Part shown: piece by piece, positions 1 through 51,234 of the stretch
How positions within the stretch are numbered: position 1 is the first letter of the stretch
Layout: each line of letters begins with the position of its first letter
Source: Candidatus Pacearchaeota archaeon
Lineage (GTDB): Archaea > Nanobdellota > Nanobdellia > Pacearchaeales > GW2011-AR1
Length of the DNA: 51,234 bases
Assembly (NCBI GenBank): GCA_023132255.1
Contig: JAGLYK010000015.1
Coordinates: forward strand, 1-51,234
Direction of reading: 5' to 3'
Program-made: the position numbers and the translations under genes
Notes under the pieces: generated by a model
What the model saw: the letters and a program-made list of their open reading frames with translations, nothing else
What the model was told of the DNA's origin: nothing
Database searches by the model: none

Positions 1-1
1 A

Positions 2-103
2 TACAAGGCAGCGAAAAAAATGCTTCAAATGGCTGGTGTAAAAACAAGGCAGTTTATTCCAAAACATAATCATTTAATTATTGATTTTGACAAGATTAAT
101 TAA
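2..103 (+). CDS. 3' end of an unidentified CDS entering from the window edge (partial)
   Basis: Open frame from the edge to TAA at 101-103 (...IIDFDKIN*). No recognisable motif. Confidence 0.25.
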   Translation, partial: YKAAKKMLQMAGVKTRQFIPKHNHLIIDFDKIN

Positions 104-115
104 TAACTTATTGCA

Positions 116-853
116 CTATCTTATCTTACTTTGCGGGAGATATTTCTCAACTTTTCTTTTTATTTCTTTTAATAATTCAACAGAAGTTTCAGAAAAATCC
201 TCTAATCTTTTATCAATCAACCCCTGTTGTCTTGGAACAAATTTTTGCAAATAATATTTGTGTTGATTTTTTCCAGTTATTTCAACAATTAATTTCCCAA
301 TTTCTTCAACCTCTTCCACATTCATCCATCTTATATTTTTCTCATTAATTATTGGGGAAATTGTGGTTCTAAATTCATAATCAACACCAGATTCAGAAAT
401 GATTTTTATGCTCTCTTTAATTTTATCAATATCAACTTTTACACCAGCAACTTTTGAATATAAATCAGCAGGAGATTTTACATCCATGGCAATATAATCA
501 ATCAACCCGCTGTCAATCAAACTTTTTAATTTTTCAGGAAAACTTCCATTAGTATCGAGTTTCACACTTAATTTTTTTTGTTTTATCTCTCTGATAAATT
601 TTTTTAATTGTTCTAAATCTGAAAGAAGCGGCTCCCCGCCAGTCAAGCAAACTCCTTGAATAAATTTCTTTCTTTTTTCCAACTCATCTAAAATTTCTTT
701 TTCAGTCAAAACCCCGCCCTCATTAAAAACTAAACCCGGATTATGACATGAAGGGCATTTAAAATTACATCCCCCAAAAAAAATCGTAGAGGCAATCTTA
801 TCTGGATAATCTAATAAAGTTATTTCCTGGATTGCTTTTATATTCAAAACCAT
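116..853 (-). CDS. nrdG: anaerobic ribonucleoside-triphosphate reductase activating protein (radical SAM)
   Basis: CNFKCPSCHN (CxxxCxxC radical-SAM cluster motif) near the N-terminus. The 245-aa ORF lies downstream of nrdD in the same operon. Confidence 0.9.
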   Translation of the reverse strand: MVLNIKAIQEITLLDYPDKIASTIFFGGCNFKCPSCHNPGLVFNEGGVLTEKEILDELEKRKKFIQGVCLTGGEPLLSDLEQLKKFIREIKQKKLSVKLDTNGSFPEKLKSLIDSGLIDYIAMDVKSPADLYSKVAGVKVDIDKIKESIKIISESGVDYEFRTTISPIINEKNIRWMNVEEVEEIGKLIVEITGKNQHKYYLQKFVPRQQGLIDKRLEDFSETSVELLKEIKRKVEKYLPQSKIR

Positions 854-855
854 TT

Positions 856-1092
856 TTAACTATTAACCAACTCAATAAATTTTTCATAATCAACATTGCA
901 ATAAAGTTTTCCATTGCAAACAGCAACAGGGGTGTCAAAATCTTCAATTCCCTGCTCTTTCGCCATTTCAATAAGTTCCCGTATATGCTCTTCTAAAATT
1001 TCCTCATCAAAATCTATTTTATTTTCTTTAAGTTTGTCGTAAAGTGCCTCGCATTTATCACAAGTTGGTTTTTTGAATAATTTCACTCTCAT
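856..1092 (-). CDS. glutaredoxin/NrdH-like small thioredoxin-fold protein
   Basis: 78 aa with a CDKC (CxxC) motif at residues 11-14. It sits between nrdD and nrdG and overlaps the nrdD 3' end by 35 nt. Confidence 0.55.
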   Translation of the reverse strand: MRVKLFKKPTCDKCEALYDKLKENKIDFDEEILEEHIRELIEMAKEQGIEDFDTPVAVCNGKLYCNVDYEKFIELVNS

Positions 1093-3214
1093 TTTGATTT
1101 GTTATATTCGAGGTTTTAAATTTTACCCTGTCTTTAAATTCTTCTCTTTTCCCAAGATTCCACTGGTTTATAGGTCTTATATAACCAACAATCCTTGAAT
1201 AAATTTCACAACCAGTTTCTTTCCCCTCAGTTTCACATTTTGGACAAAAAAGATGCTCTCCAAAAATATAACCATGAATCGGGCAAATTGAAAATGTGGG
1301 AGTTATAGTAAAATATGGAAGTTTAAACTTAGCTGAAATCTTCTTTACAAGCAATTTAACCATGTCTTTATCCAGCTTTTCGCCGACAAAAGTATGAAAA
1401 ACAGTCCCTCCAGTATATTTAGTTTGTAAAGAATCCTGATTTTCTAATGCTCTGAATAAATCTATATGAGCATCCACAGGAAGCTGGCTTGAATTTGTAA
1501 AATATGGTTCAGCACCTTGTTTTACTGCTTCCTCGTTGGCAACTATAATATCTTTATATTTTGCTTTGTTGTGTTTTGCAAACCTGTAAGTTGTACCTTC
1601 AGCAGGGGTTGCCTCTAAATTAAATATCTCTCCTGTTTCTTCTTGATATTCCCCCAATCTTTCTCTCATAAAATCTAAAACTCTTGCTGCAAAATCTTTT
1701 CCTCTTTCTGTTAATAAATTTTCTGTTTCAAAAATATTTTGAATTGCCTCGTTCATTCCAAGCAGGCCAATTGTTGAAAAATGATTTTTCCAATATTCAT
1801 TAAAAGCATTTTTAATCGTCCGCAGATAAAATTTTGAATAAGGATATAGCCCTTCTTCTGTAAATCTTTCTAATGCTTTTCTTTTAATTATCAAACTTTC
1901 TTTTGCTAAGTCCATCAAGTCGCCGAGGGTTTTAAAAAATTCTTCTTTATTTTGGCTTTCATATGCTATTTTAGGAAGATTAATAGTCACTACTCCAATT
2001 GAACCTGTAAGAGGATTTGCCCCAAACAAACCTCCCCCTCTTTTTCTTAATTCTGTTTGATTTAATCTCAACCTGCAGCACATGCTCCGTGCATCTTCTG
2101 GCTTCATATCAGAATTTACAAAATTTGAAAAATAAGGAATTCCATATTTTGCAGTCATCTCCCAAATACAATCATACTCAGGATTTTCCCAGTCAAAATC
2201 TTTTGTTATATTATATGTTGGAATAGGAAATGTGAACAACCTTCCTTTTGCATCTCCTTCCATCATCACCTCGGCAAATGCCTTATTAATCATATTCATT
2301 TCTTTTTGAAATTCGCCGTATGTTCTTTCCTGAAACTTTCCCCCAATTATCACTCGTTCTTCTTTCATATATTCTGGGATTTCTAAATCCATGGTTATAT
2401 TTGTGAAAGGAGTCTGGAAACCCACCCTTGTAGGAACTGCCATATTAAAACAAAATTCCTGAAGACATTGTTTAACTTGTTTGTAATCTAAATTATCATA
2501 TCTTACAAAAGGGGCGAGGAGAGTATCAAAATTTGAAAAAGCCTGGGCACCAGCAGTTTCTCCCTGTAATGTATAGAAAAAATTAACCAATTGCCCCAAA
2601 ACAGTTCTAAGATGTTTGGCGGGCTTTGTCTGGACTTTTCCAGGAACTCCTGTGAATCCCTGCACAAGCAAATCTTTTAAATCCCAGCCCACACAATAAG
2701 CTCCTAAAGTTCCCAAGTCATGTATATGAATATCTGTATTTTTATGGGCTCTTCTTATTTTTTCCGGATAAATTCTGTTTAGCCAATAATTTTTGACTAT
2801 TTTTTCTGAAATATAATTGTTTAATCCTTGCAGAGAAAAACCCATATTAGAATTTTCCTTTATTTTCCAGTCTTTTAATCCGACATAATCTTCAACAACC
2901 TGAATTGTATCAAATATTGCTTTTACATCCCTTAAATCCTGATGGCTTTTTCTGTAAAGAATATATGATTTTGCTGTTTTAGCATGTCTTTCTTCTATCA
3001 AAGTTTTTTCAACAATATCCTGAACTTTTTCAACATTGGGAATTCCTTTCCCAAATTCTTTTTCAATCTGCCTTATAACTAATTCTCCTAAATATTCTGC
3101 TCTTTTCTTATCTGTTCCTCCTACTGATTTAACTGCTTTCCAAATCGCAGTAATTATTTTTTCAGGCTCAAAGCCAACAATTTTCCCGTTTCTTTTGCGA
3201 ATTTTTGTGATCAT
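1058..3214 (-). CDS. nrdD: anaerobic ribonucleoside-triphosphate reductase (class III RNR)
   Basis: N-terminal ATP-cone (ITKIRKRNGKIVGFEPEKI). C-terminal Zn site (CPIHG...CPKC) and glycyl-radical motif SRIVGYIRP. 718 aa. Confidence 0.95.
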   Translation of the reverse strand: MITKIRKRNGKIVGFEPEKIITAIWKAVKSVGGTDKKRAEYLGELVIRQIEKEFGKGIPNVEKVQDIVEKTLIEERHAKTAKSYILYRKSHQDLRDVKAIFDTIQVVEDYVGLKDWKIKENSNMGFSLQGLNNYISEKIVKNYWLNRIYPEKIRRAHKNTDIHIHDLGTLGAYCVGWDLKDLLVQGFTGVPGKVQTKPAKHLRTVLGQLVNFFYTLQGETAGAQAFSNFDTLLAPFVRYDNLDYKQVKQCLQEFCFNMAVPTRVGFQTPFTNITMDLEIPEYMKEERVIIGGKFQERTYGEFQKEMNMINKAFAEVMMEGDAKGRLFTFPIPTYNITKDFDWENPEYDCIWEMTAKYGIPYFSNFVNSDMKPEDARSMCCRLRLNQTELRKRGGGLFGANPLTGSIGVVTINLPKIAYESQNKEEFFKTLGDLMDLAKESLIIKRKALERFTEEGLYPYSKFYLRTIKNAFNEYWKNHFSTIGLLGMNEAIQNIFETENLLTERGKDFAARVLDFMRERLGEYQEETGEIFNLEATPAEGTTYRFAKHNKAKYKDIIVANEEAVKQGAEPYFTNSSQLPVDAHIDLFRALENQDSLQTKYTGGTVFHTFVGEKLDKDMVKLLVKKISAKFKLPYFTITPTFSICPIHGYIFGEHLFCPKCETEGKETGCEIYSRIVGYIRPINQWNLGKREEFKDRVKFKTSNITNQNESEIIQKTNL

Positions 3215-3284
3215 TTTTAAAATTTGTAAATGAAAATCTTTGATTTACTTTTTCTTATTTTCTTAATTGTGCTTTCTACCATTT

Positions 3285-3722
3285 TTATAAATTTTTTATC
3301 TCCTGTTTAAAATCTTGAACATCCTGAAAATTTCTATAAACCGATGCAAATCTTATGTATGCAACATTATCTAATTTTTTTATTTTTTTTATTACTAACT
3401 CTCCAATAACTGAACTTTTAATTTCTTTTTTCCCTCTTCGCCTTAGTTGTTTTTCAATTTGGTTTATCATTTTATTAATTTTTTCTTTTGAAACAGCCCG
3501 TTTTTCAAAGGCCTTGTTAATCCCTCTTTCAAGTTTTTCTCTGCTGAATTTTTCTCTGCTTTTATCTTTTTTAATTACATGTAAATCGCTTTTTTCTATT
3601 TTTTCATAAGTTGTAAATCTTTTTTTGCACTTTAAGCACTCTCTTCTTCTCCTTATACCTTCAGGAGATTTTCTTTTATCAGTTACTTTTAATGCTGTGT
3701 TTAAGCAGTATGGGCAGTTCAT
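3285..3722 (-). CDS. nrdR: transcriptional repressor NrdR (zinc ribbon + ATP-cone)
   Basis: MNCPYC...CLKC zinc ribbon followed by an ATP-cone. 145 aa, directly upstream of nrdD. Confidence 0.88.
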   Translation of the reverse strand: MNCPYCLNTALKVTDKRKSPEGIRRRRECLKCKKRFTTYEKIEKSDLHVIKKDKSREKFSREKLERGINKAFEKRAVSKEKINKMINQIEKQLRRRGKKEIKSSVIGELVIKKIKKLDNVAYIRFASVYRNFQDVQDFKQEIKNL

Positions 3723-3761
3723 TTTAGATGGTTATCAGGCGTAATTTTTTGTGAATAAGAC

Positions 3762-3783
3762 AATATACAATATTTTGTATATT
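3762..3783. promoter_or_regulatory. NrdR-box-like palindrome upstream of nrdR
   Basis: AATATACAA-tatt-TTGTATATT is a perfect 9-bp inverted repeat. The central 16-mer ATACAATATTTTGTAT matches the known NrdR-box consensus acaCwAtATaTwGtgt at 13/16 by eye. It lies 40 nt upstream of the nrdR ATG. Confidence 0.45.
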
Positions 3784-3867
3784 AATCCCTCTTTACTACT
3801 ATAACTTGTATAAGCAAGAAAACTAAATATAATTAGTATTTAAACATTTAGAACTATTTTGAAGTAA

Positions 3868-4812
3868 CTATTTCATTAATTCACATTTTTTGCAAACATT
3901 TTTCCTTGAAGGCTCACCGCAAATTTTGCAATATTTAATTTTAATCTTATTTTCTTCGCTTTTTTTATCTTTCACAAAAATTTTCTCAAAATTATTCAAA
4001 ATATTTTTCTTGTCTTTTTCAGACAAGGTATTTACAAAATCTCTTACTTCCCCCCTGTATGATTCTTGAGAATATTTACATTTTCCTTCAATAAAAGGTA
4101 TTTTTTTTTGAATGGCGTATTTTTTAACATCTTCTTCAAAAACATAAAATAAAGGTTTTATTCTTGGAACAAATTTCTTGTCAGAAATGTTTTTTGTAAC
4201 AGGTCCAGAACTAAAACTCATCTTCGGACTTCCTTTCAAAACATTCATCAGACAAGTCTGAGCTTGGTCGTCTAAATTATGTCCTGTTGCAATTTTATCT
4301 GCTTTTAATTTTCTTGCTGTTTTATTTAAAATCCATTTTTTAAAAACCCCGCAAACCGCACAATTATTCAATCTTTTCTTTTTTATCTTTTTCCAAACAT
4401 CTTGCATTGTTTTCCCTTGCTCTTTCTTCATATCATAAACATGCAACTTTATTCCCAGCTCCTCACAAAGTTTTTTCACCGCCCCCAGGCATTTTTTACT
4501 ATACTCGCTAATCCCCAAATCAATATACAATCCTTCAATATTATACCCAAACTTCTTCAATAAAAAAGCCGTGACAGCAGAATCTTTTCCTCCAGAAAGT
4601 GCTACTAAAATTTTTTCTTTTTTGCCCTTTGTGTTTATATCCCTTCTCACAGAGGGTACCTCGTTAGAGGTTCTCGTGCCGGGAACAAAGTGAGGCGGTA
4701 CACCCTTGGGTGTGGAAAGTTTGATTTTCTTTAATGTTTGTTTAACTTGGCTTTCTACAGACGAGTTAGCTAAAATCTTTGATTTTTGTCTGACTTGTGT
4801 TTCGAGTTCCAT
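3868..4812 (-). CDS. PP-loop ATPase, tRNA 2-thiolation family (TtuA/NcsA/TtcA-like)
   Basis: SGGKDS PP-loop, GHNLDDQAQT motif, C-terminal CKICG...CKKC zinc finger. The N-terminal part carries a repeat-derived insertion. Confidence 0.8.
   Translation of the reverse strand: MELETQVRQKSKILANSSVESQVKQTLKKIKLSTPKGVPPHFVPGTRTSNEVPSVRRDINTKGKKEKILVALSGGKDSAVTAFLLKKFGYNIEGLYIDLGISEYSKKCLGAVKKLCEELGIKLHVYDMKKEQGKTMQDVWKKIKKKRLNNCAVCGVFKKWILNKTARKLKADKIATGHNLDDQAQTCLMNVLKGSPKMSFSSGPVTKNISDKKFVPRIKPLFYVFEEDVKKYAIQKKIPFIEGKCKYSQESYRGEVRDFVNTLSEKDKKNILNNFEKIFVKDKKSEENKIKIKYCKICGEPSRKNVCKKCELMK
4641..4715 (-). repeat. 75-nt GC-rich repeat module inserted in frame in the TtuA-like CDS
   Basis: Encodes TPKGVPPHFVPGTRTSNEVPSVRRD between the KKIKL helix and the KILVALSGGKDS PP-loop. 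Contains the GGTGTACC core (4697-4704) and imperfect inverted termini GAGGCGGTACACCC / GGGTACCTC. The ACCTCTAACGAGG hairpin is shared with 39682-39694. Confidence 0.75.
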
Positions 4813-4878
4813 TAACAGGATAATAAGAAAGAGTTTTAATATCTTTTTAATAAATATATCTTGCCGCCAAAATAATTA

Positions 4879-5508
4879 TTAATTTGAAATTTTCTTAGAC
4901 AACCAACTTTTTATTACCCACCAAACTGCAAAAATTATAAAAGCAATTTCAAAGAAAACAATCTGATAATAAAAAGGCACTTTCCCAAGATATGCAATCA
5001 CAAATGCAAAAGGAGTTATTCCTATAATAGTTGCTAATAAATAATTTTTTAATTTTATTTTTGTAAAAATTCCAAGTGCATAACTCAATACATCTACAGG
5101 AAGAATTATTCTAAATAATACAACACTCCAGAATAAATGTTCTTGAGGTATTTTCTTTTCAAGATTATGTATTTTTTCTAAAGAAATAAATCTTTTAATA
5201 ATTTTATACCCATATTTTCTTCCAAGAATAAATGCAATCCACGCGCCAATTGTCCATGAAAATATGTTTATGAGCCCGGTAAAAAACCATCCCCATAAAT
5301 TTGAGGCAACTGCGATTAAAGGAAGAGTTGTAACCGGAGCAATAACAATTGAAATTATTTCTATAAATATAAAAACAATTATGCCCGCAAAATCATTAAC
5401 AACCAGATTCTCAAAATAATCCAGATTCGTCTGCACGACATATGAAGCCCAGATAAATAAAACTATAACAATAATTATTTCTATTAATCCTTTTATTTTT
5501 TTATTCAT
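4879..5508 (-). CDS. TVP38/TMEM64 (DedA-related, VTT domain) membrane protein
   Basis: Multi-pass membrane protein with a motif around WGWFFTGLINIFSWTIGAWIAFILGRKYG typical of the family. Confidence 0.65.
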   Translation of the reverse strand: MNKKIKGLIEIIIVIVLFIWASYVVQTNLDYFENLVVNDFAGIIVFIFIEIISIVIAPVTTLPLIAVASNLWGWFFTGLINIFSWTIGAWIAFILGRKYGYKIIKRFISLEKIHNLEKKIPQEHLFWSVVLFRIILPVDVLSYALGIFTKIKLKNYLLATIIGITPFAFVIAYLGKVPFYYQIVFFEIAFIIFAVWWVIKSWLSKKISN

Positions 5509-5540
5509 AATTTATCAAGCAAAAAAGAGTATTTAATATA

Positions 5541-7169
5541 TTACTTAGATTTCTTTTTCTTCTTAACAACCTGAAATCCTTCCCAGCTAATTATCAAAGC
5601 AAGAACAACCAATGCTCCGGCAAATATGCTTAACACCCAATTCCCCTCAACAATAAAACCTGTCTTGCTAAACAAACTATAAAATAAAGCAGAAATCGTT
5701 GTCAGCATCATAAAGATTGTAGGAATTATCAAAAACTTAATGTTTCTTTTTTTCTGCACAAAATACGCACTGATTGTTATCAATACAATAGCAACAATTA
5801 ACTGATTAGATGTTCCAAACATTCTCCATAAATCTGCATAAGCATTTGTCACAGCAAGAATATAAGCAGGAACAATCGCAATAATTACTGCAACTATTTT
5901 ATTCTGGAAGATTTTATGTTTAATGTTTTCTGAAATCAACATCCTGCTGATTCTGCTTGAAGTGTCAAGTGAAGTAAGAATAAACTGGTTTACTAAAAAT
6001 GCTCCAATTAAGCTGGCTAAGCCAAAAGATAAAAATGGCACGCCAATTTTAGAGACAATACTTCCAAACCCGTTGCCAAATGCAATTACCCATCCCTGGT
6101 CAAGCGAACCTAAAAAATTCAGATGGCCAGTATCCCAATTTAAACTTGCAACAAACAACACAACCAAAAGTGCTAAAATACCCTCGGCAATCATCCCCCC
6201 ATAACCAATAAACTTTCCATGCTGTTCTTTTGCTAATTGCTTTGAAGTTGTGCCAGAGGCGACTAAGGAATGAAATCCTGAAGCTGCACCACAGGCTACT
6301 GTAATAAAAAGTATGGGCCACAACGGCAAATTACCTGCCACATACACTGGAGCATTAATCACAGGACGCACAATTAAAAGCGAAACAAATCCAAGCAGCA
6401 TAAACAAAATTAACTGAATTGATGAAAGGTAATCACGAGGTTGCAAAAACATCCAGACAGGAATCAGTGAAGCAAGCCCTCCGTAAGCAATAAGAATTGT
6501 TATCCAGACAAATTTAGAAACAGCTTCTGAAAAAGGAAGCGAGATTGGAAAAAGATACCCTATATACATAAAAAAGAACGCCACAGCAAGAGCAGCAAGA
6601 CTTGAAATCAAGGGGTTTGCCTTAAACTTGTAAACCGCTATCCCTAAAATAAACGCAATAACACTGATTGCCAAAACAGGAATAACCAGCATGGGCTGGG
6701 CAATAATGCTGTCTGCAGCAGAAACAGAAAACACCGCAATAATCAGTGTAAGAAGTATCCAAATCATAAGAGCGAAAATCTTCCCTGCCTTGCTGCCAAG
6801 TGACTTTTCAGTGATCTTGGAAATTCCTTTTGCCTTGTTTCTGACAGAAATCATCAAAGACAAATAATCATGAACAGCCCCGATAAAAATCGTCCCAATA
6901 ATAATCCACAAACTTGTCAAAGCCCATCCAAAATAACTCACAGCGAGGATAGGACCAATAATCGGACCTGCACCTGCAATCGACGCAAAATGATGCCCAA
7001 AAAGAAAAAACTTGTTAGAAGGATAATAATCTATTTTCCCCTTATTCAAAACCGCAGGAGTTTTTTTATTAGTCGGCTTAATCTTTTTCTCAATATATTT
7101 TCCATAAAGAAAATAATTTCCAATAAGAAATAAAATTCCCACAACTGCAATTAATGCTGCGTTTACCAT
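5541..7169 (-). CDS. cstA: carbon starvation protein CstA family transporter
   Basis: 542-aa polytopic protein with the HHFASIAGAGPIIGPILA signature of CstA. Confidence 0.85.
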   Translation of the reverse strand: MVNAALIAVVGILFLIGNYFLYGKYIEKKIKPTNKKTPAVLNKGKIDYYPSNKFFLFGHHFASIAGAGPIIGPILAVSYFGWALTSLWIIIGTIFIGAVHDYLSLMISVRNKAKGISKITEKSLGSKAGKIFALMIWILLTLIIAVFSVSAADSIIAQPMLVIPVLAISVIAFILGIAVYKFKANPLISSLAALAVAFFFMYIGYLFPISLPFSEAVSKFVWITILIAYGGLASLIPVWMFLQPRDYLSSIQLILFMLLGFVSLLIVRPVINAPVYVAGNLPLWPILFITVACGAASGFHSLVASGTTSKQLAKEQHGKFIGYGGMIAEGILALLVVLFVASLNWDTGHLNFLGSLDQGWVIAFGNGFGSIVSKIGVPFLSFGLASLIGAFLVNQFILTSLDTSSRISRMLISENIKHKIFQNKIVAVIIAIVPAYILAVTNAYADLWRMFGTSNQLIVAIVLITISAYFVQKKRNIKFLIIPTIFMMLTTISALFYSLFSKTGFIVEGNWVLSIFAGALVVLALIISWEGFQVVKKKKKSK

Positions 7170-7181
7170 CTTCTTTTATTA

Positions 7182-7252
7182 TGGGCACGAAGGGAATTGA
7201 ACCCTTTTCTCGCGGGCTGGAGCCGCGTATAATACCAGTATACTACGCACCC
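7182..7252 (-). tRNA. tRNA-Trp (CCA)
   Basis: Hand-folded cloverleaf. Acceptor GGGTGCG/CGTGCCC, anticodon arm CGCGG-CTCCAGC-CCGCG, T arm AAGGG-TTCAATT-CCCTT, discriminator A. No encoded CCA. Confidence 0.85.
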
Positions 7253-7369
7253 TTCAAATAACAAGAAATATTTACTTTTAATAGCTTTCTAATTGTGTTG
7301 ATTTTTATCCTTTTTATAATATTAACCACCAATTCAAAACCCTCAATGTAGAAATATTCACTATAACTT

Positions 7370-7783
7370 CTATCTAAACAAAACAGATACTTCCTTGTGT
7401 TCTTTGTCAAGATATTTCTCCCAAGATTTTAACTCTTGATTTTGTTCTTTTTGAGTGTAATTAATTCCATAGATGAAATTAGAATATGCATTTAATTTAT
7501 TCTGAAGAAAAAGTTCATTATTTGATGATTCTCTAAACTTATTAATTAAACTGACAACATTATTTATTATGCTTTTCCCATCTTCAGGGATATGTTTAGA
7601 ATATTCTACATTTATAGGGTTATCATAGCGATCACGTCTTCCTACAAAAGTTCCCAATTGAAACTCCATCTCTCTAATTAATTCATCAAGAGAGCTGTTT
7701 TTAAGATTATATCTTCCTTGCTCCTTTACAAAGTATCCTTTTGAACTATGTCCGATAAATATTCTTCTTTTGTTTTTTGTCAT
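7370..7783 (-). CDS. hypothetical protein
   Basis: 137-aa ORF, divergent from the TrmB-like regulator. No recognisable motif. Confidence 0.45.
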   Translation of the reverse strand: MTKNKRRIFIGHSSKGYFVKEQGRYNLKNSSLDELIREMEFQLGTFVGRRDRYDNPINVEYSKHIPEDGKSIINNVVSLINKFRESSNNELFLQNKLNAYSNFIYGINYTQKEQNQELKSWEKYLDKEHKEVSVLFR

Positions 7784-7901
7784 TTTTATTTAATTTGTTT
7801 TTATTTTATAGTAGTTATCTAAAATAGTGATATATAAATTTATGTTGTACATATTAAGTACAATTAGAAAAGAATTTAAACAGCAAAATTATATAATAAG
7901 T

Positions 7902-8633
7902 ATGATTAAAACACAATTATTAAGGAAATTAGGATTTACTAATAACGAAATTGAAATTTATTTTATCTTATTAAAACTAAAAGAAAGTTTAGCGTCAAAA
8001 ATTTCTGAAGAAACACAAATCTCCAGACCCCATGTTTATGATTCCTTGAATAAACTTATGAATAAAGGACTGGCGTCTTATATAATAAAAAATAACAAGA
8101 AACATTTTAGAGCTACCAACCCTGAAAAATTATTAGATTATATTAAAGAAAAAGAAGCTGAACTAAAACAAAATGAGAAATCTATTAGAAAAATTTTGCC
8201 TGAACTGAATTCTCTTTACAAACCTTTAAAGGAAAAACCCATCGTGGAAGTGTATGAAGGGAGCGAGGGGATAAAGACAATATTGTTTGATATAATTAAA
8301 GTTAGAAAAGAAATGATATCTTTTAATACTCTCGGTAAAGAATTTTTTGAGCATATCCCCGAACATGTTATAAAAAGATATATTAATGAAAGAAAAAATA
8401 AAAAAATAAAATCAAGACAATTTTATACAGACGGAACAAAAATCTTTAAACATTCTATGGTCAAATATAAAAAATTACCTACAGAGTCTAGTCAAGTAAC
8501 TCTTTCTGTATATGGAGATAATGTTGTTATGTTTGTTTTGAGTGAGCCAATCTTAGCAATCAAAATAAAAGATAAAAATGTAGCAAAATTATACAAAAAT
8601 CAATTTGAGATTATGTGGAAACTGATAAAATAA
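7902..8633 (+). CDS. TrmB-family winged-helix transcriptional regulator
   Basis: The N-terminal HTH (LGFTNNEIEIYFILLKLKESLASKISEETQISRPHVYDSLNKLMNKGL) is TrmB-like. The ORF is open from 7827, but the ATG at 7902 gives the typical N-terminus. Confidence 0.7.
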   Translation: MIKTQLLRKLGFTNNEIEIYFILLKLKESLASKISEETQISRPHVYDSLNKLMNKGLASYIIKNNKKHFRATNPEKLLDYIKEKEAELKQNEKSIRKILPELNSLYKPLKEKPIVEVYEGSEGIKTILFDIIKVRKEMISFNTLGKEFFEHIPEHVIKRYINERKNKKIKSRQFYTDGTKIFKHSMVKYKKLPTESSQVTLSVYGDNVVMFVLSEPILAIKIKDKNVAKLYKNQFEIMWKLIK

Positions 8634-8692
8634 TTTTCAGATTAAATTAACCAATTTCTTTAAACCAACCATAAATTCATAATGTAATTTTT

Positions 8693-9397
8693 TCATCCCA
8701 ACTTCTTAATATCCTTTATTTCTTCATTACTAATTGAACAACCTTTAAATTTAACAGCCCAAAGCAATGCATCTAATAATTTTCCGTCGCCCATTCTCAC
8801 AAGTTTTTTCTTGTATGCAATATAAACCAATTCAGCAGACCGAATTATCTTGAACTTTTTAAAAAACTCAAAATTGTTGCCCCGTTCTTTTTGCATTTGG
8901 GGTACACCTGGCGGTGATTTTTTAGAAATTATCTTGGTGTGCATTTTCTTCTCTAAAAAACTTCCTAATTTCTCAGGACTCTCAACAAGCATCCGTGTTG
9001 TCCTCTCATCAATCGCCACAACATTCAAAATATTTTTTTCAGAAAGAATTTCACTCAACGCCAAACAGGAAATTTCCCCTGCACTAACTAATTTAATATC
9101 CTTGCCTTTTCCCTCAAACATACTATTCGCAATATTTAAAATTTCTTTTGTGTTTTTTTGAATTCCTTCCACATTTGCTATCTCAAGAACCCCTTCATCT
9201 AAAAGATGCTGAATCTTCAACGCCTCCAACTTAAACCGAGTTATTGTCATTGGTATGTCAACAACCTCTCTTTTCACATCCTGCGTAATCAAAAAACTTC
9301 CATTAAAAACTTTTTTCAAATCTCGCAAAATATCCAAAATCCCATTCATAGCAAAACTAATCAAAGTGCTTGAGTCAAAGATTATTGCACGGTTCAT
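8693..9397 (-). CDS. PIN-domain-like protein
   Basis: The N-terminus (AIIFDSSTLISF...ITQDVKREV) resembles a PIN-fold nuclease. Contains the in-frame SPPGVPQMQ module. Confidence 0.5.
   Translation of the reverse strand: MNRAIIFDSSTLISFAMNGILDILRDLKKVFNGSFLITQDVKREVVDIPMTITRFKLEALKIQHLLDEGVLEIANVEGIQKNTKEILNIANSMFEGKGKDIKLVSAGEISCLALSEILSEKNILNVVAIDERTTRMLVESPEKLGSFLEKKMHTKIISKKSPPGVPQMQKERGNNFEFFKKFKIIRSAELVYIAYKKKLVRMGDGKLLDALLWAVKFKGCSISNEEIKDIKKLG
8881..8917 (-). repeat. GGTGTACC-core repeat module in frame (PPGVPQ)
   Basis: Coding strand reads CACCGCCAGGTGTACCCCAAATG. Related to the tail AACCGCCAGGTTCTTTTG of the ScpA copy and AACCGCGAGGTGTCTTTTG of the L10e copy. Confidence 0.65.
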
Positions 9398-9927
9398 CTT
9401 AACTTCTTAGGAACATGACTATTATCGTTCATGCTTCTAAGCCTCCAATTTTTAAATTTCTCTATCCAATAAATAATATTAATATTGGTTTCTCTCTGTC
9501 TAAATCCAATTGTTTTCTTAAGGTCAATTTTCATAAGAGAGGAAATTATCACTCGATTCACAAACCCGTGGCTAATTAATAAAATTGTTTTTTTCTGATT
9601 AGGATTAGAAGTTATTTTTTTTAGAAAAGAAATGAAATTTGAATATTTCTTCTTTTCATCTGCTTTCCACTTTTTTTTATCTTTCAGAAAAATTTCTGCA
9701 TTAAATTCCCTTAATGAAGTTTCTATTTTTGGTTTAATTTTAATTTTTTTAGAAACAATTTCCGCTGTTTGTTTTGCACGGAATAAATCACTACAATAAA
9801 ATTCCTCTATCACAAATTCTTTCAATCTTTTAGCAAGATGTTTTGCTTGCTTTGTTCCTTTCTTAGTTAAAGAAGGGTTTTCTCCTTCAGATTCTTTTTC
9901 AGCATGCCTAACAAATATTATCTCCAT
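9394..9927 (-). CDS. histidine phosphatase (phosphoglycerate mutase-like) family protein
   Basis: N-terminal IIFVRHAEKE (RHG-type motif) and a later SHG motif. 177 aa. Confidence 0.75.
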   Translation of the reverse strand: MEIIFVRHAEKESEGENPSLTKKGTKQAKHLAKRLKEFVIEEFYCSDLFRAKQTAEIVSKKIKIKPKIETSLREFNAEIFLKDKKKWKADEKKKYSNFISFLKKITSNPNQKKTILLISHGFVNRVIISSLMKIDLKKTIGFRQRETNINIIYWIEKFKNWRLRSMNDNSHVPKKLR

Positions 9928-9933
9928 TCAAAG

Positions 9934-10012
9934 ATCCCCTCTCGTTCGACTACACTTCTTATTCCGATGACATAGACACCATCCGGGTGTGGGCGGGCGA
10001 ATGAAAATCTTC
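9934..10012 (-). repeat. intergenic copy of the mosaic repeat (M1-type with internal insert)
   Basis: Minus strand reads GAAGATTTTCATTCGCCCGCC...GTCGAACGAGAGGGGATCTTTGA-ATG. It fills the whole gap between two CDSs and ends at the start codon of 9394..9927. Confidence 0.7.
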
Positions 10013-10547
10013 ATTGGAAGATTTCCTTCACAAGTTTAATTCTCTCTCTAACTCCTAATGTCTTAGTTTTATGAGCATCTAAAACTCCTGTCTGCCCTGC
10101 ATAATTCGCAAGTTCCCAGACTGTAATTCCCAAAAGTTTCGCAGTGTTCTGCATTGAAACACCGTGCCCGTAAATCTTCGACGCCTTGTTAATGCTCGCC
10201 TTCCTAAAAACTTCCTGAATATATTTTTTCATCCCCGGAGAAGTCTTCCCAATCTCCGCACGCAATTGTTTTAAATTTTTCTTCAGCAAGTTCTCATCTT
10301 TCTTTGCACTTCTCATAACCTCATCAATCTTTCTAGTCACAACATTTAAATTCTCAACATATCCTCTCTCCAAAATCTTGCCCAAAGAATAAACAATCAC
10401 AGCAACAGCAATGTTGTCTGCATCTTGCGTCCTCGACGCAGTATTATTTGTCTGGTCACTCAACTGCTTAAGTTTCAAAGTATCTTTATTTTTCAAGGCA
10501 ACTTTTGTCTCTTCAAGAATCCTAAGAATATTTTCAACCTCTTCCAT
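10011..10547 (-). CDS. hypothetical protein (possible C-terminal HTH)
   Basis: 178-aa ORF. The segment SMQNTAKLLGITVWELANYAG looks HTH-like. Confidence 0.45.
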   Translation of the reverse strand: MEEVENILRILEETKVALKNKDTLKLKQLSDQTNNTASRTQDADNIAVAVIVYSLGKILERGYVENLNVVTRKIDEVMRSAKKDENLLKKNLKQLRAEIGKTSPGMKKYIQEVFRKASINKASKIYGHGVSMQNTAKLLGITVWELANYAGQTGVLDAHKTKTLGVRERIKLVKEIFQ

Positions 10548-10578
10548 AATAAATTATAGAAAAGATGATTAATAAATG

Positions 10579-11293
10579 TTAACTATTAACTTCTATTATT
10601 ATTTGTTCACATCTTTCGCGAATAATTTTTTTCTTAGTATCATAATCTTTCAAAAAACTTCCAATGATTATCCCATCAGCAAAATTTAATTGCTCACAAA
10701 CATTATTTTTATTCACTCCTGCTCCTGAAAATAAATAATTATCTTCCCCAATTATTTTTCTGACAATCTTTAATTTCTCAATAGGTGTTTCAATTCCTGT
10801 TCCCTCACCAGTTGTCACAATTGCTTCACATCTTGGAATAGCCCTTTTTAATTCTCTAACTAATCCCTCACCTTTTTCCTGTGTCTTATATTTAAAATTA
10901 ATTCCTCCGAAAACAGAAACATTATTGTAATGCGCTCTTAATTTATTATATTCTCTCCATGACATATCTGCAGGATGAATACTATCAATTTGTATAAAGT
11001 CTGCCTTATAATTATTCACTAATTTAAAACTTAAATTTGAATCCCCTAAAATATTAACCCCCACCCTAAATTTGCTTTTATGGTTTTTTGCTCTTTCAAC
11101 TAGTGTTGCAATAACATCATCAGCACACCCATGATAATTCTCAATTATTGCTCCACTAAATCCTTCTTCCTCAAGAAGAAAAAGTTCCTCCAATGCCCCT
11201 TTCTACTCTCCCTTCAATATCCATTCCTGCAAGATGAATCATGCCAATTATAGCTTTAGAATCTCCAAATAAATCATAAAAAGATTTTCTCAT
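10579..11293 (-). pseudogene. BtpA/SgcQ-family TIM-barrel protein with an apparent frameshift
   Basis: The frame starting at ATG 11293 gives MRKSFYDLFGDSKAIIGMIHLAG..RVE. The main ORF (10579..11193, TTG start) continues as ALEELFLLEEEGFSGAIIENYHG. The frames switch at GAAAGGGG around 11198-11205. Confidence 0.6.
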
Positions 11294-11372
11294 ATAAAAA
11301 TATACTGTAGTGGTTTAAATTAATTATTGTGTTAGATGTTAACTTTTTATATTCCTTTTTCTTAACTTATCC

Positions 11373-12248
11373 ATGAAAACAGTAGCAGTTCATGACGGAA
11401 CTTTTCATGCAGATGAGGTTCTCGCTGTAGCAATTCTTAGATTGCTCTACCCTAAAATAAAAATAATCAGAACAAGAGATCCTGAAAAATTTAATAAGGC
11501 AGATTTTAGAGTTGATGTCGGAAGAAGATATAATCCGAAAACAGGTGATTTTGATCATCATCAAAACGAATTTAATGAAAAAAGAAAAAATAAAATCCCT
11601 TATGCTTCAGCAGGATTAGTATGGAAACACTTCGGAATGAAACTTGTTAATTCAAAAGAAGGATTTGATTATATTGAAGAGAAAATAATTCAATTACTCG
11701 ACGCAGAAGATAATGGTGTTCAAACTTATTCTAATGAGATTGTTCATCCTTATACATTGGGAAATGTTATTGTTTCATTCAATCCAAACTGGCAGAAAAG
11801 AAATTCTGATAAAGATAAGTTATTTGAAAAATCAGTTTTATTTACAAAAAATTTATTGAAGAGAGAAATAGATTTTGCTAATGGTATGATAAAAGCAAAT
11901 AAAATAATTAAAGAAGCAATTTCAAAATCAAATGGAGAATACATTGTGTTAGACCATTTGATTCCATGGAAAAAAACCGTCATAACTAAATCAAATATTA
12001 AGTTTGTTGTCCACAAACAATCTGATGGGAATTGGTTTGCTTCAGCAGTACCAGTTAAAGAGAATAGTTTTGAAAGCCGAAAGCTATTTCCAAGAAAATG
12101 GGCTGGATTAGAAGGTAAAGAATTAACACAAATAACTGGAGTAGAAGATTCTATTTTCTGCCATAAAAACCTTTTTGCTGCAGTAGCAAAATCAAAGGAA
12201 GGGGTAATTAAATTAGTTGAAATGGCTTTGAAGGAGAAAAAATCATGA
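11373..12248 (+). CDS. MYG1/UPF0160 family metal-dependent hydrolase
   Basis: HDGTFHADEVLAVAIL near the N-terminus and FDHHQ, which are hallmarks of the MYG1 family. Confidence 0.85.
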   Translation: MKTVAVHDGTFHADEVLAVAILRLLYPKIKIIRTRDPEKFNKADFRVDVGRRYNPKTGDFDHHQNEFNEKRKNKIPYASAGLVWKHFGMKLVNSKEGFDYIEEKIIQLLDAEDNGVQTYSNEIVHPYTLGNVIVSFNPNWQKRNSDKDKLFEKSVLFTKNLLKREIDFANGMIKANKIIKEAISKSNGEYIVLDHLIPWKKTVITKSNIKFVVHKQSDGNWFASAVPVKENSFESRKLFPRKWAGLEGKELTQITGVEDSIFCHKNLFAAVAKSKEGVIKLVEMALKEKKS

Positions 12249-12586
12249 AACAAATAATCTTAGATAGCAGTTTCATCCTAACATGCATAAAACAAAAAAT
12301 AGATTTTTTTGAAGAACTATTTGGAACTCAAATCTTAATCCCTGAACAAGTAATTAATGAAATTAAAAATTTAAAAAATCCAAATTCTAAACTGGCATTA
12401 AAACTTCTTGAAAAAAACAAATTCAAGAAAATTGATTTAGGGAAAGCCCATGTTGACAAATTAATCATTAGGTTTGCAAAAGAAAACCCAAAAACAATTA
12501 TCGCGACTTTAGACAGGGAAATAAAAAACAAAACTAAAAATCAGAAACTAATAATTAGAGGGAAAAAAAAGTTGGAAATCATTTAA
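12245..12586 (+). CDS. PIN-domain protein (Fcf1/VapC-like)
   Basis: 113 aa. N-terminal IILDSSFIL and C-terminal ATLDREIK acidic motifs typical of PIN nucleases. 4-nt overlap with the upstream gene. Confidence 0.6.
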   Translation: MKQIILDSSFILTCIKQKIDFFEELFGTQILIPEQVINEIKNLKNPNSKLALKLLEKNKFKKIDLGKAHVDKLIIRFAKENPKTIIATLDREIKNKTKNQKLIIRGKKKLEII

Positions 12587-12634
12587 TCTCTAAGGAAATC
12601 TTTAAAAACCAATTTCTATTCTAATTTTCAGAAA

Positions 12635-13237
12635 ATGTTCTGTTTAGTTGAAGTTGAAGATTATATAAGAGTAGAGCCGAAGTTGTTTGGTTTGCCTACT
12701 CAAGAGGCTGTTGAAAATCAGCTTCGGGAAACTTATGCAGATTATTACGACAAAGAAATGGGAAAAGCAGTGGCAGTTATTGCAGTCCTGAAAGTTGGAA
12801 AAGGCGTAATCATTCCCGGGGACGGCGCAGCATACTACAATTCAAAATTTAAACTGCTTGTCTGGAAACCAGAATTGCAGGAAATCGTCTACGGAACAAT
12901 TTCAGAGATTACAAACTTTGGCGCGTTCATGGACATGGGGGTAATGAGGGGAATGATACACATCAGCCAGACAATGGATGACTATGTAAGTTTCAGCAAG
13001 TCAAATTCACTGCTTGGAAAATCAACAAAAAGAAATCTAAAACAGGGAGACTTATGCATGGCAAGAGTTGTTGCAATCAGCCACAAAGGAGATGAACCAA
13101 AAATAGGACTGACAATGAGACAACCTGGTTTAGGGAAACTGGAATGGATTAAAGAAGACCAGATTAAAAAAGAAAAAGCTGAAAAAAAAGCACTGAAAGC
13201 AGAAGACAAAGCAGTAAAGGGGAAAAAGAAAAAATGA
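12635..13237 (+). CDS. rpoE: DNA-directed RNA polymerase subunit E' (Rpo7)
   Basis: N-terminal Rpo7 fold (MF.LVEVEDYIRVEPKLFG) plus an S1 domain (GTISEITNFGAFMDMG). Confidence 0.9.
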   Translation: MFCLVEVEDYIRVEPKLFGLPTQEAVENQLRETYADYYDKEMGKAVAVIAVLKVGKGVIIPGDGAAYYNSKFKLLVWKPELQEIVYGTISEITNFGAFMDMGVMRGMIHISQTMDDYVSFSKSNSLLGKSTKRNLKQGDLCMARVVAISHKGDEPKIGLTMRQPGLGKLEWIKEDQIKKEKAEKKALKAEDKAVKGKKKK

Positions 13238-13497
13238 ATATCGCTTATGATTGTGGAGAAAATATAAATCATTGTTTTATTAGAGTGTCGAAGGAAGACC
13301 AATTAGTTGGAACTGCTGAAATTAAAAGAGGACTTGGAATGACAATACTCATTGCAAAAGACAGAAAAGGAAATAATTTAGCAGGCTATTGCCAATATTC
13401 AAAATTATTAGAAGAAGAAAAGAAATATGCAGAAGATATTATCATAACGAACTATAATAAACATCAAGGAGGACTAAATGAAACAAAAAGCATGTAA
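13234..13497 (+). CDS. hypothetical protein wedged between rpo7 and spt4
   Basis: 87-aa ORF overlapping rpo7 by 4 nt and spt4 by 20 nt. No motif. Confidence 0.35.
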   Translation: MNIAYDCGENINHCFIRVSKEDQLVGTAEIKRGLGMTILIAKDRKGNNLAGYCQYSKLLEEEKKYAEDIIITNYNKHQGGLNETKSM

Positions 13498-13663
13498 AAT
13501 CTGCAAGAAAATCTATGAAGGAGACAAATGCCCCAGATGTGAATCCAGAGAATCAACAGAAGGATTCAAGGGAAGGATTGTTGTGAAAAATCCTGAAAAA
13601 TCAGAAATAGCACAAAAATTAAATATCAAAGAAAAAGGAAACTTTGCAATCAAAGTGAGGTAG
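13478..13663 (+). CDS. spt4: transcription elongation factor Spt4 (RpoE'')
   Basis: 61 aa with a CKIC...CPRC zinc ribbon, in the conserved position after rpo7. Confidence 0.85.
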   Translation: MKQKACKICKKIYEGDKCPRCESRESTEGFKGRIVVKNPEKSEIAQKLNIKEKGNFAIKVR

Positions 13664-13667
13664 TTTT

Positions 13668-14054
13668 ATGGAAATAATTAATGAAAAAGAAAACAAACTT
13701 TTCAACAGAAAAGAAATTCAAATAAATATTGAAGCAGAAATTACACCAAGTCATGAAGAAGCTAAAAAATTAATTTCTGAAAAATTCTCAACCCAACCAG
13801 AAAACATCAGAATAAAAAAAATCTTGGGAAAGTTCGGCTCAAAAGTTTTTGAGATTTCTGCAAATATTTATTTTTCTGAAGAAGAAAAAAATAAAACTGA
13901 AATTTTTTCAAAAAAAGAAAAAGAAAGAGAGAGAAAACCTGAACCTGCATCGCCTGGTGTACCCTCAAATACTGAATTACAGGGCAAAAAAACCGAAGCT
14001 CCTGTTGAAGAAAAACAAGAAGAAATTAAAGAAAAATCTAATGAGGTAAATTAA
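13668..14054 (+). CDS. rps24e: 30S ribosomal protein S24e with a K/E-rich C-terminal extension
   Basis: The N-terminal ~95 aa match the S24e pattern (NKLFNRKEIQ...ITPSHEE...). The tail contains the ASPGVPSNT repeat module. Confidence 0.85.
   Translation: MEIINEKENKLFNRKEIQINIEAEITPSHEEAKKLISEKFSTQPENIRIKKILGKFGSKVFEISANIYFSEEEKNKTEIFSKKEKERERKPEPASPGVPSNTELQGKKTEAPVEEKQEEIKEKSNEVN
13938..13985 (+). repeat. GGTGTACC-core repeat module in frame in the S24e tail
   Basis: CCTGAACCTGCATCGCCTGGTGTACCCTCAAATACTGAATTACAGGG. The ACTGAATT.C.GGG part resembles CTCACTGAATTCGGG in the thermosome insertion. Confidence 0.6.
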
Positions 14055-14319
14055 AATCGCAAAGAAAAAATCAAAACCAAAAAAAGGAAAAAAGCCGCAC
14101 AAGAACAAGGCAACTAGCAGGAAGTATACTAAATATAAAATAGATGGTGATAAAGTTACAAGAGAAAGATTTTGTCCAAGATGCGGGCCTGGAGTTTTTT
14201 TAATGAAATCACAGGGAAGAGTTTATTGCGGGAAATGTCATTATAGTGAGTTTGAGGGTAAAAAAGAAACAAAACCTGAATCTAAAGTTGAGGAAAAGAA
14301 AGAAGAGAAAAAAGAATGA
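14050..14319 (+). CDS. rps27ae: 30S ribosomal protein S27ae (start codon unresolved)
   Basis: Frame after TAA 14047-14049 encodes IKIAKKKSKPKKGKKPHKNK...YKIDGDKVTRERFCPRCGPGVFLMKSQGRVYCGKCHY. There is no ATG/GTG/TTG before the zinc knuckle. It is absent from the ORF track for that reason. Confidence 0.75.
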   Translation: MKIAKKKSKPKKGKKPHKNKATSRKYTKYKIDGDKVTRERFCPRCGPGVFLMKSQGRVYCGKCHYSEFEGKKETKPESKVEEKKEEKKE

Positions 14320-14330
14320 TTTTATTTCTA

Positions 14331-14627
14331 TTAATAATTCATTGGCAATACTAATTCTTTAATGTATTTTAATTTATGTGAGCTTTCCTCGTTTTTATGG
14401 GCAATCAAAAAACATGCTGTTTCTTCATGAGTACAAAGTTCTTCTCCAAAATTATAAGTGATATGAATTTCTTGCCACTTACCATATAATTCGTGTAGCA
14501 AACAACCCTTACATTCTTTTGTCTCGTTTTCTTTTTTACAAGCATCAAATATCTTAATTAATTGAGGCCATTTCATTTTAGCAGCTAAATTTGCTTGAGC
14601 ATTATTACCTTCGATATTATTTTTCAA
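14331..14627 (-). CDS. hypothetical Cys/His-containing protein
   Basis: 98-aa ORF with no recognisable family. Confidence 0.35.
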   Translation of the reverse strand: MKNNIEGNNAQANLAAKMKWPQLIKIFDACKKENETKECKGCLLHELYGKWQEIHITYNFGEELCTHEETACFLIAHKNEESSHKLKYIKELVLPMNY

Positions 14628-14753
14628 AGTTTTTATCTTTAATATTACCTCACACTAAAATTATGATTATAACCCTGGGAGTTGCATAAAATTTATTGAA
14701 AACCATAAATCCTTGAAATTTTTTTCAGGGAGGGTTTTAAGTATTTATTATAA

Positions 14754-14808
14754 CCCTGGGAGATTCTTCAAGCCAGTCAAAACAGATAGCTTGAAGCCTC
14801 TCCTGGGG
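14754..14808 (+). other. long imperfect hairpin in a 390-nt ORF-free region (candidate structured RNA)
   Basis: CCCTGGGAG-att-CTTCAAGC [15-nt loop] GCTTGAAG-cct-CTCCTGGGG gives 9 + 8 bp including G-U pairs. The strand is not determinable from sequence. Confidence 0.3.
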
Positions 14809-15027
14809 AAAAAGAGGTGATAGTATATGGAATACCCTGGACTATTTAAATCTTTCGTTTATGTTACCCTTAAAAAATGACAGGCTGAAATTAGTTTAAA
14901 GTAGTAATTAAAATTACTTCTGTAAAATACACCACTAAAATTAGGCACTACATAATATTTTTTTAGGCACTACAAATGCAAATTCTTCTCACAAAACAAT
15001 TATAAAACCAAATTAATTATTTAGCTA

Positions 15028-16029
15028 ATGGAAAAAGATGTGAGGGATATGCGATTTCCGTCGGATTGCAATAGAGAAATTGCTTCACGGAACAGGAAGC
15101 AAATCAAAGATTTTCAGTCGTCCGCCGAGGACATCGAACGAAAGGGAGATTCCAAAGAACCGCCAGGTTCTTTTGTTCAGGAGCAAATCCACGACATTTT
15201 ATTCAACAGGGAAATCGGTTGGCAAGAAATCATCTACGACCTAATCAACACAGAACAGCTTGACCCGTGGGACATAAACATAACAATTCTAACTAACAAA
15301 TACCTTGAAAAAATAGAGCAATTTGAAGAAGCAGATTTCTTCATCTCAAGCAAAGTCCTTTTGGCAGCTGCACTTCTCCTTAGAATCAAATCTGAAATCC
15401 TGTTAAACACTTACATCAAAAGCATAGACGAAATCCTCTTTGGAAAAAAAGAAAAAAAGAAACATGTCCTTGAAAGAATCGAACTTGACGAAGAAATCCC
15501 AGAACTAATTCCCCGAAGCCCAATTCCTCGTTACAAAAAAGTTACATTAAAAGAATTAATTAATTCATTAAACAAAGCAATCAAAACCGAAAACAGAAGA
15601 ATCAAAAAAGAAATAATCCACAAAAACGCATTAAGGGAAACAGGAATCTTTTTGCCAAAAAGAAAAATCAACATCCGCAACAAGATAAAACAAATCTATG
15701 AAAACCTGTTAAGTCATCTTGGCGAGGATAAAGCCAGGAAAAAAATTTCTTTTACAGAATTTGCCGGAACAAGCAGGGAAGAAAAAATAGCTTGTTTTTC
15801 TCCGCTTCTGCATCTGGAAAATCAAAAAAAAATCTGGCTTGAACAGGAAGAGCATTTTGAAGAAATTCATCTCTGGCTCAAAAAAACTTATCTAAAACAT
15901 AATCCAGACCCATTTGCAGATTTAAAATACGAAATAGAAAAAGAGATAAAAACCGAGGACATCAAACGAGACAAAGAACAAAAACAAAGATTAGACAAAA
16001 TAAATAAAGATTTTGTGGAACTTATTTAA
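15028..16029 (+). CDS. scpA: segregation and condensation protein A (kleisin) with a repeat-derived N-terminus
   Basis: The core (WQEIIYDLINTEQLDPWDINITILTNKYLEKI...) is ScpA-like. There is no in-frame ATG/GTG/TTG downstream of the repeat, so the repeat must be translated. Confidence 0.75.
   Translation: MEKDVRDMRFPSDCNREIASRNRKQIKDFQSSAEDIERKGDSKEPPGSFVQEQIHDILFNREIGWQEIIYDLINTEQLDPWDINITILTNKYLEKIEQFEEADFFISSKVLLAAALLLRIKSEILLNTYIKSIDEILFGKKEKKKHVLERIELDEEIPELIPRSPIPRYKKVTLKELINSLNKAIKTENRRIKKEIIHKNALRETGIFLPKRKINIRNKIKQIYENLLSHLGEDKARKKISFTEFAGTSREEKIACFSPLLHLENQKKIWLEQEEHFEEIHLWLKKTYLKHNPDPFADLKYEIEKEIKTEDIKRDKEQKQRLDKINKDFVELI
15051..15175 (+). repeat. composite mosaic repeat (hairpin module M0 + module M1 + tail) forming ScpA codons 9-50
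   Basis: GCGATTTCCGTCGGATTGCAATAGAGAAATTGC (M0), then AAGCAAATCAAAGATTTTCAGTCGTCCGCCGAGGACATCGAACGAAAG (M1), then GGGAGATTCCAAAGAACCGCCAGGTTCTTTTG (tail). Confidence 0.85.
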
Positions 16030-16090
16030 AAGGAGTTTAAGAATATTTCAGCACACATAATTTTAAAAAAAGGTTTATTTTATTTCTTTT

Positions 16091-16414
16091 ATGAACAGCC
16101 TTGATAAAAAATTAAAAAGAAAAGGGTGGAAAGTTGTTGATTGTATTAGGGATGAAGAACTCCCAGTAAAACTTTGTAAGATTGCCTTGGAAATTGCTAG
16201 AGGGAATTATGATACTGTAAAATTAATTCCATCAGATATTGCTAGGGAAGGAGAAGAATGGATTCCAAAATACCCTTCCCATATTTTATATGCATCTGGC
16301 AGTAAATCTTTAAAGAAAGAATTAGATGAAAGAGGTGTGTATTTTTATCTTTCTACCTTATGTGTTCATCAACAAACTGGTGAATTGAGAAAAATGCCTA
16401 TTAACCTGATATAA
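16091..16414 (+). CDS. hypothetical protein
   Basis: 107-aa ORF with no motif. Confidence 0.4.
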   Translation: MNSLDKKLKRKGWKVVDCIRDEELPVKLCKIALEIARGNYDTVKLIPSDIAREGEEWIPKYPSHILYASGSKSLKKELDERGVYFYLSTLCVHQQTGELRKMPINLI

Positions 16415-16449
16415 ACAAATCTTAAAAACTTCCTCTCTTTGTTTTTCTT

Positions 16450-17133
16450 ATGAAATCAGCAGTATTATTTTCAGGAGGAAAAGATTCCTGCTATGCAACA
16501 TATTTAGCAGGAAAACAAGGTTATGAAATTTCCTGCTTGATTTCTGTTTTTTCTGAAAATAAAGAAAGTTATATGTTCCATACCCCGTCAATTTCAAAAG
16601 TAAAAACACAGGCAAAAGTCATGGAAATTCCATTGCTCATAAAAAAGACAAAAGGAAAAAAAGAAGAAGAATTAAAAGATTTAGAAAAAATAATTTCAAA
16701 AGCAAAAGAAAAATTTAAAGTTGACACAATTGTTACAGGAGCAATAGCGTCGGTTTATCAGGCATCAAGAATTCAGAAAATCTGTGACAAATTAAATCTA
16801 AAGTGTTTTAATCCTTTGTGGAAAAAAAATGAGTTAGAATATTGGGATGAACTTTTTAAGAATAACTTTGAGATAATGATTGTGGGATTAGCATCTGAAG
16901 GGTTAGATGAAAAATGGTTGGGAAAAATAATTAATAAAGAAAGTTTTGAAGAATTAAAAGAATTAAAAAAGAAATTTAAATTTCATTTAGCATTTGAGGG
17001 AGGAGAAGCAGAAACTTTTGTAACAAACTGCCCTTTGTTTAAGAAAAAAATTAAAGTCATTAAAGGTGAAAAAATTTGGGAAGGAAATAGCGGGAGATAT
17101 GATATTCAAGAGATTGAGTTGGTTGGGAAGTGA
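16450..17133 (+). CDS. dph6: diphthine-ammonia ligase / MJ0570-type N-type ATP pyrophosphatase
   Basis: AVLFSGGKDSCYA PP-loop-like motif, 227 aa, GAIASVYQ and EGGEAETF motifs typical of the family. Confidence 0.75.
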   Translation: MKSAVLFSGGKDSCYATYLAGKQGYEISCLISVFSENKESYMFHTPSISKVKTQAKVMEIPLLIKKTKGKKEEELKDLEKIISKAKEKFKVDTIVTGAIASVYQASRIQKICDKLNLKCFNPLWKKNELEYWDELFKNNFEIMIVGLASEGLDEKWLGKIINKESFEELKELKKKFKFHLAFEGGEAETFVTNCPLFKKKIKVIKGEKIWEGNSGRYDIQEIELVGK

Positions 17134-17223
17134 TTTTGTTATTGATAGATTCTGTTAAATTGAATTACTATAACTTATTTATTTTAGCGAAGGTTTTTTA
17201 AATAACAACAGCTTAATAAAAAT

Positions 17224-17568
17224 ATGAAAGTTACAAATTCCAAAATCAGTTTATTTATTCAATTTCTATTAATTATTTTAGTTTGGAGTTCTCCTTTTTG
17301 GCTTGACTGGAAATTGATTTTTATTGGAATTTTTATTTATTATTTTCAACTAATTATTCTTAAAGAAGATTTTTTCACAAAAAGAAATTTCAATACAAAA
17401 GAGAGAGGAGAAATGACTTTTTATTCTTTCATTTTGGAAAAAATTGGGATAAATATTGATAGAAAAAGAATGCAATTAGTTTCGGATTATATCTTTCCTT
17501 GGGTAATTTTCGCTGTTGCTTATTATTGGCAAATTTTTCTTGAAAAATTAATTTGGATTAGTTTCTAA
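17224..17568 (+). CDS. hypothetical membrane protein
   Basis: 114 aa with about 3 hydrophobic segments. Confidence 0.4.
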   Translation: MKVTNSKISLFIQFLLIILVWSSPFWLDWKLIFIGIFIYYFQLIILKEDFFTKRNFNTKERGEMTFYSFILEKIGINIDRKRMQLVSDYIFPWVIFAVAYYWQIFLEKLIWISF

Positions 17569-17620
17569 TAAAATTTTTACTTTCTTTTTTTACATTGATT
17601 TTATAACATACATTTCAGAA

Positions 17621-18235
17621 TTATTTTCTATACACAATCACAATATCTTCATCTGTTCCTTCTGCTTTTCTCGCTTCATCAAAAATATTTCTTGGAACAG
17701 GCATAAATTCTTTAGGATTATTTAATCCATGATTGTGAACATACACATTTTGTTTATCAAATCCAACAATAGGAACAAAATGTCCTTGATAACCTTTTTC
17801 TTTTCTCGCTTTTACAATATTCCAATCCAAAAGAATAATTGGAACACTATCTTTTTTTACAAATCCTAAAAGTTCCTTTAGGGATAGTATTTTTTCTTGA
17901 ACATTTACTCCTGCTAATTTTGCATCTTCCACCAATTTTTTTGATTGCTTCAATAAATTTATATCACTATATTTTCTGTAAAAATCGTGTTTCATATGCT
18001 CTTCATTAAATAAAATGTGTTTTGAATAAAAATCTGTTTTAAATCTTGAAGATGCAGAAGCCGTCGCGATTTGGATTGTTGAAATTCCTTTTCCTTTTTT
18101 TATTCCTGTTTTTACTTCCAAAACATCCACTTTTTCATCTTTTCCGAAATAGGCAAGAATCATTCTTAATGCAGTTGGTCCGCAATTCAGTGGTTTTGTT
18201 TGTTTGAAAAAAGGTATTTGTAGTTTCATAATCAT
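17621..18235 (-). CDS. peptidase C39-like domain protein
   Basis: PFFKQTKPLNCGPTALRMILAYFG contains the catalytic-Cys context of C39-like papain-fold peptidases. A downstream GHFVPIVG supplies a His. Confidence 0.6.
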   Translation of the reverse strand: MIMKLQIPFFKQTKPLNCGPTALRMILAYFGKDEKVDVLEVKTGIKKGKGISTIQIATASASSRFKTDFYSKHILFNEEHMKHDFYRKYSDINLLKQSKKLVEDAKLAGVNVQEKILSLKELLGFVKKDSVPIILLDWNIVKARKEKGYQGHFVPIVGFDKQNVYVHNHGLNNPKEFMPVPRNIFDEARKAEGTDEDIVIVYRK

Positions 18236-18288
18236 AACAAGATTAAAATCATTTAAATAATTATTTACTATTTCTTATAAGTTTTTTT

Positions 18289-19437
18289 CTAAACCCTCAA
18301 CAAAACCTCTCTCCCGGTTTTCATAAACTTAATCTTAAACTTTTTTTTCTTGACTTCCTGTGCACCAACAAAAATAACTTTTTTAATTCCATAATAATTC
18401 GCATACTCCAATGCTTTTGACGGCTTTCCAAAAAAAACAGAAACATTCTTGCCTTGTTTTCTAAGTTTCTCTGCAAGCTTAATTGCCTCCTTATCCTTTC
18501 CAAGAGAAACAATCAACATTTTTTCAATGTTAATAATCATATTTGTAATTTTCATTAATCTTTCAATACACAACGAAATCCCTGTTGCCTGAGTTTCTCC
18601 GACAAGATATGAACCCCCTCCGCAAATCGTTTCCTTCATTCCTTCTCCTTTAATTTCAAAAACACTGCCATTGTAATAAGAAAGTCCTCTTGCTAAAAAA
18701 GGAGAAAAAACAATTTTCAATCCATACATCACACACGCATTCTTTAACTTTTTAATCTCTGAATAAGATTTATACTTTTCAAAAAACTTCTCAGGTTTCT
18801 TAAAAACATCCAAAACTTTCTCAGCACCAAACTTCTTCAGATTTGCCCTGACTTCTTTCTCAGGCAATTTGTCTAATTTATCCAATTCCCTGATTACTTC
18901 TTCTTTTTTCCTAATCCCCTGCTCTTCCAAAATTTCATTTAACAATTTCCGATTATTCACATAAATGACTGACTTAATTTTTAACTTGTTTAAAATCTCT
19001 TTTGCCACAGCCAAAACTTCTGCTTCATTTTTTATTGTAGAACCAATAACATCAATATCACAATGGGTAAACTGCCTAAACCTATTCCCTGTCGCAGGTT
19101 CGTCCCGAAAAACAGGCCCAATCTGAAATCTCTTGTAAGGAAGTTTTTTGTTTTTTGCAATTCTTTTCAACTGAAAAGTAAACTCATATCTCAAAGCCAG
19201 TTTCCTCCTGCCTTTATCTGTTAATTTATAAACATCAGAAACAGCCTCGTCATTTGGATTTTCCCCTCTCACAAATTCCTCTGACTCAATTATCGGCGTC
19301 AGAACCTGCTCAAAATTATACTGCTCAAAAGTTCTCCGAATAACCTCTCTAATCACTGAAAATTTCTCAGCATCTTTTCCTGTAAAATCCCGAAATCCTT
19401 TAACTATATCTATTTTCATTTCCATTCCCCTCCACAT
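18289..19437 (-). CDS. hisS: histidine--tRNA ligase (short form)
   Basis: Class II motifs: KGFRDF, RFQIGPVFRDEPATGNRFRQFTHCDIDVIG, GGGSYLV. The C-terminal anticodon-binding-like a/b domain is present. The real start is probably a few codons inside. Confidence 0.85.
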   Translation of the reverse strand: MWRGMEMKIDIVKGFRDFTGKDAEKFSVIREVIRRTFEQYNFEQVLTPIIESEEFVRGENPNDEAVSDVYKLTDKGRRKLALRYEFTFQLKRIAKNKKLPYKRFQIGPVFRDEPATGNRFRQFTHCDIDVIGSTIKNEAEVLAVAKEILNKLKIKSVIYVNNRKLLNEILEEQGIRKKEEVIRELDKLDKLPEKEVRANLKKFGAEKVLDVFKKPEKFFEKYKSYSEIKKLKNACVMYGLKIVFSPFLARGLSYYNGSVFEIKGEGMKETICGGGSYLVGETQATGISLCIERLMKITNMIINIEKMLIVSLGKDKEAIKLAEKLRKQGKNVSVFFGKPSKALEYANYYGIKKVIFVGAQEVKKKKFKIKFMKTGREVLLRV

Positions 19438-20204
19438 TCTTCTTCTATTAAATAGTACTCACTATAAATACATATTGGAATTTTTTGTTCCTTCAAAGGA
19501 TCAGTACAAAAAGGGCAATCTATTCTGAATGTTATTTCTTTAACACCAATTGTTAAATTCTCATTCATCCAATTTTTGAAAATAACAAACCGAGAAGTTT
19601 CATACTCTAAACTAGTTAAATTTTGTACAATGAAAAAGCCATGTTCATTTACATTTGGCCCCTCTTCCCCTCTTCCAACAAAAGAACTATTCGGAGAAAA
19701 AAGAACCCTAGCATAAGGAGCAACAGCTTTTCCAAGATTGGTAATACCAATAGAGATCATTCTACCCTTTTCATTAAAATCCTCTAAATTATATTTAACA
19801 TATCCTTGTGAGGAACTTAGAAATAAATCTGCCTTATTTGATTGTGAAGTTCTATCTAAAATCTCTGCTTGCTGTTTAGAAATTCCTATTTGTGTCGCAT
19901 CTAGTTTAGCTTGTTCTAATAAAATATAAGATTGCACCATAAGAACTAGAATTGTTACAACACTAAAAATAATTTTAATATACAAATTTCTATCTTCTTT
20001 GTCCCCCCTCATAATCATGTCCATACAAGCAAACATTAAAAAGAGAGCTAAAGCAGAAAACATGAATACAAAAGCCCAATCTAAACTAAGAAAGGATCTT
20101 AATAGAAAAGAGATTACTAAACTAATAGCGACTATTATTATTAGTCCTATCAGATATTTTTTTTGGAATCTATTTAGATTCTCTACTGATAAAATATTTT
20201 TCAT
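19416..20204 (-). CDS. hypothetical membrane-anchored protein
   Basis: The ORF track start (20273) overlaps tRNA-His. The ATG at 20204 (MKNILSVENL...) precedes the TM segments. Confidence 0.5.
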   Translation of the reverse strand: MKNILSVENLNRFQKKYLIGLIIIVAISLVISFLLRSFLSLDWAFVFMFSALALFLMFACMDMIMRGDKEDRNLYIKIIFSVVTILVLMVQSYILLEQAKLDATQIGISKQQAEILDRTSQSNKADLFLSSSQGYVKYNLEDFNEKGRMISIGITNLGKAVAPYARVLFSPNSSFVGRGEEGPNVNEHGFFIVQNLTSLEYETSRFVIFKNWMNENLTIGVKEITFRIDCPFCTDPLKEQKIPICIYSEYYLIEEECGGEWK

Positions 20205-20226
20205 TTCAATTCCTCCTTTGTTTGAG

Positions 20227-20298
20227 GGTGGAAGCCGGGAGTTGAACCCAGACTTTGCGGACCACAACCACACGCGCTACCATTACGCTACATCCACC
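20227..20298 (-). tRNA. tRNA-His (GTG) with genome-encoded G-1
   Basis: G-GTGGATG acceptor (one T-T mismatch), anticodon arm TGTGG-TTGTGGT-CCGCA, T arm CTGGG-TTCAACT-CCCGG. Discriminator C can pair with G-1. Confidence 0.85.
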
Positions 20299-20451
20299 AT
20301 AATTTAACAAAGAAAAATCTAATTTATAAGGTTTTTCAGAAATAAAGTCGCAACTAGAAAAAACCTTCCTTATGATGCCGATAATTCCTAGTATTTATCA
20401 TAAAACTACCACAAAAAAAGCATTTTTAAACTTAACTAATTATATATTTTT

Positions 20452-21030
20452 ATGATTAAATATTTCGTCGCAGGATTCCTCACAAAACTAATCACAGGTG
20501 TGGACGACACTCTGACCCAAATTCCTTTAATCTCAAATTTCACACAAACAAAAAAAGGAAAGATTGCATATTCAATCGGAATAATTCTTGCAATCTCCCT
20601 CGCAGTTTTACTTTCTGTGCTGTTTATTCAAATCCTGATAAAAATCCCAAATTACAGATATTTTGCAGCAGGGTTAATTTTTATTTTAGCGATTATTATT
20701 TATTTTGATATCTTTGACACTGAAGAAAAAAAGAAACTAAAAAAGAAACTAAAAAAACTAAAACCAATTTCAAGGAAGAGATTTTTGAGATTAATCTTAA
20801 TTGGTTTCCTCGCATCCTTCGCTACAATAATCGACGACACAATTGCCTTTTCTTCAATTTTATTTCAAAATCAAGTTTTTGTCATCTCAGGAATTTTCCT
20901 CGCCGCATTTACAGAAATATTTTTAATCCTGACTTTCTCAAAGCAAATAAATAAACTAAAATACAAAAAAGAAATTTCAACAATCGGATTGATAATATTA
21001 AGTTTTTTAGTTTTTTTTGGAGTGATATGA
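20452..21030 (+). CDS. hypothetical polytopic membrane protein
   Basis: 192 aa, about 5 TM segments and a central KKKLKKKLKKLK loop. Confidence 0.5.
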   Translation: MIKYFVAGFLTKLITGVDDTLTQIPLISNFTQTKKGKIAYSIGIILAISLAVLLSVLFIQILIKIPNYRYFAAGLIFILAIIIYFDIFDTEEKKKLKKKLKKLKPISRKRFLRLILIGFLASFATIIDDTIAFSSILFQNQVFVISGIFLAAFTEIFLILTFSKQINKLKYKKEISTIGLIILSFLVFFGVI

Positions 21031-22199
21031 AAAAATACGAATTGCTCGCACCAGTGGGAAATTTTCCAATGTTAGTCACAGCCATAAATGCAGGAGCAGA
21101 TGCTGTTTATTTCGCATTAAAAGAATACAACATGCGCGCAAATGCAAAAAACTTTATGATTAAAGATTTGAACGAAATAGAAAAAATCTGCAAGCCAAAA
21201 AAAATTAAAAGATATTTAACTCTAAACACAATAATCTACAACAACGAAATAGAAAAAATAGAAAAAATAATAAAAAAAGTAAAAAATAAAATTGATGCAA
21301 TTATCTGCTGGGACTTTGCAGTCATTAATCTCTGCAAAAAACACAAAGTGGCTTTTGTAATTTCAACTCAGGCTTCAATTTCAAATATAGAATCTGCAAA
21401 ATTCTACAAAAAACTTGGAGCAAAAAAAGTTGTATTAGCAAGAGAATTGAACCTAAAACAAATCAGGGAAATCTCAAAAATAATTGATGTGGAATGTTTT
21501 GCACACGGAGCAATGTGTGTCTCAATTTCAGGGAGATGTTTTACTTCACAATTTTTATTTAACAAATCTGCAAATAGGGGAGAGTGCATCCAACCTTGCA
21601 GAAGGAGCTACATCGTCAAAGACAAACAAGAAGGCTACGAACTAAAATTAAAACACAATAAAGTTCTCTCTGCAAAAGATTTGTGCACCCTGCCTTTTAT
21701 CGAAGACATGAAAAAAGCAGGTATAACAACTTTCAAAATTGAGGGCAGAAACAGGGACCCAAGATATGTGGATACTGTGGTAAAAATTTACAGAAAAGCA
21801 TTGGACAGAAAATTATCAAAAAAAGAAATTAAACAAGGATTAAAAGAACTGAAAAAAGTTTACAACAGGGAATTCTCCTCAGGATTTTTCCTCGGGCTCC
21901 CAACTTCAGACGATTTTTCCACAGTAGAGCACAGCGCAGCAACAGAAAAAAAACACTTCGTGGGAAAAGTCTCGCATTATTTTCCAAAGATAAAAGTTGC
22001 AACAATTAAATTAGTTTCAGAATTAAAAATCGGAGACGAGATTTTAATCATCGGGAAAACAACTGGCTTAAAAAAATCAAAAGTCCAAAGTATGGAAATA
22101 AAAAATAAACCAGTACAAAGAGGGAAAAAAGGAGATAAAATAGAAACAAGACTTCCTCAAGTAAGAAAAAACGACGAAGTCTATGTAATCAAAAAATAA
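21027..22199 (+). CDS. peptidase U32 family protein
   Basis: N-terminal ELLAPVGNFPMLVTAINAGADAVYF, plus FAHGAMCVSISGRC and ECIQPCRR motifs typical of U32. Confidence 0.85.
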   Translation: MKKYELLAPVGNFPMLVTAINAGADAVYFALKEYNMRANAKNFMIKDLNEIEKICKPKKIKRYLTLNTIIYNNEIEKIEKIIKKVKNKIDAIICWDFAVINLCKKHKVAFVISTQASISNIESAKFYKKLGAKKVVLARELNLKQIREISKIIDVECFAHGAMCVSISGRCFTSQFLFNKSANRGECIQPCRRSYIVKDKQEGYELKLKHNKVLSAKDLCTLPFIEDMKKAGITTFKIEGRNRDPRYVDTVVKIYRKALDRKLSKKEIKQGLKELKKVYNREFSSGFFLGLPTSDDFSTVEHSAATEKKHFVGKVSHYFPKIKVATIKLVSELKIGDEILIIGKTTGLKKSKVQSMEIKNKPVQRGKKGDKIETRLPQVRKNDEVYVIKK

Positions 22200-22217
22200 A
22201 AATTTAAATTATTGGAA

Positions 22218-22475
22218 TTATACAATACAACAATATTCTCCGCCAATTATTCTTATTTCACCACCAGTACAATTACCATCTTCAGTTGTGACAGTACCTC
22301 CTGCACCTGCACACGTGTTAAAAATATCGCTAGTAGCCTGCTCTGTTTCTAATTGTCCTTCTTCTAAAACATTTTGAACAACATACCATACTGCTCCTAT
22401 TGCAACCAAAACCAAGGCAATAATAATCAGCATTGTTATGACATTTGAAATACCTTTCTTATTTTTATATATCAT
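22218..22475 (-). CDS. archaeal class III signal peptide (pilin/archaellin-like) protein
   Basis: KKGISNVITMLIIIALVLVAIGAVWYVV shows a basic-Gly cleavage context followed by a hydrophobic helix. Small Cys-containing C-domain. Confidence 0.6.
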   Translation of the reverse strand: MIYKNKKGISNVITMLIIIALVLVAIGAVWYVVQNVLEEGQLETEQATSDIFNTCAGAGGTVTTEDGNCTGGEIRIIGGEYCCIV

Positions 22476-22531
22476 TCTTACCTCCTTTCAATAATTTATA
22501 ATTTAATAGATAATAATCTTTTTAAATATTT

Positions 22532-23791
22532 CTAATCTCTGTTAAAGCTATCTAAAAGTTTGAAATACTCGTTCTTATCAATAGTTTTATCTGATTCTGA
22601 CAACCCAATGTTTTCAGAAAATTTCCAAAATGCCAACGGCTTGTAACCCTTTTTCTTCAATGCCTGAATCGTCGGTAATCTTGAATCCCCCCACCCAGAA
22701 TATTTACCCTCTTTAATTCCTTTTGTAATTTCACTCGCAGAAAGTCTCAGTCCTTTAATATGCCATCTTCCCAAATAAGCTTCCCAAGGATATTTTTTTC
22801 CCAAAACTTTATAAATCATTTTTTGCCTTTTTGCATTATCCCTGTGCTCTTTTGCTCTGATAATATGTGTCATTTTCATTTCTATATCATCAACAGTAAC
22901 CGCCAAATTCATCAACGGCCAGACACGATATTTTTTCTTTTGCAATGGATGTGGAGTTTCATTAATTCTTGCCAACGGAAAATCTCTCATCGCAGGATTC
23001 TTGTGCTTCATTCCTTCAGAAGATTTAAATCTTAAAACAGCCTCGCCAACTTTAAATCCTTTTTTCTTGCCTTCAGTAGAAATCTTCTTTGAAGATTTAT
23101 CAGGGTACGCCCGTGGTGCTAACATTCTTTTCCACCTTTCTAAATTTTCCTTAACACTTAATTTTCTGCAAGGACAATTTTTTTCCTGTTCAACAAATTT
23201 TCTAAATTCATCTCCAGAACAAGTGCAAACATAAGCTGCTTTTTTATCAATCAACCTCCTCACATATTTGTAATAAATTTCCATTCTTTCAGACTGAATC
23301 ACAATCTTCGCTTTGTTGTCAAAAAGCCATTTTGAATCTTGCTCGATTAATTTGTAAGCTTTTGGATAAATATTTTCTGGGTTTGTATCCTCTATCCGAA
23401 CATAAAACTTCCCACCATACTTCATCACAAAATCAAAAGAAATACACGCAGTCATTGCATGTCCAATATGAAATGCCCCAGACGGCGACGGTGCAAATCG
23501 CATTACAACCCTGTGGTTTTTTGCACCAGAAAGTTCAGGCAAGCCCTCGCGAACTTTCCTCTTTGAAACTTCTTTTTCTAATTTTTCAAATTCTTTTTTC
23601 TGCTCCTCCAAACTTAAACCATTAACTTCTTTCACTATCTCAGAAATTTTCTTAATGTATTTTTTAACATCTTGCTTTTTTAATCCCTCATTAAACAGCG
23701 CAGAAATCACTGAGCCAATCTGTGCTTTTCCGTTGTATGAAAGTGCGTTTTTTAAGGCGTATGCGTGGGTTTTTTTGTTTAGATTTTTCAT
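22532..23791 (-). CDS. gltX: glutamate--tRNA ligase, archaeal type, lacking the C-terminal anticodon-binding domain
   Basis: GatB/YqeY-like N-domain (YALKNALSYNGKAQIGSVI), HIGH motif (SGAFHIGHA), THIIRAKEH, and LRLSAS in the KMSKS position. The ORF ends at 419 aa. Confidence 0.85.
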   Translation of the reverse strand: MKNLNKKTHAYALKNALSYNGKAQIGSVISALFNEGLKKQDVKKYIKKISEIVKEVNGLSLEEQKKEFEKLEKEVSKRKVREGLPELSGAKNHRVVMRFAPSPSGAFHIGHAMTACISFDFVMKYGGKFYVRIEDTNPENIYPKAYKLIEQDSKWLFDNKAKIVIQSERMEIYYKYVRRLIDKKAAYVCTCSGDEFRKFVEQEKNCPCRKLSVKENLERWKRMLAPRAYPDKSSKKISTEGKKKGFKVGEAVLRFKSSEGMKHKNPAMRDFPLARINETPHPLQKKKYRVWPLMNLAVTVDDIEMKMTHIIRAKEHRDNAKRQKMIYKVLGKKYPWEAYLGRWHIKGLRLSASEITKGIKEGKYSGWGDSRLPTIQALKKKGYKPLAFWKFSENIGLSESDKTIDKNEYFKLLDSFNRD

Positions 23792-24999
23792 TTCAAATTC
23801 TCCTTTAATTTATTTAATCCAAGTGCATCATCTAAAACTCCAAAATTTTTTATGTTAAAACCTTTCTTTTTTATATTTTTAACATGTAACTTAATAGCTT
23901 CTTTGTATGTAAGTTTCTTATTAATTAAAATTTTTGTGTATTTGACAATTTTAGGAATTTTCTTATCCAAATTTTTTGGATTCATATGAGGGATTTTTCC
24001 CCATTTTCCACTAAAATTTCCAGTATGCTTAGAATATTTTCCTTTCCCAACATAAGGATATTTTTTATCGTCAGGAAATACAGAATAAAAAGGCACATCA
24101 TTAAAAAAATATTCTGGCCAGTCTCCACCAGAAATTGCTAACCAAGGAGTATTGACACATGGAACTAAAAATGCAAAACCAGTGTGAGGGGCAATAAAAA
24201 TATTACACATTTTTAATAAAGCCAATTGATTCCATAAACCAATATCATAACAATCAATAACATTATCTAATTTCTTTAATTGTTCTATATTTTTCTTAGT
24301 GTATGCTTGAGTATTGGTTCTGCCTTTTTTTGACTCACTAACTCCAGTTAAATAAATTTTCAAATTATGAATTTCTTTATTTAGTGATTTAATAATCTTC
24401 ATCCAAGTTTTTATAGAAGGGTAATAAGCATAACCTGCAGAACCACCCAACATAATACAAATTTTAGAACCCTTGTGGCTGTATTTTTTCTTTATAAAAT
24501 TTAATGATTTCTTAGGCAAGTTTAATTCAATCTTGCTATTTGGTTTATATTTTAATTCTTTAGGATATTTTTCTTTTTCCCAAATATTACCCTGCCACCT
24601 TACATCAAAAACTTTTTGAGATAACTCATAATAATTCACATAAGCTTTTTCTATGGACCATAATTTTTTTCTTCCTGCAACTTCATCAAGAATCCTGAAG
24701 TCATGAAGAACATAATCCCATTTCTTTGGAATTGCCTCAAGGGATTTAGCTTTCTCTCCGTTCTTCAAAATATCCTTTGTATCCACAGCATAAAATTTCT
24801 TTATCCAAGGACAAGCTTTTGTTAATTCATAAGTTGTTTCTTTATTCAAAGCAACATGAATTTCAATATTTTTATTCGCATTGTAAAACCCTTTAGACAT
24901 TTTTAATGCTTCAAGAACATGTCCAACAGGAGTGTAATAAACATGGTTTATTAGTATTTTCATTTTAGTCTCTCCATAAACTCTCAAAGAAATCATCAT
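23788..24999 (-). CDS. putative glycosyltransferase (GT9/heptosyltransferase-like fold)
   Basis: MLGGSAGYAYYP and HTGFAFLVPCVNTPWLAISGG resemble GT9 donor-binding motifs. The start is probably the ATG at 24963 (MKILINHV). Confidence 0.4.
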   Translation of the reverse strand: MMISLRVYGETKMKILINHVYYTPVGHVLEALKMSKGFYNANKNIEIHVALNKETTYELTKACPWIKKFYAVDTKDILKNGEKAKSLEAIPKKWDYVLHDFRILDEVAGRKKLWSIEKAYVNYYELSQKVFDVRWQGNIWEKEKYPKELKYKPNSKIELNLPKKSLNFIKKKYSHKGSKICIMLGGSAGYAYYPSIKTWMKIIKSLNKEIHNLKIYLTGVSESKKGRTNTQAYTKKNIEQLKKLDNVIDCYDIGLWNQLALLKMCNIFIAPHTGFAFLVPCVNTPWLAISGGDWPEYFFNDVPFYSVFPDDKKYPYVGKGKYSKHTGNFSGKWGKIPHMNPKNLDKKIPKIVKYTKILINKKLTYKEAIKLHVKNIKKKGFNIKNFGVLDDALGLNKLKENLK

Positions 25000-25007
25000 T
25001 AATAAAT

Positions 25008-25403
25008 TTAATCATAATTCCTAACACCTGACTTTCTTTCCAAAACATCTATCCGTTGCTGAAGATGGTAAATCTGGTTTGACAAATCTTCTATCTTAGT
25101 TGTCATGTCTAAAAGTCTTTTTGCAAGTTTTCTTTTTTTCTCATCAACAGAAGAAACATTGCCCCCGAATATTCCATCCTGCATATCAGGGGGTACACCT
25201 TTAGGTGCTAATCCGGAATTTGCAGATGAATCATTTTTGGAGATAGTATTTGCAATTGCACCAAAAAACCCAAGACCTCCTGCATTTTCAGAAGGACCCG
25301 AGGATTCCTGTAAATCCTGCTCCATCTCTTCAGTACGCGCTTGCTGTCTTTCATATCTCTTGGTTAAATCAAGAATCCTATTTTTCCTTTTAAACCATTT
25401 CAT
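25008..25403 (-). CDS. hypothetical coiled-coil protein with a disordered centre
   Basis: 131 aa. Basic N-terminus, C-terminal heptad-like region, and a central APKGVPPDM module. Confidence 0.5.
   Translation of the reverse strand: MKWFKRKNRILDLTKRYERQQARTEEMEQDLQESSGPSENAGGLGFFGAIANTISKNDSSANSGLAPKGVPPDMQDGIFGGNVSSVDEKKRKLAKRLLDMTTKIEDLSNQIYHLQQRIDVLERKSGVRNYD
25186..25210 (-). repeat. GGTGTACC-core module in frame (APKGVPPDM)
   Basis: Coding strand reads GCACCTAAAGGTGTACCCCCTGATATG. Core at 25192-25199. Confidence 0.6.
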
Positions 25404-25487
25404 AAGAAATAAAATATTTTCATTTATTTAAATTTAACTGATGAAACATTTTTTAAATAAGTTTAATTTAATATCAAAAAGAAGAAA

Positions 25488-26459
25488 ATGAAACTAACAA
25501 AAAAAGAGGCACAGAGAATATCTGAAGAATATTTCTTAGGGGAAATAAAAAAGATGGAAAAACTAGAAGGTGGAAGAAATAATTTGAACTATCTGATTAA
25601 AACCAAAAAAGGAAAATATGTGATAAGAATAATACAAAATAAACAAAACCGAGAAAGAGAATTAATACAATTAAAAGTTTTAAAATTTCTTCAAGAAAAA
25701 AATTTTCCTTATGAAGTTCCAATACCAATCAAAAATAGAGAGAAAAAAGTATTTTCTAATTGGAAAAAATATTTGCTTTGGGTTTATTCTTTTATTGAAG
25801 GAAAGACTATTGATGAGAGAAAAATTTTATCAATAAATAAGATTAAAGAGATTGCTAAAGTTTTAGCAATTTACCATAAACAAATAAGAAAATTTCAAAT
25901 AAAAAATTTAAGAAAAAATAATCCACCAAAATTTTATCTTCAAGAATATTCAAAATTAAAGAAGAAATCAGTAAAAAACAAAATAGATAAATACTTTCTA
26001 AACAACGAAGAATTTTTTGTAAGGTTTATTAAAAGGATTAATTCGCTTAAAAAAACAGGGGAAGAATTAATTGTCCATACAGATTTATCTCAAAAAAATA
26101 TTATATTTAAAAACCAGAAGATAGTAGGTATAATTGATTTTGAAGTATGGGATGTGGCTCCAAAAATTCTTGATATTGCTTACACTTCAGAATATTGTTG
26201 TAAAACAAAGAAAGGATCTAGTAAGAAGAGATTAAATATATTTTTAGAAGAATACAAGAAACACAACAAATTAACAAAAATAGAAAAAGACAATGTTCCA
26301 TTATTTATCGCTTATGATTATAGTATAGGTTTTTGGTGGAACTATACACAATATAATACAACTATTAATAACAAGCTAGATGGAATGAAAGCAATGAGAA
26401 ATAGACTTAATGATTTTTTACAACAATTTCCAGAATTAAAAAAGATTAGAAAGGTTTAA
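25488..26459 (+). CDS. aminoglycoside phosphotransferase (APH)/homoserine kinase II-like kinase
   Basis: VHTDLSQKNIIF (catalytic loop) and IIDFE (DFG-equivalent) motifs. 323 aa. Confidence 0.75.
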   Translation: MKLTKKEAQRISEEYFLGEIKKMEKLEGGRNNLNYLIKTKKGKYVIRIIQNKQNRERELIQLKVLKFLQEKNFPYEVPIPIKNREKKVFSNWKKYLLWVYSFIEGKTIDERKILSINKIKEIAKVLAIYHKQIRKFQIKNLRKNNPPKFYLQEYSKLKKKSVKNKIDKYFLNNEEFFVRFIKRINSLKKTGEELIVHTDLSQKNIIFKNQKIVGIIDFEVWDVAPKILDIAYTSEYCCKTKKGSSKKRLNIFLEEYKKHNKLTKIEKDNVPLFIAYDYSIGFWWNYTQYNTTINNKLDGMKAMRNRLNDFLQQFPELKKIRKV

Positions 26460-26622
26460 AAATTCTGAAATAATAAATTTATTATGAATAAAGAAGCAAA
26501 ATTAGATAGAGAATTATTTCTTTTTAGACTTGTCTCTATTTTTAATCTTCTTAACCTAGACTAAATTCTCCTCATTGTAGGGGAGAACTATGTAAAATTT
26601 CTAAACTTAATAAAACTCTAAT

Positions 26623-27543
26623 ATGGCACTTCCACCTGATATCCAAAAACAGAAAATAAGAAAAAGATTGACTGGCTTAGAAGGAAAAGCCAGACTAAAT
26701 GAAATTAAAAAAATTCTTGAAGAATTGCCGGGCTATAAAACAGGAGATTATGGGCAAATAAGAAAATCTTTGATGAAGGAGATTGAAACAACAAAAACTC
26801 GTTCTAAAATAAAACATCAGGATTGGTTGGGCGTGTCAAGACAAGGACATAAACAATTTTGTTTAGTTGGAGCACCAAGTGCAGGAAAAAGTTCCTTGCT
26901 TTCAAAATTATCGGGGATGAAGATAAAAACAGCAGAATATGACTTTACAACATTAAAACCTATTCCTGCAGTTGTAAAATTAAATGGGGCTCAAATACAA
27001 ATAGTGGATTTGCCGGGATTAATTGAGGGAGCAACAGAAGATGCAGGAAGAGGAAAAAGATTAATTGGAATTGTTAAAAACACCGATGGAATTTTATTTA
27101 TGATTGATTTGGCAAAAGATTACTCTAAAGCTGAAAAAGTTTATAATGAATTGGTTAAGGCAAACATTCAAAAACCAATTATTTTTATTGGAAATAAAAT
27201 TGATTTACCTTCTGCAAATGAGAACGCGATAAAATTAAAAAATAAATTTAAAGATTTAATTCTCTTGTCCACTTTAACAGGAGAAGGCATAGGATATTTG
27301 AAAAAAGAAATTTGGGAAAAATCAAATCTTATAAGGGTTTATACTGAAAAAACAGACGAGCCAATGATTTTAAAAAAAGGTTCTTCTGTTGAAGATTTGG
27401 TAAAAAAAATTCATAAGAATTTATTGGAAAAATTCAAAACAGCTATTATAAGCGGGCCGAGTGCCAAGTTCTCAAATCAACGAGTTGGATTAAATCACAC
27501 TTTGAAAGATAACGATAAAGTTGAAATAGTTTCTGAAAGATAA
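26623..27543 (+). CDS. DRG/Obg-family GTPase with C-terminal TGS domain
   Basis: G1 GAPSAGKSS, G3 DLPGLIEGA, G4 NKID, TGS-like C-terminus (IRVYTEK...DNDKVEIV). Confidence 0.85.
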   Translation: MALPPDIQKQKIRKRLTGLEGKARLNEIKKILEELPGYKTGDYGQIRKSLMKEIETTKTRSKIKHQDWLGVSRQGHKQFCLVGAPSAGKSSLLSKLSGMKIKTAEYDFTTLKPIPAVVKLNGAQIQIVDLPGLIEGATEDAGRGKRLIGIVKNTDGILFMIDLAKDYSKAEKVYNELVKANIQKPIIFIGNKIDLPSANENAIKLKNKFKDLILLSTLTGEGIGYLKKEIWEKSNLIRVYTEKTDEPMILKKGSSVEDLVKKIHKNLLEKFKTAIISGPSAKFSNQRVGLNHTLKDNDKVEIVSER

Positions 27544-27585
27544 GTTTTCAAAAGCATTTTTAAACACAAATCTCTTAATTAAAAC

Positions 27586-29001
27586 ATGGGGGAAATTGAT
27601 GAAATAATAAATAAGGTGAGTCCTTATTACAAGGCAAAAGCTGAACCTGAGGCAGAGCACAAAATCGTTTACGATTCTTCAACAGAAACCTTGGAGCCTG
27701 TTTATTTTTGGATTTTGGATTTCATGAACAACATGATGGGACTTTCAACAGAAAAATTAGTTGACAATTTTACATCATCTCCTGGCTCAGGGCATTTTGG
27801 AGAATTAGGTCAAAGAGCAACAGTGATGCAGCAGCAAGGACAAAACATGCTCGCGCAAATAAACACCATCCTGAGAAGTGTGTTAAATATAATTTATGAT
27901 TTAAAAGAATTTAAAATAAGACTTCAAAGTTATGACGATTTAAAATCAGAAGGAAAAAAAGAAGCTGCACGACAAAGTTTAAAGCAAATCTGGTTAGACA
28001 AGGTTGACATGCAGAAAGGAAACTCAAGTATAAAAGCAATGGCTTTGGGACAGGCAGGATTCCAAACCCTGCTCGACGCATTTTTAGTAGTCAATGACAT
28101 AAAAGGAGCTGAGAAACTTGATTTAAACGACAGGGTGAAAAGAATTGTTTCTGCAAGAATACACGAATTTAATATTTGGCTTACACAATCTGAAATAGAA
28201 CTAAGAAAAAGATATGAAATGGAACGAATTTATTTAGGCAGTCAGGTTAATTCATTAAAGCTTTACTCTCGGTGGGCAAAACCTTATCTAAAAGCAGCAC
28301 AGCAACTTGAAATGAAAGAGAGCAAAAGAGAACCTGCATTAGTAAAAACATTCAATACAATTTTACTTGAATTAACTTTATTAGGAAAAGACGGGGTAGA
28401 TGTGAAAAAATCCGCAATTGCAGGGGACTTGCCAACTGACTTTCAAAAACTAAAAACAAAAAGAGATTATTACAGCTGTGTTCTGGTTGATTTCAATTTC
28501 AGAGGAATACCCCAAAGAGTGGCACAAAGAGGAGACTACGCCTTCGGAGGAAGAGCAGAAGTAACTTTCAAGGCTTATGCATTAAACAGCGAAGAGTTGG
28601 ATAAACTAAATTATGAATTAGACAAGTCAGACATAGGAGATGTTCTAAAATTAATAGAGGGTTCAACATCAGAAAGTCTGGACCAGTTGCAGAAAGAAAT
28701 TGATTTTTTCCTGAAAGAAAAAGAAAACCAGGAAGAAAAGGAAAAACCAAAAGACCAGTCAAATCCTTTTCTGGCTTTAATCGGGCATTATGATAAAAAA
28801 GATAAATCAGAAAAACAAGATAAGTCTGTACCCAAGGGTGTACCCTCTAAAGAGGACAAAGACAAAGACAAGCCAGTCAAGCCAGACAATTGGATTGAAA
28901 AAACTCACCTCAGAGCTTTCGCAGCAGCAGAAGCAGTTGACAAAGTTTTCACAATTTTTGATGTTTACAAAAAGTCACATGGAATGGAAAGCTTCACATA
29001 A
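27586..29001 (+). CDS. hypothetical protein (471 aa, no recognised family)
   Basis: Long non-repetitive ORF. The K/D-rich linker near the C-terminus carries the VPKGVPSKE module. Confidence 0.6.
   Translation: MGEIDEIINKVSPYYKAKAEPEAEHKIVYDSSTETLEPVYFWILDFMNNMMGLSTEKLVDNFTSSPGSGHFGELGQRATVMQQQGQNMLAQINTILRSVLNIIYDLKEFKIRLQSYDDLKSEGKKEAARQSLKQIWLDKVDMQKGNSSIKAMALGQAGFQTLLDAFLVVNDIKGAEKLDLNDRVKRIVSARIHEFNIWLTQSEIELRKRYEMERIYLGSQVNSLKLYSRWAKPYLKAAQQLEMKESKREPALVKTFNTILLELTLLGKDGVDVKKSAIAGDLPTDFQKLKTKRDYYSCVLVDFNFRGIPQRVAQRGDYAFGGRAEVTFKAYALNSEELDKLNYELDKSDIGDVLKLIEGSTSESLDQLQKEIDFFLKEKENQEEKEKPKDQSNPFLALIGHYDKKDKSEKQDKSVPKGVPSKEDKDKDKPVKPDNWIEKTHLRAFAAAEAVDKVFTIFDVYKKSHGMESFT
28826..28852 (+). 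repeat. GGTGTACC-core module in frame (VPKGVPSKE)
   Basis: CTGTACCCAAGGGTGTACCCTCTAAAG. The 14-mer CCCAAGGGTGTACC is identical to the TtuA-like copy. Core at 28837-28844. Confidence 0.6.
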
Positions 29002-29016
29002 ATTTTATTTAACAAA

Positions 29017-29709
29017 ATGGTAAAAACAAGAGGATTAAAAGAAGCAATAAAAAAATTAGGAAATTTGGAGAAAATAATTTCTAATATGTTAAAGAAAAAA
29101 AAGAAAATCAGAATTTTTGAATCTGGTTGTGGTTATGGACAAATTATGATTGAGTTAAAAGAAAAATTTGGTGATAAAATAGATATTGTTGGAATGAATT
29201 ACAAACCAACTAAAAACGATACAGAAGCGATAATTAATTTTACTAAAACTGAAGGAAAGAAAATAATTCGTGATTTAAAGAAATTAAAAATAAAAGTTAT
29301 TTTGGGAAATGCAGGGAAAAAGTTGCCTTTTAAAACAGGTTCAATTGATTTAGTTTATAGTCAAACTTCTTCTTATCTTTATGAGGATAAAATGCACTTT
29401 TTTGAAGAAGTTGCAAGAATATTATCAAAAGAAGGTATTGCAAGAATTACCCCTGCACACTTCAAAAAAAATCTTCCAAAAGAATTTCAAAAAATACTTA
29501 TGATTTATGATAATGGAACTGAAATTCTGTTTGGGAAATTAATAAAAAGATTTAGAAATATAAAATTGATTACCTTACCAAGCAAAAAACAAGTGATAGA
29601 AATTAAAAGTGGAAAATTAAATTTTGGTCTTAAATTAGAATCAACCATTAACACTAATCATCTCGCAAAAAAATGGTTTGGAATAGTTTCAGTTTATTCT
29701 TTTAAATGA
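29017..29709 (+). CDS. class I SAM-dependent methyltransferase
   Basis: Motif I IFESGCGYGQIMIEL, followed by an acidic residue after beta-2. Confidence 0.7.
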   Translation: MVKTRGLKEAIKKLGNLEKIISNMLKKKKKIRIFESGCGYGQIMIELKEKFGDKIDIVGMNYKPTKNDTEAIINFTKTEGKKIIRDLKKLKIKVILGNAGKKLPFKTGSIDLVYSQTSSYLYEDKMHFFEEVARILSKEGIARITPAHFKKNLPKEFQKILMIYDNGTEILFGKLIKRFRNIKLITLPSKKQVIEIKSGKLNFGLKLESTINTNHLAKKWFGIVSVYSFK

Positions 29710-29767
29710 TAAAGAGTTATACTTGAAATTTAGAAAACCTTATATATTTCTCTAACTTCTCTAAACT

Positions 29768-30358
29768 ATGCCAAAAGAAGTAAATGAATCAAAACAGGAA
29801 GACAAAGAAAAAGAGAAACAAGATGATTCTGAATTAGAAGAACTAATTGAAAAACCAGAACAAAATGAAACAGCACCTGAAGGTGTACCTTCTGATGAGG
29901 CAGACGAGGGCAAAGAATCTAATATTGACCAAAATCAGTTCAGGGAATTTTTGCAGACAGAATCAACTGCACCTGTTTTAGAAGAAATCACAGGAGAGCA
30001 GGAATTAGGCGGTCGGGTTTTTTTCACACCTGGGATGGACACAGATGTACAGGACGAGGACAATGCTTTCAGATACGACATACAAGCAAAAGAAGATGAG
30101 CCAAAATATCACGGAGATTATTCTACAGCAAGGCAAAATTTGGAAGAAATTGACACAGCAAAAATCGGGAGAGACATTGGGCAACCTCAAGTTAGGGAAG
30201 CTGGATTTGTGCATGCTGTTGAACAAACTGATTCTCCAATGCAGGAAAAATATCAAGAAGCACAAAAAATTGACATGGAAAAAGTCGGGAGAGAAAATCT
30301 TTTTGAAACAAGAGTTAAGGAAGTAGAACGAAAAAAATTAGACTATGTTATAAAATAA
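29768..30358 (+). CDS. hypothetical acidic protein
   Basis: 196 aa, D/E-rich. The N-terminal region carries the APEGVPSDE module. Confidence 0.5.
   Translation: MPKEVNESKQEDKEKEKQDDSELEELIEKPEQNETAPEGVPSDEADEGKESNIDQNQFREFLQTESTAPVLEEITGEQELGGRVFFTPGMDTDVQDEDNAFRYDIQAKEDEPKYHGDYSTARQNLEEIDTAKIGRDIGQPQVREAGFVHAVEQTDSPMQEKYQEAQKIDMEKVGRENLFETRVKEVERKKLDYVIK
29873..29900 (+). repeat. GGTGTACC-core module in frame (APEGVPSDE)
   Basis: GCACCTGAAGGTGTACCTTCTGATGAGG. Core at 29882-29889. Resembles CAAGGTGTCTTTTGAGG at the tRNA-Val cassette end. Confidence 0.6.
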
Positions 30359-30406
30359 AAACATTAATAAATACCCTTTCTTTTTATATATTGGAGGACC
30401 TATGTG

Positions 30407-30515
30407 ATTTCCCTTGGATTGCGAGCGATTTCCGAGGCTCAACAAAGTTGAGTCATCCCAGTGGGATGGTAGGGACAAAATGAAAATAATAAATAACCTG
30501 TGTGAAGTCGGGAGG
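30407..30515 (+). repeat. two-hairpin repeat element, copy 1 (candidate 5'-leader RNA)
   Basis: 55 nt (30421-30475) are identical to 39864-39918. Hairpins are CTCAAC-aaa-GTTGAG and CATCCC-agt-GGGATG. A conserved 3' box AATAACCTGTGTGAAGTCGGGAG ends 9 nt before the ATG at 30525. Confidence 0.8.
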
Positions 30516-30524
30516 AACTTTTGA

Positions 30525-32330
30525 ATGGCAAAAGCAGGTGACTACACAATCAGCAATATTTATCAGGGAAGTTATTCCAGTTTCACACCCTACAATACTG
30601 AAGCAACAGCAGGAAGCATGGGACTCACAACAGACCCCCGAAATGCAAATATACTGCAGGAAGTTTCTTCAAAATTATCAACAGGTGTAAAACACATTGA
30701 AATTGAAGCCGTTTCCCTAGATATGATTGACCAAATTCCAAAACAACAAATGGAAGAAGTCAGAAGATTAAAGGAACTAACAGGCATAGAAGTTTCAATG
30801 CATGGACCAGTTATTGATACAACAGGAATCACACAACAAGGATTCAGTGAACTGAGTAGAGAAGGCTCTGAAAGAAAAATAATCCAAACTATTAACCGAA
30901 GCCATGAGCTTGACCCAAAAGGGAATATAATTGTCAACTTTCATTCTGCAGAAGGAATCCCTGGAACAGAATGGAAAAAAATTCCAGATGCAGAAAAAAA
31001 AGGTAAAGCGAAAAAATTAATTGTAGTGAATAAAGAATCTGGAAAATTAGCCCCATTAGAATCTGAAAAAAAACATTATCCAATAATGCATGATGATAAA
31101 GGAAAATTAATCCCTCTTGAAAAAGGAGAGGTTCTTTCTCCTGAAGTAGAATTGAAATTACTTAACAATTCAGAATGGATAAATAATTTAACTAACATAG
31201 AATCTTTTAAAAAACAAGCAGATGAAATAATGTCTGAGGCAGTAACTCCTTTAGCACCTTTATTAACAGAATATAAAAAAGGAGACAAAATAGAATTTCA
31301 TACTCCAAAACAAGAAGCAGCATTTCAACAATTGCAAAGAGCGGAAATATTTTTAAGAAACGTTGAATCTAGTTTTAACGCAGTATATGATAAAGCTTAC
31401 AAATATTCAAATAAGAAAGAAAAAGAAAAATTAAAAGAAATCTCTAAAGAGTGGATTAAAGAAATGAAAGGAATTGAAGAACAAGGAAATACCTTAAATT
31501 ATCCTATGCTCAAATCACAATTATTAGATAAAGCTCTTGGGCAGATAAGACAGGTTGCACCACCTGAATTATATATTCCTATAGAAAAATTCGCAACAGA
31601 ACAAGCATCAAAAACTTTTGGCAATGCTACTTTTGAATCCTGGAAAAAATTCAAAGATAGTTCTCCAATTGTCAGTATTGAAAATCCTCCTGCAGGTTTT
31701 GCACTAAGCACAGGGGAAGATTTAAAAAATTTAGTTAAAGCTTCTAGAAGACAATTTGTAAAAAACGCAGTAGATTCTGGAAATCTTTCTAAATCCGAGG
31801 CTGAAAAACAAGCAGAAAAATTAATCGGAGCTACCTGGGATGTCGGGCATATTAACATGATAAGAAAGCAGGGGTTTGAAGATAAAGATATTATAAAAGA
31901 AACAGAAAAAATTGCACCTTATCTCAAGCATGTTCATCTTTCAGATAACTTTGGTTTTGAGCACACAGAACTTCCAATGGGAATGGGAAATGTGCCTACT
32001 AAAGAAATTATGGAAAAACTTGGCAAGAAAGGATTTGAAGCAAAAAAAATAATTGAAGCAGCACACTGGTGGCAGCATTTTAAGAGCCCTCCTGTCCAGG
32101 AAACTTTCGAAGCCATGGGTGCTCCAATTTACAGCGACGGCGTAGGTCCTTACTGGAACCAGTCATTAGGATTTCAGCAGGATTATTATTCAGGATACGG
32201 CATGATGCTTCCTTCAGTCAATTACAACATGCAGGGCTCTGGATTTTCAATGGCATCATTACCCACAGAACTCGGGGGGCAAATGCCAGGAGCACAAGGC
32301 GGAAGAATGTCTGGAAGAGGCATGGAATAA
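30525..32330 (+). CDS. xylose isomerase/endonuclease IV-like TIM-barrel protein with a large internal insertion and G/M/Q-rich tail
   Basis: Metal-site-like motifs in order: VSMHGP, VNFHSAEG, VSIENPP, WDVGHIN, HVHLSDNFGFEHTELPMGMGNV. About 230 aa of K/E-rich sequence lie between the second and third motifs. Confidence 0.55.
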   Translation: MAKAGDYTISNIYQGSYSSFTPYNTEATAGSMGLTTDPRNANILQEVSSKLSTGVKHIEIEAVSLDMIDQIPKQQMEEVRRLKELTGIEVSMHGPVIDTTGITQQGFSELSREGSERKIIQTINRSHELDPKGNIIVNFHSAEGIPGTEWKKIPDAEKKGKAKKLIVVNKESGKLAPLESEKKHYPIMHDDKGKLIPLEKGEVLSPEVELKLLNNSEWINNLTNIESFKKQADEIMSEAVTPLAPLLTEYKKGDKIEFHTPKQEAAFQQLQRAEIFLRNVESSFNAVYDKAYKYSNKKEKEKLKEISKEWIKEMKGIEEQGNTLNYPMLKSQLLDKALGQIRQVAPPELYIPIEKFATEQASKTFGNATFESWKKFKDSSPIVSIENPPAGFALSTGEDLKNLVKASRRQFVKNAVDSGNLSKSEAEKQAEKLIGATWDVGHINMIRKQGFEDKDIIKETEKIAPYLKHVHLSDNFGFEHTELPMGMGNVPTKEIMEKLGKKGFEAKKIIEAAHWWQHFKSPPVQETFEAMGAPIYSDGVGPYWNQSLGFQQDYYSGYGMMLPSVNYNMQGSGFSMASLPTELGGQMPGAQGGRMSGRGME

Positions 32331-32368
32331 TTTATAAATAAAATTTTACTACTATAACTAAAAGAAAG

Positions 32369-33358
32369 ATGGTGACAAAAAAGAAAACTTCCAAGAAAGT
32401 AAAAAAAATTTCTAAGAAGAAACTTCCAGTTTTAGTCAGCAAGAAGAATAAGTCAAAATCTATAAAACAAAAAAAAGTTGTGAAAAAAAAATCCACCCGA
32501 TTTCCCTCGGAGGCTCTTAAAGAAGTTGCCCACCGGAACAAAAAGAAAAAATCCAAAAAAATTAATCCAAAAGATATCGCTACTTTGAATTTAAGATCAG
32601 AACATGATATTGCAATGGATTTTGCAACAAAAGCATATAAAAAATTTAACAGAGTAATAAAATCAATCATCCTCTTTGGTTCATCAATAAAACAGACTTC
32701 AACTGCAGATTCTGACATTGACATAATAATTTTAATTGACGATGTTTCAATACACTGGGACCAAAAATTAATTGCATGGTACAGGCAAGAACTTGACAAA
32801 TTATTAAAGGCAAATCCTTATGAAAAAAGCCTGCATATTAATACAGTCAAGTTAAGCACTTGGTGGGAAGATTTAATGAGAGGCGACCCAATTATCCTAA
32901 ATATTTTAAGACAAGGGAAATCATTAATTGATCTTGCAGGATTTTTTGAACCATTAAAATATTTGTTAATCAAAGGAAAAATAAAATCCACTCCTGAAGC
33001 AATTTACAGTTGTCTTCAAAGAGCACCAGTACACATACAAAGAAGCAAGTCTGCTGAATTGAATTCTATTGAAGGTTTATACTGGGCAATGGTTGACTCT
33101 GCACATGCAGCACTCATTGCTGCAAACATTTCCCCACCTTCGCCAGAACATATTGCCCCAGAACTAAAAGAAACTTTTGTCCCTGGAAAACTAAAAATGA
33201 AATATGTTGTTTGGTACAGGGATTTACTAATTCTCCATAAGGACATCACTCATGGAAGAATCCACGACCTTAAAGGCGCAGATATAGATGAATGGCAGGA
33301 TAGAACAGAAGAATTCTTGGGAGTCATGGCGAGGTTGGTTAATAAACTTGTTAGTTAA
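32369..33358 (+). CDS. nucleotidyltransferase (Pol-beta superfamily) domain protein with a helical C-domain
   Basis: ILFGSSIKQTSTADSDIDIIILIDD (GS...DxD). Paralog of 35966..37516. The K-rich first ~85 aa may not be real, and an alternative start is MDFATKAYKK. Confidence 0.6.
   Translation: MVTKKKTSKKVKKISKKKLPVLVSKKNKSKSIKQKKVVKKKSTRFPSEALKEVAHRNKKKKSKKINPKDIATLNLRSEHDIAMDFATKAYKKFNRVIKSIILFGSSIKQTSTADSDIDIIILIDDVSIHWDQKLIAWYRQELDKLLKANPYEKSLHINTVKLSTWWEDLMRGDPIILNILRQGKSLIDLAGFFEPLKYLLIKGKIKSTPEAIYSCLQRAPVHIQRSKSAELNSIEGLYWAMVDSAHAALIAANISPPSPEHIAPELKETFVPGKLKMKYVVWYRDLLILHKDITHGRIHDLKGADIDEWQDRTEEFLGVMARLVNKLVS
32497..32545 (+). repeat. hairpin module (M0) of the mosaic repeat inside the NTase ORF
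   Basis: CCGATTTCCCTCGGAGGCTCTTAAAGAAGTTGCCCACCGGAACAAAAAG compares with the minus strand of 34838-34886, GCGATTTCCATCGGAGGCTCTTAAAGAAATCGCCCACCTGAACAAAAAG. It encodes RFPSEALKEVAHRNKK in the same frame as RFPSDCNREIASRNRK in ScpA. Confidence 0.75.
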
Positions 33359-34209
33359 AAAGGCATTCCTTTTTCTCTTCTTTCATTTCTTCTTTGATCT
33401 CTGGCTTCATTTTTCTGAGGTTTGTCCTCATCTTTTTTTCCTTTTTTATACATGCCTTCAAGCAATGCCATATGATAAGGTTTTACATTTCTTTCCCAAA
33501 CATCATTTTTTTCTTTTTCAGAGTAATCTTCTTTTTTAACTTCTTTTTCAGCCTCATCTAAACTATCTTTGAAAACTTTTTCTAAAAACGTATGCTTAAT
33601 TTCTTTATTCTCATCATACATTTTTGCTTTTAATTCTGCGTCAGCATTAATTAAATACGATTCAAAAAGTGTGCTCAAATCATTTTCACCATATCTTGCA
33701 AAAGAAATCTGAGCCCACATAGGAGCTTTACTAATCTTTTCCTGAACATAAGCATGCATTTTATTAGGATCTTCCCTTGCTCCAGCAAGATTTCCCAATT
33801 CATTAATAACATCAACAAATTCATCATGTTCTCCGTCCCCTGTTTTATACAATGGCACTTTTTGTATTAATTCAGAATAATCTTCAGGTCCAAGTTTTCC
33901 ATAAAAAGTTGGAGAATTATTTTCAGCATATCTTGCAAGATTATTAGATTCTTCAGATAAAGTATCTTCTAAATCAGAACGCGGGGATCTTTTTGCATTA
34001 AAATAATAACGAGGATTTTTACGAAGTAATCCCCCTGCATCTTCCCATACTCCTGTATTCTCTGAATCTTGAGTAAGAACTTGAAGCCATTTATTCATAT
34101 CCTGAAAATTTTCATAGTGTTGAATAAGGTTTTCACCATCATAATCTTGCTTTTGGTCTATTGCTTTGTAAAAATTTTCATTTGTCATTTTCTTAATCTT
34201 TCCAGACAT
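33355..34209 (-). CDS. hypothetical protein
   Basis: 284-aa ORF with an acidic, K/E-rich C-terminus and no recognised family. Confidence 0.5.
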   Translation of the reverse strand: MSGKIKKMTNENFYKAIDQKQDYDGENLIQHYENFQDMNKWLQVLTQDSENTGVWEDAGGLLRKNPRYYFNAKRSPRSDLEDTLSEESNNLARYAENNSPTFYGKLGPEDYSELIQKVPLYKTGDGEHDEFVDVINELGNLAGAREDPNKMHAYVQEKISKAPMWAQISFARYGENDLSTLFESYLINADAELKAKMYDENKEIKHTFLEKVFKDSLDEAEKEVKKEDYSEKEKNDVWERNVKPYHMALLEGMYKKGKKDEDKPQKNEARDQRRNERREKGMPF

Positions 34210-34256
34210 TTAATCTTTATAAACCTTTCTATTTGTAACTACTTTAGAATTAAACT

Positions 34257-34799
34257 TTATTTCTTAAACTTTTCATACAAAGCTTTAGTCTTGCCCGGGA
34301 GCTTGGACTTGATTTGCTTGAATATTTTTCTTGTAAATGCAATTGCTTTTTCATTTGCCACAGCAACGAAGAAAATCTTTGAACCTGGTTTTAAAATCGC
34401 TGCCTTTCCTGTCGCCTTGCCATAAGCCAACTGCATGCCTGTCTGCATTCTGTCTGCCCCTGCTCCTGTAAGCATTTTGTTCTCTCGCTGAATATGATGC
34501 GGAAACGGAATTACCTTAAACAAATACTGCCCTGAAAGTTCCTTGTCCAGTTTCTTATTAATAAACTGCCTGCACGCCTCAAACGCATTGTGCCGAATCT
34601 GAACCTTCTCTGTTGAAATCAAAGTCAGGGTATGTGGAAGTTTGCCATTGTTGTAAAGCCCTTCCTTGCCCATTGCAAACTTCACAATCTTCTGCGGCGG
34701 CACAGTCTTAATATACGACTTCTGCCTTCTCTTGCTAACCCGGGTAAACGGAAGAACTTTCTTCTTAGAATATGCTGTTGCTTTTCTTAAAGTTGCCAT
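34257..34799 (-). CDS. rpl10e: 50S ribosomal protein L10e (uL16)
   Basis: MATLRKATAYSKKKVLPFTRVSKRRQKSYI... is a typical L10e N-terminus and length. The ATG at 34799 is preferred over the track's TTG at 34802. Confidence 0.9.
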   Translation of the reverse strand: MATLRKATAYSKKKVLPFTRVSKRRQKSYIKTVPPQKIVKFAMGKEGLYNNGKLPHTLTLISTEKVQIRHNAFEACRQFINKKLDKELSGQYLFKVIPFPHHIQRENKMLTGAGADRMQTGMQLAYGKATGKAAILKPGSKIFFVAVANEKAIAFTRKIFKQIKSKLPGKTKALYEKFKK

Positions 34800-34883
34800 C
34801 AAAAGACACCTCGCGGTTTCTTTTGTAAACTTCCCTTTTTGTTCAGGTGGGCGATTTCTTTAAGAGCCTCCGATGGAAATCGC
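34800..34883 (-). repeat. 84-nt cassette (hairpin M0 + TATA-like box + AGGTG) abutting the L10e start codon
   Basis: About 72/84 identical (hand alignment) to 39466-39549. Minus strand reads GCGATTTC-N17-GAAATCGC...GGGAAGTTTACAAAAGAAACCGCGAGGTGTCTTTTG-ATG. Confidence 0.85.
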
Positions 34884-34922
34884 GAACAAACCGTGTTTAA
34901 TTTAATTAATTGAATTTTCATG

Positions 34923-35207
34923 TTAAACTGCCCCCTCCGGAATTTCTGAAAAATGAATAAGCCCAAAATTTGATTTATATTTATTTTTATTAAGCAAATT
35001 ATAAACTTCTAAAATCTCAATTGGGGAAAGCTGAGGTAAATAACTCCTTAATGTCTTTCCTTCTTTAAAAAACGCAAATCTCCAATCATAATTTTTATTT
35101 TCTAATTTTTCAATTTCTCTTATTGAACGGATATCTTTTTGAATAAAATCTCCTTCTTTAAATACATCTTTAACTTCTTCTGCAAGTTCTATTCCTCTTA
35201 ATTTCAT
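34923..35207 (-). CDS. hypothetical protein
   Basis: 94-aa ORF, 4-nt overlap with rpl35ae. Confidence 0.4.
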   Translation of the reverse strand: MKLRGIELAEEVKDVFKEGDFIQKDIRSIREIEKLENKNYDWRFAFFKEGKTLRSYLPQLSPIEILEVYNLLNKNKYKSNFGLIHFSEIPEGAV

Positions 35208-35464
35208 TTTATCTCCACTTCTGTTGTAACTGCCTGACCTGGTAAACCCTTTTCAAAAATCGCCCTTACAACACCTTTATTTCCATGAGCACCTGAAACT
35301 TTGCCTTTGATTATTTTTCCTGCAGGAGACTTCCACACAACTTCTTTGCCAACAAACTTCTCAGCATCTGCTCGGCTTTTAATTTCTTCCACTTCTATTA
35401 AAAAATGTTTTTCCTTAATTGTGTGTCTTCCCCGTCTAAATTGTACAACTTTTCCTTTAACCAT
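35204..35464 (-). CDS. rpl35ae: 50S ribosomal protein L35Ae
   Basis: GKVVQFRRGRHTIKEKHFLIEV...GKVSGAHGNKGVVRAIFEKGLPGQA is the canonical L35Ae pattern. 86 aa. Confidence 0.9.
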   Translation of the reverse strand: MVKGKVVQFRRGRHTIKEKHFLIEVEEIKSRADAEKFVGKEVVWKSPAGKIIKGKVSGAHGNKGVVRAIFEKGLPGQAVTTEVEIK

Positions 35465-35506
35465 AATTAATTTTAGAAGAAATGCGTTTTTAAAAGTTGT
35501 TGTTGA

Positions 35507-35923
35507 TTAAATAGATAAAATTTTTTCAAAACCCTTGTGCTTATAATATAATTCATTTCCTTTTCCATCAAAATTAATTAATGTATTAATGTATAAAACT
35601 AATAGAGGATTGTTGTAAAGAAGATTTTCTCTCTCCTGAAACTCTTGTTCGTTTAACATCCTTACTCCTTCCCATTGTTTACAGAAATCTATATTAAAAT
35701 TAACCCTCCACCCATAATCAAATCTTTTTGAGGGTCTCAATCTATTAAAAAAACTTTTAGTGATTAATGCCATTCCTTTATAGTTTCTTAACTTATTTAT
35801 AGAAGACGTTTCTCCATAAATTATTAGAGTGCCATTTGGATGTCCTCCCCATTTTAACATTAATCCAGGTTTTACTTCAGGACCAACTAATTCATCTAAA
35901 TGATTATCTTTTACCATATACAA
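35507..35923 (-). CDS. hypothetical protein
   Basis: 138-aa ORF with no motif. Confidence 0.45.
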   Translation of the reverse strand: MYMVKDNHLDELVGPEVKPGLMLKWGGHPNGTLIIYGETSSINKLRNYKGMALITKSFFNRLRPSKRFDYGWRVNFNIDFCKQWEGVRMLNEQEFQERENLLYNNPLLVLYINTLINFDGKGNELYYKHKGFEKILSI

Positions 35924-35965
35924 TCACTTAAATTACTCTTTATAAGAATTATTATACTCAAAAAA

Positions 35966-37516
35966 TTATTTCCCCTTCCCAGCCAACTCACACCTTTGAT
36001 TATACTCAATTAAATCATTAATCAAAATGCTTGTATTTTTTCTTGCCTCTTCAACTTTGTGAAAATTTAATTTTCCTTTTTTAAAATCTGTTCTTGCCTT
36101 TACCAAATCTTTCAAAATCCTCAGGTGCTGGGCAGTAAACTTCCCCTTTTTCACAAAATCTTCCTCAAACTCAGAAATCAAAACTGCCTGAGCTTTTTTG
36201 CCCATCCCAGCTTTCAACAAACCAAAAACATCATGGTAAATTTGCTCAATAACTTTCTCCTGCGCCCCTTTCTCAATCTGCTTTCTCAACTCCTTCAGGG
36301 TCTTCAAATAAGCATCTGTCTCTTTAACCATCTCGTCTATTTTCTTCCCGGAAATCTTAAACTTTGTGTCGTGCTCATACTCCTTAAACAACTTAACTGC
36401 CTTGACCAAAATTTCCATATCTGATTTCTTAATCATTTTCTCTTTCTTCACAAAAATATCTTCCATCATTGTAATTGTTTCTTTGTGGGTCGGAGGCGGA
36501 AGCCCATACAGCATAATCAATGCCTGCGACGGATTCAACACGCTATAATAAATATCCATCATCGCCTCTAACAATCTCCTGTTAACCATTTCTTTTGTCT
36601 TCTCTGCAGTTTTCATAAACATATCAATTGACTCTGGCGACGGTCTTAACTTGCCCATTTTCAACAACGCCTTCCACGGCATGAACGTTCCCCTGTCATA
36701 AATCGGAATCCCGTCACGGATAAAAGTAAAAATAACCGGATTAGCATCTTTGACAGCGTCCCAAAAATCTGTCAAAAGATAAGTCTGAATATGCAGTTCA
36801 TTTTTCACCCCAGCCAAAGCAGTAGCCTCGCCAACATACTGGTAAATTATTGACCTCAGTCTTTCCTTCAACTCAACCCTCGGCATACGCTTCACGTCGG
36901 TGTCATTAATAATCACATAAACATCTAAATCAGATGTTGGTGTTGCCTTGCCTCCGACAAAACTTCCCGCAATAACATAACTAACAACATATTTCTCAAA
37001 CTTCTGCAGCACTAGGGATTTGTGAATCTCCGCCATCCTCAACGCCCCTAAAAATCCCTTGTCATAAAGTGGAAACGACATTGCAATGGCCCCTGCCAAA
37101 TCAAACTTAGAATCCAGACACATATCCCAAATATCAATCGGAGTTTTAATCTGCAGCCAGATTTTATGCTCCTTATTAGAATTCAGTTTTTCTATCTGCT
37201 TGACAATTTCCTGCGTCATCTTCGGAATTTCCTTTAATTTTTCTTCAGGCACAATCATATAAAGCTGCATGTGCTTCTCGGTTTCCTTGGGCATCTCTTC
37301 CTCTTCGATAAATTTTTTAATTGCCTGCGGCGGAAGAACACTCAGCGACTGAGTAAAAGGATATTTCTTAACAATAAAAGATTTCAGTTTTTCTAATTCT
37401 TTTTTCGTCTTCTCAACATTTTTTTTTATTTTCTCCGGACTTTCAGCATTAGGAATCTTTTTTGAATATTTTCTGTCGAGATTCATTTCCGGGATATCTT
37501 GATTTTGATTTGCCAT
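35966..37516 (-). CDS. nucleotidyltransferase domain protein with N-terminal extension and helical C-domain
   Basis: VIAGSFVGGKATPTSDLDVYVIINDTD (GS...DxD). Collinear similarity with 32369..33358 through the C-terminal helical region. Confidence 0.6.
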   Translation of the reverse strand: MANQNQDIPEMNLDRKYSKKIPNAESPEKIKKNVEKTKKELEKLKSFIVKKYPFTQSLSVLPPQAIKKFIEEEEMPKETEKHMQLYMIVPEEKLKEIPKMTQEIVKQIEKLNSNKEHKIWLQIKTPIDIWDMCLDSKFDLAGAIAMSFPLYDKGFLGALRMAEIHKSLVLQKFEKYVVSYVIAGSFVGGKATPTSDLDVYVIINDTDVKRMPRVELKERLRSIIYQYVGEATALAGVKNELHIQTYLLTDFWDAVKDANPVIFTFIRDGIPIYDRGTFMPWKALLKMGKLRPSPESIDMFMKTAEKTKEMVNRRLLEAMMDIYYSVLNPSQALIMLYGLPPPTHKETITMMEDIFVKKEKMIKKSDMEILVKAVKLFKEYEHDTKFKISGKKIDEMVKETDAYLKTLKELRKQIEKGAQEKVIEQIYHDVFGLLKAGMGKKAQAVLISEFEEDFVKKGKFTAQHLRILKDLVKARTDFKKGKLNFHKVEEARKNTSILINDLIEYNQRCELAGKGK

Positions 37517-37685
37517 TTTTGTTATAACTGAAAAAGAATAAATACGCTTTTAAATGTTTTTGTTAAGAAAATTTCCGAAAGTTTAATTATTTCCAAAATT
37601 GGATAGCAGTTTTTGTTATGAATTCTGGACAATAAAAATAATTATTTTGAGATAGTTTTTTATACTTAGGTTTTTTTATTTTTTT

Positions 37686-39125
37686 ATGTTGAATGTGTTT
37701 AAGCAATTTAAAAAAGAGGACATCCCCAAGTTAAGATACGGAATTTTGCATTCTCAGGTTGGATTTTCTGACGGGGTTTCTATTGTTATGGAGCAGGTGG
37801 AGAAGGTGATGAGCAAACATCTTAAAATTCCTAAAAAAAATATTTTTTATTTAGTTGGGAAATCTAAATATAAATCTCCTCAAATTTCTGAGAACGAGAT
37901 TTTATGGCAGTGGCATCCAGTTAATAAACTGATGCTTAGGCATTATCACAAAGGTTGTGGAGGGTCTAGAAGTGAAAAAATAGAAAAAGCATTAGAGTAT
38001 GCAAAAAATGTTATTGGTGATTTTATTGAAAAGAATAAAATTGATATAATAATTGTTCATAATTCTTCACATCCAATTAATTTCATTAGCAGTATTGCTT
38101 TGTCCAGACATTATAGAGATTTTTCTAAGAGGGGTAAAAGAACCCCGAAATATATTCTCTGGTGGCATGATTCACATCTGGAGAGAAAGAGTTTTCAAAA
38201 TCCTGCAAACGATATTGAGCAATATTTATTAGAAGGGGTTCCCGGAAGATATGTTGAATATATTATTTTTATAAACAGCCTTCAAATTGGAAGGGCCAAA
38301 GAGTATTTTGCAAAACTTGATAAAATAAAACCTGATTTTTCAAAACAAATATTTTTGAACAGAAATGTTGTTTATAATACTACAGATACTTTTATTAAAT
38401 CTTTTAATGATCTAAAATCTAAGGATTTTAATGGAAAGGTTACGCAGTTTATCAGGGATTTTAAAATAAAAGAATTGTTGAAAAAGTATGGATTAAGATT
38501 TCCAGAAGTTTTATTTTGTTTACAGCATACGAGGATTTTAGACAGAAAAAGAATTGATTTTGCACTGCAATATTGTTATGAATTGCTTTGTAAACTTAAA
38601 AGGAAAAAAGATGTACGGGCAATTTATTTTTTAATATCAGGACAGCACGCGGAGGGGAATCCTAAAAAAAAGCTGATTAAATTAAATCAAAAATTGTCAA
38701 AAATATATCCAGAGTGCAAGGTGTTTTTAGTTTTTGCCGAGGATTATTATAATAAAACTAGGATTATTTTTGAGGATTATCCTAGAATTTTCGCAAAACT
38801 AAAAGGATTTTCAACATTTTTCAGCGAGGTAGAAGGTTTTGGGAATAATTTACTGGAGGTATTAGCATCTGGTTTGATTCCGGTTATTTATAAATATCCT
38901 GTTTTTAAAAAAGATATTGAAAAATACAGGCTGAACATGGTTGCTTTAAATAAGTATGAAATTGATGAGGAATCTCTCTTGAAAACAATGGAAGTAGTTA
39001 CAAACACTAAAAAAAGGAGAAAAATGATTGAGGATAATTTAAAGATATTAAAAAAGAATTTTCCCCATAGGATTATGGCTTTTAGATTGCGTCAGGCATT
39101 TACTAAAAAGAGAATGCATAGTTGA
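37686..39125 (+). CDS. GT-B fold glycosyltransferase (GT4-like)
   Basis: C-terminal EVEGFGNNLLEVLASGLIPVI (E-x7-E donor-binding motif). Confidence 0.65.
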   Translation: MLNVFKQFKKEDIPKLRYGILHSQVGFSDGVSIVMEQVEKVMSKHLKIPKKNIFYLVGKSKYKSPQISENEILWQWHPVNKLMLRHYHKGCGGSRSEKIEKALEYAKNVIGDFIEKNKIDIIIVHNSSHPINFISSIALSRHYRDFSKRGKRTPKYILWWHDSHLERKSFQNPANDIEQYLLEGVPGRYVEYIIFINSLQIGRAKEYFAKLDKIKPDFSKQIFLNRNVVYNTTDTFIKSFNDLKSKDFNGKVTQFIRDFKIKELLKKYGLRFPEVLFCLQHTRILDRKRIDFALQYCYELLCKLKRKKDVRAIYFLISGQHAEGNPKKKLIKLNQKLSKIYPECKVFLVFAEDYYNKTRIIFEDYPRIFAKLKGFSTFFSEVEGFGNNLLEVLASGLIPVIYKYPVFKKDIEKYRLNMVALNKYEIDEESLLKTMEVVTNTKKRRKMIEDNLKILKKNFPHRIMAFRLRQAFTKKRMHS

Positions 39126-39168
39126 TGTTTGAAAAAGTTCTTGATAGCACTTTTTGTGATAAACTTTG

Positions 39169-39366
39169 TTACATGCCTAAAAATTTAAGCAATTCATATA
39201 CTAAAAATGCAGGCCATACAATTGCTTTTAATACCCCTAAAACTCCCATCCAAAATCCAGTTGCAGTAGAGATATAATAAATTGCTGCTCCAATAAAACC
39301 AAAGCCATAAAATGCCCCTCCACAACCAGTATTGCATACATTTTGTTTCATATTTTTTCTTTTCAT
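39169..39366 (-). CDS. small hypothetical membrane protein
   Basis: 65 aa with two hydrophobic helices and an N-terminal CNTGC. Confidence 0.35.
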   Translation of the reverse strand: MKRKNMKQNVCNTGCGGAFYGFGFIGAAIYYISTATGFWMGVLGVLKAIVWPAFLVYELLKFLGM

Positions 39367-39392
39367 ATTTACCTCTTATTTATTTAATAACA

Positions 39393-39464
39393 TGGTCCTA
39401 AGCAGAATCGAACTGCTGTTTCTTCGGTGTAAACGAAGTGTCTTAGCCACTGGACTATAGGACC
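39393..39464 (-). tRNA. tRNA-Val (TAC)
   Basis: Acceptor GGTCCTA/TAGGACC, anticodon arm CTTCG-TTTACAC-CGAAG, T arm AGCAG-TTCGATT-CTGCT, discriminator A. Confidence 0.85.
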
Positions 39465-39465
39465 T

Positions 39466-39549
39466 CAAAAGACACCTTGCGGTTTCTTTTGTAAACTTCC
39501 CTCTCTGTTCAGATTAGCGATTTCTTTATTGCAATCCGATGGAAATCGC
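39466..39549 (-). repeat. 84-nt cassette (hairpin M0 + TATA-like box) abutting the tRNA-Val 5' end
   Basis: Second copy of the 34800-34883 cassette. It ends 1 nt before tRNA-Val position +1. The hairpin loop variant (GGATTGCAAT) matches the ScpA copy. Confidence 0.85.
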
Positions 39550-39615
39550 AGGGATATTGCAACTATTATTTTAGTCGCATAAATTTTATATAGCATGTGT
39601 GCTTTTAAGTTTTAC

Positions 39616-39661
39616 GCGTGGTTAATTTATTGATAGAATACATCGTTGCCAACGATGTGAG
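39616..39661 (+). pseudogene. tRNA-Gly(GCC)-like 5' portion (acceptor strand, D arm, complete anticodon arm) without a recognisable T arm
   Basis: GCGTGGT-TA-ATTT-ATTGATA-GAAT-A-CATCG-TTGCCAA-CGATG-TGAG compares with the intact tRNA-Gly GCGTGAG-TA-GTTT-AATGGTA-GAAC-G-TAACG-TTGCCAA-CGTTG. It is followed by repeat-related sequence (ACCTCTAACGAGG). Confidence 0.5.
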
Positions 39662-39749
39662 CCGGGTTTCCCACAGGGATGACCTCTAACGAGGCCTCAA
39701 TTCCCTCGCGACTATATTTTTTTAAACTATCTTTTCTAATTTCTTTTAA

Positions 39750-39820
39750 GCGTGAGTAGTTTAATGGTAGAACGTAACGTTGCCAACGTTGAGATCGGAG
39801 TTCGATTCTCCGTTCGCGCA
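39750..39820 (+). tRNA. tRNA-Gly (GCC)
   Basis: Acceptor GCGTGAG/TTCGCGC (two G-U pairs), anticodon arm TAACG-TTGCCAA-CGTTG, T arm CGGAG-TTCGATT-CTCCG, discriminator A. Confidence 0.9.
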
Positions 39821-39854
39821 TAATAACATAGTAAATATGGGAGTCTGAGGGTTC

Positions 39855-39955
39855 ATTTTCCCGGCGAGCGATTTCCGAGGCTCAACAAAGTTGAGTCATC
39901 CCAGTGGGATGGTAGGGAGTAAATTTAATATTAATAACCCGTGCGAAGTCGCGAG
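39855..39955 (+). repeat. two-hairpin repeat element, copy 2
   Basis: The 55-nt core 39864-39918 is identical to 30421-30475. 3' box AATAACCCGTGCGAAGTCGCGAG. Lies between tRNA-Gly and the EamA transporter gene. Confidence 0.8.
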
Positions 39956-40014
39956 TTAGCGCATTTCCTTAAATCTTTTAAACCCTTTTTCCTAATATTA
40001 AACAGAGGTGAAAC

Positions 40015-40872
40015 ATGGTTTTTTATTTTCCAATTTTAGGTGCAGTTGCATTAGCAACAGGGCTTGTAGTGCAAAAAACACTTTTACGAAAAAGAAAAAT
40101 CAACATCAAGCTTTTCCAGTCAGCAGAATTCCTCGCAATTACTTTAGCACTTCTTCCTTTTGTTTATTTTTTCTGGAAAATTGATGCCCAGGCATTTGAA
40201 CTCGGAAATACACTCATCTTCTCGTTGGTAATTATTCTTTCAATCGCCGCGAACCTTTTTACTTATTATTCAATGAAATGGGAAAAATTAAATAATCTGG
40301 AACCTGCAAAACTCCTTGAACCATTATTTATTATTTTGCTCGCAATTATTTTTAGCTACTTGGTAAGCGAAACCCTTTTTGAAAGAAATATAAAAATAAT
40401 CATCCCTGCATTAATCGCCAGTGCTGCAATAATTTTCTCGCACATAAAAAAACATCATTTGCATTTCAACAAATATTTCATCGCAGCAATCCTCGGAAGC
40501 TTTTTCTTCGCACTTGAATTAATAATCACAAGACTAATCCTTGACTTCTACTCCCCGACAACATTTTATTTCTTAAGATGCACAACAATTTTCCTAATCA
40601 GTTTCATTGCATTTAAACCAGACTTCAGCAAACTAAACAAAAAAGTAAAATTACAAATTTTCGCATTAGGATTTCTCTGGGCTTTTTACAGGGTAATAAT
40701 TTATTACGGCTTCCTAAAACTCGGCGTAATCTTCACAACACTAATGATAATGCTTAGCCCGATATTTATTTATTTGTTTGCATGGAAATTCCTAAAAGAA
40801 AAATTAAGCTGGAGAAACATCGTCGCTGCTTTAGTTATAGTTGGGTGTGTTTTGTATGCTATTTTGGGTTGA
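40015..40872 (+). CDS. EamA/DMT-family transporter
   Basis: 285 aa, about 10 TM segments in two repeated halves. Confidence 0.75.
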   Translation: MVFYFPILGAVALATGLVVQKTLLRKRKINIKLFQSAEFLAITLALLPFVYFFWKIDAQAFELGNTLIFSLVIILSIAANLFTYYSMKWEKLNNLEPAKLLEPLFIILLAIIFSYLVSETLFERNIKIIIPALIASAAIIFSHIKKHHLHFNKYFIAAILGSFFFALELIITRLILDFYSPTTFYFLRCTTIFLISFIAFKPDFSKLNKKVKLQIFALGFLWAFYRVIIYYGFLKLGVIFTTLMIMLSPIFIYLFAWKFLKEKLSWRNIVAALVIVGCVLYAILG

Positions 40873-40885
40873 TTTAATAATTTTA

Positions 40886-41119
40886 TTAAAGAGGAATCAA
40901 TCCTTGTTCATAATCCTCTTTCAATTGTCTATATTTTAAATAGATACTCATATCTCCTAATCGCATACCAAACATTGTATGATATTGGACAGCTTTTTTG
41001 AGTAATCCACGATATTTTGGTTCAATACTTTCCCAGTCGGTTATCATCTCATTAGCTATTTCAGCTATCCTCCCTTCTTTTATTGTTCTATCCCAAAATT
41101 CATTTTCATCTATTCCCAT
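40886..41119 (-). CDS. hypothetical protein immediately downstream of the thermosome gene
   Basis: 77-aa ORF, 1-nt gap from the thermosome stop. Confidence 0.4.
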   Translation of the reverse strand: MGIDENEFWDRTIKEGRIAEIANEMITDWESIEPKYRGLLKKAVQYHTMFGMRLGDMSIYLKYRQLKEDYEQGLIPL

Positions 41120-41120
41120 C

Positions 41121-42824
41121 TCAATACCCTGGCATCCCAGGCATGCCCCCTGTCATGGAATTCATGCTCCCTGTTTTATCTGTTGAAGCAATAACATCAT
41201 CAATTCTTAAAATCATAATCGCAACTTCTGACGCAGAATTAATTGCCTGACTCTTAATTTTGTACGGCTCAATAATTCTTGCTTCCAGAACATTTTCAAC
41301 TTTGTTAGTAAACAAATTAATTCCGGCATTTTTTTCCCCGGCATCATGCCTTGATTTTAATTCTGTTAAAATATCTATTGGATCAATTCCTGCATTTTCT
41401 GCCAAAGTTGTTGGTATAAATTCCAACGCAGATGCAAACTCTTCAACAGCGAGTTGTTCTCTTCCGCTTAATGACTGGCCAAAATGCCTTAGTCTGTGCG
41501 CAAGTTCAATTTCAATAGCACCTCCCCCTGGAACAACCAACCCGGTTTTCATGGAAGAGGCAACATCACCCATGCCATCTTTTAAAGCTCTTTCAGTTTC
41601 ATCAAGAACATGCTCTGTTCCGCCATGAATTAAAATTGTTAATGCTTTTGGGTTTTTGCATCCTTTAATATAAGTTAAAGTATCTTCGCCATGCTTCACT
41701 TCTTCAACAATCTGGGCATAGCCTAATTCCGGCGAAGCAAGCTCATTTAAATTACTCACGATTTTTCCCCCGGTTGCCTTGGATATTTTTTCCATATCGC
41801 TTTTTGCAACTCTTCTGCATACATAAATATTTTTTTTAGATAATAAATACTGCGCAAAATCATCAACCCCTTTCTGGCAAAAAACAACATTTGCTCCGGA
41901 CATCTCAATTTTCCCAACCATGTCTTTAATTGATTCTTCTTCCTGCTGAATAAAACTCTGCAACTGCTCAGGAGAAGAAATTGAAATTTTTGTATCTATT
42001 TCAGGATTTTTTAATTCCAAAGCAAAATCAACCAAAGCAATTTTCGCATCATAAACAACCTTCGGCATATCAGCTGAAACTTTCTCCTTGTCCAGAACAA
42101 TTCCGGAAATCAATTCTGTATCTTTAATGCTGTTCCCTTTTGATTTTTCTATTTTAATATCATTTAAATCAATTTTCCCATTATGCTGAATTTGCTTTCG
42201 TTCAATGTCCTCGGCGGACGATTGAAAATCTCCGATTTGCTTTTTCCCGAATTCAGTGAGGGAAGTTTGAAAATCTCCGATTTGCTTTACAGCCTTGACA
42301 ATAATCTCTGCGAACTTTTCTTTCAGACCCTCGGCACCTTTGCCAGTCATAGCAGTCATGGCAATTTGTTTTAAAATGTCTTCATCCTCGGGGCTAATCT
42401 TTAAAGAAATCTCCTTTAAAATTTCCTGGGTTTTTTCTGCTGCAATTCTATAGCCTTTTGTAATAATAGTTGGATGAATTTTTTTATCTAAAAGTTTTTC
42501 AGCATTTTCCAAAAGTTTTCCAGCAATCATAACTGCTGTGGTAGTTCCGTCCCCAACCTCACTTTCCTGCGTCTTTGCAATTTCTACCATCATCTTTGCG
42601 GCAGGGTGTTCAATCTGCATTTCATCTAAAATCGTCACGCCGTCGTTGGTAACAACAATATCATTTGTCGGAGAAACCAACATCTTGTCCATGCCTTTAG
42701 GACCAAGAGTAGTTTTAACAATCTCTGAAACCATCTTCGCCGCTAAAATATTATTTCTTTGGGCATCCTTGCCCATTATCCTCTGAATATCTTCTGGCAT
42801 TAGAACAACTGGTTTTTCTGTCAT
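41121..42824 (-). CDS. ths: thermosome subunit (group II chaperonin) carrying a 30-aa repeat-derived insertion
   Basis: [34 protein letters not shown] motifs and a GGMPGMPGY tail. The extra segment is [30 protein letters not shown]. Confidence 0.95.
42189..42287 (-). repeat. tandem 2 x 45-nt repeat units in frame inside the thermosome gene, bounded by AAGCAAAT(C/T)
   Basis: AAGCAAAT(C/T) occurs at 42279-42287, 42234-42242 and 42189-42197, a 45-nt period. Unit B is 44/48 identical to ScpA 15097-15144. Confidence 0.9.
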
Positions 42825-43120
42825 TTAACATCCTCTAAATTTTTTAATTTAACACCAAATTTTTTTTCAAAAAGATTTTCTCCTTTTTCTGAAAGTTTTT
42901 CATAAAATATAACATAACTATTTTTATTTTCTCTATTATAAATGACATCAAACATATCTCCATTAAAATTACAAACTTTTGTTTCTACTCCTTCTTCTCC
43001 GGGTATTTTATATCCAGGAAAACGTTCAAAAAAATTTTCTGGTAAAAGACTTCCATCAGGATTAAATAATAAATATTCTTGGTCAGAATTATTTCTTTGT
43101 TTAAAATACTCATCAGCCAT
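42821..43120 (-). CDS. hypothetical protein immediately upstream of the thermosome gene
   Basis: 99-aa ORF, 4-nt overlap with the thermosome start. Confidence 0.4.
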   Translation of the reverse strand: MADEYFKQRNNSDQEYLLFNPDGSLLPENFFERFPGYKIPGEEGVETKVCNFNGDMFDVIYNRENKNSYVIFYEKLSEKGENLFEKKFGVKLKNLEDVK

Positions 43121-43217
43121 CTCTAAAAATAAAAATCCACTTATTTAAACATTATTGTCCTCAAACAAATAGGTTTTTGTCGGGCAAAATTTATAAGCAG
43201 GCAAATCATATAAAACC

Positions 43218-43772
43218 ATGGGAAGAGTATTAGTCTCTGATATCATGACAAGGGACCCAATAACTATTAAACCAAATTCTAATTTATTGGACTGCGCCAA
43301 AAAAATGGTGCAAAAAAAAGTCGGAAGCCTTTTGCTTGTAGAAAAAAAAAGGCTCGTCGGATTCATTTCTCACATGGATATTTTGTGGGCATTAGTAAAA
43401 AAATCAAAACAAGACTTATCAGAAATTAAAGCAATTGATATTTCTTCAAAAAAAATTGCGAAAATAAGCCCCACGCGCACAATTGAAGATGCCATCAATA
43501 AAATGAAAAAATTGAAATTTGAAAGGCTTCCGGTGCTCCACAAAGGAGAGCTTGTAGGCATGGTAACTATCAGGGATATTTTAAACTTTAAGCCGGAATT
43601 TTATCCAGAACTTGAGGAGTTCGCGGAAATCAGGGAAGAATCAAACAAACTAAAAAGAATAAAAAAAAGAGACCTGATAATCGAAGGCATTTGCGAGGAA
43701 TGCGGAAACTACAACATCCTCCACACATTCAACGGAATGCTAATATGTGAAACCTGCAAAAATTCTTCTTAA
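43218..43772 (+). CDS. CBS-domain pair protein with C-terminal zinc ribbon
   Basis: VSDIMTRDPITIKPNSNL and a second CBS (PTRTIEDAINKM...LPVLHKGELVGMVTIRDIL). C-terminal CEECG...CETC. Confidence 0.8.
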   Translation: MGRVLVSDIMTRDPITIKPNSNLLDCAKKMVQKKVGSLLLVEKKRLVGFISHMDILWALVKKSKQDLSEIKAIDISSKKIAKISPTRTIEDAINKMKKLKFERLPVLHKGELVGMVTIRDILNFKPEFYPELEEFAEIREESNKLKRIKKRDLIIEGICEECGNYNILHTFNGMLICETCKNSS

Positions 43773-43785
43773 GTTGTTTTACTTG

Positions 43786-43845
43786 CCCTGTTGGGGCTGA
43801 TACCCTTAGGGTATGAAACAGTATTGTTAAAACAGCCCCGTAGCC
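43786..43845 (+). other. candidate structured RNA (nested/pseudoknot-capable helices)
   Basis: GGGGCTG (43793-99) pairs with CAGCCCC (43833-39) and encloses the hairpin ATACCC-tta-GGGTAT. CTGTT/AACAG could form an alternative pseudoknot helix. GC-richer than the flanks, with no ORF. Confidence 0.25.
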
Positions 43846-43984
43846 TACACCGCATGTTCTTACGCTATATTTCATAGACCCAATTCGGGGGTTGGAGTGG
43901 AAAATATTTGCAATTTATTTTAGCAAATGTTTGAGAGCAAACTATTTAAATAAGATTTTATTCTTTCTGTAAAGAGGAATTAAA

Positions 43985-44488
43985 GTGGCTGAAAAAGACA
44001 AAATATTTTCAAGCAGCATGAAGTACAGAGGAATCTTTTCATTTAAAGATTTTTATAAGTTTTGCTACGATTGGCTTACAGAAGAAACAGATTTAGATAT
44101 TTCTGAAGACAAATATTCAGAAAAATTAATTGGAAATTCAAAAGACATAGATGTTAAATGGACAGGCGAAAGAAAAGTTACAGATTATTTTAAGTTTGAA
44201 ATAAAGGTTGAATTTCAAATACGTAAATTAACAGAAGTGGAAATAGAGCAGGGAGGAGCAAAAGTAAAAACAAACCAGGGTGAGGTAAAGGCCAAGGTAA
44301 CAGGAACTCTTATCAGGGATTATGATGGAAAGTTTGAAAAAGATGCCTTTAGAAAATTTCTAAGAAGCATTTATGAAAAATGGGTTATAAAATCAAGAAT
44401 AGACCAATTTGAAGAAAAACTCTTTGGCGATTGCGACGAGTTCTTGGGTCAGGCAAAAGCTTATCTGGCTCTTGAAGGTAAGAGGTAA
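43985..44488 (+). CDS. hypothetical protein (GTG start)
   Basis: 167-aa ORF with no motif. Confidence 0.45.
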   Translation: MAEKDKIFSSSMKYRGIFSFKDFYKFCYDWLTEETDLDISEDKYSEKLIGNSKDIDVKWTGERKVTDYFKFEIKVEFQIRKLTEVEIEQGGAKVKTNQGEVKAKVTGTLIRDYDGKFEKDAFRKFLRSIYEKWVIKSRIDQFEEKLFGDCDEFLGQAKAYLALEGKR

Positions 44489-44517
44489 TCCATCACAGAA
44501 ATCTTTAAATAGAATTC

Positions 44518-45912
44518 ATGTCTTTCTTCATCATGAAAAAAATAGCCTTGTTATTAATACTCTTGATTTTGCCTTGTGTTTTGGCGATAAATCTAAAAGT
44601 TGAAAAGCAAAGTTCAGACGAGGTCATGGTTATTGGATTAAAAGACCCGACTGTTTTTGATTTAAGAATAACTAATTTAGGGGCAACAGACAGTTTTGAG
44701 TTCTATAATTTGTTAGGGTTTGAAATGTTTCCTGTTGGAACAACTCCAATAAGTCAGGGGCAGACAAAAAACATTGAACTAAAAATTTCCCCAATCGGAG
44801 AATTATCCTCAAGAGGGACTTATACTTTTGATTATTTTATCAAGGGACAGGACTCTTCAGAAATCACACAGGAACTTACATTCAAAATAATAGACTTGAA
44901 AGATGCTTTTGAAATCGGCGCAGGAGAAATTGATTCAGAATCAAACTCAATTGAAATTTACCTGCATAACAAAGTGAACTTTGATTTTGAAGAAATTAAC
45001 ATAAAAGTTGCTTCTGCTTTTTTCGGGTTTGAAGAAACTTTTTCCCTTGCTCCAAACAAAAGAAAAGACTTTACTGTGCAATTAAACAAAGAAGATTTCA
45101 AAAAACTAACAGCAGGATTTTACACACTGAATGCAGAAATAAATGTAGAAGATGAAAAAATAGAATTAGAAGAAACTATTAAATTTACTGAATCAAATCT
45201 TTTGACAACAACAACAAAAGACTATGGTCTTGTTGTTAATACAAAAATAATAACAAAGACCAACCAAGGAAATATCCTGGAAAAATCCCAGACAACTTTG
45301 GAAAAAAACATTATCTCGAGGCTGTTCACAAGTTTCAGTCCTGAACCAGATGTTGTTGAAAGGCGGGGCTCTACTGTATATTACACTTGGAGCAGGGAAA
45401 TAAAACCCGGAGAAAGCCTGGAAATCATAGTCAAGACAAACTGGCTGTTCCCTTTCCTGGCAATATTTTTCATTGTTGCAATAAGCATTCTGGCAAAACA
45501 ATATTCAAAAACAGATTTAACACTGAAAAAAAAAGTTTCTTTTGTGAAAACCAAAGGAGGAGAGTTCGCATTAAAGATTACTATATTTGTAAAAGCCAAA
45601 AAATACATTGAGAGAGTCAGCATCATAGACAAACTCCCTGCATTGACAAAAATCTACGAGAGGTTTGGAGGAGAACAGCCAACAAGAATAGACGAGAAAA
45701 ACAAAAGAATAGAATGGGTTTTTGAAAAATTAGAACAAGGAGAAGCACGGGTTTTGTCTTACATAATTTATTCTAAGATTGGTGTGGTTGGAAAATTCGC
45801 TTTGCCCTCGACAACTGCAATATATGAAAGACAAGGCAAAATAAAAGAAACAGAATCTAACAAGGCGTATTTTGTTGCTGAGCAGAGGGTGGAGAAAGAT
45901 GAGGGGGAATAA
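44518..45912 (+). CDS. hypothetical secreted/membrane-anchored protein
   Basis: N-terminal signal-like helix (IALLLILLILPCVLA), a beta-rich ectodomain and one internal TM (WLFPFLAIFFIVAISILA). Confidence 0.5.
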   Translation: MSFFIMKKIALLLILLILPCVLAINLKVEKQSSDEVMVIGLKDPTVFDLRITNLGATDSFEFYNLLGFEMFPVGTTPISQGQTKNIELKISPIGELSSRGTYTFDYFIKGQDSSEITQELTFKIIDLKDAFEIGAGEIDSESNSIEIYLHNKVNFDFEEINIKVASAFFGFEETFSLAPNKRKDFTVQLNKEDFKKLTAGFYTLNAEINVEDEKIELEETIKFTESNLLTTTTKDYGLVVNTKIITKTNQGNILEKSQTTLEKNIISRLFTSFSPEPDVVERRGSTVYYTWSREIKPGESLEIIVKTNWLFPFLAIFFIVAISILAKQYSKTDLTLKKKVSFVKTKGGEFALKITIFVKAKKYIERVSIIDKLPALTKIYERFGGEQPTRIDEKNKRIEWVFEKLEQGEARVLSYIIYSKIGVVGKFALPSTTAIYERQGKIKETESNKAYFVAEQRVEKDEGE

Positions 45913-45944
45913 AATCATTTGGTTATATTTTTAGAGATAAAGGA

Positions 45945-46262
45945 TTATCTATTTCTCCAATTAACATTATGCCTGGTAGTAAGCATAGAAACATTATTTC
46001 TCCACCAACAGATTAAAACAAATAACCCAATTAAAAATATCCCAATACTTAATATAATCGCCCACATAAAAACCTCTGAACTACTTAAAAAAGCATTTGT
46101 GAAAGATAATCTAAATAAAACTATTGAAGCAAATATTAAAATTATCCCTGTCGCTATTGGATGTCTTTTTGTAAACCAGTTTAATTTTTTGAGTGTAGAA
46201 GGTTTTCTATTTCTTTTTGGTTTATGATAACGGCTTCTTCGTGATTTTTTTCTATTTCTCAT
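45945..46262 (-). CDS. hypothetical small membrane protein
   Basis: Basic N-terminus followed by two TM helices. Preferred over the overlapping + strand ORF, but this is uncertain. Confidence 0.3.
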   Translation of the reverse strand: MRNRKKSRRSRYHKPKRNRKPSTLKKLNWFTKRHPIATGIILIFASIVLFRLSFTNAFLSSSEVFMWAIILSIGIFLIGLFVLICWWRNNVSMLTTRHNVNWRNR

Positions 46263-46304
46263 ATTTAGTTTAAGATTTCTTTATTTTTATAATTTTCGTA
46301 TTAA

Positions 46305-46508
46305 CTATTTTAAAAAAACATAACCTATTACAATTAAAATAATTAAAACTACTATCCCCCACTTAATTATTTTTTCTTTCTTTTTTCTTATCCCTGCTTT
46401 TTCATATGCTTGTTCAATTCCCAAACTTTCTTCTTGTGTTAATTTTGGCTGGTGCTCTTTAGAATAAACAAATTCTTTTAACCCACCTGTGTGTATTCTT
46501 GATGTCAT
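46305..46508 (-). CDS. hypothetical small membrane protein
   Basis: 67 aa with a C-terminal TM helix. Confidence 0.35.
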   Translation of the reverse strand: MTSRIHTGGLKEFVYSKEHQPKLTQEESLGIEQAYEKAGIRKKKEKIIKWGIVVLIILIVIGYVFLK

Positions 46509-46565
46509 TTAGATTGGTCTCCCAAGAATTATACAATTTTATAGTTTTCTATGAAGAAGAAAAAA

Positions 46566-47156
46566 TTAAGAATAAATTTCATCCCATAAAGTTTCAAAAT
46601 TCTTTCGAAGATCAACATTAACTGAATCTGTCAAATGAGTAATATATTTATCAAAATCTATCTTAAGTGCAGTTAAAAAAAGGTGTGGATTAATAAGAAT
46701 AGATTCTCCATCTACTCCAAGCAAGATAGCATTTGCTAAATCTGAATTAATTAATATTTTCTTTCTTACCATCCCATCATGAAAAAGGCCGTGCCTCACA
46801 TCATTAACAAGTATCTCAAGTGCTTTTTCATGTTGAGAGGGAATAGTAAATATTCTCCTTAGAGAATCTTTAATCACTTCTTTAGACTCACTAAAATTAG
46901 TCTTCTTGCCTCTTCTAAATTGTTCTATTCCTTCTAATTGGCTCATGCAAATCATTAGAATAACAAAACCACTATGGAATTCATCTTTGAGCAGTTCGGC
47001 TATATCCAAAAACCACCCATTAACTCTATCTTGATAAACTGCAATCTTTGTATTTAAATCATTATTGTACTTATTCACAACAACTTCTTCCTTCATTATA
47101 TTAGTACTTAATTCGGGGTCTAAAAAAAAGTTCGGGCTTATCGCTGTTCTAACCAT
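46566..47156 (-). CDS. hypothetical protein
   Basis: 196-aa ORF with no recognised family. Confidence 0.5.
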   Translation of the reverse strand: MVRTAISPNFFLDPELSTNIMKEEVVVNKYNNDLNTKIAVYQDRVNGWFLDIAELLKDEFHSGFVILMICMSQLEGIEQFRRGKKTNFSESKEVIKDSLRRIFTIPSQHEKALEILVNDVRHGLFHDGMVRKKILINSDLANAILLGVDGESILINPHLFLTALKIDFDKYITHLTDSVNVDLRKNFETLWDEIYS

Positions 47157-47295
47157 ACTTTTCTTAATTGATTAAATGTATTTAACTTTTATTGTGATAT
47201 TAAATATACAATAAATCCACTATTTTGCACGAAAATAAAATATCCCTCCACTACAACTCCCGACCCCACTCGTCGTCAATATTGATTTATTTTTC

Positions 47296-47376
47296 TCTCC
47301 TCGTGAAATCGCTCTCGTTTGACGACCTTGGCGGACGAATGAAAATCTTTGATTTGCTTGGACTTGAATTCTGGGG
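47296..47376 (-). repeat. intergenic copy of the mosaic repeat (M1 followed by the start of M0)
   Basis: Minus strand reads CCCCAGAATTCAAGTCC-AAGCAAATCAAAGATTTTCATTCGTCCGCCAAGGTCGTCAAACGAG-AGCGATTTCACGAGG. Confidence 0.8.
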
Positions 47377-47445
47377 ATGAAAAATCTTAGGCATTAACCT
47401 GTTTAAATCTGGAAAAATATAATGAGGTCTCGCGACCCCATATTA

Positions 47446-47578
47446 TCCCTCCGCCCAGATTTGAACTGGGGATCTCCCGGGTTCTGTTATGGCTTTTGGG
47501 GTTTCATAGTAATCATTATTGAATCTCCACCTTAGTTATTAACTACAGCCAGGCGCTCTACCACTGAGCTACGAAGGG
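47446..47578 (-). tRNA. tRNA-Tyr (GTA) with a 61-nt intron at the canonical 37/38 position
   Basis: C1-G72 acceptor CCCTTCG/CGGAGGG, D arm GCTC-AGTGGTA-GAGC, anticodon stem CCTGG/CCGGG, loop CTGTAG|intron|C, T arm CCCAG-TTCAAAT-CTGGG. Intron is about 47482-47542. Anticodon-intron helix CTGT/ACAG. Confidence 0.8.
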
Positions 47579-48016
47579 ATTATCCCTTTACTCCAATACC
47601 CTATACTTGGACAAGGGATATAATAAACAAATACAAATTATTTTTAAAACTATTGATTAAGAGAACTTTGGAAAATTTGGCTGTTCTCTCCTGAAAATAT
47701 TCTTTTGTTTTTTTCAGGATTCATCTTTGCCTTTTTTATTATTGCAAAGTTGCCTAGTAAACCTTTGTGCTGTTGTTTATCCTGAATTCTCAGGAAGTCA
47801 TCTTCGGTATTCTATTATCTGCGAAGTTGCCTAAAGCAAATTCTATAAAATATCTTTCCAATCCCAACAATCCTTTAGGCTGACCACGCTTTAATTCGAA
47901 ACTGAAATTTCGGATTCATGGGAGATTTTATCTCGCTTGGACAGTCTAATGAAAGACATTTTAAATGTCTTTTACAGCACGATAATTCTTAAATAACATA
48001 ATCTTCTTAATCAATT

Positions 48017-48517
48017 ATGGATAAAAAAGAGCAGATGATTCTTGAAGCATTCCTCGGACTAATCCTAATCATCCTCCTCGTCATAATGATTTTCCTATTT
48101 ACCTCAATAAACTCAGCAACAGGAAGCACAACAACAATCACAAATTCTTTCAACACAAATAATTATTACAACCCCTACACTTATCCAACAATAAAACATT
48201 ATCCTTTTTACACAAAAACATATTACAAAAAAAATTATCTGGATTATGATTGCCACGCCTACAAAAAAACACTAAAAGGAATTTTAGGAAACAACATAGA
48301 GCATTACATTGTTTATGTCAGGAACCAAGATTACAAACCAGGATACTTCCGTGTAAATTACTATTTCACAGATTATTACGGCGACACAAAAACCGAAACA
48401 ATGACTTATTATATCAAACCAAAACAAGCAAAAGAATTCATCTACAAAAACATCTACGAAGACAAATACAAATTTCACGATTGGAACTACGAAGTAATCT
48501 CAAGAACTTCAGTATAG
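48017..48517 (+). CDS. hypothetical Tyr/Asn-rich secreted or membrane-anchored protein
   Basis: N-terminal TM/signal helix, then a Y/N/T/K-rich domain. Confidence 0.45.
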   Translation: MDKKEQMILEAFLGLILIILLVIMIFLFTSINSATGSTTTITNSFNTNNYYNPYTYPTIKHYPFYTKTYYKKNYLDYDCHAYKKTLKGILGNNIEHYIVYVRNQDYKPGYFRVNYYFTDYYGDTKTETMTYYIKPKQAKEFIYKNIYEDKYKFHDWNYEVISRTSV

Positions 48518-48666
48518 AAATATTTAAAAATAACAATTATATTAAGAAAATATAAAATGAGGTAAAAAGAGTAATTACTCTATACAACAATGGAGGAAAA
48601 TTTAGAAAAAATCCACGACGACGAGGACGAGTTTTTAGATGACCTTGATTCATTAGATCTCGGCGA

Positions 48667-49569
48667 CTAATCCACTTCCAAACTAATTCTGTTATTATTT
48701 TTTTCTAACTCAGGAAAACTATAATCAATAAAAAAATCCAGCTTATTAACATTTATTTGTTTAATCCAAAGATTACTAAAACTTATTATTCGCCCATACC
48801 CTATTCTCAATGCATCAAGTTTAATTTCTTTCACAAGTTCGTCATCAGCATAAATCAAAATTTTAGATTCCATGGAATCCCTAAGCCCGTCGTTCCTAAT
48901 GCTCATGTTAACATCAAGATATTTTCCACGCATAACTGCAGACACGTTTTCCAAGGTAAGGTCAGGTTGACTTGGAGTTGAATATAATTTATTTATCAAA
49001 TCTATTTGATCCTGACCAATAGTTTGTTTGCATTTACTAATATAATACATAATATTGTCAGGGTTCTCTGAATGATCAAAACCCAACGCATGCAAAAGCT
49101 CGTGCAACGCAATATTCGGATTCTCACAATTAGACTCTTTAATCAGCAAAACCTTTCCCTTCAAAATAACATGAAACTTATCCACTTTTGTTATATACAC
49201 CGGTCCCCCCTCTCCTGCAACAAACAACCCATCCTCAATTTTATTCTTGCTATCACAAGTTACAGAAATCTCTTCGTTAGAATTCACTAAATAAAAATTC
49301 AAAATACTCAAATCTGAAATAATATTAAATGCTTCTTCCATGTCATTCTTTTTTTGCAACGGACAATCATAAATCTTATAAGAAATTTTGGAATCAGAAT
49401 ACCTCATGTTCTGATAAAACTGCATATTGCCTGATTGATTAACATCCAAATCAAAGTTACTTGACTTACTCCCAAACTCTATTGTCCCAAATGGAATAAA
49501 CCAATAAACAATAAGAATTCCTATGCAAAAAATAACAAATATAAAACTTAAAAATATTTTCAACCCCAT
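48667..49569 (-). CDS. metzincin-type zinc metalloprotease (matrixin/M10-like) with N-terminal anchor
   Basis: HELLHALGFDH (HExxHxxGxxH) motif and an N-terminal hydrophobic helix. Confidence 0.75.
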   Translation of the reverse strand: MGLKIFLSFIFVIFCIGILIVYWFIPFGTIEFGSKSSNFDLDVNQSGNMQFYQNMRYSDSKISYKIYDCPLQKKNDMEEAFNIISDLSILNFYLVNSNEEISVTCDSKNKIEDGLFVAGEGGPVYITKVDKFHVILKGKVLLIKESNCENPNIALHELLHALGFDHSENPDNIMYYISKCKQTIGQDQIDLINKLYSTPSQPDLTLENVSAVMRGKYLDVNMSIRNDGLRDSMESKILIYADDELVKEIKLDALRIGYGRIISFSNLWIKQINVNKLDFFIDYSFPELEKNNNRISLEVD

Positions 49570-49637
49570 ATAATGTCTATTTTAAAACACTATATAAATT
49601 TGTTGTAAAATAAAAAAATAAAAATTAATTAACCTAT

Positions 49638-49853
49638 TTATTCTGAATCTTCACTAGGTGTTTCTGCAGGTTCTTCAGCAGGCTCTTCTTTCTCATCAAC
49701 TTCAGGAATTTCTGGTTCTGGAACTTTTTTAGGTTCTTCACTCGGAGTTTCTTCCTTAGTCTCGTCTGAAGTTTCACCAGAATCTTCACTCACTTCTGGA
49801 GTATTAGTCTCTTCCTCAGAAGATTCATTTGTTTCGTTTGTTTCTTCTTCCAT
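49638..49853 (-). CDS. hypothetical highly acidic E/T/S/P-rich protein
   Basis: 71-aa low-complexity ORF. Coding status is uncertain. Confidence 0.3.
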   Translation of the reverse strand: MEEETNETNESSEEETNTPEVSEDSGETSDETKEETPSEEPKKVPEPEIPEVDEKEEPAEEPAETPSEDSE

Positions 49854-49901
49854 TTTAACCTCATATTTAATTTAGATAAAACAAAAAAGAAAACTTCTTT
49901 T

Positions 49902-50294
49902 TTAAAGCTTTTGAATTCTGAATTGTCTATACTTTATAGAAATGAAATAAATCATAGAAGCAAACAAAATCCCTGTTGTATCGAGGAGAAAATCAAGAAA
50001 AGTGCAGAACCTTCCTGCAACAAAAAGTTGATGAACCTCGTCTAAAAGTCCATAAAAAATTGCTATGATAATTGTTAAAGCAAAAATATAATTTATTTTT
50101 CTAACAGAAATAAACAAAAAAAAAGCAAAACAAAAAAAAGCAGAAACATGATAAAGCATTGATATTAAATTTGTTCCTTCTTCACCAATAGAAGGAAATT
50201 CAAAAGCAATAGAAGACAAATAAAAAATCATCACTGCCCCAAAAATTGTAATCAGCCAGGATAATTTATTATGCTCCTCAAACCATTTTATCAT
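49902..50294 (-). CDS. VanZ-like family membrane protein
   Basis: 130 aa, 4 TM segments, LLDEVHQLFVAGR...DFLLDTTG motif typical of VanZ. Confidence 0.7.
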   Translation of the reverse strand: MIKWFEEHNKLSWLITIFGAVMIFYLSSIAFEFPSIGEEGTNLISMLYHVSAFFCFAFFLFISVRKINYIFALTIIIAIFYGLLDEVHQLFVAGRFCTFLDFLLDTTGILFASMIYFISIKYRQFRIQKL

Positions 50295-50344
50295 AAAGAA
50301 GAATATTTTAATTAATTTTTAAAGATTATTATAATAGAAAGCAA

Positions 50345-51205
50345 CTAATCTCTTCCTCCTCTCAGTCTAATCAACTCCGCTTCATCCTCTGCAATTTTCT
50401 TTTTCATCTCTTTTATCTTTTCTTCATTCTTAATCTTCTTAATATCTGCCTGAGCTTCTGCAATTTTCCTCTCTGCATCTTCTATGACTTGCTTATAATC
50501 TCCAATATCCTCTTTTTTATCCTCCAAATTTTCTTTTTTTTCTTTTTGCAACTCACTTAATTTTTTAATCTTAATCTCTTTTGGGCTTGCATTCATTTTA
50601 TGCTTAATACTTGCCACAACAAATCCAACAATGACAATTAAAAATAAAAAACCTCCAACATAATAAAAGTTCTTTTTTGATAAAATCCCTTCCCCGCTAA
50701 AAACTGAAAAACCAACAGTTTTAGGAACATCCTCACCTTCTATCAAATCTACTTTCTCATCTTCGGTTTCATTAGTAGTTTCACTTACTTCTGTTACATT
50801 TGTCTCATTAACTATTGCTGTTCCATTTTCAAATCCTGGCGTAGGAATCAACTCAAAATTTTCAGGAGCAGCTTCCAGATAAACAAACCCTCCTGAAGGC
50901 TTATCTAAAAATTTTTCTCCGGAAACAAGAGTCTCACCATCTTTTTTTACAAAAACTTTCAGATGAAAAGTATCGTCAGCTATATCAAAGTTGTGAGTAA
51001 TATCCCCATAATTATTTGAATTCCCAATATACCTTTCCAACAAAGTAAAAACCTCTATACCCGCGTCATAAGCAACCATCTGAACTTCTGAAAACGGAAC
51101 TGTCTTGATTTTTACCTCAGTATTTGCAGCAATTGCCAAAGGCATTATTAATAAAAATATGAACATGACAAAACCAAAAATCAAAATCTTTTTTTCCATT
51201 TTCAA
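50345..51205 (-). CDS. hypothetical secreted protein with a TM anchor and cytoplasmic coiled coil
   Basis: Signal-like N-terminus, a TM at about residue 185, and a K/E-rich heptad C-terminus. Confidence 0.5.
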   Translation of the reverse strand: MKMEKKILIFGFVMFIFLLIMPLAIAANTEVKIKTVPFSEVQMVAYDAGIEVFTLLERYIGNSNNYGDITHNFDIADDTFHLKVFVKKDGETLVSGEKFLDKPSGGFVYLEAAPENFELIPTPGFENGTAIVNETNVTEVSETTNETEDEKVDLIEGEDVPKTVGFSVFSGEGILSKKNFYYVGGFLFLIVIVGFVVASIKHKMNASPKEIKIKKLSELQKEKKENLEDKKEDIGDYKQVIEDAERKIAEAQADIKKIKNEEKIKEMKKKIAEDEAELIRLRGGRD

Positions 51206-51234
51206 AATATAAAAGAAATAGAGATTTATAAATA

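What the first reader, a model, noticed from the sequence alone, without database searches (positions are those of the whole stretch)
42189..42287. Essential thermosome gene carries an in-frame 2 x 45-nt repeat insertion with boundary duplication
The coding strand reads as follows. GTA-AAGCAAATCGGAGATTTTCAA-ACTTCCCTCACTGAATTCGGGAAA | AAGCAAATCGGAGATTTTCAA-TCGTCCGCCGAGGACATTGAACGA | AAGCAAATTCAGCATAATGGG. These are two 45-nt units sharing their first 21 nt, followed by a third AAGCAAAT, which looks like a target-site duplication or unit boundary.

The protein reads AVKQI[[30 protein letters not shown]][15 protein letters not shown]. From my recollection of group II chaperonin sequences, the AVKQV-type helix runs after a few residues into the (D/N)GK..VDL.NIK.EKK segment. 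That makes about 30 residues extra.

Unit B is 44/48 identical to ScpA nt 15097-15144 and is read in the same frame ([12 protein letters not shown]). Related copies lie in noncoding DNA at 47296-47376 and 9934-10012.
Basis: partly seen in the sequence, partly recalled or inferred. Interest (0 to 1): 0.85.

Follow-up and report, generated by a model that had tools for sequence, protein, structure and literature searches.

The report
Dispersed mini-repeat inserted in chaperonin gene
The single-copy-looking chaperonin (thermosome) gene of this tiny DPANN archaeon carries two tandem 45-base copies of a short repeat. [quoted passage not shown]

Summary
The thermosome gene (41121-42824, minus strand, 567 aa) contains exactly 90 extra in-frame bases, as 2 x 45 nt. 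Both units start AAGCAAATCGGAGATTTTCAA and are followed by the native AAGCAAAT. Of 119 Pacearchaeota orthologues, 113 lack any insert, as do the solved group II chaperonins. Six orthologues carry one related unit at the same site. With the window's protein, the insert-bearing proteins fall in six separate lineages.

The insert belongs to a dispersed family I call "Y". It has a conserved 5' tail, AAGYAAATC-NNN-GATTTTCA, followed by a hairpin, TCGTCCG-variable-CGAACGA. Y also lies in frame in ScpA, a YchF-like GTPase, ribosomal protein S6e, an Elp3-like protein and probably a PP-loop ATPase. Empty sites exist in orthologues. It also occurs just upstream of start codons and next to tRNA genes.

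It has no terminal inverted repeats, no splicing (BHB) motif and no ribosome-hop signature. AlphaFold gives a low-confidence loop between a confident helix and strand.

Best reading: an RPE-like repeat translated as a tolerated loop. How it spreads is unknown. Copies usually sit just 5' of sequence resembling the element's own start. This is a new variant of a known kind, of moderate interest.

The parts
41121..42824 (-). Thermosome (group II chaperonin) gene, 567 aa, host of the insert
   Evidence: ORF. PDB hits at E 1e-180 to Mm-cpn and Thermococcus thermosome. PF00118 and 119 Pacearchaeota orthologues at 76-84% identity.
42243..42287 (-). Y unit A (45 nt, encodes [15 protein letters not shown]). 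It has a divergent stem, TTCCC/GGGAA, and resembles the 51-nt subfamily seen in other thermosome and YchF inserts.
   Evidence: The fold is weak (-5.4 kcal/mol, z +0.5).
42198..42242 (-). Y unit B (45 nt, encodes [15 protein letters not shown]). Its 5' 21 nt are identical to unit A. Its 3' 24 nt match the ScpA copy at 23/24.
   Evidence: Covariance model 62.8 bits, E 2e-10.
42190..42197 (-). Native AAGCAAAT (K-Q-I codons), present in empty-site orthologues and identical to the first 8 nt of the element
   Evidence: Empty site in L003: GTTAAGCAAATC|CAAACC..
15097..15141 (+). Y copy in the N-terminal extension of ScpA, nested inside repeat module X. It is in the same reading frame as the thermosome units.
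   Evidence: 66 bits. The Pfam ScpA domain starts only at aa 72. The X copy in L017 lacks it: GGAACAGG|AAGGGAGATT.
47315..47359 (-). Y copy in noncoding DNA, 86 nt downstream of an intron-containing tRNA and next to a degenerate copy of its T-arm
   Evidence: (66.3 bits).
9939..10028 (-). Y copy with a long (about 45 nt) insertion in the hairpin loop. It ends 11 nt before the ATG of the His_Phos_1 gene, and its 5' end supplies the last codons and stop of the upstream ORF.
   Evidence: (35.5 bits).
3212..3250 (-). Y 5' tail (AAGTAAATCAAAGATTTTCA) without the GC-rich hairpin, directly upstream of the nrdD start codon
   Evidence: 32 bits, E 8e-4..

Best explanation
The 90 bases are two tandem copies of a short (45-54 nt), relatively GC-rich, non-autonomous dispersed repeat, which I call 'Y', of Pacearchaeota/Woesearchaeota-type DPANN archaea.

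Anatomy: a strongly conserved 5' tail, AAGYAAATC-NNN-GATTTTCA, followed by a hairpin with a conserved base (TCGTCCG...CGAACGA, with a conserved C.A mismatch) and a freely variable top.

Copies sit in the sense orientation of the local gene in almost every case. The forward frames are largely stop-free. A copy landing in a tolerant part of a protein therefore stays in frame and is translated. In the thermosome this adds 2 x 15 hydrophilic residues as a flexible loop, between the last helix of the first intermediate-domain segment and the strand DLNDIKIEK.

Shown here:
- The region is an insertion relative to orthologues.
- It belongs to a dispersed family.
- Empty sites exist for four host loci.
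- The same kind of unit lies in frame in five or six unrelated proteins.

Inferred:
- The insert is translated and nearly neutral.
- Spread is at the DNA level. New copies land immediately 5' of sequence resembling the element's own start (AAGCAAAT in the thermosome, AAGCAAAC/AAGCCCAC in YchF, AAGGGAGA in module X, GAGCGATT near tRNAs). This points to microhomology-guided copy-choice or recombination, or to an unidentified site-selective enzyme.
- An insertion regenerates the AAGCAAAT site, which explains tandem units. Tandems are also seen in L006 and L137.
- Unit A is probably the older resident copy. Unit B is younger and was partly homogenised with A at its 5' half.
For: Insertion status:
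- 113 of 119 orthologues lack any insert, and none has two units. PDB chaperonins also lack it.
- The closest orthologue has the empty site.
- Among about 73 species-representative loci, only 2 are filled.

Dispersed family:
- The 28-mer AAGCAAATCAAAGATTTTCATTCGTCCG is identical in four different genomes.
- The covariance model finds 6 copies in the window's 51 kb, but only about 14 in 1.25 Mb of related genomes.
- Further copies come from the collection scans.

In-frame hosts and their empty sites:
- YchF-like GTPase: filled in L015 and L132, empty in L053.
- Ribosomal protein S6e tail: filled in L008, empty in L003.
- ScpA N-terminus: filled in the window; the corresponding site in L017's X module is empty.
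- Elp3-like protein: L136, in a different reading frame.
- Sources.

Sequence and structure properties:
- Hairpin pairing with covariation: 69.6% of cells paired against 61% in shuffles, 18 double-change cells against 7.3, 0 of 500 shuffles as high.
- Forward frames are stop-free in 11-14 of 18 copies against about 5.5 expected. Reverse frames show no excess overall (8, 0 and 6 of 18 against about 6.5).
- Y copies are 94% identical between genomes whose thermosome genes are 82% identical, and 65% at third codon positions.
- Hairpin subfamilies of thermosome inserts are matched by non-thermosome copies. Unit B resembles the ScpA and S6e copies. L001 resembles the L064 5'UTR copy. L141 and L142 resemble the YchF inserts.

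Protein context:
- AlphaFold gives pLDDT below 50 for residues 185-216, flanked by helix 165-184 and strand 223-228.
- This loop varies in length naturally: Thermococcus has 6-7 extra residues there.
- Degraded inserts (L043, L143) have lost the element's features but remain in frame.
Against: - No mobilising enzyme was found. No transposase, integrase or HUH domain appears among the Pfam-annotated genes of the window.
- There are no terminal inverted repeats and no consistent target-site duplication.
- Every thermosome insert starts with GGA/GGR (Gly) after AAGCAAAT, where non-thermosome copies have AAA, ATA, GTA or AGA. This argues for common descent, or allele exchange, of the thermosome inserts rather than six independent insertions.
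- Eleven other AAGCAAAT sites in the window are empty.
- Predicted folding energies of most copies are no better than shuffles. Only the L005 and L055 types stand out.
- Copy number outside this genome is low.
- Strong conservation, sense orientation and positions just upstream of start codons would also fit a functional cis-element.
- There are no expression or proteomic data.
Confidence: 0.68

Rival explanations
1. The thermosome insert arose once, or very few times, early in Pacearchaeota as a lineage-specific loop. It is inherited vertically, or passed between thermosome alleles by homologous recombination. It is repeatedly lost by precise deletion between the flanking AAGCAAAT repeats. 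The similarity to copies elsewhere reflects ectopic gene conversion, or even copies derived from the thermosome, rather than repeated insertion into it.
For: - All six thermosome insert lineages share GG(A)(G/A)ATTTTCA with a Gly codon that non-thermosome copies lack.
- The two YchF inserts likewise share (A/G)TA.
- Flanking 8-nt direct repeats would allow clean loss.
- All Y copies begin with the thermosome's own K-Q-I codons, AAGCAAATC.
- Inserts of very different decay states exist (L043, L143).
Against: - Six scattered lineages among 120 sequences would need dozens of independent precise losses.
- Hairpin halves of different thermosome inserts belong to different subfamilies, each with non-thermosome counterparts in other genomes.
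- Unit B is 23/24 identical in its hairpin half to a copy 27 kb away in the same genome.
- Y occurs in genomes whose thermosome site is empty: L008 and L041 come from the same MAG.
Confidence: 0.17
2. Y is primarily a functional cis-acting element: a promoter, a 5'-UTR or leader hairpin, or a protein-binding site. It is kept upstream of genes and tRNAs. The coding copies, including the thermosome one, are incidental by-products or have an RNA-level role such as local mRNA structure or regulation of a heat-shock gene.
For: - Many copies lie immediately upstream of start codons in the sense orientation: rpl15e in three loci, nrdD, His_Phos, L055, L064 and L044.
- In hairpin-less variants the invariant UUUCAU can pair with AUGAAA at the start codon (L055 z = -2.6).
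- There is a 28-nt identity across genomes.
- AAATC-NNN-GATTT is a small palindrome kept even with a 7-nt spacer (L040).
- G-U pairs occur on the sense strand.
Against: - The downstream genes are unrelated, so there is no obvious regulon.
- Copies also lie downstream of tRNAs, inside ORFs in two different frames, in tandem, nested in other repeats and, in L017/L026, antisense to the nearest gene.
- There is no Rfam match.
- Most folds are no better than shuffles.
- The nrdD variant does not fold convincingly (z +0.3).
Confidence: 0.1
3. The insert is not translated. It is either removed from the mRNA (an archaeal bulge-helix-bulge intron, as in cbf5) or skipped by the ribosome (a T4 gene 60 or mitochondrial 'byp'-type hop between the matching AAG-CAA-AUC and AAG-CAA-AUU sites).
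For: - There are identical 8-nt sequences at both borders, a hairpin in between, and GC-rich short inserts in an AT-rich genome.
- This superficially resembles byps, as summarised in PMC8211752.
- Y is associated with tRNA genes, one of them intron-bearing.
Against: - No bulge-helix-bulge motif gives an in-frame 45- or 90-nt excision. The best candidates would remove 56 or 101 nt.
- No stop codon follows any candidate take-off codon, which is a defining feature in PMC8211752.
- All eight thermosome units seen are multiples of 3 without stops. Decayed inserts keep the frame while losing the hairpin.
- In ScpA no start codon exists downstream of Y, so it must be read through.
Confidence: 0.03
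4. The tandem is an assembly artefact, for example a chimeric join of two strain variants that each carry one unit.
For: - This is a metagenome-assembled genome.
- The units share a 21-nt exact repeat.
- The records may derive from the same reads.
Against: - The A-to-B junction (…TTCGGGAAA|AAGCAAATCGGAG) contains a discriminating C that would not exist in single-unit alleles. The junction k-mers must therefore be in the reads.
- The identical protein occurs on three contig records that break at different places.
- Single-unit inserts at the same site occur in independent samples.
Confidence: 0.02

Closest known systems
Rickettsia palindromic elements (RPEs; Ogata et al. 2000, 2002, as summarised in PMC10969869)
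   Same: - Short, non-autonomous dispersed repeats with hairpin potential.
- Found both between genes and in frame inside unrelated housekeeping genes of a reduced, AT-rich genome.
- Absent from orthologues.
- Placed where the protein tolerates an extra surface segment.
- No recognisable transposase.
   Different: - Y is three times shorter (45-54 nt against about 100-150).
- It has one hairpin plus a conserved single-stranded tail, rather than a long palindrome.
- It occurs in archaea.
- It forms tandems and nests in other repeat modules.
- It sits next to sequence resembling its own 5' end.
- The same thermosome site is occupied in six lineages.
- There is no sequence similarity to RPEs.
Palindromic repeats with coding potential in Methanocaldococcus jannaschii (Suyama, Lathe and Bork 2005; recalled from memory, not found in the searchable library)
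   Same: An archaeal precedent for short structured repeats that occur inside ORFs without breaking them.
   Different: A different phylum and a different sequence. I could not check details. No chaperonin insertion or site recurrence is known to me.
MITEs, REP/BIME elements and IS200/IS605-derived palindrome-associated elements
   Same: - Small, structured, multi-copy and non-autonomous.
- Mosaic combinations of modules (Y with X, Z and the GAGCGATTTCGTGGTA module) recall BIMEs.
- The lack of TIRs and TSDs, and the orientation bias, recall IS200/IS605 and REP-RAYT systems.
   Different: - There are no terminal inverted repeats and no fixed TSD, so Y is not a classical MITE.
- REPs are extragenic.
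- No Y1/HUH transposase or RAYT was seen. Only 51 kb plus flanks was examined.
- Insertion is 5' of an AAG-type sequence, rather than 3' of a fixed tetranucleotide.
Translational bypass elements (T4 gene 60; 'byps' of Magnusiomyces mitochondria; PMC8211752)
   Same: GC-richer inserts of 27-55 nt in coding regions of an AT-rich genome, with matching codons at both borders, an internal hairpin and mobility.
   Different: There is no stop codon or frameshift inside Y, and nothing after the take-off codon. The frame and length are maintained, so ordinary read-through translation suffices.

Membership tests
Group II chaperonin (thermosome/CCT), for the host gene | Full-length homology to Cpn60/TCP-1 (PF00118) and to solved thermosomes | tested here: met
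   (E 1e-180 to 3kfb and 1q3r, with the alignment broken only at the insert). (PF00118, orthologues at 76-84% identity).
RPE-like in-frame selfish repeat | Multi-copy dispersed family present in both intergenic DNA and ORFs | tested here: met
   There are 6 copies in the window (7 counting a degenerate one) and 20 or more distinct copies in other genomes.
RPE-like in-frame selfish repeat | Inserted in frame in several unrelated proteins and absent from their orthologues | tested here: met
   - Thermosome.
- YchF-like GTPase.
- S6e.
- ScpA.
- Elp3-like protein.
RPE-like in-frame selfish repeat | Palindromic or hairpin-forming sequence | tested here: inconclusive
   Pair counts and covariation exceed shuffles. 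However, the minimum free energies of most copies, including both thermosome units, are not better than shuffles.
RPE-like in-frame selfish repeat | Insert lies at the protein surface and is compatible with the fold | tested here: inconclusive
   AlphaFold gives a low-confidence loop (pLDDT 27-44) between a confident helix and strand. Homologues vary in length at this loop. Solvent exposure in the 16-mer was not computed.
Classical MITE | Terminal inverted repeats | tested here: not met
   By direct reading, the 5' end AAGCAAATCA and the reverse complement of the 3' end, CTTTCGTTCG, share nothing.
Classical MITE | Fixed-length target-site duplication | tested here: not met
   The border repeats are 8 nt (thermosome), 7 or 4 nt (YchF), 3 nt (module X), 2 nt (L017) and 14-15 nt (tRNA-Leu). 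They are part of the element's own 5' end.
IS200/IS605- or RAYT-mobilised palindromic element | Y1/HUH transposase in the genome and a fixed short target 5' of the element | not tested
   Only the window and locus flanks were annotated, and none was seen. The whole MAG was not available.
Archaeal BHB intron | Bulge-helix-bulge motif (3-nt bulges, 4-bp helix) at the two splice sites giving an in-frame excision | tested here: not met
   The custom scan found only weak candidates, removing 56, 101, 53... nt.
Translational bypass (hop) element | Take-off codon immediately followed by a stop codon and hairpin, with a matching landing codon | tested here: not met
   Matching codons are present, but the next codon is GGA and no stop occurs in frame anywhere in the 90 nt. 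Definition taken from PMC8211752.
Any curated RNA family (Rfam 15) | Covariance-model match | tested here: not met
   Only tRNAs reach the threshold. Nothing appears at E up to 10 around the 47-kb copy.

The most novel reading that the evidence does not exclude
Y is an actively mobile, ultra-small (45-nt) element of DPANN archaea. It homes to sites resembling its own 5' end (AAGCAAAT) by base-pairing or microhomology, possibly as single-stranded DNA or through an RNA-dependent step, which would explain the near-universal sense orientation. Insertion regenerates its own target, so it builds tandems. It repeatedly remodels loops and termini of core proteins such as thermosome, YchF, S6e, ScpA and Elp3. 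This would be a new mechanistic class of mobile DNA, not a decayed MITE. A still more exotic sub-reading, that some copies are skipped by ribosomes, is not strictly excluded but is unlikely (about 3%).
Probability: 0.15. Interest if true: 0.8.

Novelty: new variant of a known kind. Interest (0 to 1): 0.55.

Why it matters
DPANN archaea have minimal genomes, and insertions in a core chaperonin are unexpected there. A repeat family that inserts in frame into thermosome, a translation GTPase, a ribosomal protein, a condensin subunit and Elp3 shows three things:
- Selfish or semi-selfish DNA shapes protein loops and termini even in these streamlined symbionts.
- It extends the Rickettsia "selfish DNA in genes" phenomenon to Archaea.
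- It offers natural markers (filled versus empty sites) for population genetics of uncultivated lineages.

The same thermosome site is occupied in six lineages. Target and element 5' end resemble each other. Together these make the mechanism of spread directly testable. Practically, such modules create spurious N-terminal extensions and odd gene models in MAG annotation.

Tried and rejected
- **BHB-intron hypothesis.** A custom scan of the thermosome region found no motif giving an in-frame 45- or 90-nt excision.
- **Ribosome-hop hypothesis.** No stop follows the take-off codon, and the frame is always kept.
- **Simple tandem duplication.** The second halves of A and B are only about 45% identical, whereas B matches a copy 27 kb away at 23/24.
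- **Known RNA family.** None was found.
- **Viral or plasmid origin.** Both DNA patterns gave 0 hits in IMG/VR.
- **Proteome-wide search for other host proteins using the encoded peptide.** An 83-aa concatenate gave 310 word-sharing candidates but none at E <= 10, so this was uninformative.
- **Unrelated pattern hits.** The Nitrospira, Bacillota and ABC-transporter hits are unrelated coding coincidences without the element's anatomy.
- **AAGCAAAT as a sufficient target.** This is rejected, because 11 other sites in the window are empty.
- **Integron attC or dif-like recombination site.** I considered this from the architecture, but no R'/R'' consensus or 11-bp arms are visible. It was not pursued.
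- **Thermodynamic support for the hairpin.** It is weak in most copies, so 'structured' rests on covariation only.
Full report
**1. The observation**

The window is about 32% G+C. It comes from a Pacearchaeota-type DPANN archaeon. The best protein relatives are annotated Pacearchaeota, Nanoarchaeota or Woesearchaeota. The same DNA is in GCA_030630265.1 and in ENA ERZ23498622.

The ORF 41121-42824 (minus strand) encodes a 567-aa group II chaperonin. Read on the coding strand:
- 42287-42243 and 42242-42198 are two 45-nt units.
- Both start AAGCAAATCGGAGATTTTCAA.
- The native AAGCAAAT follows at 42197-42190.
- The 21-mer is far beyond chance: 4 matches against 0.02 expected.

Unit B is 44/48 identical to 15097-15144, in the 5' part of the ScpA ORF, and is read in the same frame. 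Related copies lie at 47359-47315 and 10028-9939. The only differences are slightly different limits for the two noncoding copies.

**2. It is an insertion**

HMMER alignments to solved chaperonins break exactly here. Query residues 184 to 213 correspond to a single position in Mm-cpn 3kfb.

In a MAFFT alignment of the 120 best database proteins, 113 read ...AVKQI|[14 protein letters not shown] with nothing in between. The closest orthologue (P0002, 88.6% identical outside the insert) has the empty site GTTAAGCAAATC|CAAACC. Among about 73 species-representative genomes, only two are filled.

The identical 567-aa protein is recorded on three contigs that break at different places. The NCBI contig matches the window at 99.995%. 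The A-to-B junction contains a base that single-unit alleles would not have. An assembly artefact is therefore unlikely, although reads were not available.

**3. The same site is occupied elsewhere**

Six other orthologues carry one related unit at exactly this position:
- P0110: GDFHSSESTQSFER
- P0048: GDFHSSVSEIGTER
- P0065: GNFQSSASQEGSEG
- P0068: GDYYSTYEEP
- P0007 and P0016: GNF(Y/H).SNSTQP.DQN

In a neighbour-joining tree, the seven proteins (including the window's) fall in six lineages. Each is closer to an insert-free protein (80-89% identity) than to another insert-bearing one (75-84%).

At the DNA level, the younger inserts keep the element's features, for example L001: AAGCAAATCGGAGATTTTCATTCGTCTG...TTTGAACGA|AAGCAAGTT. 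The inserts in L043 and L143 are decayed but still in frame.

**4. What the unit is**

Pattern scans of the genome and metagenome collections, plus a covariance model, recovered the same element in other DPANN genomes. I call it Y.

Its anatomy (alignment A1):
- A conserved tail, AAGYAAATC-NNN-GATTTTCA. GATTTTCA is invariant, and AAATC/GATTT form a small palindrome.
- A hairpin with a conserved base, TCGTCCG/CGAACGA, containing a conserved C.A mismatch.
- A hairpin top that varies from 10 to about 55 nt.

Evidence on the hairpin is mixed:
- Pair counts support it: 69.6% paired against 61% in shuffles, 18 double-change cells against 7.3, and 0 of 500 shuffles as high. Slid controls give 26-42%.
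- Folding energies of most copies, including both thermosome units, are not better than shuffles. The structure is therefore supported by covariation only.

There are no terminal inverted repeats, no Rfam match and no copy in IMG/VR.

Y is 44-48% G+C in a 32% genome. The window holds 6 model hits in 51 kb, plus one degenerate copy. About 1.25 Mb of related genomes holds about 14. This suggests a lineage-specific expansion.

**5. Where Y sits**

In frame inside proteins:
- Thermosome.
- A YchF-like GTPase, in L015 and L132: ...DVEG[KQI(I/V)DFHSSA...ER]K(Q/P)T.... The empty site in L053 reads GAAGGG|AAACCAACA.
- The C-terminal tail of ribosomal protein S6e (L008; empty in L003, L042, L092).
- The N-terminal extension of ScpA in the window.
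- An Elp3-like radical-SAM protein (L136), in another frame (SKSEIFIRPS).
- A degenerate copy in the N-terminal extension of a PP-loop ATPase (window, about 4790-4750).
- Sources.

In ScpA the native ATG seen in an orthologue (L055, MDSKE...) is missing. No start codon lies between Y and the conserved domain, so Y must be translated there.

In noncoding DNA:
- Directly upstream of start codons: rpl15e in L006, L122 and L123; nrdD and a His_Phos gene in the window; L055; L064; L044.
- 70-110 nt downstream of tRNA genes, beside degenerate T-arm copies: window 47 kb, L127, L135, L139, L131.
- Upstream of two tRNA-Leu genes, where the first 14-15 nt of the tRNA are duplicated (L005, L040).
- Sources.

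Other properties:
- Nearly all copies are in the sense orientation of the adjacent or host gene. The L017/L026 type is the exception.
- Forward frames are stop-free about twice as often as in shuffles. Reverse frames show no excess.
- Tandem Y-Y also occurs in L006 and L137.

**6. Borders**

Define the element as AAGYAAATC...CGAACGA. The DNA immediately 3' of it then reads:
- AAGCAAAT in the thermosome.
- AAGCAAAC or AAGCCCAC in YchF.
- AAGGGAGA in module X. The empty site in L017 reads GGAACAGG|AAGGGAGATT.
- GAGCGATT in tRNA flanks.
- AACCTGGC in L017. The window itself supplies that empty site, CAAAAG|AACCTGG.
- Sources.

The 'boundary duplication' is therefore the element's own start meeting a similar native sequence. 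It is not a fixed-length target-site duplication. Eleven other AAGCAAAT sites in the window are empty, so the sequence is not sufficient for insertion.

**7. History of the tandem**

Unit A (…ACTTCCCTCACTGAATTCGGGAAA) resembles the 51-nt subfamily found in the L141 and L142 thermosome inserts and in the YchF inserts (…CTAGTGAATTGGGAAGCGAACGA). Relative to them it has a 6-nt shortening.

Unit B's hairpin half is 23/24 identical to the ScpA copy in the same genome. It is about 94% identical to the S6e copy of another genome whose thermosome site is empty. B's first 21 nt are identical to A's.

I infer an older resident unit (A) and a younger second unit (B). B was either inserted into the regenerated AAGCAAAT site or made by duplication, and gene conversion then homogenised one half.

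All thermosome inserts share a Gly codon (GGA) where other copies have AAA, ATA, GTA or AGA. The thermosome inserts may therefore share ancestry or be exchanged between alleles. I do not claim six independent insertions.

**8. Consequence for the protein**

AlphaFold2 was run with a 46-sequence alignment (mean pLDDT 67.5). Residues 185-216 come out below pLDDT 50, with ten-residue block means of 27-44. They lie between a confident helix (165-184) and the strand 223-228.

This loop already varies in length among solved chaperonins. From general knowledge of thermosome architecture, it is the first intermediate-domain segment, 25-30 residues before the apical domain. Exposure in the assembled ring was not computed.

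The rest of the protein is under strong conservation (89% identity to P0002; 65% identity at third codon positions). The gene is clearly functional.

**9. Alternatives**

- RNA splicing by the tRNA endonuclease is not supported.
- Ribosome hopping lacks its defining stop codon. It also conflicts with frame maintenance in decayed copies.
- A purely regulatory role fits the 5'-UTR copies and the strong conservation. It does not fit the coding, nested, tandem and tRNA-flanking copies.
- A single ancient thermosome loop with many losses is the main rival for the thermosome site itself.

**10. Comparison and novelty**

The closest known phenomenon is the Rickettsia palindromic elements, which are in-frame selfish repeats in unrelated genes (PMC10969869). 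An archaeal precedent in M. jannaschii is recalled from memory only.

Y differs in several ways:
- Size.
- Architecture (tail plus one hairpin).
- Border behaviour.
- Tandem and nested arrangement.
- Host phylum.

My literature searches found no description of such elements in DPANN. I rate it a new variant of a known kind, with interest 0.55.

Noticed in passing
window 15049-15096 (+), 39505-39550 (-), 34835-34882 (-), 32498-32545 (+); also L017 and L026: A second repeat module, 'X': (A)TGCGATTTCC...variable hairpin...CGGAACAGGAAG. Its stem GCGATTTC/GAAATCGC shows a compensatory change (GCGGTTTC/GAAACCGC) in L026. X sits upstream of ScpA in both the window and L017, with conserved ends but a different middle. 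X supplies the ATG used by the window's ScpA ORF.
   Followed up: partly
window 4618-4712 (-) and L008 1244-1338 (-): Module 'Z' (about 95 nt, 89% identical between two different genomes). It is in frame in the N-terminal extension of a PP-loop ATPase here and in the C-terminal tail of ribosomal protein S6e in L008. A fragment (GGCACGAGAAC.TCT.ACGAGGTA) also lies in the Elp3-like ORF of L136, just upstream of its Y copy.
   Followed up: partly
window 30421-30514 and 39864-39955; 34799-34834 and 39465-39504: Further GC-rich repeats. 'D11' is 97% identical over 61 nt and starts GCGAGCGATTTCC. One copy is 44 nt downstream of tRNA-Gly and the other is upstream of a 601-aa ORF. 'W' abuts the 5' end of tRNA-Val and the start of the L10e/L16 gene. 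A related GAGCGATTTCGTGGTA module flanks Y on either side in L127, L131, L135, L139 and at window 47 kb.
   Followed up: no
window 15028-16029, 3868-4812, 32369-33358: Three ORFs have N-terminal extensions made of repeat modules. Their Pfam domains start only at aa 72 (ScpA), 67 (PP-loop) and 92 (NTP_transf_2). Gene models in this genome may be systematically lengthened or altered by the repeats.
   Followed up: partly
L005 7628-7700 (-) and L040 121-190 (-): Upstream of two different tRNA-Leu genes, Y is preceded by an exact copy of the first 14-15 nt of that same tRNA (TGCGGAGATGCCGGA; GCGAGGGTGCCGGA). This resembles an att-site or long target duplication and is unexplained.
   Followed up: no
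window 47446-47578 (-) and 47360-47445: A tRNA with an intron of about 60 nt, found by Rfam but missed by ARAGORN. Downstream are a degenerate copy of its T-arm (CCCCAGAATTCAAGTCC) immediately before Y, and a copy of its 3' end (GTGGAGGGATA) about 100 nt after Y.
   Followed up: no
window 3285-3722 (-) and 1058-3214 (-): A bacterial-type NrdR repressor (Zn-ribbon plus ATP-cone) next to an anaerobic ribonucleotide reductase, NrdD. The Y 5' tail lies between them, directly before the nrdD ATG.
   Followed up: no
L055 15455-15506; L044 18916-18974; window 3212-3250: In hairpin-less 5'-UTR variants of Y, the invariant UUUCAU can pair with AUGAAA at the start codon of the downstream gene. This is possible start-codon sequestration. 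L055 folds at z = -2.6, but the nrdD copy does not stand out.
   Followed up: partly
whole window versus public records: The window joins two public records. The end of ENA scaffold_22 corresponds to window position 25648. The start of NCBI contig DAOVNK010000001.1 corresponds to window position 25618. The window therefore stems from a third record of the same population, and there is one mismatch in 20 kb.
   Followed up: partly
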